Assembly: GCA_964633875.1 (NCBI GenBank)
Contig: CAZWKL010000002.1
Span: 89,338 to 151,302 of the forward strand
Direction: 5' to 3'
Source: an uncultured Pseudomonadales bacterium
GTDB taxonomy: Bacteria > Patescibacteriota > Microgenomatia > UBA1400 > PJMF01
Length of the DNA: 61,965 bases
Every line of letters begins with the position of its first letter. Position 1 is the stretch's first letter. The position numbers and the translations under genes are program-made. Positions 1 through 61,965 of the stretch are shown in pieces. The notes under the pieces are model-generated. The model worked only from the letters and a program-made list of their open reading frames with translations. It was not told where the DNA came from and did not search any database.

Positions 1-476
1 TGGCTCAGCAACTGCAGCAGCAACAAGAGCGCGCCGGCGGCCAGCCGCAAGCTCCCCGCGAAGTTGGCACCATTCCCGAAGAGTTCAAGCGCGCAGGACA
101 AGATGCTCTGCAGGAACTCAAACTATTTTTTTCTTTAAATACTTGGTTGGGCATCAAGCCGGAAACAGACGATCCTGAAGAAGTAGCCAAGCGCAAAAAA
201 CTACACGAGCGCTGGCAGAACCTGACTGAAGAACAACAAGCGGTTGCTAAGCGCCAATACCAAGAAGAACTCGAACGCAAGCGGGCAGAGGAAGAAGCAG
301 AGCAGCAAAAAAAGCAGCTGGAAGAACAAGAAAAAGAGCGTGGTTTACCCATGCCCTCCAGTCCGCAAAAAGGTCCGATCGGTCCTGGTGCGACCGGGAA
401 ATCCAAAAAGCAAGACGCAGTTCAGCGCCTGCAACAAAGTCGCCAGCAACTGCGTGGTCCAAGCAGCCTGAATTAA
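1..476 (+). CDS. Hypothetical Gln/Glu/Lys-rich protein, 5'-truncated by the window edge
   Basis: The frame is open from position 3 (AQQLQQQQERAGGQ...) through the tracked ORF 147..476 to TAA; low-complexity charged coiled-coil. Confidence 0.6.
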   Translation, partial: AQQLQQQQERAGGQPQAPREVGTIPEEFKRAGQDALQELKLFFSLNTWLGIKPETDDPEEVAKRKKLHERWQNLTEEQQAVAKRQYQEELERKRAEEEAEQQKKQLEEQEKERGLPMPSSPQKGPIGPGATGKSKKQDAVQRLQQSRQQLRGPSSLN

Positions 477-542
477 ATCCGCTTGCAATCAGCTCGCCAC
501 CTGCTCTAAACTGGAGCTAATATTGCGGCAATATGGAATTTA

Positions 543-1769
543 ATGGTACAGGAAGACTTAAATATGAACGAAGGCGACCATCCCAACATGCAGGCTCAAC
601 CCGAAGAGGCGACGTCAAGCACGCCAGACCAACAAGCGCCTGCGCCAACTGCCGAGGATCTAGCTCCTCCAGAATCATCCAGTCCAGTTGAGCAATTTGA
701 CTTTTACATGCAAAGAGCAGACAAAAGTCGTCAGGGTGGGGATCTATCAGCAGCGCAAGCTGCAATGGAAGAAGCAGGCAAAGTTCTAGAAGAGAGTCCT
801 GGTGATTTTGATCTAACTCACTTTATTGATTTTGATGAATTATCGGACGAAATTACTCAAAGGGATGAACAGCAAGAGGAGTCGGCGTCGGCTCCGGAAA
901 ATAGGCGATCACGACTGGCAGGTATGTTCGACCGGGCCCGCTCGATTGTTGACCAACAACGATCACGTTTGCAAGGAGATGGTTCCAAAAGAATCCTGGA
1001 AATGGGAGAGCAGAAGCTTAAACTTGTTCATGGAAAAGCCGCTGGTGCCTATGATGCCGCAGCTGGAAAGTTTGACCGCGGCATAAAAGGTTTATCAAAC
1101 AATTTTGAGATTGCTAAACTTTATATACAAATTATTAAACATGAAAGAAACCTGGGTCGTTTAGAAGCAATGAAAACAAAGGCGTCTGCACGTATTGACG
1201 AATTACAAAAGCAATATTCAGAAAGACAGCAGTCGATTAAAGATTCATACAGAAAAGAATCAGAAACACAATCTTATTTTGAAGAAGCTGAAAGATTGCG
1301 CAATTTAGCTGAGGCAGCAACTTTACCTGGTTATAGTGAAACATTAGTGAATATGGCCGAACATTTGGAAAAGCTTGGAAATAACGCAGTGGAGGTAGCA
1401 GCCAATCAGGAATTGAAAGATTTAAACACAGAAACAACCGATATCTGGAGGGAATTAAAAGGAAATCTTGACTTTTATACAGAACAAGCTGAGCAACTAG
1501 AGGATCAGATAGGCGACCTTCGCAATGAAGCTCAAACTCATTTGAATAATGCCACGAATCTGCAAAAATTTGTCCAGAGGATTAGAGAAGCTACTGGCAA
1601 GAATGAAGCTGCTGAGGCAATTCCCGTTGTACCTGATGTTGCAACCACTGAAGCAGCAACTGCCGAAGAAGCAACTGCAAGTACCGCTAATGAGAATGAA
1701 GAACAACCCCCATCTCGCTCTAGTCGATTGCGCGAATTAAGAGAAAGATTCTTTCCAATCAAAAACTAA
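543..1769 (+). CDS. Hypothetical coiled-coil protein (408 aa)
   Basis: Long ORF with heptad-like Glu/Gln/Leu-rich helices and low-complexity termini; no family motif recognised. Confidence 0.7.
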   Translation: MVQEDLNMNEGDHPNMQAQPEEATSSTPDQQAPAPTAEDLAPPESSSPVEQFDFYMQRADKSRQGGDLSAAQAAMEEAGKVLEESPGDFDLTHFIDFDELSDEITQRDEQQEESASAPENRRSRLAGMFDRARSIVDQQRSRLQGDGSKRILEMGEQKLKLVHGKAAGAYDAAAGKFDRGIKGLSNNFEIAKLYIQIIKHERNLGRLEAMKTKASARIDELQKQYSERQQSIKDSYRKESETQSYFEEAERLRNLAEAATLPGYSETLVNMAEHLEKLGNNAVEVAANQELKDLNTETTDIWRELKGNLDFYTEQAEQLEDQIGDLRNEAQTHLNNATNLQKFVQRIREATGKNEAAEAIPVVPDVATTEAATAEEATASTANENEEQPPSRSSRLRELRERFFPIKN

Positions 1770-1783
1770 CCCAAAGGAACCGT

Positions 1784-2092
1784 ATGACTAAACAAGATGT
1801 GCACCAAATGCTGGCAGAAATTGAACTCACCGATGACGTTCGCCAAAACGTTACAGAGGTTATCAACTCCTTTGCTAACGAAGAATTGACTGAAGACGAA
1901 GTAGCCGAACTGGTGGAGTATCTGGATTTGGCAGCGGAAAACGAGGTTGTTTTGGCCGGTGCGCTCAAAGAAGCTGCCGATCTGGCCGATCAATACGTGA
2001 CTGATATGGATCGCAATCAAGAAGATTTGACAGCCAACACTATTGGTAACATGCACGACACGCTGGTGCAAGCCACCACTTTAGCCGATTAG
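1784..2092 (+). CDS. Hypothetical acidic protein (102 aa)
   Basis: AAGGA RBS before the ATG; acidic helical sequence; operon-like spacing. Confidence 0.65.
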   Translation: MTKQDVHQMLAEIELTDDVRQNVTEVINSFANEELTEDEVAELVEYLDLAAENEVVLAGALKEAADLADQYVTDMDRNQEDLTANTIGNMHDTLVQATTLAD

Positions 2093-2138
2093 CTCAATTC
2101 CCAACCCCAAAGTCGCTAAGATTTGCTAGGATACAACT

Positions 2139-3581
2139 ATGCGTTTATACAACACCATGAGCCGGCAAGTTGAAGATTTTGTACCCTTGAATCCGCCTGA
2201 AGTCAAGCTCTACGCCTGTGGTTTTACGGTTTACGATTACACCCACCTCGGTCATCTGCGCAAGTACACTATGGATGACATTTTGGTACGTACCCTTGAA
2301 CACCATGGTTTTGAAGTCAAGTTCGTGCAAAATGTCACCGATGTTGGTCATCTCACTTCCGATGCCGACACTGGTGAGGACAAACTAGAAAAAGGCGCCA
2401 AAAAATACGGCAAAACTGTCTGGGATATCGCCCGGGAGTTTGAGGATTACTTTTGGTACAGCATGGATTTAATGGGCAACAAGCGGCCTGATATCAGCAG
2501 CCGGGCCACTGAGCATATCGAGGCTCAACTTGATTTAGTCAAAACACTTGAAGAAAAAGGTTACACTTACGAAATTCCCGGCGACGGCATTTATTTTGAT
2601 ACCGCCAAATTGGCTGATTATGGCCAACTGGCCCGGCTCAATCCGGCTGGCCAACAGGAAGGCGCTAGAATTGGTGTAGTTGAGGGCAAGCGCCAGACCA
2701 CCGATTTTGCCCTTTGGAAATTTGAGCGCGCAGGCGAAAATCGCACCATGGTGTGGCCAAGCCCTTGGCACGAGCGCAGTTTCCCAGGCTGGCACGTGGA
2801 GTGTAGCGCTATGGCCATGCAGTACTTGGGAGAGCAGCTTGATATTCACACCGGCGGCATTGATCACATTCCGGTTCATCACCCCAATGAGATCGCTCAG
2901 TCGGAGGCGGCCACCGGCAAAAAACCGTTTGTGCGTTATTGGGTTCATCATAATTTTTTGTTGGTAGAAGGCGAAAAAATGAGTAAATCGCTGGGCAACT
3001 TTTTTACGGTTGATGATGTGATTAACCGCGGCTTTGACCCCCGCGCGCTCAGGCTGCTTTTCCTGACTTCGCATTATCGCGGTGAGATGAACTTCACTTG
3101 GGAAAATTTAGCCGGTATGCAGAAAAGTTATGAGCGCCTGCTACGCCAAATCAAGGAACTTGATGAGGCTTCCACAGACCTGCCTCCGGCGGGAGTAAGC
3201 CAGATGAGTGAGCCGGCCCGGGAGCTTCATGATCAATTTTTTGCGGCCATGAATGATGATCTCAATACACCGGAAGCAGTGGCGGTAATGTGGCAGACGC
3301 TCAAAACAGCCATGCCAGCCCAAGAAAAATTGGCGCTGTTGCGGGTTTTTGACAGCATTTTGCAACTTGACCTTGCCAATCCCGATGCTCATCTGACTGA
3401 AACCGAAATTGACCCCGCTCAGTTGCCGGAGGCAGCGCGCCAGCTCTTGACTGAGCGTCAACAAGCCAGGGAAAAGGGAGATTGGGATCAGGCTGATAGC
3501 CTCCGTAATCAACTCAAAAAGATGGGTTACGAAATCGCTGACACCTCTACAGGACAAAAAATCAGTCAAATTACTACTTGA
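2139..3581 (+). CDS. cysS: Cysteine--tRNA ligase
   Basis: YACGFTVYD Zn-Cys, HLGH (HIGH-like), GWHVECSAM, HTGGIDH, KMSKS. Confidence 0.97.
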   Translation: MRLYNTMSRQVEDFVPLNPPEVKLYACGFTVYDYTHLGHLRKYTMDDILVRTLEHHGFEVKFVQNVTDVGHLTSDADTGEDKLEKGAKKYGKTVWDIAREFEDYFWYSMDLMGNKRPDISSRATEHIEAQLDLVKTLEEKGYTYEIPGDGIYFDTAKLADYGQLARLNPAGQQEGARIGVVEGKRQTTDFALWKFERAGENRTMVWPSPWHERSFPGWHVECSAMAMQYLGEQLDIHTGGIDHIPVHHPNEIAQSEAATGKKPFVRYWVHHNFLLVEGEKMSKSLGNFFTVDDVINRGFDPRALRLLFLTSHYRGEMNFTWENLAGMQKSYERLLRQIKELDEASTDLPPAGVSQMSEPARELHDQFFAAMNDDLNTPEAVAVMWQTLKTAMPAQEKLALLRVFDSILQLDLANPDAHLTETEIDPAQLPEAARQLLTERQQAREKGDWDQADSLRNQLKKMGYEIADTSTGQKISQITT

Positions 3582-3613
3582 AATAGCTCTGCTTGCCGCA
3601 TTACACTGAAAGT

Positions 3614-3982
3614 ATGTCCAACGATCTTAATCCTCAGCTTCAGCAAATTCTTGATAATCTTGGTTATGACCTACAAAATTATATTAATGAAGAGGTCGCG
3701 CGCCAGCTTGGTGAACAAAAAGCAGCGGCCGTGAATATAGAAACCCCACCGGAACGGCAAGCTGAGTGGCAGCAACCCGAACAACCTGAGCAGCAACAGT
3801 CTCCTCAACCGGAACAGCAACCGGAAATCGAGCAGTTCCAACCAGAGCAGTATCAAGCCGATATCACCAACTATCAATCGCTTGATGGGGCCAATGGCAT
3901 CAATAACATCCCTGGCGGCATGTCTGATTACGACAAAATGTTTGGCATTCTGGCCAGGTTAAAAAACAAACACGCATCATAA
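3614..3982 (+). CDS. Hypothetical Gln/Pro/Glu-rich protein
   Basis: ORF with QQPEQ-type repeats; start placed at ATG 3614, 6 nt after a TACACT -10 box; followed by a terminator. Confidence 0.6.
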   Translation: MSNDLNPQLQQILDNLGYDLQNYINEEVARQLGEQKAAAVNIETPPERQAEWQQPEQPEQQQSPQPEQQPEIEQFQPEQYQADITNYQSLDGANGINNIPGGMSDYDKMFGILARLKNKHAS

Positions 3983-4009
3983 ATGCAACGACACCAATGA
4001 CCGTACTAA

Positions 4010-4032
4010 AAAACCCAGCCAGGCTGGGTTTT
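4010..4032 (+). terminator. Intrinsic terminator (likely bidirectional)
   Basis: AAAACCCAGC-CAG-GCTGGGTTTT hairpin just after ORF 3614..3982. Confidence 0.75.
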
Positions 4033-4049
4033 GCTATTTGAAAGGGGTT

Positions 4050-5405
4050 ATGAAGCAGAAACGCAAACGCAGTATTGTTATTTGCGGCGGCGCTTTTGGC
4101 GATGAAGGCAAGGGTAGGGTGGTGGACTCGTTTGTGAATGAATTTGCCGCTCTGGGCCAAATTGTGGTTTATCGCGACAACGGCGGCGCCAATGCCGGTC
4201 ACACCGTCGAGTTTGATGGGGTGCGGGTAGCTTTGCATCAGCTGCCTTCAGGTGTGTTTTTCGAAGCCGGTACCGTGATTTTGGGCAAAGGCATGGTTTT
4301 GCATCCGGCTGATTTGCTTGAGGAAATTGCTGAAGTAGAAAAGGCTGTCGGTGGTCAGGTGCCGGCCCGGATCAAAATTGACGAAATGGTCACGCTCTCC
4401 CTGGATACTCACCGGGCTTTTGAAGCGGTGCTCAAAGGTTGGCAAACCGGCCAGCACGGCTCGACTGGCAGAGGGATTGCGCCAGCGTATGTTGATATTT
4501 TGCTGCGTCACCCGCTCAGGATGCGTGATCTTTTGCATTTTGATAAAGAGAAAATTGGTAAACATTATGATTTGTACCAGGCTTTGGTGAGTGGCCTTGG
4601 CGCTAAGCTGGCAGCCGCTTCAGTGCCAACGCTGTCGGGGGAGATCACCAAAACCGGCACCAAAAAGCAGTTCATCGCCAAACTCCAAGAGCAAGCAGCT
4701 GCCCTCAAACCCTACATCGAAGACGTCTCGGCTTTTCTGATCACTACCTGGAAGGATGAAAAAAATTACAGTTTTGTTTTCGAAAAAGCCCAAGCCATTG
4801 GGCTGGATCACCGCTGGGGTGTTTATCCTGACGTGACCGCTTCAGACACTACCAGCGCTGGCATTTTTGCCTCCACCGAAGGCATCATCGACCCGGAGCA
4901 GATAGAAATCCATGCCGGGGTACTAAAAGCCACTTACATGTCGAGTGTCGGTGTGAGGCAGTTGCCTACCGTCATGCCGGCAGCAGAGGCGGAAATCATC
5001 CGCCAAGATGCTCACGAGTATGGTGCCACCACCGGCAGGCCGAGGGATGTGGTTTATTTTGATTTGCCGATGCAGCAGTATTTGGCCAGAGTCGGCAGAC
5101 TGACTCACCTAGTCTTGACTCATATGGATATCGTTTATCCTGATAGAAAAGTGAAAATTTGCCGGCAATATACCCTGAAAGGCAAACCAGTGGCGTACCG
5201 GCCGGATCAAGAATTTCTCCTCAGAGTGCAGCCGGTTTATGAGGAGTTTGCGCCCTGGGATGTTGAAGAGTTGCGGCAAGCCAAAGACCGAGAGTCGTTG
5301 CCCAAAAACGCCAAAATCTTTATTGAATTTCTAGAAACCGAGTTCCAACTGCCAGTATTAATGATTACCACTGGGCCGGAAAGGGGAGCGGAAGTTATTT
5401 TCTAG
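4050..5405 (+). CDS. purA: Adenylosuccinate synthetase
   Basis: GDEGKG, NGGANAGHTV, HQLPSG, GSTGRGIAPAY, EYGATTGRPR and C-terminal TGPER; AAAGGGG RBS before ATG 4050. Confidence 0.95.
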   Translation: MKQKRKRSIVICGGAFGDEGKGRVVDSFVNEFAALGQIVVYRDNGGANAGHTVEFDGVRVALHQLPSGVFFEAGTVILGKGMVLHPADLLEEIAEVEKAVGGQVPARIKIDEMVTLSLDTHRAFEAVLKGWQTGQHGSTGRGIAPAYVDILLRHPLRMRDLLHFDKEKIGKHYDLYQALVSGLGAKLAAASVPTLSGEITKTGTKKQFIAKLQEQAAALKPYIEDVSAFLITTWKDEKNYSFVFEKAQAIGLDHRWGVYPDVTASDTTSAGIFASTEGIIDPEQIEIHAGVLKATYMSSVGVRQLPTVMPAAEAEIIRQDAHEYGATTGRPRDVVYFDLPMQQYLARVGRLTHLVLTHMDIVYPDRKVKICRQYTLKGKPVAYRPDQEFLLRVQPVYEEFAPWDVEELRQAKDRESLPKNAKIFIEFLETEFQLPVLMITTGPERGAEVIF

Positions 5406-5432
5406 TGCCCCAGCGCCTCAGCGGGACTGCAG

Positions 5433-5993
5433 TTAAGGCAGAGTGAACTCGGGCATGTTTTCCAACGGATTAGTAAAAGTGACGTTGGCGGGAACCGCAA
5501 ACTCACCGTCACTAATATTAGCCCGGTCACAGCTAAACTGCACTGTTGATTCTTCTAGTTCGTCCGGCTCTTCGGCAAGAGGCTCAGTTGGTCGATCTTG
5601 AGCTTCCTGAGCGAACTCTTTTGCTTGTTCTTCATTGATGGTGTACATCATGCCAGTCGGGCTATCATCGGTCCAAATATACTGAGTGGTGCCGAGCATC
5701 AGCACGTATGATTTTTGACCACTCGGGTCGGTGCTGATGATCTTCATGTTCTTGTTTTTGACCAAGTACTCGGCCAAACTCTGATCATTTTCGTCGGTAG
5801 CAGTGCACTTAACTGAAGCTCCGGTTTCCATAGCGCTTGCCAAAGTTAGCATTTCGGCATCAAAAACAGCGCTGTCTTGAGCGCTTTCCAGTTCGGACTC
5901 AACTTGATCAGTGGGGCGGTTGATACAACCACTCAGCAGCACCGATCCGGCAATTAACAAAACTCCTAAGCGGAGGGAAACATGGCGCAACAT
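5433..5993 (-). CDS. Putative lipoprotein
   Basis: Basic N-terminus, hydrophobic signal and lipobox LLSG-C; AAGGAG RBS; acidic mature domain. Confidence 0.75.
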   Translation of the reverse strand: MLRHVSLRLGVLLIAGSVLLSGCINRPTDQVESELESAQDSAVFDAEMLTLASAMETGASVKCTATDENDQSLAEYLVKNKNMKIISTDPSGQKSYVLMLGTTQYIWTDDSPTGMMYTINEEQAKEFAQEAQDRPTEPLAEEPDELEESTVQFSCDRANISDGEFAVPANVTFTNPLENMPEFTLP

Positions 5994-6239
5994 ATAATTC
6001 TCCTTGGGGCAGGATACTTGGTAGTAGACTTTTTGCTTGCCACAGCAATGAGTTTGTCTCTACCTTATTACTATAACATGTAGCAGGACTAAAATGAAGT
6101 AAAATGAGAAAAACTAAGGAAAATCGGCCAAAAATCACCCTTCTCCCAGGTTTTGCGGCAATAATGCGGTAATTATGCGGGAATATTACCCACCACATAC
6201 TAGCTTTTTGCCAGCCTGCCTCTGATACAATCAGGAGGA

Positions 6240-7412
6240 ATGACAGTAGATTTATCCGACGATCAGCGAGAAGCCCTCAATAAACTCTGGCAGTGGCTCA
6301 AGTATGATAGCAAGTTCAGCGGCTACATTACTCTGGGAGGCTATGCCGGTACTGGCAAAACTACTTCACTGGCGGTTTTCAGAAAATATCTCCACGAAGT
6401 TTTGCCGGAGTGGCAGGTGGCCTTTATTAGTTTTACCGGCAAGGCCACGCGAGTGCTTAAATCCGCGCTCAGGCAGCAGCAGACCATCTACCCAAATGAT
6501 TTTGTCGGCACGATTCATTCCTTAATTTACTCTCCGGTGGTCAACGACCGTCAGGAAATTGTTGGTTGGGACCGCAAGAACCAACTTGACTATCAACTGA
6601 TTATTATTGATGAAGGCTCGATGGTGGACTACCAGATTTGGCAAGACCTCAGGCAATACGGCATTCCTATTATCGCTGCCGGTGATCACGGCCAGTTACC
6701 GCCCATACAAGGCAGTTTTAATTTGATGGCAGAACCGCAGCTCAAGTTGGAACAAATTCATCGCCAGGCAGCAAACAATCCAATTATCAATCTTTCGATG
6801 CTGGCCAGGGAAAAAGGGGAAATTTCGGTTGGTAATTATGCTCCCGCAGTGAAGAAACTTTCGCGGGAAGATTTTGCCTCTCAGGAGTTGGTGGAAGAAA
6901 TGATTCGAATGCATCCTGATCAAATTCTGATTCTTTGTGGTTACAATAAAACTCGTGTTAAACTCAACACTTTTGCTCGGGAATTATTGGGTTTTGAAAT
7001 GCCGGAACCTCTGCCTAATGATAGAGTAATATGTTTACGCAATAATCATGAAAAAGACTTATATAACGGTATGATTGGAACTATAAATTCTCTTACTAAA
7101 GAAAGTGAAAAGTGGTATTTTGCGGAAATTACTTTGGATGAAGAACCGAAGCCATATCGTGGCTTAATTTTGGCGGAGCAGTTTAACACTGAGCAGGCAA
7201 AAAACTTTTCCTCAGCACGCGCGACCACTCTCAAAGGGGATTTGTTTGATTTTGGCTATGCCTTAACAGTGCATAAAGCTCAAGGCAGCCAGGCTAAGAA
7301 AGTGATAGTCTTTGAGGAAAGATTTAAACAAATGGATGACGAGATGTGGCGGCGTTGGCTCTATACTGCGGTGACCCGGGCAGAAGAAGAATTGTATATA
7401 ATAGGAGATTAA
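6240..7412 (+). CDS. ATP-dependent RecD/Dda-like SF1 helicase
   Basis: Walker A GYAGTGKT, IIIDEGSM, GDHGQLPP, HRQ, YALTVHKAQGSQ, LYTAVTRA. Confidence 0.9.
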   Translation: MTVDLSDDQREALNKLWQWLKYDSKFSGYITLGGYAGTGKTTSLAVFRKYLHEVLPEWQVAFISFTGKATRVLKSALRQQQTIYPNDFVGTIHSLIYSPVVNDRQEIVGWDRKNQLDYQLIIIDEGSMVDYQIWQDLRQYGIPIIAAGDHGQLPPIQGSFNLMAEPQLKLEQIHRQAANNPIINLSMLAREKGEISVGNYAPAVKKLSREDFASQELVEEMIRMHPDQILILCGYNKTRVKLNTFARELLGFEMPEPLPNDRVICLRNNHEKDLYNGMIGTINSLTKESEKWYFAEITLDEEPKPYRGLILAEQFNTEQAKNFSSARATTLKGDLFDFGYALTVHKAQGSQAKKVIVFEERFKQMDDEMWRRWLYTAVTRAEEELYIIGD

Positions 7413-7413
7413 G

Positions 7414-7698
7414 ATGATATTACAAATCATTGTTTTTTTATTTATCGGCTTTTTTATTGGTTTTCTGGCGCATTTTAATCTCAACCGCCAGGCTAAGATT
7501 TTTGATCCTTGGGGATCGATCATTATTGGCATAATTGGCTCGCTGCTCGGCGGTTTTTTAGCGCCGACTCTTAATATTTTTGTTTTGACTCATGCCTTAC
7601 TAGGTTCACTATTAATGTCAGCTTTAGGAGCGATGAGTTTTATTTGGTTTGCTTCTTTTGTCAAAATGATCATTTTTGCCCGTCCAAACGGTGAATAA
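7414..7698 (+). CDS. GlsB/YeaQ/YmgE-like (transglycosylase-associated) small membrane protein
   Basis: Three hydrophobic segments with GxxGxxxG patterns (IIIGIIGSLLGG). Confidence 0.65.
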   Translation: MILQIIVFLFIGFFIGFLAHFNLNRQAKIFDPWGSIIIGIIGSLLGGFLAPTLNIFVLTHALLGSLLMSALGAMSFIWFASFVKMIIFARPNGE

Positions 7699-7786
7699 CT
7701 TACTTTTTTTCTAACCCAACTCTTACACTTTCTTTATATCAGCCATAATTGCCCTTGATGTAATTAGATTCAGCAAAAAGGAATTT

Positions 7787-8455
7787 ATGACCAATCACCA
7801 TCAGTTTTTTGATCGGCAAGAGGCAGGAGTGAGGTTGGCTCAACAAATTGAAACTTCTCTGGAACCTAATGAGGCAGTGATAGTGTTGGGTTTACCAAGG
7901 GGAGGAGTGCCGGTGGCCTATGAAGTTGCCAGGCACTTACAGGTGCCGATGGACGTTCTGGTGGTCCGGAAGCTGGGCTATCCAGGCAACCAAGAATACG
8001 CTGTGGGCGCTTTAGCTGAGGGCGGGATGAAAGTTACCAACGATCAGGCCTTGGAGCATGTGACTCACAGCCAATGGGAACGGGTTTTGGCCAAGGAACA
8101 ATTAGAGCTTGAGCGCAGGATCCATACTTATCGCTCAGGTAAGGACTTTCCTGATTTACGGGGCAAAACAGTGGTGATAGTTGACGATGGTTTGGCTACG
8201 GGCGCCACAATGTTGGCTGCAGTCAAGACAGTGAAGCAGTACCAGCCTAAAAGAATTGTAGTAGCCGCGCCGGTTGGCGCCAGAAACACCTGCCAGGAGA
8301 TTCTCAGCGCCGTCAACGAAGTCATTTGTTTGCGGATGCCTGAGCCGTTTTATGGCGTCAGCGCTTGGTATCAATCTTTTCCTCAAACTTCAGACGAAAC
8401 AGTTAGACATTTACTTGATATGGCCCAACATGGGTTTAGTGGCCGCCAGGCTTAA
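7787..8455 (+). CDS. Putative phosphoribosyltransferase
   Basis: LGLPRGGVPVA and PRPP-binding VIVDDGLATGATM. Confidence 0.88.
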   Translation: MTNHHQFFDRQEAGVRLAQQIETSLEPNEAVIVLGLPRGGVPVAYEVARHLQVPMDVLVVRKLGYPGNQEYAVGALAEGGMKVTNDQALEHVTHSQWERVLAKEQLELERRIHTYRSGKDFPDLRGKTVVIVDDGLATGATMLAAVKTVKQYQPKRIVVAAPVGARNTCQEILSAVNEVICLRMPEPFYGVSAWYQSFPQTSDETVRHLLDMAQHGFSGRQA

Positions 8456-8464
8456 AGGATTATT

Positions 8465-9082
8465 ATGAAAATGAAAAACTTTTTTTTAACCAACCTGATT
8501 GCCGGTACTTTTGCCGTTGGTACTTTTTATGTGCCTAATTTTTTTGATCGAGTCAAGGCCAATGATGCGCAATCAACCAACACTTCATCGTCAATAAAAG
8601 TGCAGAGCAATTCTAGCGGACAAGGCAATTCTAGTGTTCATGTTAAACAGACAGTTCGCAGCAATAATAATGAAGTAGAAGTTTATACTTACCGCGAAGA
8701 AAATGGCAAAGTACTGGAGGACAATCGGCGCACGATTCGTTCTGAAAATTCGCAGGATTTTGAGTATCTGCCTAATGCAGAACAAATTCGCCAACAAACC
8801 AAGGATAAAGTGCAAAATGAAGCCGAAGCAGCGCTGAAAAATTTCGAAGAACAACTAAAACAAGCTGAAACTGAAATTGCTAGCGAGCTTGAAGTCGCGG
8901 AGGATGAAATCGCGGCGGGGAGAGAAGAGATAGAGCAGGAACTTGACCAAATTAGTGAAGAAGTGGGTGGAGTAGAGGCAGAGTTGCGGCAGCAGTGGCA
9001 GCGGCAACTGGAAGAGCGGGAAGAAAATTTTTGGCAGCGAATTAGAAGTTGGATTCTCTCAAAGATTGAGGGCTTGAGGTAA
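8465..9082 (+). CDS. Hypothetical exported/membrane-anchored acidic coiled-coil protein
   Basis: N-terminal hydrophobic segment, Ser/Asn-rich linker, Glu-rich coiled coil. Confidence 0.65.
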   Translation: MKMKNFFLTNLIAGTFAVGTFYVPNFFDRVKANDAQSTNTSSSIKVQSNSSGQGNSSVHVKQTVRSNNNEVEVYTYREENGKVLEDNRRTIRSENSQDFEYLPNAEQIRQQTKDKVQNEAEAALKNFEEQLKQAETEIASELEVAEDEIAAGREEIEQELDQISEEVGGVEAELRQQWQRQLEEREENFWQRIRSWILSKIEGLR

Positions 9083-9104
9083 CTCTTGCTATAATGAACT
9101 CTGC

Positions 9105-10172
9105 ATGAAACTTGAGACCGCAAAGCTTATTTTATTTTTTACCACGGCAATGTTGATTTTTGTTACTTTGGTTGTCATAGCTGCTTTTATTAGTGAGGCT
9201 CAAAATGGCAGTGAGGGTGGGGAGCAAGTTGAATTTTTGAATGGTGGCAGTGTGGAGGCAGAAATTCCTGATTTTGCTTTTCAAGAATTGACTGTGCCGT
9301 ATTTACGTGGCCGGAGTTACCAAAGCAACTTGAGTGATCTGGAAGAGGTGAATCAGAATGGTAACTACACTTCATATTTAACTAGTTACAATTCTGATGG
9401 CTGGTGGGTGAACGGTTTGTTGACGATTCCTGATGGACAAGAACCGGCTGGTGGTTGGCCGGCGATAGTTTTTGTGCACGGCTACATCCCGCCGACACAA
9501 TATCGCACTCTCCAACGCTATGAAGATCACGTGGCTTATTTGGCCAGGAATGGTTTTGTAGTTTTTAAGATTGATTTGCGCGGGCATGGCAGCTCGGAAG
9601 GGACCCCCAACGGCGCTTACTATTCTGGCGACTACGTTATAGACACTCTCAATGCCCGCGCCGCTCTTCAAGCCGCCAGTTTTGTCAATCCCGACAAGGT
9701 TGCTCTTTGGGGTCACAGTATGGCTGGCAACGTGGTCTTGCGCAGTTTTGCAGCCGCTCAAGATGTTCCGGCAATTGTGATCTGGGCAGGGGCGGTGTTT
9801 ACTTACGAAGACATGCGGTCCTACGGCATTGAGGATAATTCCTACTCGCCGCCGGCCGAGTACTCAGAGCGCCAACAAGAACGCCGGCGCCTGATGGAAA
9901 CATATGGCAATTTTAACGCCGAAAGCCAGTTTTGGAGCCAAGTTGTCCCTACTAATTATCTGGATGGAGTGCCCGGAGCCATTCAACTTCATCATGCTGT
10001 TGATGATCAAGTTACCAGCATTGAGTACAGCCGCAATCTCAGCCGCGTCCTTGAGGCAAAAAATGTCGAGTACGAACTGCATGAATACCCAGGCGGTGGT
10101 CACAATATCAATGGCAGCGCTTTTACCAGCGCCATGCAAAACACGGTGAATTTCTTAAAAAGGGAGCTGTGA
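9105..10172 (+). CDS. Membrane-anchored alpha/beta hydrolase (S9/prolyl oligopeptidase-like)
   Basis: N-terminal TM helix, VFVHG, DLRGHG, nucleophile GHSMAG, D and H (GGGHN) triad candidates. Confidence 0.88.
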   Translation: MKLETAKLILFFTTAMLIFVTLVVIAAFISEAQNGSEGGEQVEFLNGGSVEAEIPDFAFQELTVPYLRGRSYQSNLSDLEEVNQNGNYTSYLTSYNSDGWWVNGLLTIPDGQEPAGGWPAIVFVHGYIPPTQYRTLQRYEDHVAYLARNGFVVFKIDLRGHGSSEGTPNGAYYSGDYVIDTLNARAALQAASFVNPDKVALWGHSMAGNVVLRSFAAAQDVPAIVIWAGAVFTYEDMRSYGIEDNSYSPPAEYSERQQERRRLMETYGNFNAESQFWSQVVPTNYLDGVPGAIQLHHAVDDQVTSIEYSRNLSRVLEAKNVEYELHEYPGGGHNINGSAFTSAMQNTVNFLKREL

Positions 10173-10360
10173 TGAAAAATATTATTTCAATTAAATCAAG
10201 AGCGCAGTTAAATTTGCCCAAAAATTCACTAAACAAAGTTAGGCCGCACGCCGATTTTTGGTCGTTGGCAGGCTCACTCAAGTCAGAAAAAAGACTTTCC
10301 GATGCGGAACTCAGAGAAGCAAGAAAAGCATTTTCCAGATCAGCAATGAGCTCTAGGTGA
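10169..10360 (+). pseudogene. Degenerate/internally deleted AbrB-like antitoxin copy
   Basis: IISIKSRAQLNLPK resembles IVSITSQGQISIPAK, and DFWSLAGSLKS resembles DFLQLAGELRS, of the intact neighbour; the central AbrB strands are missing. Confidence 0.45.
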
Positions 10361-10426
10361 CATGTCTCTTCCTAAATTTTCCGTAGATATAGCGTCTTTT
10401 TTTATATCAACTTAAAATAATGCAAA

Positions 10427-10455
10427 TTGACTAAATTAATGTAATAATATATAGT
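10427..10455 (+). promoter_or_regulatory. Sigma70 promoter of the TA operon
   Basis: TTGACT-17 nt-TATAGT, 9 nt upstream of the antitoxin ATG. Confidence 0.65.
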
Positions 10456-10464
10456 TAATGCAAC

Positions 10465-10740
10465 ATGTTAAATATAGTAAGTATCACTTCTCAAGGTCAA
10501 ATTAGCATTCCTGCCAAGTTCAGAAAGGCACTTGGACTTAAAAATCCAGGCAAGGCGTATGTTAAACTCGAGCAGGGTAGGTTGGTGGTAGAGCCGATCC
10601 CCGACTTTCTCCAACTAGCAGGTGAGCTTCGCAGCAAAGCCAAAACCGGAAAATCAATTGAAACAATCATCAAATTGGAGAAAAAAGCTGCAGTAAAAGC
10701 AAGAATTGACAAGTATCATAAGAAAATTGCTGAAAAATAA
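10465..10740 (+). CDS. AbrB/MazE/SpoVT-family antitoxin (VapB-like)
   Basis: SITSQGQISIPAKFRKALGL...LVVEP swapped-hairpin signature; directly upstream of a PIN gene. Confidence 0.88.
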   Translation: MLNIVSITSQGQISIPAKFRKALGLKNPGKAYVKLEQGRLVVEPIPDFLQLAGELRSKAKTGKSIETIIKLEKKAAVKARIDKYHKKIAEK

Positions 10741-10751
10741 CAAACTGGCGT

Positions 10752-11162
10752 ATGACTACTTATTATACTGATACCAACGTTTTTTTACGTTTCCTGTTGC
10801 AAGATAATGATCAATTATTTCAGCTAAGTAAAAGATATTTTACCCGGGCTGCTGCTGGTGAAATTACTATCTGCGTCTTATCAGAAATTATCCCGGAGTT
10901 GGTTTATGTTTTGGAGAAAATTTACTCACTTTCAGCTGATGAAATTACGAAGTGCATCGGTAGTATCATCAGAACACCATATTTTCAGGTAGAACAGAGG
11001 CAAGCTTGGATGCGGTCGCTGGAGCTGTACCAAGTTGTCGATGCAGATATTGTCGATATTTTTTTAGCGGTCAAAGCTAATGAAGGCAAAGTAGGCGTTT
11101 TGTCCTTCGATAAGGATTTTAAGAAAATTGATCGAGCACTGAGAAAAATAAAAAGCAATTAA
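10752..11162 (+). CDS. vapC: PIN-domain toxin (VapC-like)
   Basis: DTNVFLR N-terminal acidic motif, E helix, D-IVD and SFDKDF C-terminal motif. Confidence 0.88.
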   Translation: MTTYYTDTNVFLRFLLQDNDQLFQLSKRYFTRAAAGEITICVLSEIIPELVYVLEKIYSLSADEITKCIGSIIRTPYFQVEQRQAWMRSLELYQVVDADIVDIFLAVKANEGKVGVLSFDKDFKKIDRALRKIKSN

Positions 11163-11188
11163 CAAGCCCCAGTGCTACAATACACCTC

Positions 11189-12271
11189 ATGTCACTCTCA
11201 GTCGGAATTGTTGGCCTGCCAAACGTGGGTAAATCCACTTTGTTTAACGCGCTTTTGAAGCGCCAGGTGGCTTTGGCGGCTAATTATCCTTTTGCCACCA
11301 TTGATCCCAACACCGGCGTGGTGCCGGTGCCGGATGAACGCCTCGAGAAATTGGCGGCAATTGTCAAAACTGAAGTGATTAAACCGGCCACGGTAGAGTT
11401 TGTCGATATTGCCGGTTTGGTGAAAGGGGCCAGCGAAGGCGAAGGCCTGGGCAACAAATTTTTAGCCCATATCCGCGAGGTGGACTTGATCGCCCACGTT
11501 ATTCGCGGTTTTTCCGACCACTCGGTTTTGCGGGAAGGCAGCATTGATCCCCAAACCGATCGTCAAACCATCGAAATGGAACTGCTTTTGGCAGATATCG
11601 CCACTTTAGAAAAACAAAAAGAACCCAAAGCTAGCAAGGACAAGGACGAGTTGGCCCGCTGGACGGCAGTACAAAAAATGCTGGAAGCTGCCCGCAACGA
11701 AACTTTAATTGCTGCCGCTCTCACTACACCCGAGGAGCAGAAAATTGCCCGCGAACTCGGCTTGCTTACTGCCAAATCAATCATTTATGTGATCAATGTT
11801 GACGAAGCGGTAGTGAGTCAACAAGAATCTCTGACTCAAAAGTTCGTTGCTGAACTGGAAATCAAGCCTGAACAAATCATCATTATCAGCGCCCAGATCG
11901 AGAGCGAGCTTTCATCCCTCAGCGACGAAGACCAAAAACTTTACCTCAACGATCTCGGCCTACAAAAAAGCGGCCTGGAGCGACTAATTCAACGGGCCTA
12001 CCAACAGTTGAAACTGCAAAGCTTTCTTACTGCCGGTGAGAAGGAAGTTCGTGCCTGGACAGTTCGCCAAGGTACTACCGCGCCTCAGGCAGCCGGGACT
12101 ATTCACACCGATTTTGCCAAAAAATTCATCAAAGCCAAGGTGGCAGATTACCAGGATTTTCTTGATTGCAACGGTTGGAAAGGTCTGAAAGAAAGCGGCA
12201 AACTCCGGCTTGAAGGCAGAGATTACGTAATGCAGGAGGGCGACGTAGTCGAGTTCATGATTGGCGCCTAA
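11189..12271 (+). CDS. ychF: Redox-regulated ATPase YchF
   Basis: GIVGLPNVGKST, NYPFATIDPN, DIAGLVKGAS, TGS domain APQAAGTIHTDF. Confidence 0.97.
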   Translation: MSLSVGIVGLPNVGKSTLFNALLKRQVALAANYPFATIDPNTGVVPVPDERLEKLAAIVKTEVIKPATVEFVDIAGLVKGASEGEGLGNKFLAHIREVDLIAHVIRGFSDHSVLREGSIDPQTDRQTIEMELLLADIATLEKQKEPKASKDKDELARWTAVQKMLEAARNETLIAAALTTPEEQKIARELGLLTAKSIIYVINVDEAVVSQQESLTQKFVAELEIKPEQIIIISAQIESELSSLSDEDQKLYLNDLGLQKSGLERLIQRAYQQLKLQSFLTAGEKEVRAWTVRQGTTAPQAAGTIHTDFAKKFIKAKVADYQDFLDCNGWKGLKESGKLRLEGRDYVMQEGDVVEFMIGA

Positions 12272-12310
12272 GCTTGTGCTATAATATCTACTCAACATTA
12301 TTAATTAATT

Positions 12311-12363
12311 CTGTCTATCCGCCTGCGGCTACGCCTACGACGGATTCCAAGGCTCTAAGGCAG
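12311..12363 (+). promoter_or_regulatory. Structured 5' leader of rpsF-ssb-rpsR (candidate S6:S18 autoregulatory RNA)
   Basis: Nested pairings CTGTCT/AGGCAG and ATCCG/CGGAT between a TGC-TATAAT -10 (12278-12283 region) and the AGGAG RBS. Confidence 0.35.
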
Positions 12364-12379
12364 AATGAAAGGAGCAAGT

Positions 12380-12742
12380 ATGATTAAACTTCCACCAAAA
12401 AACTTGGTGCGTCAATACGAATTAACTTTCGTCATTCCTGGTGATCGAACCAGTGTGCAAGTGGCTGCCGTTGATACCGCGGTGAAAACTTTGGCCAAAA
12501 AGCACAAAATTAAGGTAGTTTCAGAAGAAGATTGGGGCAAAAAAGAGTTGGCCTACACCATTGTTCACAACACCAAGCGCCACGATGAAGGCTATTATCA
12601 TCATTTTGTTTTGGAAACAGAAGCGAGTAATGTTCGGGATTTTGAACAAGATATTAGTCTCAACCAGGACGTTATGCGTCATTTGTTGGTAATTGCGGAG
12701 GAAACTCCGGCGGTAGCAGCGCCTGAATCAGCAGAGGAGTAA
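12380..12742 (+). CDS. rpsF: 30S ribosomal protein S6
   Basis: YELTFVI, WGKKELAYTI, GYY, VMRHLLV; start at ATG 12380 after AGGAG. Confidence 0.93.
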   Translation: MIKLPPKNLVRQYELTFVIPGDRTSVQVAAVDTAVKTLAKKHKIKVVSEEDWGKKELAYTIVHNTKRHDEGYYHHFVLETEASNVRDFEQDISLNQDVMRHLLVIAEETPAVAAPESAEE

Positions 12743-12840
12743 GTTCTACAGTTAATTCAAGCTAAGACAGATAAATTAAGCATAGTAATAGAGAGTACAG
12801 ACCGCCTCGCGGTTCAAACAGGTACAGAAAGGATGATTCA

Positions 12841-13296
12841 ATGTCAGTCCGCTCACTTAATAAAGTAATGTTAATCGGGAATCTTACCCGAGATCCAAAC
12901 CTTCGTTACACTCCCAACAACACCGCGGTGTGTTCGTTTGGTTTGGCCACCAACCGTTCTTGGACTTCAACTGAAGGCACTGAGAAGCAAGAAAGAGTGG
13001 AGTACCACAATATCGTGGCTTGGTCCAAATTGGCAGAAATTTGCGAGCAACTGCTGCACAAGGGAGACAAAGTTTATGTCGAAGGCAGGCTCCAGACTCG
13101 AGAATGGAAAACTGAAGACAATGTTGAGCGCCGAACCACTGAAGTAGTCATTGATAACATGATCTTACTCAGATCATCGTCAGGCGTGAGTAGCAGTGAC
13201 GATACCTCAGATGTTGCAGACGCTCCGGACGAAGAAATGCCGAGCGCGGATGATGTTTCCGAAGCAGAGGATGTAGCAGATGATGTCCCATTTTAG
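12841..13296 (+). CDS. ssb: Single-stranded DNA-binding protein
   Basis: LNKVMLIGNLTRDP, VEGRLQTREW, acidic tail ending DDVPF. Confidence 0.97.
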   Translation: MSVRSLNKVMLIGNLTRDPNLRYTPNNTAVCSFGLATNRSWTSTEGTEKQERVEYHNIVAWSKLAEICEQLLHKGDKVYVEGRLQTREWKTEDNVERRTTEVVIDNMILLRSSSGVSSSDDTSDVADAPDEEMPSADDVSEAEDVADDVPF

Positions 13297-13326
13297 GGAG
13301 CAGTCGTCTCAATAGAAAGGAAAAAT

Positions 13327-13542
13327 ATGGTCAAGAGAACAACTCCAGTTAGAGCCAAAACTGATCTCCGAGCAACTTTTTCATACAAAAATTATGAAGA
13401 TTTGCGCCGGTTTATTACCACTCAAGGATCAATTCTCTCCAGAAGTGAAACCAGACTAACGCAAAAACAACAACGTGGTTTGGCTAAGGCTATCAAGAGA
13501 GCCAGGCATTTAGCTTTGCTGCCATTTACGCAAACTGTGTAA
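13327..13542 (+). CDS. rpsR: 30S ribosomal protein S18
   Basis: YKN..LRRFI..G.IL.R..T....[18 protein letters not shown]. Confidence 0.95.
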
Positions 13543-13553
13543 ACAGAAAATTA

Positions 13554-13580
13554 AAAATACCCCTGACACAGGGGTATTTT
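13554..13580 (+). terminator. Intrinsic terminator after rpsR
   Basis: AAAATACCCCT-GACAC-AGGGGTATTTT perfect 11-bp stem. Confidence 0.85.
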
Positions 13581-13658
13581 TCTATTAAGGCAGAAATGAC
13601 TCTAGCAAACAATTCTGGTTTTGAAAAAATCAGTGTTTCTGCGTACAATGAAAACCTC

Positions 13659-14918
13659 ATGAGAATTCAACCAACCACTATCCGCAGCTTGATTATCTCA
13701 CTTTTGCTGATTATCACTGGACTTTTTGCCGAGTACCGGTATGGTTTGGTAGAGAAGTTTATCAGGGAAACACCCGAAGCGGCCTTTTTGCAACGGCCTT
13801 CAGCCAGATCTCTAGTCACTGATACTGAAATTCCCGCCGACAAACAACAAGAAGTTTCTTTCGAAACCTTTTGGGAAGTCTGGAACTATCTGGAGCGCGA
13901 TTACTTAGAACCCGGAGACATCAACGCCGAAAATATGGTCAATGGCGCCATTGCCGGCATGACTGCGGCGCTGGGAGATCCTTATACAGTTTACTTGCCC
14001 CCAGTAGACAATCAACGCAGCGGCGAGGATTTGGCCGGGGCGTTTTACGGCATTGGTATTGAGTTGGGATATGTGGAGGGAATTTTGGCGGCAGTGGCTC
14101 CTCTCAGGGGAACGCCTGCCGAAGCAGCCGGTATTCAGGCTGGCGACTTGATTATTAAGGTCAAAGACGAAGCTAAGAGCATTGATGAAGATTCTGCCCA
14201 GTGGCCACTCAACAAAGCCGTTGATACGATTCGCGGCCCCAAGGGTACGCCAATTATCCTAACCCTGTTGAGAAAAGGAGTGGATGAACCGTTTGAAGTG
14301 ACTATTCTCAGGGATGAAATTGTGGTCAATTCAGCAGAAGTAGAGTTTGTTGAGCATGCCGGCAAAAAAGTGGCTCACATCATACTTTCCCGGTTTGGCG
14401 AGAGAACTAACGGTGAGTGGGACGCGGTAGTCAATGAAATTTTGAAAAACAGACCAGGTTTAGACGGAATTATTTTAGATATGCGCAACAACCCGGGCGG
14501 CTTTTTTGACGGTGCTATTATTATTGCCTCTGAATTTATTGACTCCGGTGTGGTGGTAACGCAAAAGGGCCAACTGTTGGAAGAAAATTACAATACCAGA
14601 GGCCGCGCCCGCCTAAGCTGGGCGCCGGTGGAGGTTTTGGTGAATAAAGGCAGTGCTTCTGCTTCGGAAATCGTGGCTGGGGCTTTGCGGGACAGAAAAG
14701 GCGCCAGACTAATTGGCCAGCAGACATTTGGCAAGGGCACGGTCCAGGATAGGAGAGAGCTTACCAACGGCGGTGGTTTGCATGTCACTATTGCCCGCTG
14801 GATGCTGCCTGGTGGAGACTGGATTCATGACAGCGGTATTCCGGTTGATGTTGAAGTGGAGCAGGACTTCGAAACTGAAGCCGATGAGCAATTGCTCAAA
14901 GCTATCGAAGAGTTATAA
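13659..14918 (+). CDS. S41 family C-terminal processing peptidase (CtpA/Prc-like) with PDZ
   Basis: TM anchor, GIGIEL PDZ, DMRNNPGG, GSASASE, TFGKGTVQ; start placed at ATG 13659 after a TACAAT box. Confidence 0.93.
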   Translation: MRIQPTTIRSLIISLLLIITGLFAEYRYGLVEKFIRETPEAAFLQRPSARSLVTDTEIPADKQQEVSFETFWEVWNYLERDYLEPGDINAENMVNGAIAGMTAALGDPYTVYLPPVDNQRSGEDLAGAFYGIGIELGYVEGILAAVAPLRGTPAEAAGIQAGDLIIKVKDEAKSIDEDSAQWPLNKAVDTIRGPKGTPIILTLLRKGVDEPFEVTILRDEIVVNSAEVEFVEHAGKKVAHIILSRFGERTNGEWDAVVNEILKNRPGLDGIILDMRNNPGGFFDGAIIIASEFIDSGVVVTQKGQLLEENYNTRGRARLSWAPVEVLVNKGSASASEIVAGALRDRKGARLIGQQTFGKGTVQDRRELTNGGGLHVTIARWMLPGGDWIHDSGIPVDVEVEQDFETEADEQLLKAIEEL

Positions 14919-14932
14919 TTAAAACAACGGTT

Positions 14933-16084
14933 ATGAACAAGAATTCAAGACGTTCTTTTATCATGGGTTTGCTGGTTTCGGTCTTGCTTTTGGCCAGTTT
15001 TTTCTTTGGTGCCATTGCTGACCGGATTTTTGTCTTAAAACCTCTGGATTTTTTGGTGAATCGCGGCGGAGGATTGGTTCAGAACCAAGAACAGCGCGCT
15101 CTGCTCAATTTGCGGGATGAAACCTACCTGGTAGCGGCGGTAGTAGAGAACTCCGCGGATTCGGTGGTGACGGTTTCCGTGAAGCGGCAAGAGAGACAGC
15201 TTGATCCGTTGAGCCTTTTTGGTTTTGGTTTTCCCAGTGGAGCAGTGCAGGAAGTTCAGCGTGATATTGGCAGTGGTTTTGTAGTTGAAGGGAACTTGGT
15301 GGTGACCAACAAGCATGTGGTGGCTGATACTGCCGCTGAGTACTCGATTATCGATCACAGCGACAATGAGTATCGGGTCGTCAATATTTACCGTGATCCT
15401 GCTAATGATCTGGCCATTTTGCGAGTTGAGAATATGAACCTGCCGCCGCTGGCATTGGGTGATTCTGATCAAATCAGGGTGGGTGAGCCGGCCATTGCTA
15501 TTGGCACGGCGCTCGGGGAGTTTCGTCATACCGTCACTTCTGGTGTCATTTCCGGACTGGGTCGGGGTATCCAGGCTGGCAGTCCTTTCAGTCAGATTGA
15601 AACGTTGGAGGGGGTGATTCAGACTGATGCTGCCATTAATCCGGGCAACTCAGGCGGGCCGCTGTTGAATGCTGCCGGAGAAGTGATTGGGGTCAATGTG
15701 GCGGTAACGCAGGGAGCGGAGAACATTGGTTTTGCTATTCCGATTAATGTTGTCAAAGCTTCGCTTGATAATTTCAATGAAACTGGCCAGTTTGACCGAC
15801 CGTTTCTGGGGGTGAGGTATCAAATTATTTCTGAGCAGGCAGCGCTGGCCAACGAACTGCCTCGGGGAGCTTATATTTTTGAAGTGGTGGCTGGTTCTGT
15901 GGCGGCAGAGGCGGGCATTGAGGCCGGTGATGTTTTGATCAGTATTGACGGAGAGCGGTTGGATGAAGAGCATGATCTGGCAGTAGTGATCAATAACAAA
16001 CGAGTAGGGCAGAGAGTAGAGTTAGAGTATTGGTCGGAGGGCAACCGGCGCACGGCTATGGTGACGTTGAGGGCTTCAGAGTAA
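14933..16084 (+). CDS. htrA: HtrA/DegP-like trypsin serine protease with PDZ
   Basis: GSGF..TNKHVV, DLA, INPGNSGGPL, C-terminal PDZ (FLGV). Confidence 0.92.
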   Translation: MNKNSRRSFIMGLLVSVLLLASFFFGAIADRIFVLKPLDFLVNRGGGLVQNQEQRALLNLRDETYLVAAVVENSADSVVTVSVKRQERQLDPLSLFGFGFPSGAVQEVQRDIGSGFVVEGNLVVTNKHVVADTAAEYSIIDHSDNEYRVVNIYRDPANDLAILRVENMNLPPLALGDSDQIRVGEPAIAIGTALGEFRHTVTSGVISGLGRGIQAGSPFSQIETLEGVIQTDAAINPGNSGGPLLNAAGEVIGVNVAVTQGAENIGFAIPINVVKASLDNFNETGQFDRPFLGVRYQIISEQAALANELPRGAYIFEVVAGSVAAEAGIEAGDVLISIDGERLDEEHDLAVVINNKRVGQRVELEYWSEGNRRTAMVTLRASE

Positions 16085-16112
16085 AGTTTATTCAGTTTTG
16101 GCGCTGGCCGCT

Positions 16113-17078
16113 TCAGGCTTCAGCGTCAATTTTCCTTAAAGCTAAAATTAGATCGGTAAACATTTCTTCGAGCAAGCCATTCAGGATTTCCGGTAGGTTG
16201 TGCCAGGATTGTTTGGTGCGGTGATCGGTAATTCGGTTTTGAGGATAGTTGTAGGTGCGGATTTTTTCACTGCGGCGCGCGCGCCCAATAGCGCTGCGCG
16301 CCTTGCCAATCTTAGCCAGCCTTTTTTCTTCTTCAATCTCCCACAGTTGTGAGCGCAACAGCTCCAAAGCCAGTTTGCGATTTTGCTCTTGTTTCTTTTC
16401 TTGCCTGGAAGTCACTACGATGCCACTGGGGGTATGGGTTAGTCGTACGGCGCTGCTGGTTTTATTGACACTTTGGCCGCCGGCGCCACTCGAGCGCATA
16501 AACTGCCATTCCAAATCTTCGTCACGAATTTCCACCGCATTTGCCGCCACTTCAGGCAGAACCGCCACCGAGCAAGTAGAAGTATGAATCCTACCCTGAG
16601 CCTCGGTTGCCGGTACGCGCTGAACCCGGTGCACGCCGGACTCGTACTTAAACAACTCGTAAGCAGTCATGTAAGGGATTTCTTCAGTCTGCAGCGTCTC
16701 CAGCTCTCTGGTTTTGCCTTGCACTTTAATCACCAAATCATCAATATAATGAAATTTCAGCCCCAGTTTTTCGATAAAACGAATGTACATGCGCAAAATA
16801 TCATTGGCCCAGATCTTGGCTTCGTCACCGCCTGTTCCCGGTCGTAACTCGATAGTGCAGTTCACCTGCTCAGCATCGGCAGCCGCGCCTTCACCAGCGG
16901 CCAGATTCTGTTCGTACTCAAGGGCTGCTTTTTCCAGCGCCGCCTTTTGGTTTTTCAGTTGGGCAATTTCGTTTTCAGCCAAAGCCTTGAGTTCTTTATC
17001 ACCAGCATGCAACAGCGCCTCAGCTTCTGCCAACTGCTGATTAAGATGGTCGATTTGGTCTTGGTAAGGATTAAACAT
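16113..17078 (-). CDS. prfA: Peptide chain release factor 1
   Basis: GVHRVQRVPAT (PxT), GAGGQSVN, IRTYNYPQ. Confidence 0.95.
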   Translation of the reverse strand: MFNPYQDQIDHLNQQLAEAEALLHAGDKELKALAENEIAQLKNQKAALEKAALEYEQNLAAGEGAAADAEQVNCTIELRPGTGGDEAKIWANDILRMYIRFIEKLGLKFHYIDDLVIKVQGKTRELETLQTEEIPYMTAYELFKYESGVHRVQRVPATEAQGRIHTSTCSVAVLPEVAANAVEIRDEDLEWQFMRSSGAGGQSVNKTSSAVRLTHTPSGIVVTSRQEKKQEQNRKLALELLRSQLWEIEEEKRLAKIGKARSAIGRARRSEKIRTYNYPQNRITDHRTKQSWHNLPEILNGLLEEMFTDLILALRKIDAEA

Positions 17079-17135
17079 AGCACTATTGTAGCAGGGCTTT
17101 AACGGTCTTTGGTTTAGCAGGGAATGAGTGGTGAG

Positions 17136-17483
17136 CTAATTGGCTTTAGCTTTTGCCTTTTTATCAGTCTTTTTCGCTTCCTGGCGCAGTTGAGTTTGTT
17201 GCTCACGCAGCAATTCGCGGTAAGACTTAGGCTCTTCAGTTTTAGCCGATTTAGCAGACTTTTTAGCAGCTTTTCTTGGTTGAGCGGCAGCCATTTTCTT
17301 CTTGAATTTGTCAACCCGGCCCTGACGGTCAATAAACTTGACCTCACCAGTAAAGAAAGGGTGGCACTTGTTGCAGATGTCCACTTCTAAAGTTTGCTGA
17401 TTCGAGCCAATCACAAAAGTATTGCCGCAACTGCAGGTTACCTGACAGTCACTGTACCAAGTGGGATGGATACCTTTTTGCAT
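17136..17483 (-). CDS. rpmE: 50S ribosomal protein L31 with Lys/Ala-rich C-terminal extension
   Basis: [29 protein letters not shown]. Confidence 0.95.
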
Positions 17484-17604
17484 AAATTCTTTCTTCTTAT
17501 CCTGAACAGGCAGTTATTGTACCACAAAAACTGGGGCTGTGTAGGTAAAAAATTGGCAGTGATCAGCAAAATCCATACTGGTTTGGCTGTTGCTTTCTTT
17601 TCCC

Positions 17605-18552
17605 CTAACTACGTAGATAATTTTTTCTTTCTGCCACCAAAACTCCCAAGAAAACTACCAGCAGCGCCACAATTTGCACCGGGTGGATGCCTTCATTCAG
17701 CATCAGCATGCCCAAGGGCAGATAAATCAGCGGCTGCAAGTAATTGAAAAGACTGGCCTCAGACGCCTCCAACACTTCCATGGCCTTGATCAGCGCGGTG
17801 TAACCAATGATCGAGCCAAAAGTGGCCATGTAAATTGCCGCGGTCACTACACTGGGCGCGGCCAGATCTGTTTGAATCGCCGCGGTCAAGGCAGGGAAGG
17901 AAAAACCGGCTTCCACCCAGCTCAAAATCGCGAAACTTACCAGGCCGACATAAAAACTCAGCGAGCTGGCCAAAAGTTTGGGAATTTGCCGGTAGTATTT
18001 TTTGGTGAGCGGATAGTAAAAACCGTTCAAAATCAGGCTAAAAATAACTAAAAAATTACCTAGCAAAGCAATTTCTCCCAACGCCTCGTTTTCGGTGAAG
18101 AGCGGCACTAGAGACAGAACCAGCGTGCCCAGAAAAGCAATCGTCAAGCCCATTGACTCATTTTTCTCCAGCCTCTCCTTAAAAAGCAGCACTCCCACCA
18201 GAGTAATAAAAAGCGGCTGAGTGGTGCCAAGCAAGGAGGCCTCAATACCGCTGGTCCGCTGCAGACCGGTGTACAGGAGCCAGAGAGTGAAGGTAGTGCC
18301 GAGCAGCTCAATCAGGGTAATGTGGATGATGTTCTTTATGGATGGCTTGGCCCGGTGCCAAAAATAAAGCAAAATCGGCAGACCGATAGCGGCAGCCAGC
18401 ACATAGCGGTAGAGCAAAAAGCGGTAGGGGGTAGTCACATCCAGGCCAGGTTTGACAATGATCAGCGCCGCGCCCCAAGTGATGGTATTGACGATCATGA
18501 AGAGATAAGCGCCCAGGCGGGACGGTATTTTGAGTGGCTGCTTTTTTGTCAT
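17605..18552 (-). CDS. DMT/EamA family transporter
   Basis: About 10 TM helices in two repeats; TWG, YTGLQRTS..EASLL, P...LPLG..L.E motifs; start placed at MTKKQ. Confidence 0.88.
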   Translation of the reverse strand: MTKKQPLKIPSRLGAYLFMIVNTITWGAALIIVKPGLDVTTPYRFLLYRYVLAAAIGLPILLYFWHRAKPSIKNIIHITLIELLGTTFTLWLLYTGLQRTSGIEASLLGTTQPLFITLVGVLLFKERLEKNESMGLTIAFLGTLVLSLVPLFTENEALGEIALLGNFLVIFSLILNGFYYPLTKKYYRQIPKLLASSLSFYVGLVSFAILSWVEAGFSFPALTAAIQTDLAAPSVVTAAIYMATFGSIIGYTALIKAMEVLEASEASLFNYLQPLIYLPLGMLMLNEGIHPVQIVALLVVFLGVLVAERKNYLRS

Positions 18553-18565
18553 CTGGAGTCGGTTT

Positions 18566-19813
18566 CTACCTGGCGGATAAAATCTGGCCAATCAGTTCCT
18601 CAACTGTCAGTAATTCTTGTTGGCCGGTTTGCATATTTTTCAGAGCTACTTTTTCTGCCTCGATTTCCTGCTCACCGATGATAGCCACAAAGGGAATTTT
18701 CTTCTGATCTGCCAACTTGAACTGCTTGCCGAGCTTGTCTGGTTCAGGGTAAATTTCTGTTTTCAAGCCGGCCGCGCGGAGCTTGCTAGCTAGTTGCAAG
18801 GAATTTTCTATATATTGTTCGTCGAAAAGAGTAATTAGGAGATCGGCGCTGCGGTTGTTGAACTCAAGTGTTTGGAGCTGCATGGCGGCTTCAACAGTTC
18901 TGTCAAAACCAATGCCAAAGCCAACCGCCGGCAGCCGTAATCCGGAAAGGTTTTCTATGAGTTGATCATAACGGCCACCACCACCCACCGAACCAACAGT
19001 GTATTCGGGAATTCTAGCTTCAAAAATGAGGCCGGTGTAGTAGTCCAAACCGCGAGCCAACTTCGGGTTAAATTTGAGGGCTGACTCAGGTACACCTAGT
19101 GCTAAAACATTGTTTGCAATTTTCAACAAATTGCTTGACATTTCAATGTTATTGAGAGTAATAAAAAGCTCGTCGGCAGCAGCTTTGCTCAGACCTTTGT
19201 CCATGAGTTCAGCCGCAATTTCCGCCTCAGATTTTTTGTCTAATTTGTCAACAGTTTGCACTAAAGAAAAGACATCAACGGTTTCATTGGCAAAAGGCGA
19301 GAGCGCGGTGAGCAGAGTTTGCCGGTCGTTGATTTCCAACACCACCGAAGTTAAACCGAGCGAACGGAAAACTTCGTAAAAAACCGCTAAAATTTCCGCG
19401 TCCGCTACCTGCGAGGTAGTGCCAAAAATGTCGCAATCACACTGAGTGAATTCTCGGTAACGTCCGCGCTGCGGCTTATCTGCCCGGAAAACATTTTGAA
19501 TCTGGTAGCGCCGGAAAAATTTAGGCAGTTGGGACTGATATTGGGCCAGCACTCGAGAAGAGGGCACGGTTTGATCGTACCGCAAGCCAACCTCCCTCCC
19601 GCCTTTATCCTCAAAAGTGTAAACCAATTTGTCTGCTTCCTGGCCATAATTGCCCAGCAGCAGCTCGGCATACTCGAGGGTGGGGGTTTCTATGGGTTCA
19701 AAGCCAAACCTTTCAAAAACCTCACTCATTTTTTTGGCCACAAAATCCCGAGCCCTTTTTTCTTCAGGGAGCAAGTCGCGAAAACCTTTCAGAGTTTGTA
19801 CAGTATTTTTCAT
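18566..19813 (-). CDS. hisS: Histidine--tRNA ligase
   Basis: KGFRD, LRYDQTV, FRADKPQRGRYREF, RGLDYYTG, GGGRYD, GFGIGFDR. Confidence 0.97.
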   Translation of the reverse strand: MKNTVQTLKGFRDLLPEEKRARDFVAKKMSEVFERFGFEPIETPTLEYAELLLGNYGQEADKLVYTFEDKGGREVGLRYDQTVPSSRVLAQYQSQLPKFFRRYQIQNVFRADKPQRGRYREFTQCDCDIFGTTSQVADAEILAVFYEVFRSLGLTSVVLEINDRQTLLTALSPFANETVDVFSLVQTVDKLDKKSEAEIAAELMDKGLSKAAADELFITLNNIEMSSNLLKIANNVLALGVPESALKFNPKLARGLDYYTGLIFEARIPEYTVGSVGGGGRYDQLIENLSGLRLPAVGFGIGFDRTVEAAMQLQTLEFNNRSADLLITLFDEQYIENSLQLASKLRAAGLKTEIYPEPDKLGKQFKLADQKKIPFVAIIGEQEIEAEKVALKNMQTGQQELLTVEELIGQILSAR

Positions 19814-19882
19814 CTTTATCCTTTAATCTAATTATTGTAACATTTGTGGCCTTGTTTGACGGGGTGCAGAGAGGAGGGCAAC

Positions 19883-19903
19883 AAAAAACTCCCCAGAGGG
19901 AGT
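19883..19903 (-). terminator. Intrinsic terminator of the putative hisS attenuator
   Basis: Minus strand ACTCCC-TCTG-GGGAGT followed by TTTTT. Confidence 0.7.
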
Positions 19904-19944
19904 GTTTGCAAATTGGCCAAGGTATATAATGTCAAGTTATAGAA

Positions 19945-20022
19945 TTAGGCACAGCGAACCACTCCCGGCTGATGGTTGGGATGATGGCAAACCAAGCTAA
20001 TACTGTCAGTAATACAGGCCAT
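19945..20022 (-). CDS. Putative His-containing leader peptide MACITDSISLVCHHPNHQPGVVRCA (25 aa)
   Basis: ATG 6 nt after the -10 of a TTGACA-17-CATAAT promoter; CAT codons at 13, 14 and 17; overlaps the antiterminator segment. Confidence 0.55.
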   Translation of the reverse strand: MACITDSISLVCHHPNHQPGVVRCA

Positions 20023-20028
20023 ACTTCA

Positions 20029-20057
20029 ATTATGAGCCTATAATATGGAAATGTCAA
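20029..20057 (-). promoter_or_regulatory. Sigma70 promoter driving the leader peptide/hisS
   Basis: TTGACA (20057-20052), 17-nt spacer, CATAAT (20034-20029). Confidence 0.65.
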
Positions 20058-20083
20058 GTCATGCCAAATAAAAACATGTTAAT

Positions 20084-20272
20084 ATGAAGTATATGTTAAA
20101 AACCCAGCCACATCTTCCAGAAAAACAACTTCATTCTGCGACTACTTTGCTCAAGTTGAAAGCAATTGGTGAAGCAAATAATCTCCATGGTCCAAAAGAT
20201 CTCTCTGAAAATATGGATGAGTATTTGTGGGGAAAGAAGGTATGGCAGAAAAATAGTGGTAGTAGTATTTGA
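20084..20272 (+). pseudogene. Orphan VapB-type antitoxin remnant
   Basis: C-terminal GPKDLSENMDEYLWG resembles the DLS..D.YLYG tail of PIN-associated antitoxins; overlaps a toxin-like start. Confidence 0.45.
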
Positions 20273-20318
20273 TAAGTTTTATAGCCAGCAAGGTTTTACT
20301 CTGGTTTCAGAATTGTAA
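20242..20318 (+). pseudogene. Collapsed PIN/VapC toxin remnant (MAEK-frameshift-IVVVVFDKFYSQQGFTLVSEL*)
   Basis: ATG at 20242; the shifted frame 20253-20318 gives a VapC-like C-terminal FD..Y...GF.L motif; the middle of the gene is absent. Confidence 0.4.
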
Positions 20319-20391
20319 GGGCCTGTAGCTCAGTTGGTAGAGCGCACGATTCGCATTCGTGAGGTCAGGGGTTCGACTCCCCTCAGGTCCA
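20319..20391 (+). tRNA. tRNA-Ala(CGC)
   Basis: Cloverleaf with GGGCCTG/CAGGTCC and G3:U70, anticodon stem CACGA/TCGTG, loop TTCGCAT, TTCGACT T-loop; CCA not encoded. Confidence 0.95.
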
Positions 20392-20395
20392 CGGC

Positions 20396-20460
20396 GGATT
20401 TTTTACCTGTTTCTCACTGCGCGGCTGTCGCAAGCTTCGTTCGAAACATATAAAAAATCC
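20396..20460. repeat. 65-bp palindromic REP/MITE-like element
   Basis: Terminal inverted repeats GGATTTTTTA/TAAAAAATCC plus TGTTTC/GAAACA, enclosing a GCTGTCGCAAGC core. Confidence 0.45.
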
Positions 20461-20478
20461 AACATTAAATTTGAAATA

Positions 20479-20505
20479 AACTTTGTTGCTGTTGCAAGCA
20501 AAGTT
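20479..20505. terminator. Hairpin between the tRNA and the convergent peptidase gene
   Basis: AACTTTG-TTGC-TGTT-GCAA-G-CAAAGTT. Confidence 0.5.
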
Positions 20506-20508
20506 CGC

Positions 20509-21579
20509 TTAAGTTAATTCTTTTACTTTTTTTCCCAGCAAAACCGTGTTTTCATGCCGATAACCAAACTCGCCAGGCAAATAAATGCCTGGCTCAATCG
20601 TTAAAACCATGCCAGGTTGGAGCGGGGTGTCGTTCAGCCAACTCAAAGAAGGCTGTTCATGGATAGCCAAGCCCAACCCATGTCCGGTGGTGTGAATAAA
20701 ATTTGAGCCGTAACCCTGGCCAGCGATGTAATTGCGCACCTCCCAGTCGAGGTCTTTGGCGCTCAGGCCACCGCCGCCACCCAAATCGCCCAGCTTTTCC
20801 AAGGCCACTTGATAGGCCGCCTGCACCACCTCCTCAACTTCAACAAATTTTTCAGCCGGCCGATTGCCAAACCAAAAAGTCCGAGTCATATCACTGCAGT
20901 AGCCTTGGTAAGCAGCGCCGACATCAGTCAGGACCGGCAGGTTCTTCTTCAGTTGAGCGCCGGTAGGCTGGTGATGGGGCAGCGCTGTGTGTTCTCCAAA
21001 AGCCACAATAGTAGGAAAAGCCGGCCTCTCAGACCCGAGCGCTCGCAAACTTTCCTCCAGCATTTGCTTCACTTCCAGTTCAGTTATGCCCGGTTTCAGC
21101 CGCGCCGTCACTTGCTTCAGGGCCGCTGTAGCAATTTGGCAGGCTTTTTGGATTGAAGCAATCTCATCAGCGGTTTTCACCGACCGCAAGCTCCAGACAA
21201 TATCTCTATCCAGGCCGGTAATTTTCAGCCCTCCAAGCTCCCGCACCGCTTCAAACTCGCTCACAAAAAGGGTGTTTTTATCGATCTTCAATTCCTGAAT
21301 TCGCTCTCTACCAATAATTTGCTGCAGCTTTTTCTTCAAGGCTTCCGGATAGCAGCCGGGGACAGCCTCAATCCGGGCATGAGCTTTGACAGGAGAAAAA
21401 TTGGCATGGAGCAAAGTGGCGGATTTTCGGGTCACTAATAATAGCGCCTCGCGCTCTTCAGGCACTAAAATTTCAAAATGGGAAAAATAACGGATATCAC
21501 CGGCATTACTCAACAATAGGGCTGTCTTGGCGGGAATTTTGGCTTGCAGTTTTTCCAATTGGTGCATCTTTGAGACCAT
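20509..21579 (-). CDS. M24 family aminopeptidase P / Xaa-Pro peptidase
   Basis: RSVKTADEI, LPHH, DVGA..GYCSDMTRT, HTTGHGLG, TIEPGIY, GYRHEN. Confidence 0.93.
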   Translation of the reverse strand: MVSKMHQLEKLQAKIPAKTALLLSNAGDIRYFSHFEILVPEEREALLLVTRKSATLLHANFSPVKAHARIEAVPGCYPEALKKKLQQIIGRERIQELKIDKNTLFVSEFEAVRELGGLKITGLDRDIVWSLRSVKTADEIASIQKACQIATAALKQVTARLKPGITELEVKQMLEESLRALGSERPAFPTIVAFGEHTALPHHQPTGAQLKKNLPVLTDVGAAYQGYCSDMTRTFWFGNRPAEKFVEVEEVVQAAYQVALEKLGDLGGGGGLSAKDLDWEVRNYIAGQGYGSNFIHTTGHGLGLAIHEQPSLSWLNDTPLQPGMVLTIEPGIYLPGEFGYRHENTVLLGKKVKELT

Positions 21580-21586
21580 CTTGAAA

Positions 21587-22321
21587 CTAGAGCTCATTGT
21601 CAGAGTCTGATTTGAGTGGCGCCAGCGATTTGATAGTGCTGGCCCTGGCGTTGCCGGTCTCATTTTCAAAACCAACTATAAGAATGGTCATATCAACATC
21701 AAAACCGCTCCAGAGAGCTTCATTGCCTTGAAAATCTTGCAGTTCTGTGGTGGTGGCTACGGTTATTTCACGCTCGCCACTGCCATCGCGCGGGCTGATG
21801 GTCACAGAGTTTCTGGTAATTTCAGTAATTGTGCCTAAAACCACCACCTGAGGATCAGTGCGCAGAGACTCCGAGGAAACAACAATAAACTCCGGAGTGA
21901 TGGTTTTATCATTAACCGTCCCCATGATGGTCACCCAGTTATCAACGGCGATTTCATCTACCTTAATGGCTTGACCATCTTTCATCAGCAGCGCGTTAGC
22001 CAGAGGGAAAATTTGCTGACCATCGTTGTGGCGGATGGTGAGCGCCTCATCAGTAATACGTTGCACCTCGCCGATCATGGCCTTTTTGCCGCCGTCGGTT
22101 ACGCCCCTGACCTTGGTAGCTGTTTCTTTGACTAATTCTTTGATGTTGTTGGTGACGGTTTCGTCAACTTCTTCGTTGTTTTCGTTTGAGGAAGCTGAGG
22201 CCGTGGAGCTAAACAAGATTTGCGCCGTTACCCGCTGCTGAATCAGGGTGGCAGTCAAGGTAGTAAGGATGAAAAAAACCAGTAAAATCAGAGTAAGATA
22301 GAATGTTGATAATTTAATCAT
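21587..22321 (-). CDS. Hypothetical membrane-anchored protein with repeated beta-rich (OB-like) modules
   Basis: N-terminal TM helix; two G.V..I....TI beta repeats. Confidence 0.65.
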   Translation of the reverse strand: MIKLSTFYLTLILLVFFILTTLTATLIQQRVTAQILFSSTASASSNENNEEVDETVTNNIKELVKETATKVRGVTDGGKKAMIGEVQRITDEALTIRHNDGQQIFPLANALLMKDGQAIKVDEIAVDNWVTIMGTVNDKTITPEFIVVSSESLRTDPQVVVLGTITEITRNSVTISPRDGSGEREITVATTTELQDFQGNEALWSGFDVDMTILIVGFENETGNARASTIKSLAPLKSDSDNEL

Positions 22322-22332
22322 GAGTTTGCCTC

Positions 22333-22809
22333 CTAGTTGTCCGGGCTAGTTTCGCCAGTTTCCGAAGCCGAATTTTGTTGCTCATACATATCTGTGACCA
22401 CAACAATTCTTTCTTCCTTGGCAGTTTCACCCGAATCATTGACTACGTAAATATTGAGAACATTAGTGCCATTTTTGAGATTGGCGTTAAAAGTAAAGTT
22501 GCCCGAATTATCACTGACCATGATCTGATCATCTTCATTAACAAAAATAACGACGTTGGCATTGGGGATAGTAGTGCCAGTAACTGTAGTAGTATTGCCG
22601 GTTTGAATAGCGCCTGCCTGAGGCGTGTGCACCGACAACACTGTGGCCACGGCTGCGGACTCAAGCTCGCCGTTGGTCAACTCGAGTACATCTGCCACAT
22701 CGGTGATGGGAGGCTGACTGAGCGAATTCTGCACCCGATAAATACCATAGGTAATTACCAGCCCCATGCTCAGACCAATCAAAACCGCTACAAGCACTTC
22801 TTTTTTCAT
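22333..22809 (-). CDS. Membrane-anchored Ig-like domain protein
   Basis: TM helix, then V.G.T.PNA.V..F...D.SGNFTF...L..G.N pattern. Confidence 0.7.
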   Translation of the reverse strand: MKKEVLVAVLIGLSMGLVITYGIYRVQNSLSQPPITDVADVLELTNGELESAAVATVLSVHTPQAGAIQTGNTTTVTGTTIPNANVVIFVNEDDQIMVSDNSGNFTFNANLKNGTNVLNIYVVNDSGETAKEERIVVVTDMYEQQNSASETGETSPDN

Positions 22810-22913
22810 ACTGAGTGTTCATTATAACCCATGACGCAAGCGCCTGCTGAACAATGTTGCGTCAAATGATATAGTATGAGATAACTGAAATTCAATCAAA
22901 CGAAGGAGCATCA

Positions 22914-23573
22914 ATGCTGATTACTTATCACGGCCACTCAATGTTTAAACTCAAAGGCAAGAGAGGGACGGTGGTGACTGATCCATTTGGCGATTATATC
23001 GGCTTTAATATGCCGAGAGTGAGCGGCGATATTGTGACGGTCTCGCATCAGCATTCCGATCACAACGCCCACGACAAGATCAGCGGCACTGCCAGGAGGA
23101 AAAATCCGTTTATTATTGATCAGCCGGGCGAGTATGAAGTGGGGGGTATCTCGGTTTTTGGCACCAAAACTTATCATGACAGCGCCGAAGGGGCAGAGCG
23201 GGGAGAAAATATTGCTTTTACCATTTTAATTGACGGCATGAGAGTCTGTCATTTGGGAGATTTGGGGCACGAGCTTACTTCCAAGCAGCTGGAAGAAATT
23301 GGCTCGGTTGATGTTTTGTTGGTTCCGGTTGGTGGCACTTTCACTATTGGTCCTGAGTTGGCGGTCAAGACTATTCGCACCCTGGAGCCGAGTATCGCCA
23401 TTCCAATGCATTACAAAACGCCCGATCATGACGAGAAAATTTTTGGTGACGTCAAATCTCTTGAAGAATTTACCAAAGAGTACGGTTTGGAGCCCAAGCC
23501 GGAAGCTAAACTAGATTTAACTCGCAGCCGGCTGGGTGAAGAAACCGAGCTGGTAGTCTTGAGGGCAACCTAA
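22914..23573 (+). CDS. MBL-fold metallo-hydrolase
   Basis: YHGHSMF, TDP, SHQHSDH, HLGDLGH, PMHY. Confidence 0.9.
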   Translation: MLITYHGHSMFKLKGKRGTVVTDPFGDYIGFNMPRVSGDIVTVSHQHSDHNAHDKISGTARRKNPFIIDQPGEYEVGGISVFGTKTYHDSAEGAERGENIAFTILIDGMRVCHLGDLGHELTSKQLEEIGSVDVLLVPVGGTFTIGPELAVKTIRTLEPSIAIPMHYKTPDHDEKIFGDVKSLEEFTKEYGLEPKPEAKLDLTRSRLGEETELVVLRAT

Positions 23574-23606
23574 AGATATTAGGTAGCCCAACAATGCAGG
23601 AGAAAT

Positions 23607-24950
23607 ATGGCTGAAAACAACAAAAAAGGCAGAGTACCTCCGCACAATCTGGACGCTGAACGCTCGGTTTTGAGCGCTATTTTGATTGATCCTGACGCTA
23701 TTGTTAAAATTGCCGACCTCATCAGCCCGGCGGCTTTTTATGATCCTGCCAATCAAGGTATTTATGAAGCCATGCAAAAGCTTTACGATGACCGGCAGCC
23801 GATTGATGTGGTCACTCTCACCGATCAACTCCGAAAGATGAAGCAACTGACCAAAGCCGGCGGCACCGCCGCTATTGCCGAGCTTTCCAACGCCGCCTCC
23901 ACTTCGGCCAACATTGTTTATTATGCCAAGTTGGTGGCGGACGCTTACGTCAAAAGGCGGATTATCAGTTTGAGTGGAGAACTAACTGAATTGGCTTTTG
24001 ATCCCGGCAAAGAGCTGGAAGAAGTGATGGATACGGCCGAACAGAAGGTTTATTCGCTTTCTTCAACCAGAAATAGTCGGGCGTTTATCCCGATTAAAGA
24101 CACTTTGGTAGAAAGTTTTGAAAGATTGGACGAGCTACAGCGAAGCGACGGCGAGCTGAGAGGCTTGCCGACCGGTTTTGCGGATTTAGACCACATGTTG
24201 GCTGGTTTCCAGAAATCTAACCTGATTATTTTAGCCGCCAGGCCAGGGACAGGAAAAACTGCTTTTGCTTTAAATATGGCTCAGCATATGTGTGTGGCCG
24301 TCAAAAAAAGAGTGGGCTTTTTCTCTTTAGAAATGAGCCGGGAAGAGCTGGTGGATCGCTTGTTGGTGGCACAGGCTGATATTGACGCCTGGAAACTCAA
24401 AACAGGCAAGCTCAATCAGCAGGATTTTATGAAGCTTTCCGACGCCATGGGTGTGCTGGCTGATGCTAATATTTTTGTCGATGACACACCTGGTATGAGC
24501 ATTTTTGAGATGCGCACTCGCGCCAGAAGGTTGATGACCGAATTTCACATTGACCTGCTCATTGTTGACTATCTCCAGTTGGCTCAAGGCAGGACTAAGG
24601 ACAATCGGGTGCAAGAGGTGGCGGAAATTTCGCAGGGTTTGAAAAATATTGCCAGGGAGTTGAAGATTCCGGTTTTGGGGATTTCACAGCTGAACCGGTC
24701 GGTGGAGAGCAGGACGGAAAAATCACCGCAGCTTTCTGATTTGCGGGAATCGGGCTCGATTGAGCAGGATGCTGATGTGGTGATGTTCCTTTACCGCAAA
24801 GATGATGATGTGCGTGAAGCGGTGACTTTGAAGATTGCTAAGCACAGGAACGGTGGGGTTGGTGAGATTGATCTCTACTTTAGAGGTGACAGAATTAAGT
24901 TTTACGGTATGGAACGCCGGCAAGAGAGTGGGATCTTGGCCGCTGCTTAA
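23607..24950 (+). CDS. dnaB: Replicative DNA helicase
   Basis: PPHNLDAE, AARPGTGKT, FSLEMS, VDYLQL, SQLNR, LRESGSIEQDAD, KHRNG. Confidence 0.97.
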   Translation: MAENNKKGRVPPHNLDAERSVLSAILIDPDAIVKIADLISPAAFYDPANQGIYEAMQKLYDDRQPIDVVTLTDQLRKMKQLTKAGGTAAIAELSNAASTSANIVYYAKLVADAYVKRRIISLSGELTELAFDPGKELEEVMDTAEQKVYSLSSTRNSRAFIPIKDTLVESFERLDELQRSDGELRGLPTGFADLDHMLAGFQKSNLIILAARPGTGKTAFALNMAQHMCVAVKKRVGFFSLEMSREELVDRLLVAQADIDAWKLKTGKLNQQDFMKLSDAMGVLADANIFVDDTPGMSIFEMRTRARRLMTEFHIDLLIVDYLQLAQGRTKDNRVQEVAEISQGLKNIARELKIPVLGISQLNRSVESRTEKSPQLSDLRESGSIEQDADVVMFLYRKDDDVREAVTLKIAKHRNGGVGEIDLYFRGDRIKFYGMERRQESGILAAA

Positions 24951-24955
24951 AGGCG

Positions 24956-25192
24956 CTAAACCCCAGGCATGTAGCCAAACAAAAGATAAACCAAACCTCC
25001 GGAAAGAACGAAAAACAAGAGTAGGAAACCCAAGTTGGACTTGAGGTTCCTGAGGGATTTTTGTGGATCGGGTGTGTCTGAGCTGATAATAATGACCGCA
25101 GCCACCACAAACCAAAACAGACCGCGGAAAACCACGGACCAGATACTGTTGACGTTCAAAATTGAGTCCAAAATGTTGGCGGCAATTTCCAT
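24956..25192 (-). CDS. Small two-TM membrane protein (78 aa)
   Basis: Start placed at MEIAAN; two hydrophobic helices; the upstream extension in the track runs antisense into the tRNA. Confidence 0.6.
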   Translation of the reverse strand: MEIAANILDSILNVNSIWSVVFRGLFWFVVAAVIIISSDTPDPQKSLRNLKSNLGFLLLFFVLSGGLVYLLFGYMPGV

Positions 25193-25260
25193 ACTTCTAC
25201 TATGCGTGAAAAAAATGAAAATATCAAGGTCGTGGTGTATAATTGAATTCTTCAAATAGT

Positions 25261-25346
25261 GCCGCGGTGGCGGAATAGGCAGACGCGCGAGACTCAAAAT
25301 CTCGTTCTCTTTACCGGGAGTGTGGGTTCGATTCCCACCCGCGGCA
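25261..25346 (+). tRNA. tRNA-Leu(CAA)
   Basis: GCCGCGG/CCGCGGC acceptor, CGAGA-CTCAAAA-TCTCG anticodon arm, long variable arm, TTCGATT T-loop. Confidence 0.95.
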
Positions 25347-25363
25347 CAACAACTTACCGCAAA

Positions 25364-25810
25364 TTACCTCAAAAACCAGATCGCCACCACTAAAATTACC
25401 TGAGGAACCAGGCCCAGAGTCATATTGGGAATGGAGTTATGAAAAAATTGGTGAAAATTATTAATCGGTTTGAGAAATGCCGGTTCCCAGCGCAGAAAAT
25501 TCCTTGGCGCTTCCAGCAAATCCGGGACAATGCCCATTAAAGCGCCCAGCCAAACATGATATTGAATCTCGGCTTTACCGCTTTGAAAAAACAGCCAAAT
25601 CAGGCCAATAGCGATGCTCAGCTCAACCAACTCCAACATAATGGCAGTAGAGCGCTTGCGCGTGCCGTTGGACAAACCGGTACCCACGTCCCAGTGAGGC
25701 ACCCAATCCTGAAGATAGTGCATGGCTAGAGTGGTGGGAACATAGACTGCCGGATGTGGAAAAGTGCTGGCTACCAGCGCCCCCGTCAGCATATGAGGAA
25801 TTGATAACAT
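25364..25810 (-). CDS. Membrane protein, putative metal-dependent hydrolase-like
   Basis: HMLTG..H..D.VPHWD..PD..H.FFH pattern with TM helices. Confidence 0.6.
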   Translation of the reverse strand: MLSIPHMLTGALVASTFPHPAVYVPTTLAMHYLQDWVPHWDVGTGLSNGTRKRSTAIMLELVELSIAIGLIWLFFQSGKAEIQYHVWLGALMGIVPDLLEAPRNFLRWEPAFLKPINNFHQFFHNSIPNMTLGLVPQVILVVAIWFLR

Positions 25811-25957
25811 ATAGCGAGGCTAAGTATAGCAGAATATCAAAAAAGCGTGAATCGGGTGCTGGGCTGCAGCCAAACCAAGCGCCATAACCAGGTGCCAGAA
25901 CCGCGCGTGGAGTTACCATCATCAACAGTGTAGAATACTCAATATAGAAAGGCAGCA

Positions 25958-26821
25958 GTGTTTCCGATTTTATTTTCATACGGCCCGGTGACCATCAAAA
26001 CCATGAGCTTTTTTATGGTTTTGGCATTTCTGGCCAGCGCCTTTATTTTTTGGAAGCGCGGTCGGGAAGAGCATTATCGGGAAGATCAGTTGTTTGACGG
26101 CTTCCTGATGGCAACGGTTTTTGGCTTGTTGGCAGCTCGAGCCGGTTACGTAATTTTCAATTTTGCCACTTTTGGTTTTTCTATCATTCGCTGGGTGGAT
26201 TTTTTGAGTTATCCGGGCTTGAGCGGGCTTTTTGGCTTAATTGCCGGTGGTTGGTATCTTTACCGCTATGCCGGCAAGAACCGTTGGGATGGTTATGAAA
26301 TTTTGGATTTTTGGGCCATTGCCGCGACTACGGGTTTGATTTTTACCTCTGTGGGAGCATTTTTTGATGGCAGCGGTTATGGCTATGCCACTAGCTTGCC
26401 GGTGGGGGTGACTTTTCCTAGTTTGATTGAGCCGCATCATCCGGTTCAACTATATTTCTTTCTTTTCTATCTGGTTTTATGTTTTTATCTTTTTTGGGCA
26501 GAGTATCATTACCGGACTTTTGAATGGTATCGCTACGGCAAAAAAACTGCTCAAACCGGGTTTTTGATTTCCACTTTCATCATTGTTGCCGGTTTGGCGA
26601 ACTTCATTTTTGCTTTCTTCAAACCGCCGACGCTCACCCTTTACGGTATCAATCTGGATATGATTGTTTCTTTAGCAGCTTTTGTGGCGGGAGTAATGTT
26701 GCTTTATGTTAGGTCAGGTAGAGTGCTGCCTTTTTCAGCAGGTAGCAAAAAGAAAAGAGCTCGCCTGAGGCAGTTTCAGCAAGCAGAAAAACAGCCGGTA
26801 ACTCAGCCCGACTCATTTTAA
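25958..26821 (+). CDS. lgt: Prolipoprotein diacylglyceryl transferase
   Basis: MFPILF..GP start, AR..YV, G...GG, G.F..G..YG, HPVQLY; adjacent to lspA. Confidence 0.8.
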   Translation: MFPILFSYGPVTIKTMSFFMVLAFLASAFIFWKRGREEHYREDQLFDGFLMATVFGLLAARAGYVIFNFATFGFSIIRWVDFLSYPGLSGLFGLIAGGWYLYRYAGKNRWDGYEILDFWAIAATTGLIFTSVGAFFDGSGYGYATSLPVGVTFPSLIEPHHPVQLYFFLFYLVLCFYLFWAEYHYRTFEWYRYGKKTAQTGFLISTFIIVAGLANFIFAFFKPPTLTLYGINLDMIVSLAAFVAGVMLLYVRSGRVLPFSAGSKKKRARLRQFQQAEKQPVTQPDSF

Positions 26822-26833
26822 GTCTGCAAACTT

Positions 26834-27238
26834 ATGCGAAGATTAATCATCTTTTTTTCAAGCACTGTGGTTTTGGATCAACTTTCCAAATACCTAACAG
26901 CTGGATTTGGTCACAGAGTTTATCTGAATCCTGGAATCTCTTTTGCTTGGCTGGCTAATGAAGCCCAGGCAATAGTAATTTTGCTGACTTTTGGCCTTAT
27001 TGTGTTTTTGAGCCTGAAATATGGCTACTTTTGGGCTAAACATCCGGTAGCTGCCGGCTTATTTTTCGGTGGGGCCTTTTCTAATTTGATTGACAGACTG
27101 ATTTTGGGCGGAGTACGAGATTGGATTCCGGTGCCGTTTTTACCGTTTCAGAACAATTTGGCTGATTTGGCAATTTTTGCCAGTTTAATCATGATGATTT
27201 GGTATTTGTATCAGGGAGGGGAAAATGAAGAGTTTTGA
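26834..27238 (+). CDS. lspA: Lipoprotein signal peptidase II
   Basis: DQLSK, NPGISF, GGAFSNLIDR, VRDW, NLAD. Confidence 0.9.
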   Translation: MRRLIIFFSSTVVLDQLSKYLTAGFGHRVYLNPGISFAWLANEAQAIVILLTFGLIVFLSLKYGYFWAKHPVAAGLFFGGAFSNLIDRLILGGVRDWIPVPFLPFQNNLADLAIFASLIMMIWYLYQGGENEEF

Positions 27239-28079
27239 TTTGCCGGTTTTATACGAAGATGAAGATTTGTTGGTGATAAATAAGCCGGCCGGAGTAGTGG
27301 TCAATCGGGCAGACACTTATCAGGGCTGGACGGTGCAAGATTGGTTGGAGGAGAGGTTTGGGGATGGGGGGGAGAGCGGAGAGGTTAGTGAGCAGGCAGC
27401 AGCTCGGGATTGGGAGAAGCTGGTGCCTGAAGATTTTAATGCTCAATACGGCAGTCCTGAGGAAATTTTTAAAAACAGATTGGGTATGGTACACCGGTTG
27501 GATAAAGACACTAGTGGGGTATTGTTGTTGGCTAAAAATCCCGGTGCTTTAGTTAATTTGTTGGCTCAGTTTAAAAACCGCCAGGTACAGAAAAAGTATT
27601 TGTGCCTGGTTCATGGGAAGTTTATGCTTGAGCGTGGGGTGGTGCTGTTGCCGGTGGGCCGCCGGCCGGACAACCGCCGGTTGTTTGGCGTCGTACCCGG
27701 CGGCCGGCCGGCGGCAACAGAGTACCAAGTTCTCAAGTACTACCCTCACTTCAATGAAGACCTGCTGCCGGAAGCCGCCAGCCAAAACCGGCGCCTGAGC
27801 TTGTACCAAGGTTTCAGTTTGGTGGAGTGTCTGCCAAAAACCGGCCGGACCCACCAAATCAGAGTTCACCTGCAGCACCTGCAACACCCAATCGTGGGTG
27901 ACAGTGTTTATGTAGGCAAAAAACGCGCCAAGCTTGATGCCCTTTGGTGTCCCAGACAATTTTTGCATGCCAGCAGTCTTACTTTCACCCACCCTCGCTC
28001 CCAGAAACAGCTCACTGTTCAAGCCGAACTGCTGCCGGATCTCAAAGACGTCTTGAAGTTTGTTTCTGAATCAGCGTAG
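27225..28079 (+). CDS. RluA/RluD family pseudouridine synthase
   Basis: NKPAGVVV, HRLDKDTSG, TGRTHQIRVH, GDSVY, LHA. Confidence 0.95.
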   Translation: MKSFDLPVLYEDEDLLVINKPAGVVVNRADTYQGWTVQDWLEERFGDGGESGEVSEQAAARDWEKLVPEDFNAQYGSPEEIFKNRLGMVHRLDKDTSGVLLLAKNPGALVNLLAQFKNRQVQKKYLCLVHGKFMLERGVVLLPVGRRPDNRRLFGVVPGGRPAATEYQVLKYYPHFNEDLLPEAASQNRRLSLYQGFSLVECLPKTGRTHQIRVHLQHLQHPIVGDSVYVGKKRAKLDALWCPRQFLHASSLTFTHPRSQKQLTVQAELLPDLKDVLKFVSESA

Positions 28080-28089
28080 AATGGGTTCC

Positions 28090-28707
28090 ATGATGAAATT
28101 CCCAGTTACCCAATTTGATCAAGATGGCGCTACTTTCATTACCCCCACTTGGGAAGAACTGAACCAGTTGGCTTTTACAGTTGCCCAAAAAATCCTGGCC
28201 GATGGCGCTCAATTCGACAGAATTGTCACTCTGGCCAAAGGCGGTTGGCCCATGACTCGGTCATTGGTGGACTTTCTTAACGTCAGGGAAGTGGCCAGCA
28301 TTGGTATCAAGTTTTATGCCGGTATCAACAAAAGAATGAGCCGCCCGGAAATTTACCAGGATTTGCCGGTGATTGTGAAGGGAGAGAGCGTGCTGCTTTT
28401 TGACGATGTGGCCGATTCCGGAGAGTCCTTAGAATTTACTCGCCAGTACTTATTGGAGCAAGGTGTCACGGCGGTCAAATGCGCCACTTTGTTTTACAAG
28501 CCGCACTCTACGCTCAAACCGGATTATTTTGCCGATGAAACCACCGCTTGGATCATTTTTCCCTATGAAGCCCTGGAAAGTATGAAATTACTCGAAGGTA
28601 CCTGGCTCAAGCAGGGCTTGAAAAAAGCGGCCATTATTGACCGGTTTATAAAACTTGGGATTAAAGACCGCTACATCAATCATTACCAAAAACTTCATAA
28701 TCTATAG
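28090..28707 (+). CDS. Purine phosphoribosyltransferase (Gpt/Hpt-like)
   Basis: VTLAKGG, VLLFDDVADSGESL, KPDY, WIIFPYE. Confidence 0.85.
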   Translation: MMKFPVTQFDQDGATFITPTWEELNQLAFTVAQKILADGAQFDRIVTLAKGGWPMTRSLVDFLNVREVASIGIKFYAGINKRMSRPEIYQDLPVIVKGESVLLFDDVADSGESLEFTRQYLLEQGVTAVKCATLFYKPHSTLKPDYFADETTAWIIFPYEALESMKLLEGTWLKQGLKKAAIIDRFIKLGIKDRYINHYQKLHNL

Positions 28708-28709
28708 GT

Positions 28710-28781
28710 TTGACAGCCAGCAAAATATATCCTATAACAATAAAATTAGGGCTTGAAATAATTTTTGCCTTTACTTAAAAT
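28710..28781 (+). promoter_or_regulatory. Two tandem sigma70 promoters
   Basis: TTGACA-17-TATAAC (28710-28738) and TTGAAA-17-TAAAAT (28753-28781). Confidence 0.55.
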
Positions 28782-28921
28782 GCACTAATTACTAGAAGTT
28801 GGTGGAAGCGCTTTTACAGTTTTCCTCCCAAGTAACGAACCGGCCAGGTTTAGATACTCACCAGGCACGGAGAAACCAAGTGAAGAAACAGTAGGGGCGT
28901 TTTTATTTTTAGAAGGAGACT

Positions 28922-29950
28922 ATGGCTGTCCAGGAAATTGAAATTTATGCTTCTGTAGTAGATGCTGCCGGCGTCACTTATTGCGTAGATGGACTTGGAA
29001 CAAATCCGGAAACTGAAATGACTGATGTCAGCATGGTTTACCTGCCTACCGAGGAAGAGCAGAGCAATCGCATGAGAGTGCAACCCGTCTTTCCTCAGGA
29101 CGAGAATCTAAGAAAGGCTATTTTGGATGGAAGACCTGGCGAAGAAAAAGATATTAAGAATTTGTTTGGTGATTCTTCTTTCGCAAGATATTTATTAAGT
29201 TTGTACTGTCCATCAGAAAATGATCCGCGTCAACGCAAGCTCCAGCTTCCCAAGCATGAAATCCAGCGCGTTTTTAACCCTCAAGAGTCATTGCAAGTCT
29301 TGCTCTATGAAAAAATCCCAGAAATTCCGCCCGAAACTTACCGCAAACTTCAAACAGTGGTTGGTTACCTAATGATGAATGGTATTCCTCTCAAGGACAT
29401 GGGTGTTTATGGTGGGTTGCAATCTTACGTAGTCCATAAGCATTCACCTCATGACATTAAAGATGTTGATATTATCGTTTATGGCTTAGAATATGCTGAG
29501 TTAATTCATCAACTCGCTAGAACTAGCCAGGCATGGAAGAGCCCAGGTCTTGATACTAGAACCAGAGAGATTGATAAGGAGATGAGGGCGATTCGACACC
29601 GCAATACCAGAATTTATATCCCCAGAGAGCAAGGGCTGTTTTGCGATGTTAAAATCAACCGGAAGCCAGGGGATACTCAAACATATACCAGAGAGGTTAA
29701 ACCACTCCCTCAGATTACTACTATCACTGGAGTGGTTGTTGATGCTTCAGAATCAATGTCTTCACCCATGAGTATTAAAGTTAATGTTGGCGATGAAATT
29801 ATTAGTGTTTCCTCAACTGAATATGAATTTATTGGCACAGCAGCCAATGGTGATTACGTCATTGTGGCAGCAGCACCAACCACTCAACCGGGTCATTATC
29901 TTTTAACAGATGCCAGTGTCCACGGGGTTCGACACTTAGCAAAACCATAA
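28922..29950 (+). CDS. Putative Pol-beta-superfamily nucleotidyltransferase (archaeal COG1665-like architecture)
   Basis: GVYGG...DVDIIVYG motif; C-terminal beta-rich ITGVVVDASE..P...GD.V domain; AAGGAG RBS. Confidence 0.55.
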   Translation: MAVQEIEIYASVVDAAGVTYCVDGLGTNPETEMTDVSMVYLPTEEEQSNRMRVQPVFPQDENLRKAILDGRPGEEKDIKNLFGDSSFARYLLSLYCPSENDPRQRKLQLPKHEIQRVFNPQESLQVLLYEKIPEIPPETYRKLQTVVGYLMMNGIPLKDMGVYGGLQSYVVHKHSPHDIKDVDIIVYGLEYAELIHQLARTSQAWKSPGLDTRTREIDKEMRAIRHRNTRIYIPREQGLFCDVKINRKPGDTQTYTREVKPLPQITTITGVVVDASESMSSPMSIKVNVGDEIISVSSTEYEFIGTAANGDYVIVAAAPTTQPGHYLLTDASVHGVRHLAKP

Positions 29951-29968
29951 TTAGGACAGTAGTCAAAC

Positions 29969-30703
29969 ATGCCAAAAACACCATTAACCATCGGCTATTC
30001 AACCGGCTGCTATTTTCCTCACGAAACCAATTTGGCTGTTACCCTAGAAAAAATTCTGGAGTTCGAAAATGAAGCGGCGGAAATAAATTTGGCCACTCTT
30101 GACGATGTGGCTGCTCTTGATGAGCAAATTATTTCCTTGGCTAAGGAATTTGAGCAGGTTTCCATTCACGCGCCGATGATTAATTATCGCTACACCAGGG
30201 AGAGCGGAGCACTACTCGAAAAGCTCAAGGAATTTGCCCGGAAGGTAAATTCCCGCTACGTACTTTTCCATCCTGATATAGTTGATGATTTTGCGTTGGT
30301 TCGCCAAAAATTAGGTAGTTTGGCGGCTTTTGAAAATATGGACCGGCGCAAAGAATTTGGGACGACTGTTCAAGATTTGGCAGTAGTTTTTGAAAAATGT
30401 CCAGATTCACAGTGGATTTGCGACCTTAATCATGTTTTTACCATCAATAAAACTATGAAACTCTCAAAAGAGCTGCATCAGGCTTTTTCATCCAGGTTGG
30501 GAGGCTACCATTTCAGTGGCTATCAAGACGAAAAAACACTCCACACTTGTTTTTTCTTGACTCATGAAACCGAAATTTTAGACGCAATTGAAGATTTTAG
30601 CCAGGTGTTAATCCATGAAGGCGGCGCACCTGCCGAATATCACCCTGATTTTATTGCTAAGGAAGACGGCTATATTCGTGATTATTTTTACTCTATTGAT
30701 TGA
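29969..30703 (+). CDS. Xylose isomerase-like TIM barrel (sugar phosphate isomerase/AP endonuclease 2 family)
   Basis: SIHAP, FHPD, FENMD, CDLNH, YHFSG, IHE metal ligands. Confidence 0.75.
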   Translation: MPKTPLTIGYSTGCYFPHETNLAVTLEKILEFENEAAEINLATLDDVAALDEQIISLAKEFEQVSIHAPMINYRYTRESGALLEKLKEFARKVNSRYVLFHPDIVDDFALVRQKLGSLAAFENMDRRKEFGTTVQDLAVVFEKCPDSQWICDLNHVFTINKTMKLSKELHQAFSSRLGGYHFSGYQDEKTLHTCFFLTHETEILDAIEDFSQVLIHEGGAPAEYHPDFIAKEDGYIRDYFYSID

Positions 30704-31431
30704 AGACTATAGTTTTCTAAATTAAGCTGAACTAAGCCGTGAGGAATTTTTATAAAGTCCCCATTTGGCGTGAAAGAGAATTGTTGTTCAAATTTTTGCA
30801 TGGCTGAGATTGTTCTTGAACCCGGCAGCTCGTTAGCCAAAAGATAGAGGAAGCGGATAGCCCGAATGACTTCACTGTGAGCCACAATAGCAATTTTGCT
30901 TTCAGGAGCCAAGGTGAACGTTGTTTTTAGCCGATTCAGTTGATGGAGAGCTTGATTGACTCTCTCGAGAAAAATGAGAAAGCTTTCTCCATGATGGGGC
31001 GGCACGCCATTTTCCAGTTCATGAGAAATTCGTCGTCCAGTCCAAGCCTCATTCAATTTATCCGCGAGGATTGTTGCAACTTCTTCCCCTTCCCAATCGC
31101 CATGACCGTATTCTTCCAGTCCCTCGAGAGTTTGAGTAGGCAGTTCCAGGATTTGACCGAAAATTTCAGAAGTTTGAGTCGCTCGCTTCATAGTGCTGCT
31201 AATGATGAGAGCAATTTGATGCGGTACATCAACCAAAGCCTCTGCCTGAGCTATCATTTCGGTTTTGCCGCTTTCAGACAAAGCTTCATCGCTTGAGCCT
31301 TGTAATCTTTTTTCCTCATTTAGCCTGGTTTTTCCATGCCTGATAATTACCAAAGCTTCCAGTAACGCCCGAAATTCTTCCTGTTTTAGAAGTGGCAATT
31401 CTTGTTCTGGGTGAAATAGAGTTTCTATCAT
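30688..31431 (-). CDS. Histidine phosphatase family protein
   Basis: IIRHGKT, LQG, RATQT, E...G.WEG, GES, VAHSEVIR. Confidence 0.9.
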   Translation of the reverse strand: MIETLFHPEQELPLLKQEEFRALLEALVIIRHGKTRLNEEKRLQGSSDEALSESGKTEMIAQAEALVDVPHQIALIISSTMKRATQTSEIFGQILELPTQTLEGLEEYGHGDWEGEEVATILADKLNEAWTGRRISHELENGVPPHHGESFLIFLERVNQALHQLNRLKTTFTLAPESKIAIVAHSEVIRAIRFLYLLANELPGSRTISAMQKFEQQFSFTPNGDFIKIPHGLVQLNLENYSLQSIE

Positions 31432-32015
31432 GACCGATTTTTCCGCTTTTCAACCAACTCCTCCGCAATTTCCTTTGCCTCCTCATGCACAAACCGCGGC
31501 AAGCGCAGCTTTTCAATACTGTGCTCCATAAAGCGCTTTTCGTCTGCCGGCGAAAGAGTGGGCGTGACTCGCTCGACATCAAGCATGCCCAGCGTATCGG
31601 CTTCCATTAGCAGCAGCTCGTCTTCATCTTTCAGCTCACGAACCTGGTCGTGAACCGCCACCAAGTGAATAATCCGCATTTTTTGCTGATCGGTGAAGTA
31701 ATTATTGAGGCGCTGGTAGAGTAGTTGCTCAATTTGCTCGGCGCCCCGCTGCATGTGCAGCTTTTTTCTGTCGATGATGTTGTGTAGTGACCGCGAATCG
31801 GCATTTTCAAAAAGCCCTGCATAACCCCAGTCATGAGCGTAAGCCGCAGTAATCAAAACCGCCGGGTCCAGATTGGGGTTGTTAAGCCTGGTAAGCAGCT
31901 CTTTCAGCCAATAAACCACCGCCTCAGTGTGGGGTTGATCGTAATCTTTTCGCCCTTTATTAGCCAAGTCCTTCAAGATAAGTTGCCGGAGAATTTGTTC
32001 TGCTTTAGGGTTCAT
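31428..32015 (-). CDS. HD-domain phosphohydrolase
   Basis: H...V, AAYAHDWG, H...G, HD, EADTL; ATGA overlap with the phosphatase gene. Confidence 0.85.
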   Translation of the reverse strand: MNPKAEQILRQLILKDLANKGRKDYDQPHTEAVVYWLKELLTRLNNPNLDPAVLITAAYAHDWGYAGLFENADSRSLHNIIDRKKLHMQRGAEQIEQLLYQRLNNYFTDQQKMRIIHLVAVHDQVRELKDEDELLLMEADTLGMLDVERVTPTLSPADEKRFMEHSIEKLRLPRFVHEEAKEIAEELVEKRKNRS

Positions 32016-32022
32016 TAAATAG

Positions 32023-32055
32023 TAGTATAACCCATCTAGAACTTGGGTTATACTA
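32023..32055. promoter_or_regulatory. Symmetric bidirectional promoter / operator
   Basis: Perfect 12-bp inverted repeat TAGTATAACCCA-N9-TGGGTTATACTA; each arm holds a TATACT -10 facing outward. Confidence 0.6.
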
Positions 32056-32063
32056 AGCCCACT

Positions 32064-32111
32064 ATGATCAAATCAATTGTTAGTTGGCAAATTCATTATT
32101 CCACTTCCTAA
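32064..32111 (+). CDS. Putative Ser-rich leader peptide MIKSIVSWQIHYSTS upstream of glyA
   Basis: ATG 9 nt after TATACT; 4 Ser codons of 15; the stop is followed by anti-SD TTCTCCT. Confidence 0.35.
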   Translation: MIKSIVSWQIHYSTS

Positions 32112-32171
32112 CTATTCTCCTGCCTGAAAAACCGTTTTCAGCGGTTAAATTTGTAATTTAAAAGGAGAAAA

Positions 32172-33488
32172 ATGAAAAGAGATATTATTTTTGAGATTAT
32201 TAAAAAAGAAGAGCAGCGCCAAAAGGAAATGATTGGGCTAATTCCTTCGGAGAATCACATTTCTCCTCAAGTGAGCGAGGTTTTAAGCAGTGTCCTTTCC
32301 AGTAAATATGCCGAAGGTTATCCGGGCCGCCGCTACTACGAAGGCAACCAATTTGTAGACGAAATTGAGAATTTGGCCCGCGATAGAGTAAAAAAATTGT
32401 TCAATGTGCCGTACGTCAATGTGCAGCCATATTCCGGCTCTCCAGCTAATAGCGCTATTTATTTCGCGCTGCTGGAACCTGGAGACACTATTTTAGGCTT
32501 GAAGCTGGCGATGGGCGGGCACCTGACTCACGGCCATCCTCAAGTGACTTTTTCCGGGCGTTACTATAATTCGGTCCAGTACGGCGTTGACGACCAGGCT
32601 AGAGTAGATTTTGCTGAAGTTCGCCGCCTGGCTAAAAAACACCGGCCGAAGATTATTGTGGCCGGCAACACCGCTTATCCGTTTGAGCTGGATTTCAAAA
32701 AGTTCCGTGAAATTGCCGATGAAGTTGGTGCCTGGTTGATGGCCGATATTTCGCACATTACCGGCCTGGTGGTGGCAGGTGAACATCTCTCGCCCATGCC
32801 TTACGCCGACGTAATTATGACCACCACTCACAAAACTTTTCGCGGACCGCGTGGTGCCATGATTATGGTTACTGAGAGAGGCTTGAAACGCGACTCCAAA
32901 CTGGGGCAAAAAATAGACGCGGCCATTATTCCCGGGCTACAGGGCGGGCCGCACAACGCCACTACCGCCGGTATTGCTATCGCGGCAGCAGAGGCGATGC
33001 GGCCAGAGTTCAAAAAATACGGCCAGCAAGTGCGTAAAAATGCCACCGCTTTGGCCGAGCGCTTGATGAGTCACGGCTTGCAGCTAGTGGGCAGCGGCAC
33101 CGAAACTCACCTGATGGTGGTGGACCTGACCAATTATGGCGATGGTTTTGGCACCCAAGTAGCCTACGCCCTGGATGTGGCCGGTATTTATGCCAACCGC
33201 AACACTGTGCCTCACGAGCCTTGCTCGCCGTTTTATCCTTCGGGTTTAAGGCTGGGCACGCCGTTAGTAACTACCAGGGGCATGAAAGAAAAGGAGATGG
33301 AGCAAATTGCCGACTGGATTTATGCGGTAGTGGAGCAAATTAAAAATAAGCAGTTGCCACCAGACAAAAAAGAGTGGCGCCGGTTTATCAAAGACTTTAA
33401 AGCTCAGGCTGACAAAAACAAAGCTCTGCTCAAAATCAGGCAAGAAGTGAAAGCAATGGCAGTTAAGTATCCGCTTTTTACTTGGTAA
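32172..33488 (+). CDS. glyA: Serine hydroxymethyltransferase
   Basis: LIPSEN, YAEGYPGRRYYEG, GGHLTHG, TTTHKTFRGPRG, SGLRLGTP. Confidence 0.97.
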   Translation: MKRDIIFEIIKKEEQRQKEMIGLIPSENHISPQVSEVLSSVLSSKYAEGYPGRRYYEGNQFVDEIENLARDRVKKLFNVPYVNVQPYSGSPANSAIYFALLEPGDTILGLKLAMGGHLTHGHPQVTFSGRYYNSVQYGVDDQARVDFAEVRRLAKKHRPKIIVAGNTAYPFELDFKKFREIADEVGAWLMADISHITGLVVAGEHLSPMPYADVIMTTTHKTFRGPRGAMIMVTERGLKRDSKLGQKIDAAIIPGLQGGPHNATTAGIAIAAAEAMRPEFKKYGQQVRKNATALAERLMSHGLQLVGSGTETHLMVVDLTNYGDGFGTQVAYALDVAGIYANRNTVPHEPCSPFYPSGLRLGTPLVTTRGMKEKEMEQIADWIYAVVEQIKNKQLPPDKKEWRRFIKDFKAQADKNKALLKIRQEVKAMAVKYPLFTW

Positions 33489-33523
33489 GCTTGTATCGGC
33501 AAAGGAAGCGAAAGGTTAAAAGT

Positions 33524-34414
33524 ATGTTGCAAAGAAAAATTGGCGCCCATGTTTCTACTGCCGGTGGTTATTACAAGGTGGCGGAGCGGGCAGCGGCAAT
33601 CGGCGCCAACTGCGCTCAGCTTTTTTCCAGCAGCCCGCGGGTTTGGCATGGCGCCTGGGAGCAGAAGCTAGATTTGGCTAAATATCGGGCAGAAATGGAA
33701 AAATACGGCATCGAGCCGGTTTTTACTCACGCTCTTTATCTGGTTAATTTGGCTTCAGCCAATCCGGTTCAGGTGGAAAAATCTGTGGCCGCTCTGAAAC
33801 AGGAACTGCGCTTTGACAGCGCTATCGGTGGTAGCGGTGTGATTGTTCATCTTGGCAGTCACCTGGGTAAAGGTTGGACAGCGGTACGAGATCAAGTCGC
33901 CCAGGCAATCAAGGCAATTTTAGTCGATACTCCCGAAAACTCCACTTTTTTGATTGAAAATTCTGCCGGCCAAAACGGTAAGGTTTGTAGTGATCTGAGT
34001 GAGATCCGTTGGCTGTTGGACCAGGTGGCCTCACCTAGACTGGGTTGGTGTGTAGACACCTGCCATGCTTTTGCAGCTGGTTTTGAGCTTGGCGCTAAGA
34101 AAAGTGGAGTAGGGCACCCAAAATTTTCCGCTTGTCCGGGCAATTTAGTTGAAGCCATTGACGACCTTAATCTCTGGGCAACTCTCCGCTGTATCCACGT
34201 CAATGACAGCAAGGGCGATTTCGGTTCTGGTATAGACAGGCACGAAAACCTGCTAGAAGGCAAAATTCCTGCCGAAGATTTTCAATCTTTTCTCAATCAG
34301 CCAAAAACCAAAGACCTGCCCTTAATTTTAGAAGTGCCTGGTATTAAAGGGGAGGGACCAGACGCGGAAAATATTTCCTGCCTCAAGGACTTGGTTAGAG
34401 AAAACATAACCTGA
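33524..34414 (+). CDS. nfo: Endonuclease IV
   Basis: IGAHVS, HALYLVNL, VHLGS, IENSAG, CVDTCHAF, HVNDSK, DRHEN, LEVP. Confidence 0.92.
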   Translation: MLQRKIGAHVSTAGGYYKVAERAAAIGANCAQLFSSSPRVWHGAWEQKLDLAKYRAEMEKYGIEPVFTHALYLVNLASANPVQVEKSVAALKQELRFDSAIGGSGVIVHLGSHLGKGWTAVRDQVAQAIKAILVDTPENSTFLIENSAGQNGKVCSDLSEIRWLLDQVASPRLGWCVDTCHAFAAGFELGAKKSGVGHPKFSACPGNLVEAIDDLNLWATLRCIHVNDSKGDFGSGIDRHENLLEGKIPAEDFQSFLNQPKTKDLPLILEVPGIKGEGPDAENISCLKDLVRENIT

Positions 34415-35319
34415 TGCATATTTTTGACGGCCGAACTACAGCCATGCGTTTGGAAACCGCCCTGCAAAAACGGGTGGAAAATTTACGTGCGCAAGGCAAA
34501 ACAATAAAAGTGGCGGCAGTGCTTTTCCAGGAGGATGTTGGCAGTCGTTATTATTCAGAATACAAACGCTTGGCCGCAGAGAGAATTGGCATGGCTTATG
34601 AACTGCACCCATTTTCCATTGCTGTTCCTGTTGCTGAGGTCATTGCTATGATCAGCAAGCTTAATCAAGATCAAGCTGTCACTGGCATTATTATTCAGAA
34701 GCCGACCGGCCGAGTTTGGCGTCAATATAATCCCAAGCCAAAGCTGACCTATGGCGAGTGGTGGAAAATTCTTTATCAGGCGGTAGATCACCGCAAAGAT
34801 GTGGATGGGCTTCATCCTACCACTATGGCCGCGATTGAGAATGGCACTTGGGAGGAGGAGGGCAGAGTGCTGCCCGCCACCGTTCGGGCGGTCCAAAAAG
34901 TGATGCAAAGCCCTGAATTTCAGGCCGTTACCAAGCAAGACAGCCAGTACTTGATTATTGGCAAATCAGATCTTTTGGGCAAACCGCTTTACCACTTGCT
35001 CAAGCGCCAGGGGAGAGCAGTGGAGATGATAGGTAAAAAAGGTTTCGCGGAGAGGATGAAATCAGGCTTAAAACTGACTGATGCCGATGTGATCATTACC
35101 GCCACCGGGCGGGAGTACTTGGTCACTGGAGAGATGATCAAAAAAGGTGCCGTCCTCATCGATGTAGGCGAACCCAGACCAGACCTGGATCAAAAAAGCC
35201 TGGCGAAAAAAGCCGCTTTTATTACCCCAGTACCAGGCGGGGTGGGGCCGTTGACGGTGGTGAGTTTGCTGGAAAACGCGGTGGCGCTTCACCAGGCCAC
35301 AAAATCAATTGTGTTATAA
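34414..35319 (+). CDS. folD: Methylenetetrahydrofolate dehydrogenase/cyclohydrolase
   Basis: Y...K, KDVDG, PATV, IIGKS.LLGKP, VLIDVG, ITPVPGGVGPLTV. Confidence 0.9.
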   Translation: MHIFDGRTTAMRLETALQKRVENLRAQGKTIKVAAVLFQEDVGSRYYSEYKRLAAERIGMAYELHPFSIAVPVAEVIAMISKLNQDQAVTGIIIQKPTGRVWRQYNPKPKLTYGEWWKILYQAVDHRKDVDGLHPTTMAAIENGTWEEEGRVLPATVRAVQKVMQSPEFQAVTKQDSQYLIIGKSDLLGKPLYHLLKRQGRAVEMIGKKGFAERMKSGLKLTDADVIITATGREYLVTGEMIKKGAVLIDVGEPRPDLDQKSLAKKAAFITPVPGGVGPLTVVSLLENAVALHQATKSIVL

Positions 35320-35341
35320 TACACCTCTTAATACCAAGTAT

Positions 35342-35418
35342 TGCGGATGATGCGGACAACAGTCCTGATTTTTCCCATCTTCGCACACTGCTTTCCGGTA
35401 AAATAAGCCGGTAAGCAG
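35342..35418 (+). promoter_or_regulatory. Structured rpsB 5' leader (candidate S2 autoregulatory RNA)
   Basis: Helices TGCG/CGCA, GATG/CATC and GGAC/GTCC, then CTGCT/AGCAG with CCGGT/GCCGG, between a TATAAT and the RBS. Confidence 0.4.
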
Positions 35419-35432
35419 GAAACAAGGACAAT

Positions 35433-36173
35433 ATGAAAGGTGTCATCACCTCAACTTTACTAAAAGATCTGGATTTGCCGGAAAAAGCGCCGGAGTATGA
35501 CCTGAGAGAGCTGCTTGAGTATGGCATGCATTTTGGTCACCAGAAAGCTAAATGGTTCCCCAAAATGGCGGAATGGATTTACATAGAAAAAGATGGTGTG
35601 CACATCTTTGACCTCGAGAAAACGGCCGCTCAACTGCAACTGGCTTACAATTATTTCTACCAGCTTGGCAGAACCGGCAAAACCGTGATTATGGTAGGCA
35701 CCAAACGCCAGGCCTCTCAAATTATTGAAGAAGTAGCTGAAGCTAACAAAATGATGTACATTACCGCGCGTTGGTTGGGTGGTTTTTTGACCAACTGGGA
35801 TCAAGTGCAGCAATCTCTTAACCGGATGCTTAAGCTGGAAAAAGGCTTGAGTGAGGGCGCTTACAGCAAATATACCAAGTATGAGCAAGTGCAGCTTGAG
35901 AAAGAGCTGAACCGTTTGCGCCGCTTTTTTGCCGGAGTCAAGGAGCTTAAAGGCAAGCCGGACGCTTTGTTCGTGGTTGATCCAAAACGTGAGAAAATTG
36001 CCGTCAGTGAGGCTCAAGCCTTGGGTATTCCGGTGATCGCGGTGACAGATTCCAACACCGATCCCACCGGTATCGATATCGTTATTCCGGCCAATGACGA
36101 CGCTCTCAAAAGCATCAAATTTGTGGTTGAGCAGCTGGCAGCAGCTTACACGGCTGGCAAAAACAAGCAATAA
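35433..36173 (+). CDS. rpsB: 30S ribosomal protein S2
   Basis: GMHFGH, HIFDL, VGTKRQA, RWLGGFLTN, DSNTDP, IPANDD. Confidence 0.97.
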   Translation: MKGVITSTLLKDLDLPEKAPEYDLRELLEYGMHFGHQKAKWFPKMAEWIYIEKDGVHIFDLEKTAAQLQLAYNYFYQLGRTGKTVIMVGTKRQASQIIEEVAEANKMMYITARWLGGFLTNWDQVQQSLNRMLKLEKGLSEGAYSKYTKYEQVQLEKELNRLRRFFAGVKELKGKPDALFVVDPKREKIAVSEAQALGIPVIAVTDSNTDPTGIDIVIPANDDALKSIKFVVEQLAAAYTAGKNKQ

Positions 36174-36207
36174 TTTGTAAAACCGGAAAAATTGAAGGAA
36201 AACTAAA

Positions 36208-36669
36208 ATGGCAACTTACACAATCAAAGAAATTAAACAACTGCGTGAAGAAACCGGCGCTGGCATGATGGATTGCAAGAAAGCCCTGGAAGAAGCGGGC
36301 GGCAATTACGCCAAAGCTAAGGAAATCGTTCGCCAAAAAGGTCTGGCTAGGGCAGAGAAGAAAGCTGACCGCGTGGCCGCTGAAGGCTATATCGCCAGTT
36401 ATGTCCACGCTAATAACCAGGTGGCGGCTTTAGTGGAAATTCTCTGCGAAACTGATTTTGTAGCCCGCAACAGCGATTTTCAAACCATGGCCAAAGATGT
36501 GGCTATGCAAGTGGTGGCCATGAATCCGGCGGATGTGGCAGAGCTGTTGGCTCAGGATTTCATCAAAAACCCCTCAATTACAGTTGAAGATATTGTCAAA
36601 GAAACCAGCGGCAAGATTGGTGAAAAATTTGTGGTGAGCCGGTTTGTGAGGTATGAAGTGGGGGAGTAG
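36208..36669 (+). CDS. tsf: Elongation factor Ts (short form)
   Basis: IKQLREETGAGMMDCKKAL, CETDFVA, RFVRYEVG. Confidence 0.95.
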   Translation: MATYTIKEIKQLREETGAGMMDCKKALEEAGGNYAKAKEIVRQKGLARAEKKADRVAAEGYIASYVHANNQVAALVEILCETDFVARNSDFQTMAKDVAMQVVAMNPADVAELLAQDFIKNPSITVEDIVKETSGKIGEKFVVSRFVRYEVGE

Positions 36670-36670
36670 C

Positions 36671-37750
36671 TTACACTATCACCATCACGTCCCCAAATGA
36701 GTAAAAGCGGTAATTGTTTTTGATAGCCTCGTTGTAGGCCTGGCCAACCGGTGAGAGCTGAAAGTCAATAAACTCATGCCCGGTGTTAGGCGCGGCCACA
36801 AAAGCCGAAACTAACATCAGCAGCGTCGATTTTGGCAGGTGAAAGTTGGTGATCAAACCATCCACAAATTTGTATTGGTAGCCTGGGTAAATAAAAATAT
36901 CCGTTTCTCCGGTTTGAGCAGATAATTGACCGAACTCATCGCTGCATGTTTCCAGCACACGGGCGGTGGTCGTGCCGACAGAAATTACTCTTTTACCATT
37001 AGCTTTGGCCTGATTGAGCACATTTACTGTTTTTTCCGGCAGAGTAAACCACTCGCTGTGCATGGTGTGTTTGGTGATATCAGTAGTTTTAACAGGCAGA
37101 AAAGTACCCAAACCCACGTGGAGAGTAATCTCGATGATTTTAATTCCTTTTTCGGTTAATTTTTGCTCGACTGCAGGCGTAAAGTGCAAGCCAGCGGTGG
37201 GCGCGGCCGCGGAACCAGGGTGTTTGGCAAATAAAGTTTGGTAGTTTTCTTTAAGTTTTTGACTGGTAGCTTGGTCAGGATTGATATAAGGCGGCAGCGG
37301 CGTGTGGCCGATTTTGTTAAGGGCAGAAAAGAGCTGGCTACCGGTTTGGTTGAGCAGGATTTTGCGAGTATAACCGGAGTCATCAAGGCAGGAAGCGGTT
37401 AGAGTTGAGTCTGGAAAAAAGACTGATTGGCCTTTTTTTAAGCCGGGCTTAGTCAGTACTTCCCAAATTTCCCCGCCAGTAGTCATTTTCAGTAGTTTAT
37501 TAAGCAAAATTTCCACCCGGCCGCCGGATTCTTTATGGCCATAAAGCCGAGCGGGAATAACCTTGGTGTTGTTGCGCACCAACACATCGCCGGGCTGCAA
37601 AAAATCAGACAAGTTAAAAAAGCGAGCATGCTTAATCTGGCCGGAAATTTTGTCCAAAACCAACAAGCGGCTCTGATCGCGCGGCGAAACCGGCTCCGAG
37701 GCAATCATTTCGGGGGGCAAGTAATACTCAAATTGACTCAACTTCAACAT
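36671..37750 (-). CDS. queA: S-adenosylmethionine:tRNA ribosyltransferase-isomerase
   Basis: FEYYLPPEMIA..P..RD.SRLL, NNTKVIPARL, PLPPYI, AAPTAGLHF, LHVGLGTF, VGTT, TNFHLPKSTL, YSFGD; true start ATG 37750. Confidence 0.96.
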   Translation of the reverse strand: MLKLSQFEYYLPPEMIASEPVSPRDQSRLLVLDKISGQIKHARFFNLSDFLQPGDVLVRNNTKVIPARLYGHKESGGRVEILLNKLLKMTTGGEIWEVLTKPGLKKGQSVFFPDSTLTASCLDDSGYTRKILLNQTGSQLFSALNKIGHTPLPPYINPDQATSQKLKENYQTLFAKHPGSAAAPTAGLHFTPAVEQKLTEKGIKIIEITLHVGLGTFLPVKTTDITKHTMHSEWFTLPEKTVNVLNQAKANGKRVISVGTTTARVLETCSDEFGQLSAQTGETDIFIYPGYQYKFVDGLITNFHLPKSTLLMLVSAFVAAPNTGHEFIDFQLSPVGQAYNEAIKNNYRFYSFGDVMVIV

Positions 37751-37757
37751 CAGCAGG

Positions 37758-37787
37758 ATTATACACCGGCAGGTATCCAGGTATAAT
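37758..37787. promoter_or_regulatory. Back-to-back TATAAT -10 boxes of queA and tgt
   Basis: Minus TATAAT (37763-37758) and plus TATAAT (37782-37787), 18 bp apart, 7 and 8 nt from the two ATGs. Confidence 0.65.
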
Positions 37788-37789
37788 AG

Positions 37790-38962
<1,173 letters not shown>

Positions 38963-38977
38963 TTTAAGTTAAGTATT

Positions 38978-40024
38978 ATGCCTGTAGCTGCCCGCAAAAA
39001 AGCTCAATCCAGAAGAAAGAGGATTAAATCCGGTGTTTCGGTGGTGTCTAGGAAATCTAAGTCGTCCAGAAAAAAGTTGGTTCGGCAGCAGCGGAATAAA
39101 AAGGAAATTTCTTGGGTGCGGAAGTTGGTGGGGCGGCTGCTGACGCTGATAATCATCGCCGGGATTTTGGTTTGGTTTGCGTTTCATTACTTGGTTCCAC
39201 AGTGGGCCTTCAGCAGCAGCCGCCCCCAAAACATCCTGATCATTCCCTCCAACCAGGAACAAACCACTGCGGTCCTGATGCTGGTTCACATCGATCCGGA
39301 TCAAGAAAAACACGCCCTCTACCTGATTGACGGCAGCGAAACGGTTAACCTGATCGGCGGCTACAGCGAACTCCAGCTTCAAGAGGTTTACCAGACACTC
39401 AAATTGGATAAAAAAGCTGATCAATTTATCCTGGCCGCCTTTAATCATGCGCTCGGAATTGTGGTGGATAAAGTTCTCACCGTGGACAGAATAACTCCCG
39501 AAATGATCGGCCGAAATGAAACTTTTTCGGTTTTTTATCAGCAAGCCCGCCAAACCCCAAAATTAGCCCAAGATTACCTCAAGTTGTACTTTCTCACCAG
39601 CCAACTCTCAACTGATCTCACTATCCTCAATCTGACCGAACTCTCCAGTGTGCTTTCCGCCTACCAAACCCTGGGCGCGACTACCGCTCACAACTGTCCG
39701 GTGGCAGTGATCAATACCACCAATACCAAAGACTTAGCGGGCAATATCAGCAATATTATTGAGGAAAACGGCGCTTTGGTGGTGAGAGTGACCAACAACA
39801 GCAGCAAGTTTACCACCAGTAGCCTTTATGTGGGGGTAGAGTCGGCTGAAACTTGCCAACCGCTCACCGACTTGATCACTGGCATCTTTCCCACCAAAAT
39901 TCCGCAAATTCCAGCCAACAAAATCTTAACCGACCGTTACCGGGCGCAACTAATCTTATTTCTTGGGGAAGATGCGGCGGAAATTTTTGCGTTAGCGCCA
40001 CCAACCACGGCCACGCAGAATTAA
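38978..40024 (+). CDS. Membrane-anchored LytR/CpsA/Psr-like protein with LytR C-terminal domain
   Basis: Basic N-terminus and TM helix; C-terminal VAVINTT...LAG...I...G...V..VTN...LILFLGED. Confidence 0.6.
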   Translation: MPVAARKKAQSRRKRIKSGVSVVSRKSKSSRKKLVRQQRNKKEISWVRKLVGRLLTLIIIAGILVWFAFHYLVPQWAFSSSRPQNILIIPSNQEQTTAVLMLVHIDPDQEKHALYLIDGSETVNLIGGYSELQLQEVYQTLKLDKKADQFILAAFNHALGIVVDKVLTVDRITPEMIGRNETFSVFYQQARQTPKLAQDYLKLYFLTSQLSTDLTILNLTELSSVLSAYQTLGATTAHNCPVAVINTTNTKDLAGNISNIIEENGALVVRVTNNSSKFTTSSLYVGVESAETCQPLTDLITGIFPTKIPQIPANKILTDRYRAQLILFLGEDAAEIFALAPPTTATQN

Positions 40025-40036
40025 TCTCCAGCAAAA

Positions 40037-40774
40037 TTAATCTTCAAAAGAGCTTGAATCCACATCGTCAAAGCTTTTTTCCACATCGCGGTCGGTTTCC
40101 ACGATCTCAATCGGAATTTCTTCTTTCAACAAATAACTTTCGTCAACATCATCAAGTTGCGACATCGCCCCTTTATTGCTGGGGAACGACTGAATGCCAA
40201 AATTTTTGCTGGAGCGATAAGTTTCTTTAATGTAAACGCTGCAGTTCTTGCCATTGCTGGAGCGAATAGAGCAGTTGTACTGGTTGCCTCCTTGAATCAG
40301 TTTACCCAAGCGAAAAGACACATCTTCGGGTAGAGCGCCGACATAGTTGCCGTTCACCTCAATGGAAATGTAGCGGTTTTTCAGCTTCAGTTCGCAGGGC
40401 GCGCCGACGTGCAATTTTTCCAGCGTCTGCTTATTGGCCAGCCGCCGCAACTCGATAATCTTGGTTTTCCCCGGCTCTTCAATGAAATGTTGCTGCGTAA
40501 AAGAAGGGGCGGATAGATCCTGATTTTTTTCTATTTTTGATAAATGTTTTTTGGCAATAATATTAGTTTTGTCCAACTTCAATACGTCCTTGAAAGCTTT
40601 GGTGGCTTTCTTAATATTTTTGAGTTGAACATAGGCTACACCCAGCCGGTTGAGGGCGCTGACATCTTCGGGGTATTGGGAAAGGATTTGTTGGTTTAGC
40701 TCTACTGCTAATTGCCAGTTGGCGGTTTTGGCGGCATCGATAGCTTTACGTCTTAAAGCTCCATTGATACTCAT
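40037..40774 (-). CDS. Tetratricopeptide repeat protein
   Basis: A..A...W..A...N..IL..P.D..ALNRLG.AY TPR pattern. Confidence 0.75.
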   Translation of the reverse strand: MSINGALRRKAIDAAKTANWQLAVELNQQILSQYPEDVSALNRLGVAYVQLKNIKKATKAFKDVLKLDKTNIIAKKHLSKIEKNQDLSAPSFTQQHFIEEPGKTKIIELRRLANKQTLEKLHVGAPCELKLKNRYISIEVNGNYVGALPEDVSFRLGKLIQGGNQYNCSIRSSNGKNCSVYIKETYRSSKNFGIQSFPSNKGAMSQLDDVDESYLLKEEIPIEIVETDRDVEKSFDDVDSSSFED

Positions 40775-40934
40775 TTATTGTCTTTCTGGTCGACATTCCT
40801 TTGTATACAATTGCGTCGAAGAATACCTGCTCCCAGGCTTATTGTCAACCACAAAAACATACTCTACCTGTATTGAACTTATAATGCAATAAGGCGAACA
40901 ATTCTATATAATGCACCTAGATTCGAAAGGATTT

Positions 40935-41498
40935 ATGGCAGGGCACAGTAAATGGAACAACATTAAGAACAGAAAAGGCGCCGAAGATGCCAAGCGGGGC
41001 AAGGTTTTCAGCCAAATTGGCAAAATGATCAGGATGGCTGTGAGAGAAGGCAAATCAGACAAGCCCGAATCTAATCCTGCCCTCAGGACTGCTCTGGAAA
41101 AAGCCAGGCAGGCCAACCTACCTAAAGAAAATATCCAGCGCGCCATCGATCGTGGCATGGGTAAAAGTTCGAGTGGTGCGCAAATCCAAGAAATTGCCTA
41201 TGAAGGTTTTGGCCCTGGTGGCGTAGCTATTATTGCCGTGGCGCTGACCGACAACCCCAACCGTACCAGCTCAGACGTCAAATTTGCCTTTTCCCGCGCT
41301 GGTGGCTCATTGGGCAGCCCGGGTAGCGCCACCTACATGTTCAAGCGCGATAATTCGGGTGACTACGCTCCCACCATGACCATTCCGGTGAGCGAACAAG
41401 ATCTTCAAAAAATTCAACAATTGGTAGATACTTTAAGAGAGAACGAAGATATTGAAGACGTTTATACTGCTGCCAATCTTGGCTCAGAAGAAGAGTAA
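40935..41498 (+). CDS. yebC: YebC/PmpR family protein (short form)
   Basis: MAGHSKWNNIK, ANLPKENI.RAI, YEGFGPGG, TDNPNRT, GSLG..G. Confidence 0.92.
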   Translation: MAGHSKWNNIKNRKGAEDAKRGKVFSQIGKMIRMAVREGKSDKPESNPALRTALEKARQANLPKENIQRAIDRGMGKSSSGAQIQEIAYEGFGPGGVAIIAVALTDNPNRTSSDVKFAFSRAGGSLGSPGSATYMFKRDNSGDYAPTMTIPVSEQDLQKIQQLVDTLRENEDIEDVYTAANLGSEEE

Positions 41499-41501
41499 CA
41501 T

Positions 41502-42269
41502 ATGCGCCGAAGAGAAAAATTTGTCATTGCCTCGGTTTTGTTAAGCCTTGGCCTGCTGGCAGTTCAGTGGACAGTGTTGGATTACCGCTATTTCGCCCTG
41601 GTGATCTTCACCGTAGTTTCGTATTTGGCTTCTACTTGGGCGCTTAATGATGACCTGCAATTTCACGAACGTTTTACCGTTGTTCCATTTCCTTCCATGT
41701 ACGCCCTGGCAGTGGCTTTGTTTTACTACCTGCTACCGGAAAGCGTCTTCAGTCAAGTGGCGATTTTGATTCTTTTTGGCGTTGGTATGTACGCCTTGTT
41801 TTTGACCTCCAATATTTATTCCGTCGCCAAGGGCAGGACTATCCAGCTACTGCACGCCGCTCATGCAGTGGGCCTATTTTTTAACCTGATAACCTCATTG
41901 TTGCTTTCCAACACGATTTTCTCGCTCCGGCTGCCTTTTTATTTTACCGTTTTGCTTATTGGCCTGGTACACTATCCTTTAATTTTCATGTCTCTCTGGT
42001 CAATCAAACTGGAGAATGAAGTGACGTTGCGGATTAGCACTCTGGCCGGTATTTTGACCATTATGTTGATGGAAGTTGCTTTAGTGCTGTCATTTATCCC
42101 TTTGACCGTCTGGTATAACGCTTTGTTCATTATGTCGATGTTGTATATTGGTTTGGGCATATTCCACAACTACTTAAAGGGGAGGCTGTTTTCCAGGACG
42201 CTGACAGAATACACTTTGGTGGCCGCCTTTGTGGGTTTAATATTTTTGTTAGTTTTTCCGTTAAAATAA
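41502..42269 (+). CDS. Polytopic membrane protein, unknown function
   Basis: About 8 hydrophobic helices; co-oriented with yebC with 3-nt spacing. Confidence 0.75.
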   Translation: MRRREKFVIASVLLSLGLLAVQWTVLDYRYFALVIFTVVSYLASTWALNDDLQFHERFTVVPFPSMYALAVALFYYLLPESVFSQVAILILFGVGMYALFLTSNIYSVAKGRTIQLLHAAHAVGLFFNLITSLLLSNTIFSLRLPFYFTVLLIGLVHYPLIFMSLWSIKLENEVTLRISTLAGILTIMLMEVALVLSFIPLTVWYNALFIMSMLYIGLGIFHNYLKGRLFSRTLTEYTLVAAFVGLIFLLVFPLK

Positions 42270-42934
42270 GCTGATTTTTTCTCCTTTTTCTCTGTCTGGT
42301 TTCTGTCTGGAAAAAAGAGTGGGGAAGAGTAAGGCTGAAAATATGTCCTACAAGCTGTAGTATTTAAGTCTGTTGGTAGAGGCGGTGGTTGTATCCAGGC
42401 GGATTGGTAAAATATCCAGTAAATAAAAGAAATTCTTTAGTTGAAAAGCAAAAATTCAAATTAAACTCGAGCAAAGTAGGGGACTCAAATTTTTTTAGTG
42501 GGGAAGCAAAGGGCAGAGTGATATAGTTTGATAGGGTAAAGTGATACGGTTTGATACACCGTGCAATGTGGATAACCAAACTATTATAGGACATAAATCT
42601 GAGCGATACCAGGCTGAAAGCAGTCAGTAATTACCGGATTCTTACAATTGCTGTGAGACACAAAACGGCTTAATTAAACATCCCAGTAAGACCGTCATGC
42701 AAAAATAATTTAGCCTGGTAGCTGCCTGGTAGGGGCGGGAAAACACAAAAAACCCGAATAGACCTTAAGAACAGTGGCACTACTCAGATTTTCATAGGTA
42801 CGGCCAGAGCCAAAGAGGGGCGCTAAAATTTGTTTAATTGGTGAAAAAGGTTTGTAATAAGGAAAAATAAACCCCTCTTGCGATAGTGGGGGAATGGCCT
42901 CTCCTCTCAGTTTTGGCCTGTCTAGATTTCTGTG

Positions 42935-42966
42935 TTATGTCGCACAATATTACTTTTACGACATAA
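42935..42966. other. Candidate dif-like Xer recombination site
   Basis: TTATGTCGCACAA-TATTAC-TTTTACGACATAA, an imperfect palindrome (11 of 13 arm positions) with a 6-bp core; 1.2 kb from the xer gene. Confidence 0.5.
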
Positions 42967-43291
42967 GGCCAGAATTGGCCGGCAGGACTGTTTTTAAGCC
43001 GGTTTTTAACTTTCCCTCCTGTTCCTGCTCAATTTTACTTTTATTTTTATTTTTGTTATTTTTTGTCCCGTAAACTCTCTCTTAAGGAGCTGCTTCTTGA
43101 TTCAGGCTACTATCCCTTGGTTTTGGTTCTTGAGCTCTGTATACTACATTGAGTAGTAGGTGCAAAGCTGTTTGTAGCCGCTACTATCCCAACGGGCGAT
43201 CAATTGAACGATGTCATGATCCACCCGATTCATAAAAACCCGATTTTGGGCGTTTGAGGGGTTTTGCTTGATGTATCAAGCAAAATATTAA

Positions 43292-43600
43292 TTAAGATTG
43301 CTGCTCAGAGAGTTCCTGATCCATATAAAACAGAATTAGATAGATTGGGTCAGTAGTTGATCTGTTAGCAAAAAACTGCCTGCAAGCTTTAGGGAAATCC
43401 GCAGACAGATTACGTTTTAGCGCCCGCTGATAAAGTTCTTTAAGTTTTGTTAATTGATTACCGCGACCCTGAATTAAATTTACTGCTTGTGCTTCAGGAT
43501 TATCATTGAAGAATCTCTGGAGGAGAAGATAATATTCAGATCTGGGATCTTTTTTAGTGTTTTCTCTGTCACCAAAGAAAGCTTTTCCAAAAATGCTCAT
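43292..43600 (-). CDS. Hypothetical protein (102 aa)
   Basis: AT-rich ORF; no motif recognised. Confidence 0.55.
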   Translation of the reverse strand: MSIFGKAFFGDRENTKKDPRSEYYLLLQRFFNDNPEAQAVNLIQGRGNQLTKLKELYQRALKRNLSADFPKACRQFFANRSTTDPIYLILFYMDQELSEQQS

Positions 43601-43639
43601 ATGTGTGATTGTAGCAAGTAGACGACATAAACCGTAGCA

Positions 43640-43981
43640 CTAGCGACGTTGTGCTTCTGTAGACATGAGCTTAAGTAGTCTATCTGGAGAAATGCTTTCA
43701 ACTGCGACTGGCTGCCTAGTTAAAACATGATCTTGGCGTCCACTTTGCAGTATATCTGCAAAAGCTGCATAAGAACCAGGAAAATCATCTCTGAGTACGC
43801 GGCCATCGGTTGCTTCATTATAAGCTTTGCTCAATCGGTGCAGTGCATAGCCTCCGGGACTTTTGGTTGACAAGCCTTCAAGTAATTTCGGTTCACCCTC
43901 AAGGTGTTTCTCAAATGTCTGTACCTCTATTTGCGTACCGTTACCTTTACCTTCTGACTTTCTAAAAAATTCTACAGCCAT
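43640..43981 (-). CDS. Hypothetical protein (113 aa)
   Basis: AGGAGAG RBS upstream; no motif recognised. Confidence 0.6.
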   Translation of the reverse strand: MAVEFFRKSEGKGNGTQIEVQTFEKHLEGEPKLLEGLSTKSPGGYALHRLSKAYNEATDGRVLRDDFPGSYAAFADILQSGRQDHVLTRQPVAVESISPDRLLKLMSTEAQRR

Positions 43982-44130
43982 GTTGTCTCTCCTATTGGCA
44001 TTTGGTTGTTATTACCTACAAGTATATAGTAAGATAGTGAAACGTACATTAGTAAATTTGTGGCCAATTGCTATACTGAGTTCAACTCACCTGGTATGCA
44101 GGTTATCTGTATACCCGCCGGACCACTATT

Positions 44131-45066
44131 ATGAAACTCTCTACTCTACCCCGCCCCGCTGTTGTGGCTTTTTTGGAACATCTTGAGGTGGAGCGCAATT
44201 TAAGCCGCTTGACTATCCGCAATTATCGCCACTACTTGACTGTTTTTCTTGACTGGTTTGAGGCTGAGGGCCACAAAGACCTCAAGGAACTCGACCAAGA
44301 CTTGGTGAGGAAGTACCGGGTCTTTCTTGCCAATTACCTCAACAGCCAAAGCCGGGATCTCTCCAAGAAAACGCAGAGTTTTTACATCATTGCGCTCAGA
44401 TCTTTGCTTAAATATTTAGTCAAAAACGATTTGCCGGTGCTGCAGCCGCAAAAAATTGACCTGCCCAAGGCCGAATCAAGCCACATGCAGTTTCTCAATC
44501 GCGAAAAAGTCGAGCTGCTGCTGTCCCAGCCGCTGCTTTCCAGCCAAACGGGGTTGCGGGATAAGGCGATTTTGGAAGTGCTGTTTTCTACTGGCTTGCG
44601 GGTGAGTGAGTTGGTGAGCTTAGATCGTGATCAGGTGGATCTGGACTCCAAAGAGTTTGGGGTGATTGGTAAGGGCCGCCGGCCGCGGGTGGTTTTCCTC
44701 AGTGATCGGGCTGCCGAGTGGTTGGGGCGCTGGCTCCACTCCCGCGAAGATCACTGGCAGCCGGTTTTTATTCGCTTTGCTGGTAAGCAGCCGGAGATTA
44801 CTTCCGACGGCAGCGAGATGCGCTTGACCACTCGCAGCGTGCAGCGCATTGTTGATAAGTACTGCCGCAAGGCTCACCTGCCGGTTAAGATTAGTCCGCA
44901 CGGATTGCGGCACAGTTTTGCTACCGATTTGCTCCAAAATGGCGCCGGCATTCGGGACGTTCAGGAACTACTTGGCCACAAAAGTATTGCTACTACTCAG
45001 ATTTACACTCACGTTACCCGGCCGGAGCTGAAAAAGATTCATCAAAAACATCATTCTAAGCTGTAA
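44131..45066 (+). CDS. XerC/XerD-family tyrosine recombinase
   Basis: N-terminal ERNLS..TIRNY; catalytic R (TGLRVSEL), GKG, HGLRHSFAT, LGHK, TQIYTH all intact. Confidence 0.93.
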   Translation: MKLSTLPRPAVVAFLEHLEVERNLSRLTIRNYRHYLTVFLDWFEAEGHKDLKELDQDLVRKYRVFLANYLNSQSRDLSKKTQSFYIIALRSLLKYLVKNDLPVLQPQKIDLPKAESSHMQFLNREKVELLLSQPLLSSQTGLRDKAILEVLFSTGLRVSELVSLDRDQVDLDSKEFGVIGKGRRPRVVFLSDRAAEWLGRWLHSREDHWQPVFIRFAGKQPEITSDGSEMRLTTRSVQRIVDKYCRKAHLPVKISPHGLRHSFATDLLQNGAGIRDVQELLGHKSIATTQIYTHVTRPELKKIHQKHHSKL

Positions 45067-45337
45067 AAGGCCGATAACCGCCTTAAAATTACTATAAGAA
45101 ATTAGCAGAATATGTCTAAGACTGCTAAAAATGGTTGCTTGAGGAAAAGCGCGATAGATCGGGCAGTTTTTGGGCAGATTTTCCAGATGTTTCTCTGGGG
45201 ACAAGAGTATGAAAGAGTATGAGGAAAACACCCATCCTTATAACAAAATTCTCTACTCTGCCCTATTTTGTTGCGGTTTGTTTAGAAGTTTAAGAAAATT
45301 TGCAGTGAAAATTATGGTACAATATTGACTGTTACTC

Positions 45338-45411
45338 GGGCCTGTGGCGCAGTTGGCTAGCGCGTCTGTATGGCATACAGAAGGTCAGGGGTTCGAATCC
45401 CCTCAGGTCCA
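45338..45411 (+). tRNA. tRNA-Ala(GGC)
   Basis: GGGCCTG/CAGGTCC with G3:U70, TCTGT-ATGGCAT-ACAGA (A32-U38 typical of Ala-GGC), TTCGAAT; TGG-TACAAT promoter upstream. Confidence 0.95.
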
Positions 45412-45423
45412 CACCGCAATCCC

Positions 45424-48141
45424 CTACTCCTCATCCTCCACTTTTTTGAATGTCAGCGCCACGGCGGCCACTTTGTCGGTCTTTTTGAGCCGAATGAGGA
45501 TCACGCCTTGAGTGGGTCTGGTTAAAATCGGGATGGATCTGTGAGTCAGCGGCATTTTGATGGTCTGGCCTTCTTGAGTGGAGATGACCACTTCCTTGTG
45601 TTCGTCGGTAACTTTTTTGGCCGCGGCCACTGGGCCGGTCTTTTTGGTAATTTCCGACACCTTTACGCCCATGCCGGCGCGTTTTTGGACCGGATATTGA
45701 TCAAGCTTGGTGCGCTTACCCATGCCGTTTTCAGTAATCACCAGTAGCTCCCGGGTTTTGGCCTTTTCTTCAGCCAAATCTTCCGTTTGCGAGAGCGATT
45801 CCACCCCCATGACGTAGTCGCCTTTTTTAAGCGTAATGCCCTTAACGCCTTTGGTGTCGCGGTTGGAAGCCTTGACTTCAGTTTCCGAGAAACGAATGCT
45901 TTTGCCTTCGTGAGTGATCAGCATCAAGTCATCGTCGCCGGTGGTGAGTTTGCCCCAAACCACCTCATCGTTGTTGTTGAGCGAAATAGCAATGATACCA
46001 TTTTGGCGGATGTTGTCGTAGAGTTTGACAGGGGTTTTCTTGACCAAACCGTCTCTGGTGGCCAGGATAATGTAATTTTCGGCGTCTTTCTTTTCGTCGA
46101 CAGCCAAGATAGATTGCACCCTTTCTTCCGGTTGCAGGCTGATAATGTTGACGATAGCCGTGCCTTTTGCCTGCTTGGAAGCCTCGGGAATTTCGTAGCC
46201 CTTAAGCTTGTAAACCCGGCCTTGGTTGGTGAAAACCATGAGCGTGTCGTGGGTTTCAATGGTGAGCAGGAATTTGACAATATCCTCGGCTTTCATCTTC
46301 ACGCCAATCGAGCCTTTGCCGCCGCGGGCCTGACCACGGAGCGCCGAAGGGTTCATGCGCTTGATGTAGCCGCTCTCGGTCATGGTAATAACAGAAACTT
46401 CGTTGGGTACCAGGTCTTGTTCGCTGAATTCGCCGACTTTGCCCTTGATCAGTTGCGTTCTGCGCTCATCGCCGTAGAGCGAGATCAACTCGTTGGTTTC
46501 GTCCACAATCACCTTGAGAATGGCTTCTGGTTTGCTGAGCAGCGTAATTAAATCTTCAATCGTTTGCCGCACGGAGTTGTACTCGTCTTCGATTTTTTGT
46601 CTTTCCAGGGCGGCCAGCCGTTTCAGCTGCATGTCTAGGATAGCGGTGGCCTGAATTTCGGAGAAGCCAAATTTTTTCATCAAGGCTGCCCGGGCCGCAT
46701 CGGTGTCGGCAGATTTGCGGATAGTGTCAATGACCGCGTCCAGATTTTCCAAAGCAATCAACAGCCCTTCCAAAATGTGGGCTCGATCTCTGGCGCCAAT
46801 TAAGTCGTACTGGCTGCGGCGGACGACAATGTTTTGCCGGTGCTTGATGTACTCAGTGAGAATCTGCCTGATGTTCATCAGCTGAGGCGTGCCTTCACTG
46901 TTGAGCGCCACCATGTTCATGGAAAAACTGGTTTGCAGATCGGAGTACTTGAAAAGTTTGTTGAGAATGACCTTCGGTCTGGAGTCGCGCTTGAGTTCAA
47001 TAGTAATTTGCAAGCCTTGGCGGTCTGAGTCGTCGTTGAGATCGCGAATACCTTCAATTTTCCTGTCCCGCACCAATTTGGCAATTTTTTCCAGCAGCCT
47101 GGCTTTGTTCACTTGGTAGGGAATTTCAGAAATGATGATCTGGTAACCACCTTTGTTGCTTTCTTCAATCTTTGCCCGGGCGCGGATAACTACCCGGCCT
47201 TTGCCGGTTTTGTAGCCTTCTTTGATAGCTTCGAAGTCATACATGATGCCCTGGGTGGGAAAATCCGGGCCTTGGATGTACTCCATGATTTGGTCGATGT
47301 CGATTTCTGTCTGAAACTCTCCGGCTAGGACTGTTGGCTCAGTAGCCAGCAGAATGTCAATCGATTCATGCATCTCACCAATAGCTTCAGTGACACTAGC
47401 GGTTTTGGACTTTTTTACTTCAGGCAAATGCAGTTCGGCCCCTTCAGGTCTGGGAGAGCTGCCCATCTCAATCATAGCTATAATGGCGTTGCAGACCTCG
47501 GTGAGATTGTGCGGCGGAATTTTGGTAGCCATACCCACGGCAATACCCTCAGCACCCATCAACAGCAGATTGGGCAGCTTGCCCGGCATCACGCCAGGTT
47601 CTTTGAGCGAGCCATCAAAGTTGTCATTGAACGGCACCGTATCTTTATCAATATCCTGCAACAGCTCTTGAGCAATTTTGTCCATCCGCGCCTCGGTGTA
47701 ACGCATGGCCGCCGGACTATCGCCGTCAATGGAGCCAAAGTTGCCCTGGCCGTCAATCAGTGGATAGCGCATGCTGAAATCTTGAGCCAACCGCACCAGT
47801 GCCATGTAAACAGAAGAATCGCCATGTGGGTGGTACTTACCCAAAACGTCACCGACAATGCGGGCGGCTTTTTTGTAGGGACTGCGGTGAGTGATACCGG
47901 TTTTGTACATCGAGTACAAAATGCGGCGATGCACCGGTTTGAGGCCGTCGCGAACATCCGGCAAAGCCCGGGAAACAATCACGCTCATGGCGTAATCAAG
48001 GTAGCTTTTCTCCATTTCCTGTTTGATGGAAATGTATTTCAGCTTGCCATACCTGGTTTCTTCAATAGTGCCGACGAGGGAATCTTCCTGGTCGCCGGAT
48101 TGAGTGATTTCGGTGACTTCACCTTTTTTGTCATTTGCCAT
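45424..48141 (-). CDS. gyrA: DNA gyrase subunit A
   Basis: [29 protein letters not shown] catalytic Tyr, GyrA-box QARGGKG, pinwheel CTD. Confidence 0.97.
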
Positions 48142-49090
48142 AGGCGCTTTCTAAAGCTGCTTCAATTGCCGGAGCAATTTCCTTTTTTCTGGACATTTTG
48201 GGACCGATATCAAGCAGGTTATTTTCTACTGCCCCGCCGAAAGCGGCGGTAGCCACAGTTGCTTCTTGATCTGAGAGGATAATTAGCTTGGTGTTGACTT
48301 TGAGAATATCGGTAATAGCCACAAACAGCAGCTCTACTCCCAGTTCCGTCTTGACCTGCTGCATGGCGGCCAGGATATCAGCTTTTTTAGTTTCGGTGAA
48401 ATAAGCTTGGTCAACCGTTTCTACTTGGTTGATCATGGTTTTTTTGGCAAAATCAAAAATTTTGTAGTCGTTTTTAACAATTTCTTCATCTGTTAAGCTG
48501 GAAACATTGGATTTAGCCTGGAAAATTTCCAGAGTGAAAGCGTCAACATCATCAATTTCGGCGATTTTAGCCAATTCGGCGCCCAGTTTTTGGTCCAACT
48601 CGGTAGTAGTGGCAGATTTGTAACCGACAGTATCCGAAAGAATAGCTGCCAGCATCAAGCCAGCCAGAGTTTTGTCCGGAACCACCTGCTGCTGTTTCAT
48701 CAAATAGTACACAATAATAGTGGAAGACCCCCAGGTTTTGAAGGTCATAAAAATTGGTTGAGGCAAGTTGAGGTTAGCCTTGTGGTGGTCGATAATTTCC
48801 ACGATCTGGTCCTGATTGAGACCGGGCAAGCGCTGCGACTCCTCGTTGTGATCCACCAGCACCACCGTGTCCTCAGCAGTGATGTCGGCGGCGGTGATCA
48901 GACGCGGCGCGGTAACACCGAATTTCTCAAACAAAAAGGCCGTTTCCGGATTGAGCGGATCGGCGATAACGGCTTCGGCGTTGGGACGCTGGAAGCCTTC
49001 ATGCTGCTGGTACAGATACGCTAACGCCATCGGAGCAACAACCGCATCGGTGTCTGGTTTGGTATGACCAATAATGTAGGTGGTGGGCAT
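48131..49090 (-). CDS. ppaC: Mn-dependent inorganic pyrophosphatase (family II, DHH/DHHA2)
   Basis: [33 protein letters not shown]. Confidence 0.93.
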
Positions 49091-49111
49091 AGGTGTATCC
49101 TTTTTAACTAA

Positions 49112-51136
49112 CTAAACATCAACCTCGGCTAATTTAGCGTGAGTTTGAATAAATTTCTTGCGTGGCGCCACGTCATCTCCCATCAGGGTGCTGAAAGTAG
49201 CGTCGGCTTTGTCGGCGTCCTCGATAGTGACCCGCTTAAGAATCCTTGACTCCGGATTCATGGTGGTTTCCCAGAGTTGCTCCGGGTTCATCTCACCCAA
49301 ACCTTTGTAGCGCTGGATGCCGATGTTGGCGCCCGGATTTTCCTGGCGGATTGCTTCTACTGCCTGATGGCGTTCCTCGTCACTGTAGGCATAGATTTCC
49401 GTTTTGCCGTGGGTAATTTTGAAAAGCGGTGGCATGGCAATGTAGAGATAGCCTTGCTCGACTACTTCCGGCAGGTGGCGGAAGAAGAAAGTTAGCCCCA
49501 GGGTGGTGATGTGCTCGCCGTCCACGTCAGCGTCATTCATGAGAATAATGCGGTGGTAGCGCAGTTTTTCCGGATCGAAAGTTTCGCCGATGCCGGAGCC
49601 CAGGGCAATCACCAGGTTTTTCAGTTCTTCGAAAGCGACAATTTTGTCGAGGCGGGCGCGCTCGGTATTGAGGATTTTACCGCGGAGCGGGAAGATGGCC
49701 TGGAATTTGCGGTCGCGGCCTTGTTTGGCGCTGCCTCCCGCCGAATCGCCCTCTACAATGTAAATCTCCGACTCGGCCGGGTTGCGGCTCTGGCAGTCGG
49801 CCAGCTTGCCGGGCAAAGAACTGCCTTCAAAAACGCTTTTGCGGACCACGGCGTCCTTGGCAGCCCGGGCAGCCATGCGGGCGCGCGCCGAGAGCATAAT
49901 TTTGTCGATAATGCTTTTGCTGGCTTTGGGATGTTCTTCAAGAAAAGTGGTCAAGCCCTCTTTGAAAACTTGGTAAACGGCCGATTGGGCCTCAGAGTTA
50001 TTGAGCTTGGTTTTGGTTTGGGACTCAAACTGGAGGTCGTTGGACGGCATTTTCACAAAAACCACTGCCGCCAGGCCTTCCCGCAAATCTTCAGAATTAA
50101 AACTTTCTTTGTCCTTGAGCATCTCGTGCTTGTCGGCGTAATCCCGCAGCACCCGGCCAAGCGCCATCCGAAAACCGTTGATGTGAGTACCGCCGTCAGG
50201 CGTGCTGATCACATTGACGTAAGATTCCAGTCGCTCCTTGAAAGATTCGTTGTACTGCAGCGCCACTTCAATAGCAATTTTTTTGCCGGTACTGTCATCG
50301 GTCCAGACACCCTCAGTGTACATGACCGGGTGAATAGGCTTGCGCGACATGTTGATGTGTTCAACCAGCGACCTGATCCCACTTTCAAAATAAAAGTGCT
50401 GATAGGTGTTCTCAATCGAGTCGCGGAACTCAAAATAAATACCGGCCATGAGATAGGCGCGGTCTTTCATGACGTTGACCAGGGTTTTATGGATAAAAGT
50501 AGTAGTAGAAAAAATGGTTGGATCGGGAATAAAACTCAGCAAAGTACCGGATTCTTGGCTGGTAAAGTTTTCCGCTTCCACAGGAAACATTACCCGCACT
50601 TGTTTTTCCTGAATAATTTCTACTGGCTTTTGGGGTACGCCGCGCGAGTGCCACTGATAGTAGTACTTTTTGTCGCGCTTGACGACCACTTGCAGCAGCG
50701 AGGACAAAGCGTTGACCGCCGAAGAACCAACACCATGCAAGCCGCCACTAGCTTGATAGGCGGTTTCTTCAAACTTGCCGCCAGCGTGGAGTTTGGTCAT
50801 GACCACTTCCAGCGCGGAAACGCCGCTAACATGTTGGTCTACTGGGATACCGCGGCCGCCGTCGACCACAGTGATGGCTTCTTCACCGGCTTTCAGGCTG
50901 AGTTTGTCAATGAGTTCTTGTTGAGTGGCGGTGCGGCCGCTGCGGAAAAGCATGATCTTCTTGCCAAAGCCGGCAATAGCCTCATCAACCGCGTTATCCA
51001 AAATTTCTTTAGCTAAATGATGCAGCCCCCGAGCGTCGGTAGAGCCAATGTACATACCCGGCCTTTTACGCACCGGCTCCAGCCCTTCCAGGACTTTAAT
51101 TTCTGTAGCTTGATAATTGTTGTTATTCTTAGCCAT
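49112..51136 (-). CDS. gyrB: DNA gyrase subunit B
   Basis: GLEPVRKRPGMYIG, EILDNAVDE, HAGGKF, GGLHGVG, VEGDSAGG, PLRGKILN, DADVDG, RYKGLGEM. Confidence 0.96.
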   Translation of the reverse strand: MAKNNNNYQATEIKVLEGLEPVRKRPGMYIGSTDARGLHHLAKEILDNAVDEAIAGFGKKIMLFRSGRTATQQELIDKLSLKAGEEAITVVDGGRGIPVDQHVSGVSALEVVMTKLHAGGKFEETAYQASGGLHGVGSSAVNALSSLLQVVVKRDKKYYYQWHSRGVPQKPVEIIQEKQVRVMFPVEAENFTSQESGTLLSFIPDPTIFSTTTFIHKTLVNVMKDRAYLMAGIYFEFRDSIENTYQHFYFESGIRSLVEHINMSRKPIHPVMYTEGVWTDDSTGKKIAIEVALQYNESFKERLESYVNVISTPDGGTHINGFRMALGRVLRDYADKHEMLKDKESFNSEDLREGLAAVVFVKMPSNDLQFESQTKTKLNNSEAQSAVYQVFKEGLTTFLEEHPKASKSIIDKIMLSARARMAARAAKDAVVRKSVFEGSSLPGKLADCQSRNPAESEIYIVEGDSAGGSAKQGRDRKFQAIFPLRGKILNTERARLDKIVAFEELKNLVIALGSGIGETFDPEKLRYHRIILMNDADVDGEHITTLGLTFFFRHLPEVVEQGYLYIAMPPLFKITHGKTEIYAYSDEERHQAVEAIRQENPGANIGIQRYKGLGEMNPEQLWETTMNPESRILKRVTIEDADKADATFSTLMGDDVAPRKKFIQTHAKLAEVDV

Positions 51137-51426
51137 ACTCGATTTCTAAGCTGTTGCCAGCCGAAAGCTTTCTTATACTACTATACTTTTCAGTTCAATT
51201 CTATGCACACTTTGCCCCACTCTGTTGTATATTGTTACCATTTTTTAGTCAATGGCGCGCTAAAATGATGAACTTACATTTTAGCAGAAAATTCATTATA
51301 TTGCTAAAGTTGATTTTTCTCAATTTTTAGTGATGTATCGGGCAAAAAAGCTGGTATTTTGTTATAAAGATATCTATTTCTTAACCTTTTGATTCTGATT
51401 GATATTAAAAAACCATCACCGAGATA

Positions 51427-52134
51427 TTACTGTACCTTTTGATTGTTTTTGATCGTACTAAAAAAGCAATGTTCCAAAGCCAATTGTGGATTGAGATTTT
51501 GTTGCAAAGCGCGCTTGGCCTCAATGATTTTTGTTCCCAGCTGGATGATTTTAGAGTTGTTGTCAGCGGTTGTTTCCAGTTGGTCCACCAGCGCGCGGGA
51601 AAGACCTTGGGTGAGCTCAATCGCCCGCTCCCGGTCCTTGTACTGTTGGGCCAGTTCAATGGCTCGGCTGTAGTTGAACTGAGGCGAACTAATTTCAGCC
51701 AAAACTGCCGCCGCCTGCTCATTTTCCTTCGGCTCAACTTTCATGATCGTCGCTTGATGGATGATTTGGCACCGGGAAGTGATGGTCGGCAGGAGCGCGG
51801 CTGGTTCGTTGACTGTTAAGACGATTTGAGTGTGCGCAGGCGGCTCTTCCAGCAACTTGAGCATGGCGTTTTGGGCCGGAATGGTGGCTTTGTCGGCGTG
51901 AAGCAAGATGTGCCAGCTTTTTTTACCCTGATATGAAGCATAGGCCAGCTTTTCCAGCAAGTTTCTGATGGTGGCAATTTTCAGCGACTCTGCTTCTTGG
52001 TTGTAAAACATCACGTTGAGGGTGTTGGTGAGATTAGCAGCTGTTTTTTCTTGGGCCAGCAGTTGATTCACTGCCTCCACCTGATCAGCGCCGCTATCAC
52101 AAACCAGCAATTGAGTAATAAAGTACTTTTTCAT
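51427..52134 (-). CDS. holB: DNA polymerase III delta-prime-like clamp loader subunit (short CPR type)
   Basis: ADKATIPAQNAMLKLLEEPP, LLPTITSRC. Confidence 0.75.
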   Translation of the reverse strand: MKKYFITQLLVCDSGADQVEAVNQLLAQEKTAANLTNTLNVMFYNQEAESLKIATIRNLLEKLAYASYQGKKSWHILLHADKATIPAQNAMLKLLEEPPAHTQIVLTVNEPAALLPTITSRCQIIHQATIMKVEPKENEQAAAVLAEISSPQFNYSRAIELAQQYKDRERAIELTQGLSRALVDQLETTADNNSKIIQLGTKIIEAKRALQQNLNPQLALEHCFFSTIKNNQKVQ

Positions 52135-52164
52135 GTAGGGAATCTATTATATAGTATTGATACC

Positions 52165-54318
52165 ATGCCTGCCCAAGATTTATCAGCTCAGTCTTTGTCG
52201 ATTCCGGCTAACGATCCGGTATTGGTGACGCCCAAAGCGCCAGTAGCTGACCCCCCTCCTGTAGCAGCCTCGGATCTTGAGCCGGATAATAATTTAGTTG
52301 CTCAACAGCCTGATGAAATTGACCCGGTGACAGCGCAATCAGTTGTCGATTTACTTGATCAGCAAATTCAGTCACAAAATTTAGAGCCTGAGCCTGAGCC
52401 AGCCGCTACTCCTGAAGCTCCTGCCGCCACTCCAGCGCCAGCACCACCACCACCCGAATCACCCGAGCCCGCCGAACCCCAGCCCGCCGAACCCCAGCCC
52501 ACCGGCGAGTCGGCAGCAACTGCGCCAAGCACTCAAGCCGCCAACCCCCCACCCGCCTCAGATTCAAATTCAGGTTTTGGGAGCAATTTTCAGGCTACAT
52601 TAGCTGATATGCTGGTGCAAATGGGCGCTCTTACCGAAGCCCAGAGAAACGACCTGGAAGTAGAAAAAATCAGCACCGGCAAGCCAGAAGCAGTGTTAAT
52701 TGAAGAAAGGCAGTTAGTGAGCGAAGAGCAGCTCACCAGAGCCAAAGCCGAGCTTCATCATATTCCTTTTATCAAAATTGCCGAAGCCGGTTCCGACCCC
52801 CAAGCGCTCAACCAACTACCTGAAGTGGTGGCCAACAACTATGGTATTCTGCCGATTGCCTACGACAAACAGGAAAATACCCTCACAGTGGCCATGAAGG
52901 ATCCGCTCAATCTTTCTGCCATTGATTTTGCCGAGAGAAAAAGTGGTATGAAGCTCATTACCAGATACGCGATGCCTTCTGAACTGGATCGTGCCATCGC
53001 TGAGCACTACTCACAGAGTTTGTCGAGCGAAGTCACCGAAGCTCTGGCCCAAACTACTCAGGTAGCCCAGGCTGAGGCTCAAAAGCAAGATTACACCAAT
53101 CTTTCCCAGGAAACAATTCGCCAGGCTCCAATCACCAAAATTGTGCAAACTTTGGTGTCGTTTGCCATGAAAGCCAGAGCTTCAGATATTCATATCGAAC
53201 CTCAGGAAAGCAAGACCAGGGTGCGTTATCGCATTGACGGAATTTTGCAGGAAAAACTAATTCTCCCCTCCTCTGTTCACGAAGCGGTGATTTCTAGAGT
53301 CAAGATTCTTTCAGGGTTGAAAATTGACGAAAAACGATTGCCTCAAGACGGCCGCTTTAATTTTGTTAGTGAGGATGAAGAGGTGGACTTGCGTATTTCC
53401 ACGCTGCCTACTATTCACGGTGAAAAAGTGGTGATGCGTTTGCTCAAGAAAAACAGCTCAGTGCCGACTCTGCCAGATTTAGGTTTGCGCGGCATGGCCT
53501 TGAGAATAGTTGATGATTCCATCAAGGTGCCTCATGGCATTATTTTGGTCACTGGTCCGACTGGCTCTGGTAAAACTACCACGCTCTACTCTGTTCTCGA
53601 TAAAATCAACACTCCCAAAGTTAACATCATGACACTGGAAGATCCGGTGGAGTACCAGATGAAAGGAGTTAATCAGGTACAGATCAACCCGCAGGCGGGT
53701 CTCACTTTTGCCTCCGGTCTGCGCTCTTTTTTGCGTCAGGATCCCAACATTATTATGGTCGGTGAAATTCGGGACAGCGAAACCTCAGATTTAGCGATTC
53801 AGGCTTCACTAACCGGTCACTTGGTCTTCTCTACCCTGCATACTTCTTCGGCTGCCGGCGCGCTGCCGCGTTTGCTTGATATGGGCGCGGAGCCTTTCTT
53901 GCTGGCTTCCTCCATGACTTGTGTGATGGCGCAGCGGGTGGTCAGGCGGATCAATGCCGACTACATTGAAGAATACAAGCCTGAGCAGGCAGTGGTGGAT
54001 GATATCGCCCAGGTTTTAGGGCCGCATTTTGATGCTTGGCTGAAGCAAAACAACAAAACCCGGGAAAACCTGGTACTTTACAAGGCTAAAGACGAGCGGC
54101 CGCCCACTGAGCCGGAATACAAAGGCAGAATTGGTATTTTTGAAGTAATGCAAATCACTGAAGAAATTGGTAAACTGATTCTAGAACGTGAGCCTGCCAG
54201 CAAAATTGAAGAATTATCTCTCAAAGACGGCATGCTCCTGATGAAACAAGACGGCTACATTAAGGCTCTTGACGGGATTACGACGATTGAAGAAGTGCTG
54301 AGAGTAGCAGAAATTTAG
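52165..54318 (+). CDS. pilB: Type IV pilus assembly ATPase PilB/GspE with Pro/Ala/Glu-rich N-terminal extension
   Basis: ASDIHIEP, RYRIDG, TGPTGSGKTTT, EDPVEY, RQDPNIIMVGEIRD, GHLVFSTLH; start placed at MPAQD (52165). Confidence 0.93.
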   Translation: MPAQDLSAQSLSIPANDPVLVTPKAPVADPPPVAASDLEPDNNLVAQQPDEIDPVTAQSVVDLLDQQIQSQNLEPEPEPAATPEAPAATPAPAPPPPESPEPAEPQPAEPQPTGESAATAPSTQAANPPPASDSNSGFGSNFQATLADMLVQMGALTEAQRNDLEVEKISTGKPEAVLIEERQLVSEEQLTRAKAELHHIPFIKIAEAGSDPQALNQLPEVVANNYGILPIAYDKQENTLTVAMKDPLNLSAIDFAERKSGMKLITRYAMPSELDRAIAEHYSQSLSSEVTEALAQTTQVAQAEAQKQDYTNLSQETIRQAPITKIVQTLVSFAMKARASDIHIEPQESKTRVRYRIDGILQEKLILPSSVHEAVISRVKILSGLKIDEKRLPQDGRFNFVSEDEEVDLRISTLPTIHGEKVVMRLLKKNSSVPTLPDLGLRGMALRIVDDSIKVPHGIILVTGPTGSGKTTTLYSVLDKINTPKVNIMTLEDPVEYQMKGVNQVQINPQAGLTFASGLRSFLRQDPNIIMVGEIRDSETSDLAIQASLTGHLVFSTLHTSSAAGALPRLLDMGAEPFLLASSMTCVMAQRVVRRINADYIEEYKPEQAVVDDIAQVLGPHFDAWLKQNNKTRENLVLYKAKDERPPTEPEYKGRIGIFEVMQITEEIGKLILEREPASKIEELSLKDGMLLMKQDGYIKALDGITTIEEVLRVAEI
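52471..52500 (+). repeat. Exact 15-bp tandem duplication GCCGAACCCCAGCCC x2 (AEPQP)
   Basis: Read directly from the sequence, in frame within the PilB extension. Confidence 0.85.
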
Positions 54319-54325
54319 GGAAAGT

Positions 54326-55384
54326 ATGAATATTTTTGATGTTCTTGAACAATTAGCTCAACAGAATGGTTCCGATATCCATATTTTGGCCGGCAGCCAG
54401 ATTATGTTGAGAGTCAATGGTGTGCTCCGGCCAGCGGAAGGCTCGCCGGTTTTGGAGCCAGCTGATGCCGAAGCCTTAATTTATCCCCTGCTCACCCAAG
54501 AACAAAAAGACTACGTGCGGGTGAACAAAGAGATTGATTTGGGTTATCAATTCAAGGATGTGGGCCGTTTCAGAACTAATGTTTATCACACTCGTGGCTC
54601 TCTGGCGGCGGCGCTGCGCTTGATTCCTAGTAAAATCAGGAGCATTGAGGATCTGTTGTTGCCTGATACTTTTCATTCCTTTACCAACTACAACCAGGGC
54701 TTAATTTTGCTGACTGGTCCAACTGGGGAGGGAAAGTCCACTACTCTGGCAGCGATGATTGAGGAAATCAACCAAAATCGCTCTGAACACATTGTCACCA
54801 TTGAAGATCCGATTGAGTTTGTTTATGAACCTAAAAAAAGTATCATTTCTCAGCGCGAGGTTAATCATGATACTCATGGGTGGGATATTGCTCTGAAATC
54901 AGTGCTGCGCGAAGACCCGGACGTGGTTTTGATTGGTGAAATGCGCGACTACGAAACGATTGCCTCGGCCATCACCATCGCTGAAACCGGCCATTTGGTT
55001 TTTGCTACCTTGCACACTGCTACGGCCGCTCAAACCATAGACAGAATTGTGGATGTTTTCCCGGCTCACCAGCAAGGCCAGATTCGCCAACAGTTGGCCG
55101 CTACGATTAAAGTAGTGGCTTCACAAAGACTGCTGCCCACCAAAGATGGCGGCAGGCGGGCGGTGGTGGAGCTGATGATCGCTAATCCGGCCATCCGCAA
55201 CCTAATCCGGGAAACCAAAACCCACCAAATTGACAACGTTATCCAAACTGCCAGTGATCAAGGCATGATTCTTTTTGAGTCTCACCTCTTAAAGTTGATT
55301 CAACAAGGCGTCATTGATCAAGAAATTGCCGTTGATCATGCTTTCCGCAGAGATGAGATGAGCCGCTTACTCGGTCAAGAATAG
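54326..55384 (+). CDS. pilT: Retraction ATPase PilT
   Basis: SDIH, RFRTNVY, TGPTGEGKST, EDPIE, LREDPD, AETGHLVFATLH, AIRNLIRE. Confidence 0.95.
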   Translation: MNIFDVLEQLAQQNGSDIHILAGSQIMLRVNGVLRPAEGSPVLEPADAEALIYPLLTQEQKDYVRVNKEIDLGYQFKDVGRFRTNVYHTRGSLAAALRLIPSKIRSIEDLLLPDTFHSFTNYNQGLILLTGPTGEGKSTTLAAMIEEINQNRSEHIVTIEDPIEFVYEPKKSIISQREVNHDTHGWDIALKSVLREDPDVVLIGEMRDYETIASAITIAETGHLVFATLHTATAAQTIDRIVDVFPAHQQGQIRQQLAATIKVVASQRLLPTKDGGRRAVVELMIANPAIRNLIRETKTHQIDNVIQTASDQGMILFESHLLKLIQQGVIDQEIAVDHAFRRDEMSRLLGQE

Positions 55385-55392
55385 AGAAACCT

Positions 55393-56595
55393 ATGCCATT
55401 TTTTAAATACAAAGCCAAAAACGAGTACAACGAAACGGTGAGTGGCAAAGTTGAGGCCAAAACTATTCATGGCGCTTCGACTGTTCTTTCCAGCCGCGGT
55501 TTGCTGGTAATCAGCCTCAGTCCACTCACGGAAGGTTCGTTTACGGTAATCAAGGAGTTTCTTTCCGGAGTGAAGCAGGATGACGTGGTTAATTTCACCC
55601 GCCAGTTGGCAACCATGATTACAGCTGGTTTGCCTTTGGCCAATGCTTTGTCTATTTTGGTTCGCCAGAGCAAGGCGGAAATGTCTCGCCTGGTAGCGCA
55701 ATTGCTTCAGGAAGTGGAAGGCGGCACTTCTTTTGGTGAGGCGCTGGCCAAGCATCCTAATATCTTTTCCCGGATTTATATTCAGTTGGTAAACGCTGGT
55801 GAGGCAGGCGGCGTGATGGATGAGGTTTTGCAGCGCTTGGCGGATAACATGGAGAAATCTAAGGAGTTCCGGGCCAAAACCAAGGGCGCGATGATTTACC
55901 CGGCTATTGTCTTGATTGCGATGCTGGTGGTGGGTTTCATTATGATGGTTTTTGTAATTCCCAAGTTGACGGAAATGTATGACGACTTTGGTGCAGAACT
56001 GCCACTGGCCACCCAAATCTTGATTGGTGTTTCCAATATGATGGCTCGATTTTGGTACATAGTAATTGCCGGTGTAGCAGGCGGCGTTTTCGCTTTGCGC
56101 CGATGGCACAAAACTGATAACGGCGAGCGGGCGATTGACGGTTTTGTTTTGCGGCTGCCGATTTTTGGCGAGCTGAGGCAGAAAATTATTCTAACTGAGT
56201 TTGCCAGAACCTTGTCACTGCTGTTGGGTGCGGGCATTTCTTTGTTGCAAGCTTTGGAAATCGTCACTGAAGGTGTGGGCAACCGGATTTATCGTGAAGC
56301 TTTGGCTGAAGTAACCAAGCAGGTGGAAAAAGGGGTGTCTCTTTCTGAGGCTCTGGGTCATTATGAAATGTTTCCGCCAATTTTGCACCAAATGATGGGA
56401 GTGGGTGAAGAAACCGGCAAACTCGACGAAATTTTGCTTAAACTTTCTACTTATTTCGAATCTGAAAGTGAGCATGCGGTCAAAAACCTGACTGCAGCTA
56501 TGGAGCCGATGATCATGATTGTGCTAGGTATTGGTGTGGGGGCGATGGTGATTGCTATCATTATGCCGATTTACAGCCTGACCAGCCAATTCTAG
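55393..56595 (+). CDS. pilC: Type IV pilus/T2SS platform protein PilC (GspF family)
   Basis: FTRQLATM..AG, GE..G, YP, GEETGKLD, EP.MI. Confidence 0.95.
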   Translation: MPFFKYKAKNEYNETVSGKVEAKTIHGASTVLSSRGLLVISLSPLTEGSFTVIKEFLSGVKQDDVVNFTRQLATMITAGLPLANALSILVRQSKAEMSRLVAQLLQEVEGGTSFGEALAKHPNIFSRIYIQLVNAGEAGGVMDEVLQRLADNMEKSKEFRAKTKGAMIYPAIVLIAMLVVGFIMMVFVIPKLTEMYDDFGAELPLATQILIGVSNMMARFWYIVIAGVAGGVFALRRWHKTDNGERAIDGFVLRLPIFGELRQKIILTEFARTLSLLLGAGISLLQALEIVTEGVGNRIYREALAEVTKQVEKGVSLSEALGHYEMFPPILHQMMGVGEETGKLDEILLKLSTYFESESEHAVKNLTAAMEPMIMIVLGIGVGAMVIAIIMPIYSLTSQF

Positions 56596-56702
56596 CTCTT
56601 GGTATTTCCTCTTGCAGAGAGTAGGCTTTTTGTTATAGATTAGTAGTATAGTTGTTAGAGAACTATGTGCGTAGATAGGTAAAAATAATAAAAAGGAACC
56701 TT

Positions 56703-57338
56703 ATGAAACTGTCCACCAAACTTTCTCGTTTGGTAGCGAAACTACAAGCTACCTTGAAAACCGAAGGCGGCGTTGGTTTTACCATGATCGAGCTGCTGAT
56801 CGTGATTGCTATTCTTGGTATTTTAGCCGTGGCGGTGTTGGCGGCCATTAATCCGGTTGAGCAGATCAACCGTGGTCGGGATACCCAGTCCAAGTCTGAC
56901 GCGGAGCAGCTGATCAGCGCTATGGACAGGTTTAACGCTTTTAAGGGTTATTATCCTTGGCTAAACGCTCCAGGGGAAAGTGCAGTAGCTGTAACTCTTG
57001 ATAACACACCTCCTTGGGAGGTTGAAAGTTTGTCTGGCTGTGCAGTTTTGGATAGATTGTCAGAAGGTGACCCTAACATTGCAGGTTGTGAAGGCACGGA
57101 TGAGCTTAAAACTTCGTATACACAACGCGTCACGGCTGGCAACTACAATCACTTAAGTGTTTATAATGGGGGACAACCAGGAAACAGTACGTATGTTTGT
57201 TTTTTGCCTCGATCAAAAGCTTTCACGGATGAAGCTAGAGAAAGATGTGAGGAGCTTCATGGGCCTCTACCATCCGATTATCCTGCTGCCGCTGGTCAAG
57301 CTTGTGACGAAGATAATTACCTGATTTGCTTGCCATAA
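56703..57338 (+). CDS. Type IV pilin (probable major pilin)
   Basis: Class III signal G/FTMIELLIV; several Cys; own RBS and a strong terminator downstream. Confidence 0.88.
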   Translation: MKLSTKLSRLVAKLQATLKTEGGVGFTMIELLIVIAILGILAVAVLAAINPVEQINRGRDTQSKSDAEQLISAMDRFNAFKGYYPWLNAPGESAVAVTLDNTPPWEVESLSGCAVLDRLSEGDPNIAGCEGTDELKTSYTQRVTAGNYNHLSVYNGGQPGNSTYVCFLPRSKAFTDEARERCEELHGPLPSDYPAAAGQACDEDNYLICLP

Positions 57339-57360
57339 TCTAAAGTTAGAAATAGTCTTG

Positions 57361-57390
57361 GCCCCGGGCGCGAAAGCGACCGGGGCTTTT
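57361..57390 (+). terminator. Intrinsic terminator after the pilin
   Basis: GCCCCGG-GCGC-GAAA-GCG-A-CCGGGGC-TTTT. Confidence 0.8.
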
Positions 57391-57427
57391 TGTTTGCCTG
57401 GTCATTCTGTAGTATGATCAAAGCTGT

Positions 57428-58249
57428 ATGTCGTTGCTCTATTTGTTATTAGGCTCAGTCTTTCTTTTCATTCTAGGCACCATCATTGGCAGCTTTTTGA
57501 GTGTGGTGATTTTGCGCAGTATGCGGGGTGAGTCTTGGGTGCGCGGCAGCTCCCGCTGCGACGAGTGCGGCAAAAAAATCAAGTGGTACGATAACGTTCC
57601 CCTGCTCTCTTACTTAATTCTGGGCCGCCGCTGCCGCTACTGCCGCAAACCAATTCATCCAGTGCATTTTTTGGTGGAGTTGCTGACCGGCGCTCTTTTT
57701 GTCTGGTGGTTCCTTGGTTTTATGCTTTTTTTCCAACTGACTCAGCAGCCTTTTGCAGTGCTGCAGCCGCTTTTTTGGCTGGTGGTGGCGGTGATTTTAC
57801 TGATCATTTTTTTTATTGACCTGCTTTACTTAATTATTCCGGATTGGGCAGTGGTTGTACTCACCATAGCTACCGCCACCTACCGGTTGACGCTGGTAAC
57901 AGCCGGCATTATGCAGCCGGAAGATTTCGCGCGCACTCTACTGGCAACTGTAGTCGCTACCGGTTTTTTTGCGTTACTGTGGGCCATTACCAAAGGCAAA
58001 GGCTTGGGTTTTGGTGATGTGAAGTTGATGATCCCCCTGGGGTTACTCCTTGGCTGGCCCAACACTTTGGTGGCAGTTTTTCTGGCCTTTATTATTGGTG
58101 CGATGGTGGGACTGGGGCTAGTAATTTTTCAACGTAAAGGCATGAAGCAAGTTGTGCCTTTTGGTCCCTTTTTAATTGTTGGCGCCTTTTTGAGCTTACT
58201 CTGGGGCAGCGAACTTTTCACTTGGTATATTTCTCTTATAGCCAGGTAA
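57428..58249 (+). CDS. pilD: Prepilin peptidase
   Basis: GSFLSV, SRCDEC, NVPLLSY, CRYC, D..Y..IPD, GFGDVKL, PFGPFL. Confidence 0.95.
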   Translation: MSLLYLLLGSVFLFILGTIIGSFLSVVILRSMRGESWVRGSSRCDECGKKIKWYDNVPLLSYLILGRRCRYCRKPIHPVHFLVELLTGALFVWWFLGFMLFFQLTQQPFAVLQPLFWLVVAVILLIIFFIDLLYLIIPDWAVVVLTIATATYRLTLVTAGIMQPEDFARTLLATVVATGFFALLWAITKGKGLGFGDVKLMIPLGLLLGWPNTLVAVFLAFIIGAMVGLGLVIFQRKGMKQVVPFGPFLIVGAFLSLLWGSELFTWYISLIAR

Positions 58250-58299
58250 GAACTTTTGCCGAACCCCCCCCAATCACAAGCTACGGATTCCCTTGAAGT

Positions 58300-58356
58300 T
58301 TGTTAACTATTAACAATAACTAACAACAGCTAGTAAATGTTGTTAACTATTAACAA
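58300..58356. repeat. Two identical 17-bp palindromes TTGTTAA-CTA-TTAACAA, 40 bp apart
   Basis: Copies at 58300-58316 and 58340-58356, read directly. Confidence 0.85.
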
Positions 58357-58414
58357 AGTCCAAGTGGTTGTCGCCCCTAAATAAGCCACAACTTCTGTGC
58401 TAATATATTAATGC

Positions 58415-59383
58415 ATGCGCGTTCTTAAATACCTGCTCACTACTCTCTTTTTAGTTGTTGTGGTTTTTGGAGTTGGTTTTTTGGCGGCGCGTAAAGTGCT
58501 GCTGGTAGCCAATACAAATAAGCTGGTGGATTCTCTGGAAGTGCTGAAGCTTTCCGCAGCCAGAAACGTGGCTAGCACTGAATGTTTTGAGCTGGCTGGT
58601 GGCAACTCGGCTACGGATCAACCCATAGTTTATCAAATTCGTTTCCTCAACGATGTTGATTACGTGCTTGAAGCGGTTTGTCCGCTCAACCAGAGTAATC
58701 CGATTGAGCTGGGAACCAATGCTCTGGCTCCTTTTGTGAAAAAAGTGCCGGGCAAGTCCGGTTTTGTTTGGGATGAAAGTTTTGATACCGGCATTGAGCT
58801 TGAAGTTTTTGGTGAACTGGCGCAATTTTTAGAGGAAAATACTGCTCGCTATGTTGATAGCAGGTGGATTACTCTGTCAAGAAAAATTGTTGTAGAAAAC
58901 GGGGTGGTGAATACCGCCGCCGCCGCCCTGCCCGACTCCCAACAGCCGGTGGCCACTTGCGCAGGCTACGGTTTCACTTGCTGCGACACCATTTCCCAGG
59001 TAGGCAGCGGCGGCCAACTCGCCGGCGCCAGCCAGTGCAGCGACCACTGCTTCCGGCAGTGCCTCGACCGGCCGGTGGTACTATCTTTTGCCACCAACCC
59101 CTTTTTCAACCCCAACACCAGGCAAGTTGACGTGGTTGTCGGCACTCCCGTTACCTTCGCCTTTGTTGTTGATGAAAAAGACACCGAAGATTTTGAGGTG
59201 GTCGTTGATTTTGGCGACGGCCAGAGCGAAACTTTTTATGCCAGACAAGGGCAGGTGGCGCATGAGTATGACTGCCCTGATCCTTTTTGTAGCTATACCG
59301 CTGAGTTGACCGTCACCGATCCGGATGGCCTCAGCTCAATTGAAACGCCCATCAGCAAGATCGCTGTGAATGTGAATAAATAA
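58415..59383 (+). CDS. Membrane-anchored Cys-rich protein with C-terminal PKD domain
   Basis: N-terminal TM helix; VDFGDG..H.Y..Y...LTVTD..G PKD signature. Confidence 0.8.
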   Translation: MRVLKYLLTTLFLVVVVFGVGFLAARKVLLVANTNKLVDSLEVLKLSAARNVASTECFELAGGNSATDQPIVYQIRFLNDVDYVLEAVCPLNQSNPIELGTNALAPFVKKVPGKSGFVWDESFDTGIELEVFGELAQFLEENTARYVDSRWITLSRKIVVENGVVNTAAAALPDSQQPVATCAGYGFTCCDTISQVGSGGQLAGASQCSDHCFRQCLDRPVVLSFATNPFFNPNTRQVDVVVGTPVTFAFVVDEKDTEDFEVVVDFGDGQSETFYARQGQVAHEYDCPDPFCSYTAELTVTDPDGLSSIETPISKIAVNVNK

Positions 59384-59454
59384 ATGGAAAAACAACTCTG
59401 TTACTTGCAATTAACAACCAAGCAACACTATGATGTAAAGAAAGGTTGATAAAA

Positions 59455-59877
59455 ATGCACAAAAAGAAGCAAGGCAGCCGCGGTTTTACCCTCCTTGAAC
59501 TGTTGGTGGTGATTTCTATTATTGGTATTTTGATGGCCATGGGGGTGGTGGCCTACTCAACGGCGCAAAAAAAAGGCCGCGATGCCAAGCGGCGCGCGGA
59601 TATGAATGCCTTGCAAACCGCTCAGGAGCAGTATTATGCGGCCAATAATGGGACTTATGCAAATCCAACTGATGTTTTAGCAGATGAGGGGTATATAAAC
59701 TCCGTGCCAAGTGATCCAAAGCCATCGCCACATATACAATATAATTTTAGACACAATCCTCCAGGGACATCATACTGTTACTGTGCCCGTTTAGAAGAAT
59801 CTACGGGGAATAGCGGCAGCATTCAGTGCACTTGGGGTACAAACGATATTTATTACTGTGTGGAACAGCTGCAATAA
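59455..59877 (+). CDS. Type IV pilin-like protein (GspG/PilA-like)
   Basis: G/FTLLELLVV; RDAKRRAD; DP motif and Cys pairs. Confidence 0.88.
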   Translation: MHKKKQGSRGFTLLELLVVISIIGILMAMGVVAYSTAQKKGRDAKRRADMNALQTAQEQYYAANNGTYANPTDVLADEGYINSVPSDPKPSPHIQYNFRHNPPGTSYCYCARLEESTGNSGSIQCTWGTNDIYYCVEQLQ

Positions 59878-59893
59878 CCAAAAAAAGGACAAG

Positions 59894-60343
59894 ATGAAAT
59901 CACAAAAAGGCTTTTCTCTCATTGAACTCTTGGTGGTGGCTACGATTATCATTGTTTTGTCCACGATTGGGGTGGTCAGCTTTTCCAGCTCAGGCAAAAC
60001 TGCCAGAGATAACCGCCGGAAAGCTGATATAGAAATGGTGCGGCAGGCCCTGGTGCTTCATCGCAATGAGCAGGGTGGTTACCCCACTATTAGCGCTAAC
60101 AACCCAAAGAATAGATATGGTGGCATGGTTGATATACTTGCTGATGGGGGCTATCTTTCGGATCCAACCCCACTTGATCCAAAGAATGATGATATTTATT
60201 ATTACGGTTATACAAGCACTTATCAGAACCCCACTTTCTGCCTCTGCGCCGAACTAGAAACGGACAAGGGAAACAAAACTAGCCGGAGTTGTGAGGGATC
60301 ATACTTAACTTCAGGCCAGTTTTACTGCGTCCAACAACCATAA
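59894..60343 (+). CDS. Type IV pilin-like protein (GspG-like)
   Basis: G/FSLIELLVV; RDNRRKAD; GGYP; AAGGA RBS. Confidence 0.88.
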   Translation: MKSQKGFSLIELLVVATIIIVLSTIGVVSFSSSGKTARDNRRKADIEMVRQALVLHRNEQGGYPTISANNPKNRYGGMVDILADGGYLSDPTPLDPKNDDIYYYGYTSTYQNPTFCLCAELETDKGNKTSRSCEGSYLTSGQFYCVQQP

Positions 60344-60349
60344 CCCATC

Positions 60350-60922
60350 ATGTCTACTGCCCGGAAACTTCAAGCTCACAGACCAAAAAACGCTGGCTTT
60401 TCCCTCATCGAACTGCTAGTGGTAACTGCCATTATCATCATGCTGGTAGGCATCAGCATTGCTGGCTTTATCCGTTTCAACGAGCGACAGCAGGTGGAGT
60501 CCGCGGCCAAACAAGTCCAAACCTTGTTCCGGACAGCGCAGGCCAAGGCGCAAATCAGAGAAATTCCCACTGGCACATGCGATACACTTGATGGCTATAT
60601 GGTTCGCTTTCAGACTAGCCCAACAAACTCGGTAGAGCTGGTGGTGCAATGTACCAACGGTGTTCCACCAGAAGGGTTGGTTCAAGACCACCTCTCCATT
60701 TCTGCCTACACTGTCCCTGATGGCATTGTTATCACCAGGGATCCTGAATTTGAATCAGTGCTGTTTCGACCGCTCAGAGGAGGGGCAAGAATACACAACT
60801 CATCCGGTGCCGGTGCTGAACTTGATTCAACTGAAGTTTCAGTGGCTAACAGTACGGGATCACCTAATTATGTTTTCACAATTTATAACTCTGGACTAAT
60901 TTCCGAAGGAGGATTTGAGTAG
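60350..60922 (+). CDS. Minor pilin (FimT/GspH-like)
   Basis: G/FSLIELLVV; A..AQ..A pattern; C-terminal G.I motif. Confidence 0.8.
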   Translation: MSTARKLQAHRPKNAGFSLIELLVVTAIIIMLVGISIAGFIRFNERQQVESAAKQVQTLFRTAQAKAQIREIPTGTCDTLDGYMVRFQTSPTNSVELVVQCTNGVPPEGLVQDHLSISAYTVPDGIVITRDPEFESVLFRPLRGGARIHNSSGAGAELDSTEVSVANSTGSPNYVFTIYNSGLISEGGFE

Positions 60923-60942
60923 TTCAAGTAATTTAAGTACGA

Positions 60943-61458
60943 ATGCCAAGATTTTTTAAGCAGCAGAACCAGCATCAAAATCACCGCACCAAAAACCAAC
61001 AAGGTTCCACTATTGTTGAGTTGCTGATCGCTACTCTGGTGGTAGGTTCGGTGATTACTGGTATCGCGGTGGCGCTCACTTACAATATTCACCAGAATGC
61101 TGAAGTGCGTTACCGTGAAGCTGCCGCTAACATGAATCAGCAGGTGTTGGAGGTTTTTCGCCGAGAAAGAGAACGAAACAGTTGGGACGATTTTTACACT
61201 CGTTTGATTGATGGCACCACTTACTGTGTCAACAGTCCCGGCTCTTCTCTGGAGGAGCTAATCAACAGCCCTAGTGACTGTACTGACACTTACGCTTTCG
61301 CCAAAACTACCTTTAAGCGCGAGGCAATCATTACCAAACCTGACGCTAGTGCCGATCAGAGCATCATTCAGCTTACTATCACTACTTATTGGCATGCCAA
61401 TACGATAGACGAAACCTCAGTCACTACCAGTCATACCATGCGAAGACGGTCAAATTAG
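60943..61458 (+). CDS. Minor pilin (PilV-like)
   Basis: G/STIVELLIA; A....Q..LE helix; C-terminal beta strands. Confidence 0.75.
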   Translation: MPRFFKQQNQHQNHRTKNQQGSTIVELLIATLVVGSVITGIAVALTYNIHQNAEVRYREAAANMNQQVLEVFRRERERNSWDDFYTRLIDGTTYCVNSPGSSLEELINSPSDCTDTYAFAKTTFKREAIITKPDASADQSIIQLTITTYWHANTIDETSVTTSHTMRRRSN

Positions 61459-61474
61459 TCGCCTAGTCATTGTG

Positions 61475-61965
61475 CTAGTTTCTCACCTGAATACTAGTGG
61501 TGAAAGTTTCAGGCTGGCCAACCGGCGCATCAGCGCTGTTAATCTTTTGCAGAGCAAATGACACATTCACAAACAACTTATCGCCTGCTTGCTCGCAGTT
61601 AAAACTCCCATTCTCCACCCCGACCGCATTGGAGGTAAGGTAGGTGGTGGTAGCTGAAGCGGAAGCAATCCTGCTGGGGCTGGGAGTAGTATAAGAAAGA
61701 GTGGTGGCGCTATTGTCTATGGAAGTAACGGCGATTGAGCTTGAAGAATTACACGTCACACTTCTGGCATTTCTCAGCAGGAATTCAATTTGGTTGAGCG
61801 CGTAGCTGCCTTCGCGGTTCAAAATCCGGCGGATATTGGTATTAGCAGAACTGGCTAAAAAGGTCATAAACATGGCGGTGACAGTCAAAAGCAGCATGGT
61901 AGTTAGGCCGCTGACAATCAGTAGTTCTATCAAGGTAAAGCCTGTTTTGGAGCGATTGACGCTGT
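61475..61965 (-). CDS. Minor pilin (PilW-like), inverted orientation, start beyond the window edge
   Basis: The minus frame is open to the window end: SVNRSKTG/FTLIELLIV; ends TSIQVRN*. Confidence 0.8.
   Translation of the reverse strand, partial: SVNRSKTGFTLIELLIVSGLTTMLLLTVTAMFMTFLASSANTNIRRILNREGSYALNQIEFLLRNARSVTCNSSSSIAVTSIDNSATTLSYTTPSPSRIASASATTTYLTSNAVGVENGSFNCEQAGDKLFVNVSFALQKINSADAPVGQPETFTTSIQVRN

Follow-up and report, generated by a model that had tools for sequence, protein, structure and literature searches.

Is the region in front of the histidine--tRNA ligase gene hisS a switch that measures the charging of tRNA-His? Gene regulation in the CPR (Patescibacteria) is almost unknown, since these organisms are uncultured and few of their regulators can be recognised. 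In the window, i. e. the whole stretch of 61,965 nucleotides that was analysed, a promoter-like sequence, a short open reading frame with histidine codons and a set of alternative hairpins precede hisS. As judged from the sequence, this region is very probably a transcription attenuator of the leader-peptide type, in which a ribosome senses charged tRNA-His and thereby adjusts the expression of hisS and probably also of the gene for an EamA-family transporter.

Predicted promoter, leader peptide and alternative helices

All elements lie on the minus strand. The gene at 19813-18566, which the earlier note had named as hisS, indeed encodes a histidine--tRNA ligase: the protein has the Pfam domains tRNA-synt_His and HGTP_anticodon and scores 397 bits with TIGR00442 (cut-off 287), and both this score and the presence of the anticodon-binding domain identify the gene as hisS rather than hisZ. 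Its Shine-Dalgarno sequence, AAGGA, is located at 19823-19819. Farther upstream, the promoter P1 consists of the -35 hexamer TTGACA (20052 to 20057) and, after a spacer of 17 nt, the -10 hexamer CATAAT (20029 to 20034), just as it had been described earlier. P1 matches the consensus in 11 of 12 positions and is the top-ranking site within the 3.3 kb that were scanned; the homologous leaders mostly have TTGAC(A/C/T) 16-18 nt 5' of the -10 box. The -10 box ends 6 nt before an ATG at 20022, and we infer that transcription starts at or a few nucleotides from this AUG, making the leader ORF leaderless or nearly so. The ORF (19945 to 20022; MACITDSISLVCHHPNHQPGVVRCA*) has 25 codons and a stop codon at 19947-19945, and histidine is encoded by codons 13 and 14 (19986-19981) and 17 (19974-19972). 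Thus, promoter, start codon and ORF were all found as claimed. The number of His codons, three, was also counted correctly; it had been regarded as a weakness, and this part of the claim does not stand since three is normal for a family with a range of two to five. The public assembly annotation does not contain the leader ORF of the window.

Segment 1, the 5' arm of the 1:2 anti-antiterminator, corresponds in the MFE fold to GCCAU..UCCC at 19978 to 19988 and covers the codons Cys12-His13-His14-Pro15. Segment 2, GGGAGUGGU (19958 to 19966), lies within the leader ORF in Gly-Val-Val codons, 20 nt from the first His codon, and can pair either with segment 1 (19988-19978 with 19966-19958; evaluated energy -9.4 kcal/mol) or, via 19966-19960, with segment 3, CACUCCC (19898 to 19904). 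Segment 3 provides the 3' strand of the antiterminator, and part of it also belongs to the 5' arm of the terminator. The 2:3 duplex has seven perfect base pairs, which makes the complementarity between GGGAGTG and CACTCCC as exact as the earlier note had stated, and reaches -13.2 kcal/mol as compared to -4.6 +/- 1.8 kcal/mol for shuffled sequences. It encloses a small inner hairpin, UAUAA-CUUGACA-UUAUA (19925 to 19941); such a hairpin is also present in the relatives, though without its sequence. Segments 3 and 4 form the predicted intrinsic terminator, ACUCCC-UCUG-GGGAGU followed by a U-run that extends to 19883 (19883 to 19903; terminator scan), again in agreement with what had been noticed before. 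For the 21-mer, the window has a single match where 0 are expected. The stem is short (6 bp, -8.8 kcal/mol), and termination itself is a prediction from the sequence. Segment 1 is the one element that had to be moved: the pairing AACCAT with GTGGTT proposed for it is possible (-3.8 kcal/mol) and retained in close relatives, but the helix formed by the His13-His14-Pro15 codons is more stable (-9.4 kcal/mol) and conserved across the family, so segment 1 was re-placed there.

This layout suggests the following scenario: transcription from P1 would begin at the leader AUG or a few nucleotides away from it, and translation by a ribosome would follow immediately. If His-tRNA(His) is plentiful, the ribosome would pass His13 and His14 and continue across segment 2 as far as the stop codon, leaving segment 3 free for segment 4, the terminator would form, and transcription would stop near 19883. 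Termination would also be expected in the absence of translation, when both 1:2 and 3:4 form. If His-tRNA(His) is scarce, the ribosome would stall when the codon for His13 or His14 occupies the A site, and it would cover segment 1. On the transcript, the stalled ribosome would extend no farther than about nt 49-55; segment 2, at nt 57-65, would thus be free to pair with the emerging segment 3, no terminator would form, and RNA polymerase would read into hisS. The size of the ribosome footprint used in this spacing argument is general knowledge, and the distance between the first His codon and segment 2 in the family, 17-32 nt with a median of 23, fits it. Leader translation, ribosome stalling and the regulatory outcome are thus predicted from the arrangement of these elements. 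Translational attenuation was also considered, and it was rejected as the terminator does not overlap the Shine-Dalgarno sequence of hisS.

Taken one by one, the features of the window do not exceed chance. The scanned region contains five promoter-like sites (3.7 +/- 2.0 expected) and nine terminator-like sites (4.3 +/- 2.3 expected), both near expectation, and with z-scores of -0.36 and +0.93 the MFE of the leader is unremarkable, i. e. shuffled sequence reaches the same stability. All this would suit a coincidence, in which intergenic DNA that is rich in AT happens to contain a hairpin, a short ORF and something like a promoter, as would the fate of two other candidates of similar form in the window, leaderless ORFs with a terminator at 59733(-) and 6043(-), which were dismissed because they are located inside real genes. 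For a kinetically controlled switch, an MFE test on the window alone is uninformative. It is from conservation that the significance comes: 47 leaders have kept the architecture, some of them with HisRS identities as low as about 50%, and against this background a coincidence is next to inconceivable.

Conservation of the leader in Patescibacteria

At least 47 distinct leaders of the same architecture were detected upstream of hisS in Patescibacteria contigs (31 and 16 in two rounds), and according to the locus tables a leader is present in 43 of the 119 species-level Patescibacteria genomes sampled; one locus sample comprised 80 of more than 574 hisS relatives. The leaders share a sigma-70 promoter, an ORF of 12-27 amino acids with two to five His codons, the 1:2, 2:3 and 3:4 helices and a T-run. 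A hairpin with a T-run was found in 47 of 47 leaders, and the sequence of its stem takes several forms. The leader stop codon is located 0-5 nt before segment 2, or else the ORF extends through segment 2. In the peptides, the His cluster is conserved and the N-termini are variable. The earlier note had suggested that hisS upstream regions be compared for conserved His codons, and such codons are indeed conserved in the 47 related leaders. Some leaders have decayed to one or two His codons, and His was replaced by Asn in three of them (L025, L041 and L093); the decayed leaders indicate that the control is not universally maintained.

The association with hisS is statistically strong: short ORFs with a His cluster occur in 23 of 54 upstream regions, in 0 of 54 on the antisense strand and in 28 of 1552 control tiles, corresponding to a 40-fold enrichment (p=7e-23). 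A composite signature was defined as a -10 box, a start codon 4-11 nt further on, an ORF of 8-45 amino acids with at least three His in six residues, and a terminator 25-130 nt downstream. In about 165 CPR loci, this signature matched solely on the sense strand upstream of hisS, and in 59 non-CPR hisS loci (310 kb) it gave 0 matches. By a metagenome scan, the set grew by just three leaders and gained no further close relative of the window, and a scan of genomes for the promoter plus start codon returned only three known relatives and L161, an unrelated leaderless nucleotidyltransferase gene.

The helices are conserved along with the codons. All three hairpin states are predicted for every leader that was folded, and the 5' arm of the 1:2 helix is always the run of His codons. 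Plain MAFFT alignments of all leaders (A1 and A2) were discarded since the helices were out of register; covariance-model alignments and a per-locus duplex analysis were used instead. For the 2:3 helix, an alignment fitted to the terminated state (A5) was likewise dropped, with subtypes C and D one column out of register. For the helices 1:2 and 3:4, 90.6% of the cells in the model-fitted alignment are paired and 12 of 17 pairs have changed on both sides; for the 2:3 antiterminator, 90.1% are paired on a structure-fitted alignment as compared to 73.7%, and nine of ten pairs show compensatory changes, counts whose independence is overstated as the alignments were fitted to the tested structures and the sequences are related. 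None of 500 shuffles reached the observed value in either case, and the covariation scores are 0.351 for 1:2 and 3:4 (slid controls at most 0.11) and 0.317 as compared to 0.122 for 2:3. Thus, covariation of the 2:3 and 3:4 helices across the family, the second point that had been put up for comparison, was observed as well. The cores of segments 2, 3 and 4 covary as GGGAG/CUCCC, GGGG/CCCC, GGCGG/CCGCC, GGAGG/CCUCC and GGGAUGG/CCAUCCC. When segments 2 and 3 were swapped between leaders, pairing energies were -11.2 kcal/mol with the own partner, -10.5 kcal/mol within the same class and -8.1 kcal/mol with a different class, a modest separation, as every core is rich in either G or C and the contrast is thereby limited. 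With six subtype-A leaders, RNAalifold gave a weak consensus (-3 kcal/mol) that recovers the CCAU:GUGG helix of the earlier note and the terminator.

Two covariance models were used, R1 for the terminated state (1:2 and 3:4), built from subtype C, and R2 for the antiterminator state. R1 recovers subtypes B, D and singletons and misses the window subtype even with filters off. R2, based on leaders of other organisms only, gave one match in the 62-kb window, 19883-19995(-), a weak one with 18 bits (E ~0.43); L001, a 95%-identical relative, scores 26 bits. The element of the window is assigned to the family by the shared architecture and by its subtype relatives L001, L002, L042, L032, L017, L233, L235 and L207.

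Could the CAU/CAC run and the hairpins act without translation, by binding uncharged tRNA-His in the manner of a T-box or a His-responsive RNA-binding protein, so that the ORF is incidental? The CAU/CAC codons are complementary to the GUG anticodon of tRNA-His, both mechanisms would switch between a terminator and an antiterminator, and hisS of Firmicutes is under T-box control (PMC2965389). Yet an Rfam search over 19000-21000 at E<=10 returned tRNA only, with no match to T-box (RF00230) or His_leader (RF00514); the latter was absent at gathering score from the whole window and 20 related loci, and neither T-box nor any other Rfam family was detected in these 20 loci. A conserved bulge for the acceptor end (UGGN) was not seen. 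Moreover, several features would be hard to explain if the ORF had no role: the start codon follows the -10 box by 4-11 nt in 31 of 31 leaders measured, the frame is open from the start to the His cluster in 47 of 47 leaders with divergent sequences, the stop codon is positioned beside segment 2, and the His codons vary synonymously (CAT CAT CAC, CAC CAC CAT or CAT CAC CAC). A mechanism without translation is thus quite improbable, and we favour a leader peptide that is read by the ribosome.

A putative second promoter and the genes behind the leader

Between the terminator and hisS, an extended -10 box, TGTTACAAT (19834 to 19842), forms the putative proximal promoter P2. The suspicion that this box could drive basal hisS transcription was well founded: TGnTAnnnT is present in the terminator-to-hisS spacer of 11 of 27 leaders, covering all A, B and C subtypes, and in 12 of 26 relatives without a leader, at a background of 0.13 per 100 nt. 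Since the box is conserved, basal transcription of hisS seems to belong to the design in the window subtype, and the attenuation model is not refuted: P2, downstream of the terminator, would provide basal expression of the essential hisS gene, and read-through from P1 would be an inducible addition. P2 alone could, however, cover all the hisS transcription that is needed in this subtype.

A conserved promoter-like P2 between the unit and hisS, as in the window subtype, is also what one would expect if P1, the short ORF and the terminator were an independent small gene for a His-rich micropeptide or a trans-acting sRNA, with hisS transcribed from P2 only. Promoter and terminator are both part of the unit, and trans-acting attenuator RNAs and leader peptides such as rnTrpL/peTrpL are known elsewhere. 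But conservation of the peptide is confined to the His cluster, and the compensatory changes preserve an antiterminator that would be purposeless in a stand-alone gene. In about 16 of the 27 leaders the spacer to hisS lacks an extended -10 box, and some spacers are just 27-40 nt long. Moreover, in the loci scanned the unit is always found at hisS or a His operon and never elsewhere, and it is followed by hisG, hisC or hisD in L017, L032 and L233. We therefore give an independent gene little credence and regard the unit as the leader of the genes that follow.

The leader was seen linked to hisS and other His genes only. The leader precedes hisG-hisC-hisS in L017 and L233 and hisG-like-hisD-hisS in L032, i. 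e. in relatives of the window subtype, and it may thus be a his-operon attenuator that was kept in front of hisS after the loss of the biosynthetic genes. It is followed by tRNA-His(GUG) and then hisS in L043, L166, L167 and L171, by an M20 deacylase gene in L169 and L171, and by a weakly His-racemase-like gene in L024. In L207, a related leader precedes the gene for histidine ammonia-lyase; induction of this enzyme upon histidine starvation makes no obvious sense and counts against the model. The conserved attenuator suggests that bacteria that scavenge histidine still monitor the charging of tRNA-His and respond with more HisRS, and in some lineages also with more tRNA-His or salvage enzymes.

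Relation to known attenuators

The overall layout of 1:2, 2:3 and 3:4 helices proposed in the earlier note is supported by the conserved His codons, helix covariation and linkage to His genes, and it has well-known counterparts. The enterobacterial his leader (hisL) has a short ORF with His codons, 1:2, 2:3 and 3:4 hairpins and an intrinsic terminator that is read through upon ribosome stalling, and the CPR leaders resemble hisL (RF00514) in the ORF, the alternative hairpins, the terminator and the stalling logic. They differ from it in lacking any sequence or structure match (Rfam E<=10), which points to an independent family, in having two to five His codons instead of seven consecutive ones, in an ORF that begins so close to the -10 box that there is no room for a Shine-Dalgarno sequence, and in the regulated gene, which is always hisS, by itself or together with tRNA-His or a small number of his genes. 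In the window subtype, moreover, the ORF crosses segment 2, and P2 lies downstream of the terminator. The E. coli pheST operon for an aminoacyl-tRNA synthetase is controlled by the pheM leader peptide with terminator/antiterminator switching. As in the CPR, a synthetase gene is combined with a leader peptide that contains many residues of the cognate amino acid; amino acid, phylum and sequence are different, and pheM uses a conventional ribosome-binding site.

In Bacillus, a His leader peptide has been predicted by comparative genomics upstream of a hisS paralogue and hisZ (Naville & Gautheret 2010, PMC2965389), again with a His-codon ORF and a premature terminator before a hisS-family gene. 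The two cases, between which no sequence relatedness is expected, are set apart by the phylum and by the target, a paralogue and a HisG regulatory subunit in Firmicutes and the housekeeping HisRS in the CPR. In mycobacteria, leaderless poly-Cys ORFs serve as attenuators of a regulon-wide 'ribulon' (Canestrari et al., bioRxiv 10.1101/834739). They share with the CPR leaders the leaderless sensory ORF, the run of codons for a single amino acid and the control of a downstream operon, but their target is translation, for which they release a ribosome-binding site that is otherwise sequestered, whereas the CPR leaders end in a U-run terminator 27-228 nt before the next gene, clear of its Shine-Dalgarno sequence. 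The T-box riboswitches of Firmicutes hisS (PMC2965389) likewise yield more HisRS by antitermination when tRNA-His is uncharged; unlike the CPR leaders, which had no T-box match at the window or 20 related loci, they sense the tRNA directly and without translation. Our literature search found no report of such leaders in the CPR, in line with the claim that none had been described there, and novelty is narrowed by the Bacillus prediction of 2010 for the hisS family. The CPR leaders are thus a new family of a well-known kind of attenuator.

We consider it rather likely that these leaders are the first family of cis-acting amino-acid sensors in the CPR, combining leaderless ribosome-coupled attenuation with a histidine 'ribulon'. 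If so, ribosome-coupled attenuation on leaderless transcripts would operate in ultra-small, mostly auxotrophic bacteria, implying tight coupling of transcription and translation and the use of leaderless mRNAs, and the conserved attenuator would be a concrete, testable regulatory element. The members of the ribulon would be hisS, tRNA-His, the hisG/hisC/hisD remnants, the M20 deacylase, the racemase-like gene, the ammonia-lyase and unknown proteins, and a tRNA-His gene controlled by a leader peptide that senses its own charging would be unusual in itself. Membership could assign histidine-related roles to uncharacterised CPR genes: the leader can flag such genes, and could directly serve to seed a new RNA family. 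In the window, the ribulon might extend to the EamA-family transporter gene (17605 to 18591), which overlaps the end of hisS by 26 nt. This gene is probably co-transcribed with hisS and hence possibly under the same control, and it is found downstream of hisS on the same strand in many relatives.

A predicted histidine leader upstream of hisS

The features that the earlier note had described upstream of hisS are all present on the minus strand, at the positions given there. The promoter P1, an 11/12 match and the top-scoring promoter-like site in a scan of positions 18500-21800, consists of a -35 box TTGACA (20057-20052) and, after a 17-nt spacer, a -10 box CATAAT (20034-20029). The leader ATG (20022) lies 6 nt downstream of the -10 box and opens the reading frame MACITDSISLVCHHPNHQPGVVRCA (20022-19945), in which codons 13, 14 and 17 encode His. 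GGGAGTG (19966-19960, segment 2) is the perfect complement of CACTCCC (19904-19898, segment 3), and a scan found the terminator, ACTCCC-TCTG-GGGAGT with a T-run ending at 19883, a motif that occurs only once in the window. Further downstream are the extended -10 box of a second promoter, P2 (TGTTACAAT, 19842-19834), and AAGGA, 5 nt upstream of the hisS ATG (19813). The gene product carries the Pfam domains tRNA-synt_His and HGTP_anticodon, reaches 397 bits with TIGR00442 (cut-off 287) and stays under the cut-off of the hisZ model: it is a true histidine--tRNA ligase.

The terminator cannot belong to the upstream gene, because this gene, tRNA-Ala(CGC) on the opposite strand (20319-20392, +), is oriented away from the leader. 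Beside the leader promoter, this divergent tRNA gene is conserved in the related hisS loci L001, L002, L014, L021, L024, L038, L042, L051, L191 and L194, and in the window and L002 it is preceded by an M24 Xaa-Pro aminopeptidase gene. A 62-aa ORF (20084-20272, +) takes up most of the 260 nt that separate tRNA-Ala from the leader promoter; in L001, from a 95%-related genome, other sequence, apparently a gene in the opposite orientation, stands in its place.

Taken alone, the window element is statistically unremarkable: promoter-like and terminator-like sites around it are about as frequent as expected by chance, the leader folds no better than shuffled sequence (z = -0.36 and +0.93), and an Rfam search at E<=10 around it returned tRNA and no other family.

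A family of leaders in Patescibacteria

Window-related hisS loci were taken from species-representative genomes and metagenomes (80 loci per scan), and the same device was present in a large share of the Patescibacteria (CPR) hisS loci. A first screen for short ATG ORFs with at least three His in seven residues, up to 400 nt upstream of hisS, gave hits in 23/54 upstream regions versus 28/1552 control tiles (odds ratio 40, p=7e-23), and in 0/54 when the same regions were read antisense. A composite signature combined a -10-like hexamer followed after 4-11 nt by a start codon, an ORF of 8-45 aa with at least three His in six residues, and a hairpin with T-run 25-130 nt past the His cluster. Across about 165 CPR loci it matched only on the sense strand upstream of hisS, and in 310 kb of sequence from 59 non-CPR hisS loci it had no match even when no promoter was demanded. 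Among the loci listed there are 47 distinct leaders (31, and 16 characterised later); counted against the locus tables, leaders occur in 43 of the 119 species-level genomes sampled. With an architecture conserved across 47 leaders, a chance arrangement is hardly credible. By record title, on which the taxonomy of the relatives rests, the bearers are Pacebacteria, Shapirobacteria, 'Patescibacteria group' and 'Microgenomates group'. The titles of many TPA records, for instance 'uncultured Pseudomonadales', 'Gammaproteobacteria', 'Calditrichaceae' or 'Weeksellaceae' (L001, L002, L004, L043 and others), are implausible; HisRS and gene order on these contigs are clearly of the Patescibacteria type, and the labels look unreliable.

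The leader peptides (for example MKSFILRSAVHHHAHHM, MLQNTILLATHHHSHI, MQKQNAKAPAFHHHSSI, MSNNSTQPVAAHHHHA, MEQLNTVHHHHA and MEKEINNTVLHHHLR) have only the His cluster in common, and its codons vary synonymously among close relatives; the comparison of upstream regions suggested in the earlier note thus revealed conserved His codons. The first 31 peptides have 12-25 aa, the later 16 up to 27 aa. In the first 31 leaders, to which the later 16 are comparable, 2-5 His codons are present, the first lies 17-32 nt (median 23) before segment 2, and the ORF either ends with its stop codon 0-5 nt short of this segment or continues through it, as in the window subtype (relatives L001, L002, L042, L017, L032, L207, L233 and L235). 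The start codon follows the -10 box by 4-11 nt, again comparably in both sets, so there is no room for a Shine-Dalgarno sequence. In another MAG, the same promoter-plus-start pattern, TTATAGGCTTATAAT-N6-ATG, precedes an ordinary nucleotidyltransferase-like gene (L161, 2375-2700; its neighbour is HEPN-partner-like as judged by eye), consistent with a general use of leaderless mRNAs in these organisms.

In one subtype (L025 147-254, L041 2858-2963, L093 ~1360-1468) His is replaced stepwise by Asn, from FHHHxS via FHHN to FHNN, and hairpins and terminator are kept; this decay may reflect a loss of His sensing, or drift once regulation had become dispensable. In L100 (549-700) the leader is followed by two tandem hairpin and T-run terminators, of which just the second shows complementarity to segment 2.

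We regard the Patescibacteria leaders as a new family within a known kind of attenuator. No Rfam model matches the leader in the window or in the related loci, and a full-text search for leader peptides or attenuation in Patescibacteria or the 'candidate phyla radiation' returned nothing relevant, in agreement with the earlier note, although its coverage is incomplete and absence is not proof. For Bacillus, a His leader upstream of a hisS paralogue and of hisZ was predicted in 2010 (PMC2965389). Leaderless sensory short ORFs are known from mycobacteria; these differ in acting on translation (10.1101/834739).

Alternative helices and the proposed mechanism

Sub-region folding of each of 25 leaders gave three states: a 1:2 hairpin with the His-codon run as its 5' arm, a long-range 2:3 helix, and the 3:4 terminator. 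The 2:3 duplex is always in the same place. In 14/25 leaders, and among the later ones in 9/16, it is stronger than dinucleotide shuffles (Fisher-combined p = 4e-16, uncorrected for relatedness). The helix cores vary by lineage (GGGAG/CUCCC, GGGG/CCCC, GGCGG/CCGCC, GGAGG/CCUCC, GGGAUGG/CCAUCCC), and segments 2, 3 and 4 stay complementary; when segment 3 was swapped, the own partner gave -11.2 versus -8.1 kcal/mol for other classes. Two covariance models were built from five subtype-C leaders only, and the remaining leaders were aligned to them. For 1:2 plus 3:4, 90.6% of cells are paired (shuffles 81.5%), 12/17 pairs changed on both sides, and the covariation score is 0.351 (shuffles 0.188, best slid control 0.114); for the 2:3 antiterminator the values are 90.1% (73.7%), 9/10 pairs and 0.317 (0.122, 0.093). 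The earlier note had proposed to check the 2:3 and 3:4 helices for covariation; in both folds 0/500 shuffles reach the observed values, with alignments fitted to the tested structures and related sequences without phylogeny correction; the compensatory changes thus support the three helices, short of proof.

In the window, the segment-1 helix of the earlier note, AACCAU (19977-19972) with GUGGUU (19962-19957), can form (-3.8 kcal/mol) and is retained in close relatives. The helix homologous to that of the family is a different one: GCCAU..UCCC (19988-19978), covering the Cys12-His13-His14-Pro15 codons, pairs with GGGA-GUGGU (19966-19958) at -9.4 kcal/mol. The 2:3 helix has -10.95 kcal/mol on its own and -18.6 with its inner hairpin (19941-19925), the terminator -8.8. 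The antiterminator model has a single match in the entire window, exactly 19883-19995(-), with 18 bits and E ~0.43; leaders of the window subtype escape the terminated-state model.

From these features, the leader very probably senses His-tRNA(His) by classical ribosome-mediated attenuation, the textbook mechanism of the his, trp, phe and thr leaders and, for a synthetase, of pheM-pheST. Given the general size of the ribosome footprint, a ribosome that stalls when the codon of His13 or His14 occupies the A site would extend as far as about nt 49-55 and cover segment 1, so that segment 2 (nt 57-65) stays free; if it stalls at His17, part of segment 2 would be covered, and at the stop codon it would already be through this segment. 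An RNA-only sensor, T-box-like or protein-bound, is improbable: start position and open frame are conserved, stop placement and synonymous His changes speak for translation, and there is no T-box match. his and trp leaders also have pause sites. By analogy, the U-run immediately after the 1:2 hairpin in many leaders of subtypes C and D (GAUUUUUGCG or GAUUUUAG; e.g. L018 2905-2925, L013 2838-2855), which is absent from the window subtype, could synchronise RNA polymerase with the ribosome.

TGnTAnnnT, the P2 motif, occurs between terminator and hisS in 11/27 leaders directly before hisS, namely in all of subtypes A, B and C, the window included, and at most 70 nt from hisS in 12/26 relatives that have no leader, at a background of 0.13 per 100 nt. 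The box that the earlier note had raised as a caveat is therefore real and conserved in these subtypes; we read it as design rather than as an objection, P2 providing basal hisS transcription and P1 the inducible part. It is improbable that the leader is a small gene in its own right and P2 the sole promoter of hisS: the antiterminator is conserved, the linkage to hisS is exclusive, and some subtypes lack P2. In subtype D and several singletons the spacer to hisS is only 27-40 nt and has no TGnTAnnnT; hisS there probably depends on read-through, and the AT-rich sequence may contain a weak -10-like hexamer.

Genes behind the leader

The genes behind the leader vary by genome, are histidine-related wherever they can be named and always include hisS, which stands alone in the window and most other loci. 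This linkage is hard to reconcile with anything but a His-responsive control element. The leader precedes hisG, hisC and hisS in L017 (997-2972) and L233 (1040-2988), with both his genes over the cut-offs in L233 (92.9 and 280.7 bits) and just under them in L017 (75.2 and 272.3 bits; cut-offs 75.75 and 276.55). In L032 (458-2933) it precedes a hisG-like gene (Pfam HisG 34.7 bits, cut-off 25.5; TIGR00070 only 25.7 bits), a clear hisD, and hisS. These sets are partial histidine-biosynthesis operons in CPR genomes, and since their leaders are of the window subtype, the window leader may be a his-operon attenuator left before hisS. L100 has a hisG-like fragment (TIGR00070 38.3 bits, under the 75.75 cut-off) and hisS.

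In L043 (2906-2982), L166 (2359-2434), L167 (2413-2489) and L171 (1622-1696), tRNA-His(GUG) lies directly past leader and terminator, and hisS follows in the same orientation; from gene order, the tRNA-His gene itself thus appears to be controlled by a leader peptide sensing tRNA-His charging. Between leader and hisS there are also an M20 ArgE/DapE-type deacylase (L169 511-1590, L171 1802-2983) and a DapF-like protein (L024 2240-3001, also L030 and L057), which in L024 is weakly similar to histidine racemases (CntK/HisR; 48.7 bits, far under the cut-off); in L235 two proteins that match no family follow the leader. All of these are candidates for His salvage functions. In L207, a leader of the window subtype (MSSMTVLQTNAAHHRPQHKVAGVVFAA) stands ahead of hutH, encoding histidine ammonia-lyase (483-2246, 557 bits), upstream of hisS; induction of a His-degrading enzyme by His starvation would be a paradox.

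An EamA-family (DMT) transporter gene (17605-18591, -) shares 26 nt with the end of hisS in the window; many related CPR genomes, whether or not they have a leader, also carry it on the same strand just downstream of hisS. It may be co-transcribed with hisS, and its product is a candidate transporter of histidine or a related metabolite.

What the first reader, a model, noticed from the sequence alone, without database searches (positions are those of the whole stretch)
42935..45066. Symmetric dif-like site paired with a single Xer recombinase: probable chromosome terminus
Seen: 13-6-13 TTATGTCGCACAA-TATTAC-TTTTACGACATAA with near-symmetric arms; the left arm shares CGCA.AA with E. coli dif (GGTGCGCATAA); an intact Xer gene lies 1.2 kb away; flanking housekeeping genes mostly converge here. 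Established: single-recombinase systems such as XerS/difSL use sites close to the xer gene. Inference: a CPR single-Xer dimer-resolution site. Gyrase genes near a terminus would be unusual.
Basis: partly seen in the sequence, partly recalled or inferred. Interest (0 to 1): 0.62.

Follow-up and report, generated by a model that had tools for sequence, protein, structure and literature searches.

The report
Conserved dif site beside CPR xer
The palindrome is a real, deeply conserved recombination site (dif type) kept next to the Xer recombinase gene of ultra-small Microgenomates bacteria; a strand-polar DNA word converges on it and small phages copy it, yet the usual GC-skew mark of a replication terminus does not switch there.

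Summary
Observation confirmed. The 32-mer is at 42935-42966, is unique in the window, and lies 1.16 kb upstream of an intact XerC/D-like gene (44131-45066). As a palindrome it is chance-level (1 seen, 1.1 expected). Its weight comes from conservation: about 66 of 80 related Patescibacteria loci carry one copy upstream of xer. Conservation is sharply bounded to about 30 bp, ATGTCGCACAA-TAATAC-TTTTGCGACGT, an 11-6-11 dif architecture.

Three further lines support a working Xer site:
- Synteny is chromosomal (YebC, DUF5656, site, variable genes, xer, gyrA, gyrB).
- The G-rich word RGGGGAG points at the site from both sides in relatives (AGGGGAG 85:0 left, 13:100 right, switching within 200 bp). 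In the window itself this signal is weak.
- Nineteen viral contigs carry the site; two small ones are inovirus-like and show no integrase (IMEX-like).

"Terminus" is only partly supported. GC skew at synonymous sites stays positive on both sides in 41 of 45 loci, and out to +48 kb in a 1.02 Mb relative. This fits the chromosome-wide one-directional skew published for Microgenomates (PMC7143001). I found no publication describing dif in CPR bacteria.

The parts
42935..42964 (+). dif-type core site. Left arm ATGTCGCACAA (42937-42947), centre TATTAC (42948-42953), right arm TTTTACGACAT (42954-42964). The arms differ at one strictly conserved inner position (GTCGCACAA against GTCGCAAAA).
   Evidence: Information content is 1.8-2.0 bits at 18 positions and falls to background within 4 nt on either side. 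Weight-matrix score is 51 against -7 for the next best window position.
44131..45066 (+). xer: a 311-aa XerC/D-like tyrosine recombinase. The catalytic Arg, His-x-x-Arg, His and Tyr boxes and a XerD-like C-terminal tail are present.
   Evidence: Pfam PF02899 and PF00589. NCBIfam XerC 246 bits and XerD 244 bits, below the equivalog cut-offs of 335 and 330; XerA 206 against 220. Best solved relative is E. coli XerD 1A0P, E 2e-39, with the alignment.
42510..42555 (+). Two tandem 23-bp repeats containing TGATATAGTTTGAT, an accessory motif of the conserved non-coding platform left of the site.
   Evidence: D2. TGATATAGT occurs at a median of -446 from the site in 37 of 60 related loci.
42567..42575 (-). 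Perfect DnaA box TTATCCACA within the platform.
   Evidence: TGTGGATAA occurs at about -436 in 16 of 60 loci and TGTGGAAAA at about -362 in 14 of 60. One box alone is chance-level in the window (3 seen, 1.8 expected).
42749..42758 (+). Conserved platform motif AAAACCCGAA.
   Evidence: 24 of 60 loci, median position -212. Window sequence.
43027..43075 (+). T-rich tract just right of the site.
   Evidence: T-rich columns at +55 to +83 across 65 loci.
43292..43981 (-). Two orphan ORFs (102 and 113 aa) in the variable slot between the site and xer.
   Evidence: No Pfam, NCBIfam, PADLOC or PHROG match. Homologues are found only in the two nearest relatives. The slot holds 88 ORF clusters among 118 ORFs across loci, and its length ranges from 0.28 to 5.8 kb.
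41502..42269 (+). DUF5656 gene, the conserved left neighbour of the platform; YebC lies at 40911-41498 before it.
   Evidence: Syntenic in 61 and 52 of 80 loci respectively.
45338..45412 (+). tRNA-Ala(GGC) between xer and gyrA. It is a fixed chromosomal neighbour, not an island border.
   Evidence: gyrA (45424-48141, minus strand) and gyrB (49112-51136, minus strand) are syntenic in 45 and 27 loci.

Best explanation
The site is the chromosomal dif of this Microgenomates (Patescibacteria/CPR) bacterium. It is a 28-30 bp target at which the Xer tyrosine recombinase encoded 1.2 kb downstream binds two nearly identical 11-bp arms and exchanges strands across the 6-bp centre. This would resolve chromosome dimers.

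Shown here:
- The site is conserved and single-copy within each locus examined.
- It is linked to xer inside a housekeeping neighbourhood.
- The recombinase is catalytically intact.
- In relatives, a G-rich polar word (RGGGGAG) switches strand exactly at the site, independently of gene strand.
- The same site occurs on small phage genomes, including inovirus-like ones with no integrase.

Inferred:
- One Xer species occupies both arms, because the arms differ at only one conserved base.
- The polar word guides an FtsK-like translocase to the site, as KOPS does in E. coli.
- The phages integrate there using the host Xer, as IMEX elements do.

The site therefore marks the point where the two chromosome arms converge. 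It is not a GC-skew switch, in a lineage whose skew is published to run one way around the chromosome.
For: - Conservation: about 66 of 80 loci found through Xer carry one copy upstream of xer, with 18 near-invariant positions and sharp edges. More distant lineages carry variant sites about 70 bp upstream of xer, for example CTTCGCATAATGTACGTTTCACGAAG.
- Independence from xer expression: the site is inverted relative to xer in L020, L021 and L078, and the spacing is 0.28-5.8 kb with unrelated genes in between. It is therefore not a xer promoter element.
- Chromosomal synteny: TPR gene, YebC, DUF5656, site, xer, gyrA, gyrB.
- Recombinase: XerD-like with catalytic boxes intact.
- Polar word: AGGGGAG is 85:0 (+:-) on the left and 13:100 on the right, switching within 200 bp of the site. 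It is enriched on the site-pointing strand in all four gene-strand classes against synonymous-codon shuffles, z 0.8-16 by word and class (weakest for minus-strand genes on the left, which are few). In one genome it persists to +48 kb (z 3.4, 0 of 300 shuffles). The nearest clade shows 120:8 on the left and 31:104 on the right.
- Phages: 19 IMG/VR contigs carry the site, where I estimate well under one chance match. None shows host synteny. L095 and L097 encode a Zot/pI-type ATPase, and L097 also a rolling-circle Rep; neither shows a recombinase.
Against: - GC skew does not reverse at the site. Four-fold-site skew is about +0.135 on the left and +0.14 on the right in pooled loci, and +0.154 and +0.162 in + and - genes over 48 kb to the right in L071's contig. 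By the classical criterion this is not a terminus.
- In the window's own genome the polar-word signal is weak. Raw counts are 19:5 on the left and 2:5 on the right (Fisher p 0.02), but the excess over a codon-shuffle null is not significant (z 1.2).
- The pooled loci are related, and part of the pooled signal is inherited. For example, 41 of 73 antisense GGGGA in xer sit at one conserved place.
- Genome-wide uniqueness of the site, the number of Xer genes and the presence of FtsK could not be checked.
- There is no biochemical evidence.
Confidence: 0.85

Rival explanations
1. Origin and terminus lie together. The DnaA-box platform just left of the site fires a single fork in the xer direction. 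That fork travels round the circle and ends at the site, so dif sits at a combined origin and terminus and the GC skew never switches.
For: - Skew keeps the same sign on both sides of the site.
- PMC7143001 reports a linear cumulative GC skew in closed Microgenomates genomes and itself proposes adjacent origin and terminus, or unidirectional theta replication.
- The conserved platform has a DnaA box and repeats about 400 bp left of the site, and a T-rich tract lies on the right.
Against: - There is only one perfect DnaA box in the window, and the box is present in about a quarter of loci.
- No dnaA lies within 10 kb in any of 80 loci, nor in the window. A scan note places dnaA and a DnaA-box cluster on another contig (untested).
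- Over 48 kb to the right, most genes (ribosomal proteins, gyrase, aminoacyl-tRNA synthetases) would be head-on to the fork.
Confidence: 0.12
2. The site is a Xer recombination site whose main role is not dimer resolution at a terminus. It would be a position-independent module used for gene insertion, inversion or phage integration, working without FtsK as archaeal XerA does.
For: - The slot between the site and xer is highly variable (88 clusters among 118 ORFs).
- The site is inverted relative to xer in three loci.
- Phages carry the site.
- The XerA model scores 206 bits against a cut-off of 220.
- There is no skew switch at the site.
Against: - No second site or half-site flanks the cargo in the window, and no phage genes lie in any host slot.
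- The sharp polarity switch of RGGGGAG at the site is what a translocase-guided dimer-resolution site predicts.
- Xer and the site are kept in a fixed housekeeping neighbourhood.
Confidence: 0.1
3. The palindrome is an operator for a dimeric transcription factor, or an RNA or DNA hairpin, and only happens to lie near xer.
For: - The repeat is inverted with a 6-nt spacer.
- Outer arm bases sometimes change together (ATGTCG..CGACAT against ACGTCG..CGACGT).
- The palindrome alone is at chance level.
Against: - The centre and a one-base arm asymmetry are conserved, which hairpin pairing does not require. The C/A combination that breaks pairing is common.
- Distance and orientation to neighbouring genes both vary.
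- No Rfam family matches, and promoter and terminator scans are at chance.
- This reading does not explain the site's presence on inovirus-like phages or the polarity switch at it.
Confidence: 0.03

Closest known systems
XerS/difSL of streptococci and lactococci (PMC2965235; review PMC5357621)
   Same: The recombination site is genetically linked to the recombinase gene as a module. The arms are nearly symmetric, which suggests a single recombinase species.
   Different: difSL is 31 bp with an 11-bp centre and abuts xerS. Here the site is a classical 28-bp 11-6-11 and lies 0.3-5.8 kb from xer with variable genes between. The protein scores 123 bits on the XerS model against a cut-off of 267.
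XerCD/dif with FtsK and KOPS (E. coli paradigm)
   Same: The site is 28 bp and 11-6-11, and the left arm shares CGCA.AA with the XerC arm. The protein is most like XerD. A G-rich polar word converges on the site as KOPS (GGGNAGGG) does on dif. IMEX-type phages copy the site.
   Different: Only one xer lies at the locus and the arms are almost identical. The XerC and XerD equivalog cut-offs are not met. GC skew does not switch at the site. The polar word is RGGGGAG.
Archaeal XerA/dif (Cortez 2010 and Serre 2013, as reviewed in PMC5357621)
   Same: A single recombinase acts on a 28-bp 11-6-11 site. The site and gene form a module in some species. dif is often not opposite the origin. Short polar words are skewed towards dif.
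   Different: This is a bacterial lineage. The XerA model falls just below its cut-off (206 against 220). FtsK dependence is unknown here.
XerH/difH (Helicobacter, Campylobacter) and XerL/dif (Legionellales, PMC9765430)
   Same: These are single-recombinase dif systems recognised through conservation, intergenic position and capture by mobile elements.
   Different: [quoted passage not shown] The proteins are distant: XerH scores only 53 bits.
IMEX phages (CTXphi, VGJphi and other filamentous phages that use host Xer)
   Same: Small inovirus-like genomes (Zot/pI ATPase, rolling-circle Rep) carry a copy of the host dif and no integrase.
   Different: The presumed hosts are CPR bacteria. Integration was not observed: no prophage lies at any of the 80 host sites.
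One-directional GC skew of Microgenomates chromosomes (Kadnikov et al. 2020, PMC7143001)
   Same: A G over C excess on one strand continues across the region whatever the gene strand, with no matching A/T term.
   Different: That paper did not locate dif, xer or any polar word. Here the chromosome shows a two-arm polarity converging on dif despite the one-way skew.

Membership tests
Xer/dif chromosome dimer-resolution systems (generic) | About 28-bp site: two roughly 11-bp inverted arms around a 6-8 bp centre, in an intergenic position | tested here: met
   ATGTCGCACAA-TATTAC-TTTTACGACAT lies in a 1.0-kb ORF-free stretch.
Xer/dif chromosome dimer-resolution systems (generic) | Conserved across related genomes while the flanks diverge | tested here: met
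   about 66 of 80 loci, with information content falling to background within 4 nt of either edge.
Xer/dif chromosome dimer-resolution systems (generic) | One copy per chromosome | tested here: inconclusive
   Single in the 62-kb window and in every 20-kb locus.
Xer/dif chromosome dimer-resolution systems (generic) | Xer-type tyrosine recombinase with catalytic Arg, Lys, His-x-x-Arg, His/Trp and Tyr | tested here: met
   The alignment to XerD 1A0P shows GLRVSEL, GKG, HGLRHSF, LLGH and IYTHV all present.
Xer/dif chromosome dimer-resolution systems (generic) | Site at the replication terminus (cumulative GC-skew extremum) | tested here: not met
   No sign change in 41 of 45 loci, in the window, or to +48 kb in L071's contig. 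Whole-genome skew was not computable. The lineage is reported to have no switch at all.
Xer/dif chromosome dimer-resolution systems (generic) | Polar (KOPS-like) words converge on the site | tested here: met
   Met in relatives. The window alone is weak: 19:5 against 2:5, p 0.02, and not beyond the codon-shuffle null.
Xer/dif chromosome dimer-resolution systems (generic) | Xer binds the site and recombines it; loss gives unresolved dimers | not testable with these tools
   Needs biochemistry or genetics.
XerCD (two-recombinase) systems | Distinct XerC and XerD, each meeting its equivalog model, binding different arms | tested here: not met
   Scores of 246 and 244 bits against cut-offs of 335 and 330. 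The arms differ at one base. A second Xer-like gene elsewhere is only an unchecked note.
XerS/difSL | XerS-type protein and a 31-bp site with an 11-bp centre abutting xerS | tested here: not met
   XerS model scores 123 bits against a cut-off of 267. The centre is 6 bp and the site lies 1.16 kb from xer.
Archaeal XerA | NF040815 equivalog score | tested here: not met
   206 bits against a cut-off of 220.
IMEX (mobile elements exploiting Xer) | Element without its own integrase carries a dif-like attP matching the host dif | tested here: met
   for L095 and L097. Integration itself was not observed.
Integrative island at a tRNA gene | Integrase next to the tRNA 3' end, direct repeats of the tRNA end, variable presence | tested here: not met
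   xer and tRNA-Ala are fixed neighbours in a housekeeping synteny. xer lies on the 5' side of the tRNA, and no second site was found.

The most novel reading that the evidence does not exclude
Microgenomates chromosomes have two arms whose polar words (RGGGGAG) and most genes converge on a xer-linked dif. Yet their G over C strand excess runs straight through that point. If so, either GC skew in this lineage does not report fork direction, or replication is unidirectional and starts and ends beside dif. In both cases dif and the polarity switch give the first fixed landmark for resolving the 'one-way skew' puzzle raised for these genomes in 2020.
Probability: 0.45. Interest if true: 0.82.

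Novelty: new variant of a known kind. Interest (0 to 1): 0.66.

Why it matters
CPR/Patescibacteria make up a large share of bacterial diversity, and their chromosome biology is almost unknown. Four full-text searches found no paper describing dif, Xer or KOPS-like polarity in them.

A conserved, gene-linked dif gives three things:
- a landmark for orienting and checking MAG assemblies;
- a defined integration site for host-phage linkage and for genetic tools in cultivable relatives;
- a direct handle on the published anomaly that Microgenomates show a one-directional GC skew.

If polarity and skew really are uncoupled, a basic assumption of bacterial genomics (skew switch = terminus = dif) fails for a whole class.

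Tried and rejected
Genome-wide skew, site uniqueness, the Xer count and FtsK were therefore not tested.
- Rfam gave nothing at the gathering threshold, nor at E<=1 around the site, beyond a chance hit.
- Promoter and terminator scans were at chance level.
- Reading the site as a canonical E. coli-register dif, with CATAA-N6-TTATG at the inner ends, fails. The TTATG and CATAA here are outer bases. By eye on the sequence, shifting the register one arm left or right gives no second arm.
- IMEX scar in the window: no second site or half-site was found, and no phage genes lie in any host slot.
- dnaA near the site: signature search of six-frame translations was negative for all loci and the window.
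- Read-depth step at the site: the runs are held only as assembler contigs with flat depth, so there is no resolution. The 2.6-10x depth spike and contig breaks at the site reflect the same 31-mers in other organisms, not proven recombination.
- The first look-up in the contig walk failed because I mis-trimmed a minus-strand gene. It was corrected.
- The two orphan ORFs gave no hit in Pfam, NCBIfam, PADLOC or PHROGs.
- Pooled GC3 analysis is dominated by a few gene families. I therefore relied on the 58-kb single-genome stretch with diverse genes.
Full report
**1. The observation**

The 32-mer TTATGTCGCACAATATTACTTTTACGACATAA is at 42935-42966. It has no second match in the window with up to three mismatches. 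Its 13-nt arms are 11/13 complementary around a 6-nt spacer. By itself that is unremarkable: the window holds one such 13-6-13 repeat and shuffles give 1.1.

The gene 1,164 bp downstream (44131-45066, + strand) encodes a 311-aa tyrosine recombinase with SAM-like and catalytic domains. It scores 246 and 244 bits on the XerC and XerD models, below their equivalog cut-offs. It scores 206 bits on the archaeal XerA model (cut-off 220) and 123 on XerS. Its best solved relative is E. coli XerD (1A0P, E 2e-39), and the catalytic boxes and a XerD-like C-terminal tail align.

Neighbours are a TPR gene, YebC and DUF5656 on the left. Between the site and xer lie two orphan ORFs. To the right are tRNA-Ala(GGC), gyrA, a DHH/DHHA2 gene, gyrB, holB and a type IV pilus operon.

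**2. Conservation**

A scan of one genome per species with the Xer protein returned 80 loci, all from Patescibacteria-type MAGs whatever their labels. About 66 carry one copy of the site upstream of xer.

Anchored on the site, information content is 1.8-2.0 bits at 18 positions between -4 and +25 and drops to background within four bases on either side. The consensus is TTAT GTCGCACAA TAATAC TTTTGCGAC GT. This gives an 11-6-11 site whose arms (GTCGCACAA and GTCGCAAAA) differ at one strictly conserved base, and whose centre is itself conserved. A matrix built from relatives scores the window site 51 bits; the next best position in 62 kb scores -7.

The site is not tied to xer expression:
- Spacing ranges from 0.28 to 5.8 kb.
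- The intervening ORFs fall into 88 clusters among 118.
- In L020, L021 and L078 the site is inverted relative to xer.

More distant loci carry variant sites about 70 bp upstream of xer. One example is CTTCGCATAATGTACGTTTCACGAAG, which shares CGCATAA-TGTA with E. coli dif.

Synteny is housekeeping: DUF5656 in 61 loci, YebC in 52, gyrA in 45 and gyrB in 27, all in the same order and strand. This is a chromosomal module, not an island.

**3. Is it the terminus?**

The window is the right end of a 151.8-kb contig, so I tested locally.

Raw GC skew steps down at the site (+0.11 to +0.03). Separating gene strands shows that the strand term does not reverse:
- Third-position skew is positive on both sides in 41 of 45 loci.
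- At four-fold sites the strand term is about +0.135 on the left and +0.14 on the right.

Pooled loci share a few gene families, so I also walked 48 kb rightwards along a 1.02-Mb contig of a relative. There, diverse + genes (+0.154, n=1078) and - genes (+0.162, n=1868) show the same positive + strand skew. No dnaA signature lies in any locus or in the window.

This matches a published anomaly. Closed Microgenomates genomes (Ch65, a Collierbacteria genome and a Beckwithbacteria genome) show a near-linear cumulative GC skew with no A/T counterpart, interpreted as adjacent origin and terminus or as unidirectional replication (PMC7143001).

**4. A polarity switch at the site**

Earlier scan notes suggested this test. 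I searched for words whose strand bias flips at the site in all four gene-strand classes. G-rich words stood out.
- AGGGGAG is 85:0 (+:-) over the 9 kb to the left and 13:100 over the 11 kb to the right. GGGGA switches within one 200-bp bin at the site.
- The best words are AGGGGAGA (97 towards the site, 6 away), TGGGGGAG (38:0) and GGGGGAGA (28:0), which gives RGGGGAG.
- I compared against shuffles that keep each protein and its codon usage. The site-pointing strand is enriched and the other strand depleted in + and - genes on both sides. For example, antisense AGGGGA in right-hand + genes is 59 against 13.7 expected.

Part of this signal is inherited: 41 of 73 antisense GGGGA in xer sit at one conserved place. 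But the signal also holds within single genomes:
- In L071's 58 kb, 49 point towards the site and 13 away (z 3.4, 0 of 300 shuffles). This includes right-hand + genes, where coding sense and polarity oppose each other.
- The clade nearest the window shows 120:8 on the left and 31:104 on the right.
- In the three loci with an inverted site the word polarity is unchanged.

In the window itself the signal is weak. Counts are 19:5 on the left and 2:5 on the right (Fisher p 0.02), and GGGNAG is 57:18 against 10:15 (p 0.001). The excess over the codon-shuffle null is not significant (z 1.2).

A G-rich word converging on the site, against a + strand that stays G-rich on the right, is the KOPS/dif signature without the skew switch. 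Most right-hand genes in L071's contig (ribosomal proteins, gyrase, aminoacyl-tRNA synthetases) also point towards the site.

**5. Phages copy the site**

The pattern GTCGYACAATNNNNCTTTTRCGAC occurs in 19 IMG/VR contigs, where I estimate well under one chance match. None shows the host synteny. Only L088 encodes a recombinase, and it is distant at 22-29% identity.

L095 (6.3 kb) and L097 (6.2 kb) both encode a Zot/pI-type assembly ATPase, and L097 also a rolling-circle Rep. These are inovirus hallmarks, and no integrase is present. This is the IMEX pattern and argues that the site is a working Xer target. No integrated copy lies at any of the 80 host sites.

**6. Surroundings**

The 666 bp between DUF5656 and the site form a conserved non-coding platform:
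- Two tandem 23-bp repeats containing TGATATAGTTTGAT lie at 42510-42555. The motif occurs at about -446 in 37 of 60 loci.
- A perfect DnaA box lies at 42567-42575. A DnaA box occurs at a similar position in about a quarter of loci.
- AAAACCCGAA lies at 42749-42758 (24 of 60 loci).
- Several + strand GGGGA lie in the platform, and a T-rich tract lies right of the site.

No Rfam family, promoter or terminator explains these features. Their role is unknown.

In metagenome assemblies the site's 31-mers have 2.6-10 times the depth of the flanks, and contigs of other organisms end in the site. This fits identical sites in co-occurring relatives and proves no recombination.

**7. Verdict**

The site is very probably the dif of a xer-linked dimer-resolution module (0.85). 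It works like XerS/difSL or XerA/dif in being gene-linked with near-symmetric arms. It works like XerCD/dif-KOPS in site geometry and converging polarity. It meets the membership thresholds of none of those protein families.

"Terminus" holds in the sense of arm convergence, shown in relatives and weakly here, but not in the sense of a skew switch. "Single Xer" is untested; a scan note reports a second Xer-like gene on another contig.

Literature searches found no description of dif or Xer polarity in CPR bacteria. Several unchecked notes of this scan reached similar readings in other genomes. Here I independently tested their claims about conservation, the platform motifs, the polarity switch, the absence of a local skew switch and the phage copies.

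Noticed in passing
window 43292-43981 (- strand): Two orphan ORFs (102 and 113 aa) sit in a lower-GC stretch (0.405 for 42-44 kb against about 0.47). They occupy the variable slot between the site and xer. They have no family match, and only the second has homologues, in the two closest relatives.
   Followed up: partly
window 42270-42935: A conserved non-coding platform holds tandem TGATATAGTTTGAT repeats, a perfect DnaA box, TATTATAGGAC, AAAACCCGAA and four + strand GGGGA. The motifs recur at fixed offsets in relatives. Their function is unknown.
   Followed up: partly
L001-L080, xer nt 120-150: 41 of 77 xer genes carry an antisense GGGGA at the same place near the 5' end. This may be a conserved DNA element or codon pair. 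It is absent from the window's xer.
   Followed up: no
L075:870, L077:9933, L042:4884, L080:9966: More distant lineages have divergent dif-like sites only about 70 bp upstream of xer, for example CTTCGCATAATGTACGTTTCACGAAG and TGTCAGACAATGTAACTTAACTGACA. The module is therefore older than the Microgenomates consensus.
   Followed up: no
L019:772, L065:269: Hybrid sites next to the xer start keep the left arm and part of the centre but have an unrelated right arm. They may be recombination junctions or half-sites in the xer promoter. The contigs end before any full site.
   Followed up: no
L051 (CAZGOA010000003.1): This is the only locus where third-position GC skew reverses significantly at the site (+0.124 on the left, -0.127 on the right, z -4.4). 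It is worth a whole-genome look.
   Followed up: no
L020, L021, L078: The site is inverted relative to xer while the RGGGGAG polarity of the flanks is unchanged.
   Followed up: partly
window 42932-42966 in runs X1-X4: Assembler depth over the site is 2.6-10 times that of the flanks. In X2 the strain's contigs break exactly at the site, and other contigs (23.5 kb, 2.2 kb, 4.4 kb) end in it.
   Followed up: partly
L088 (IMGVR_UViG_3300011999_000020) 3823-4755: One of the 19 viral contigs with the site encodes its own distant tyrosine recombinase about 500 bp from the site.
   Followed up: no
window 45424-51136 (- strand): gyrA and gyrB are separated by a DHH/DHHA2 gene. In L071's relative an H+-pyrophosphatase gene occupies that place.
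   Followed up: no
L027:2302-2784, L069:1714-2148, L032:7755-8300: Loci that lack the canonical site carry a second tyrosine-recombinase-like stretch within a few kb of xer.
   Followed up: no
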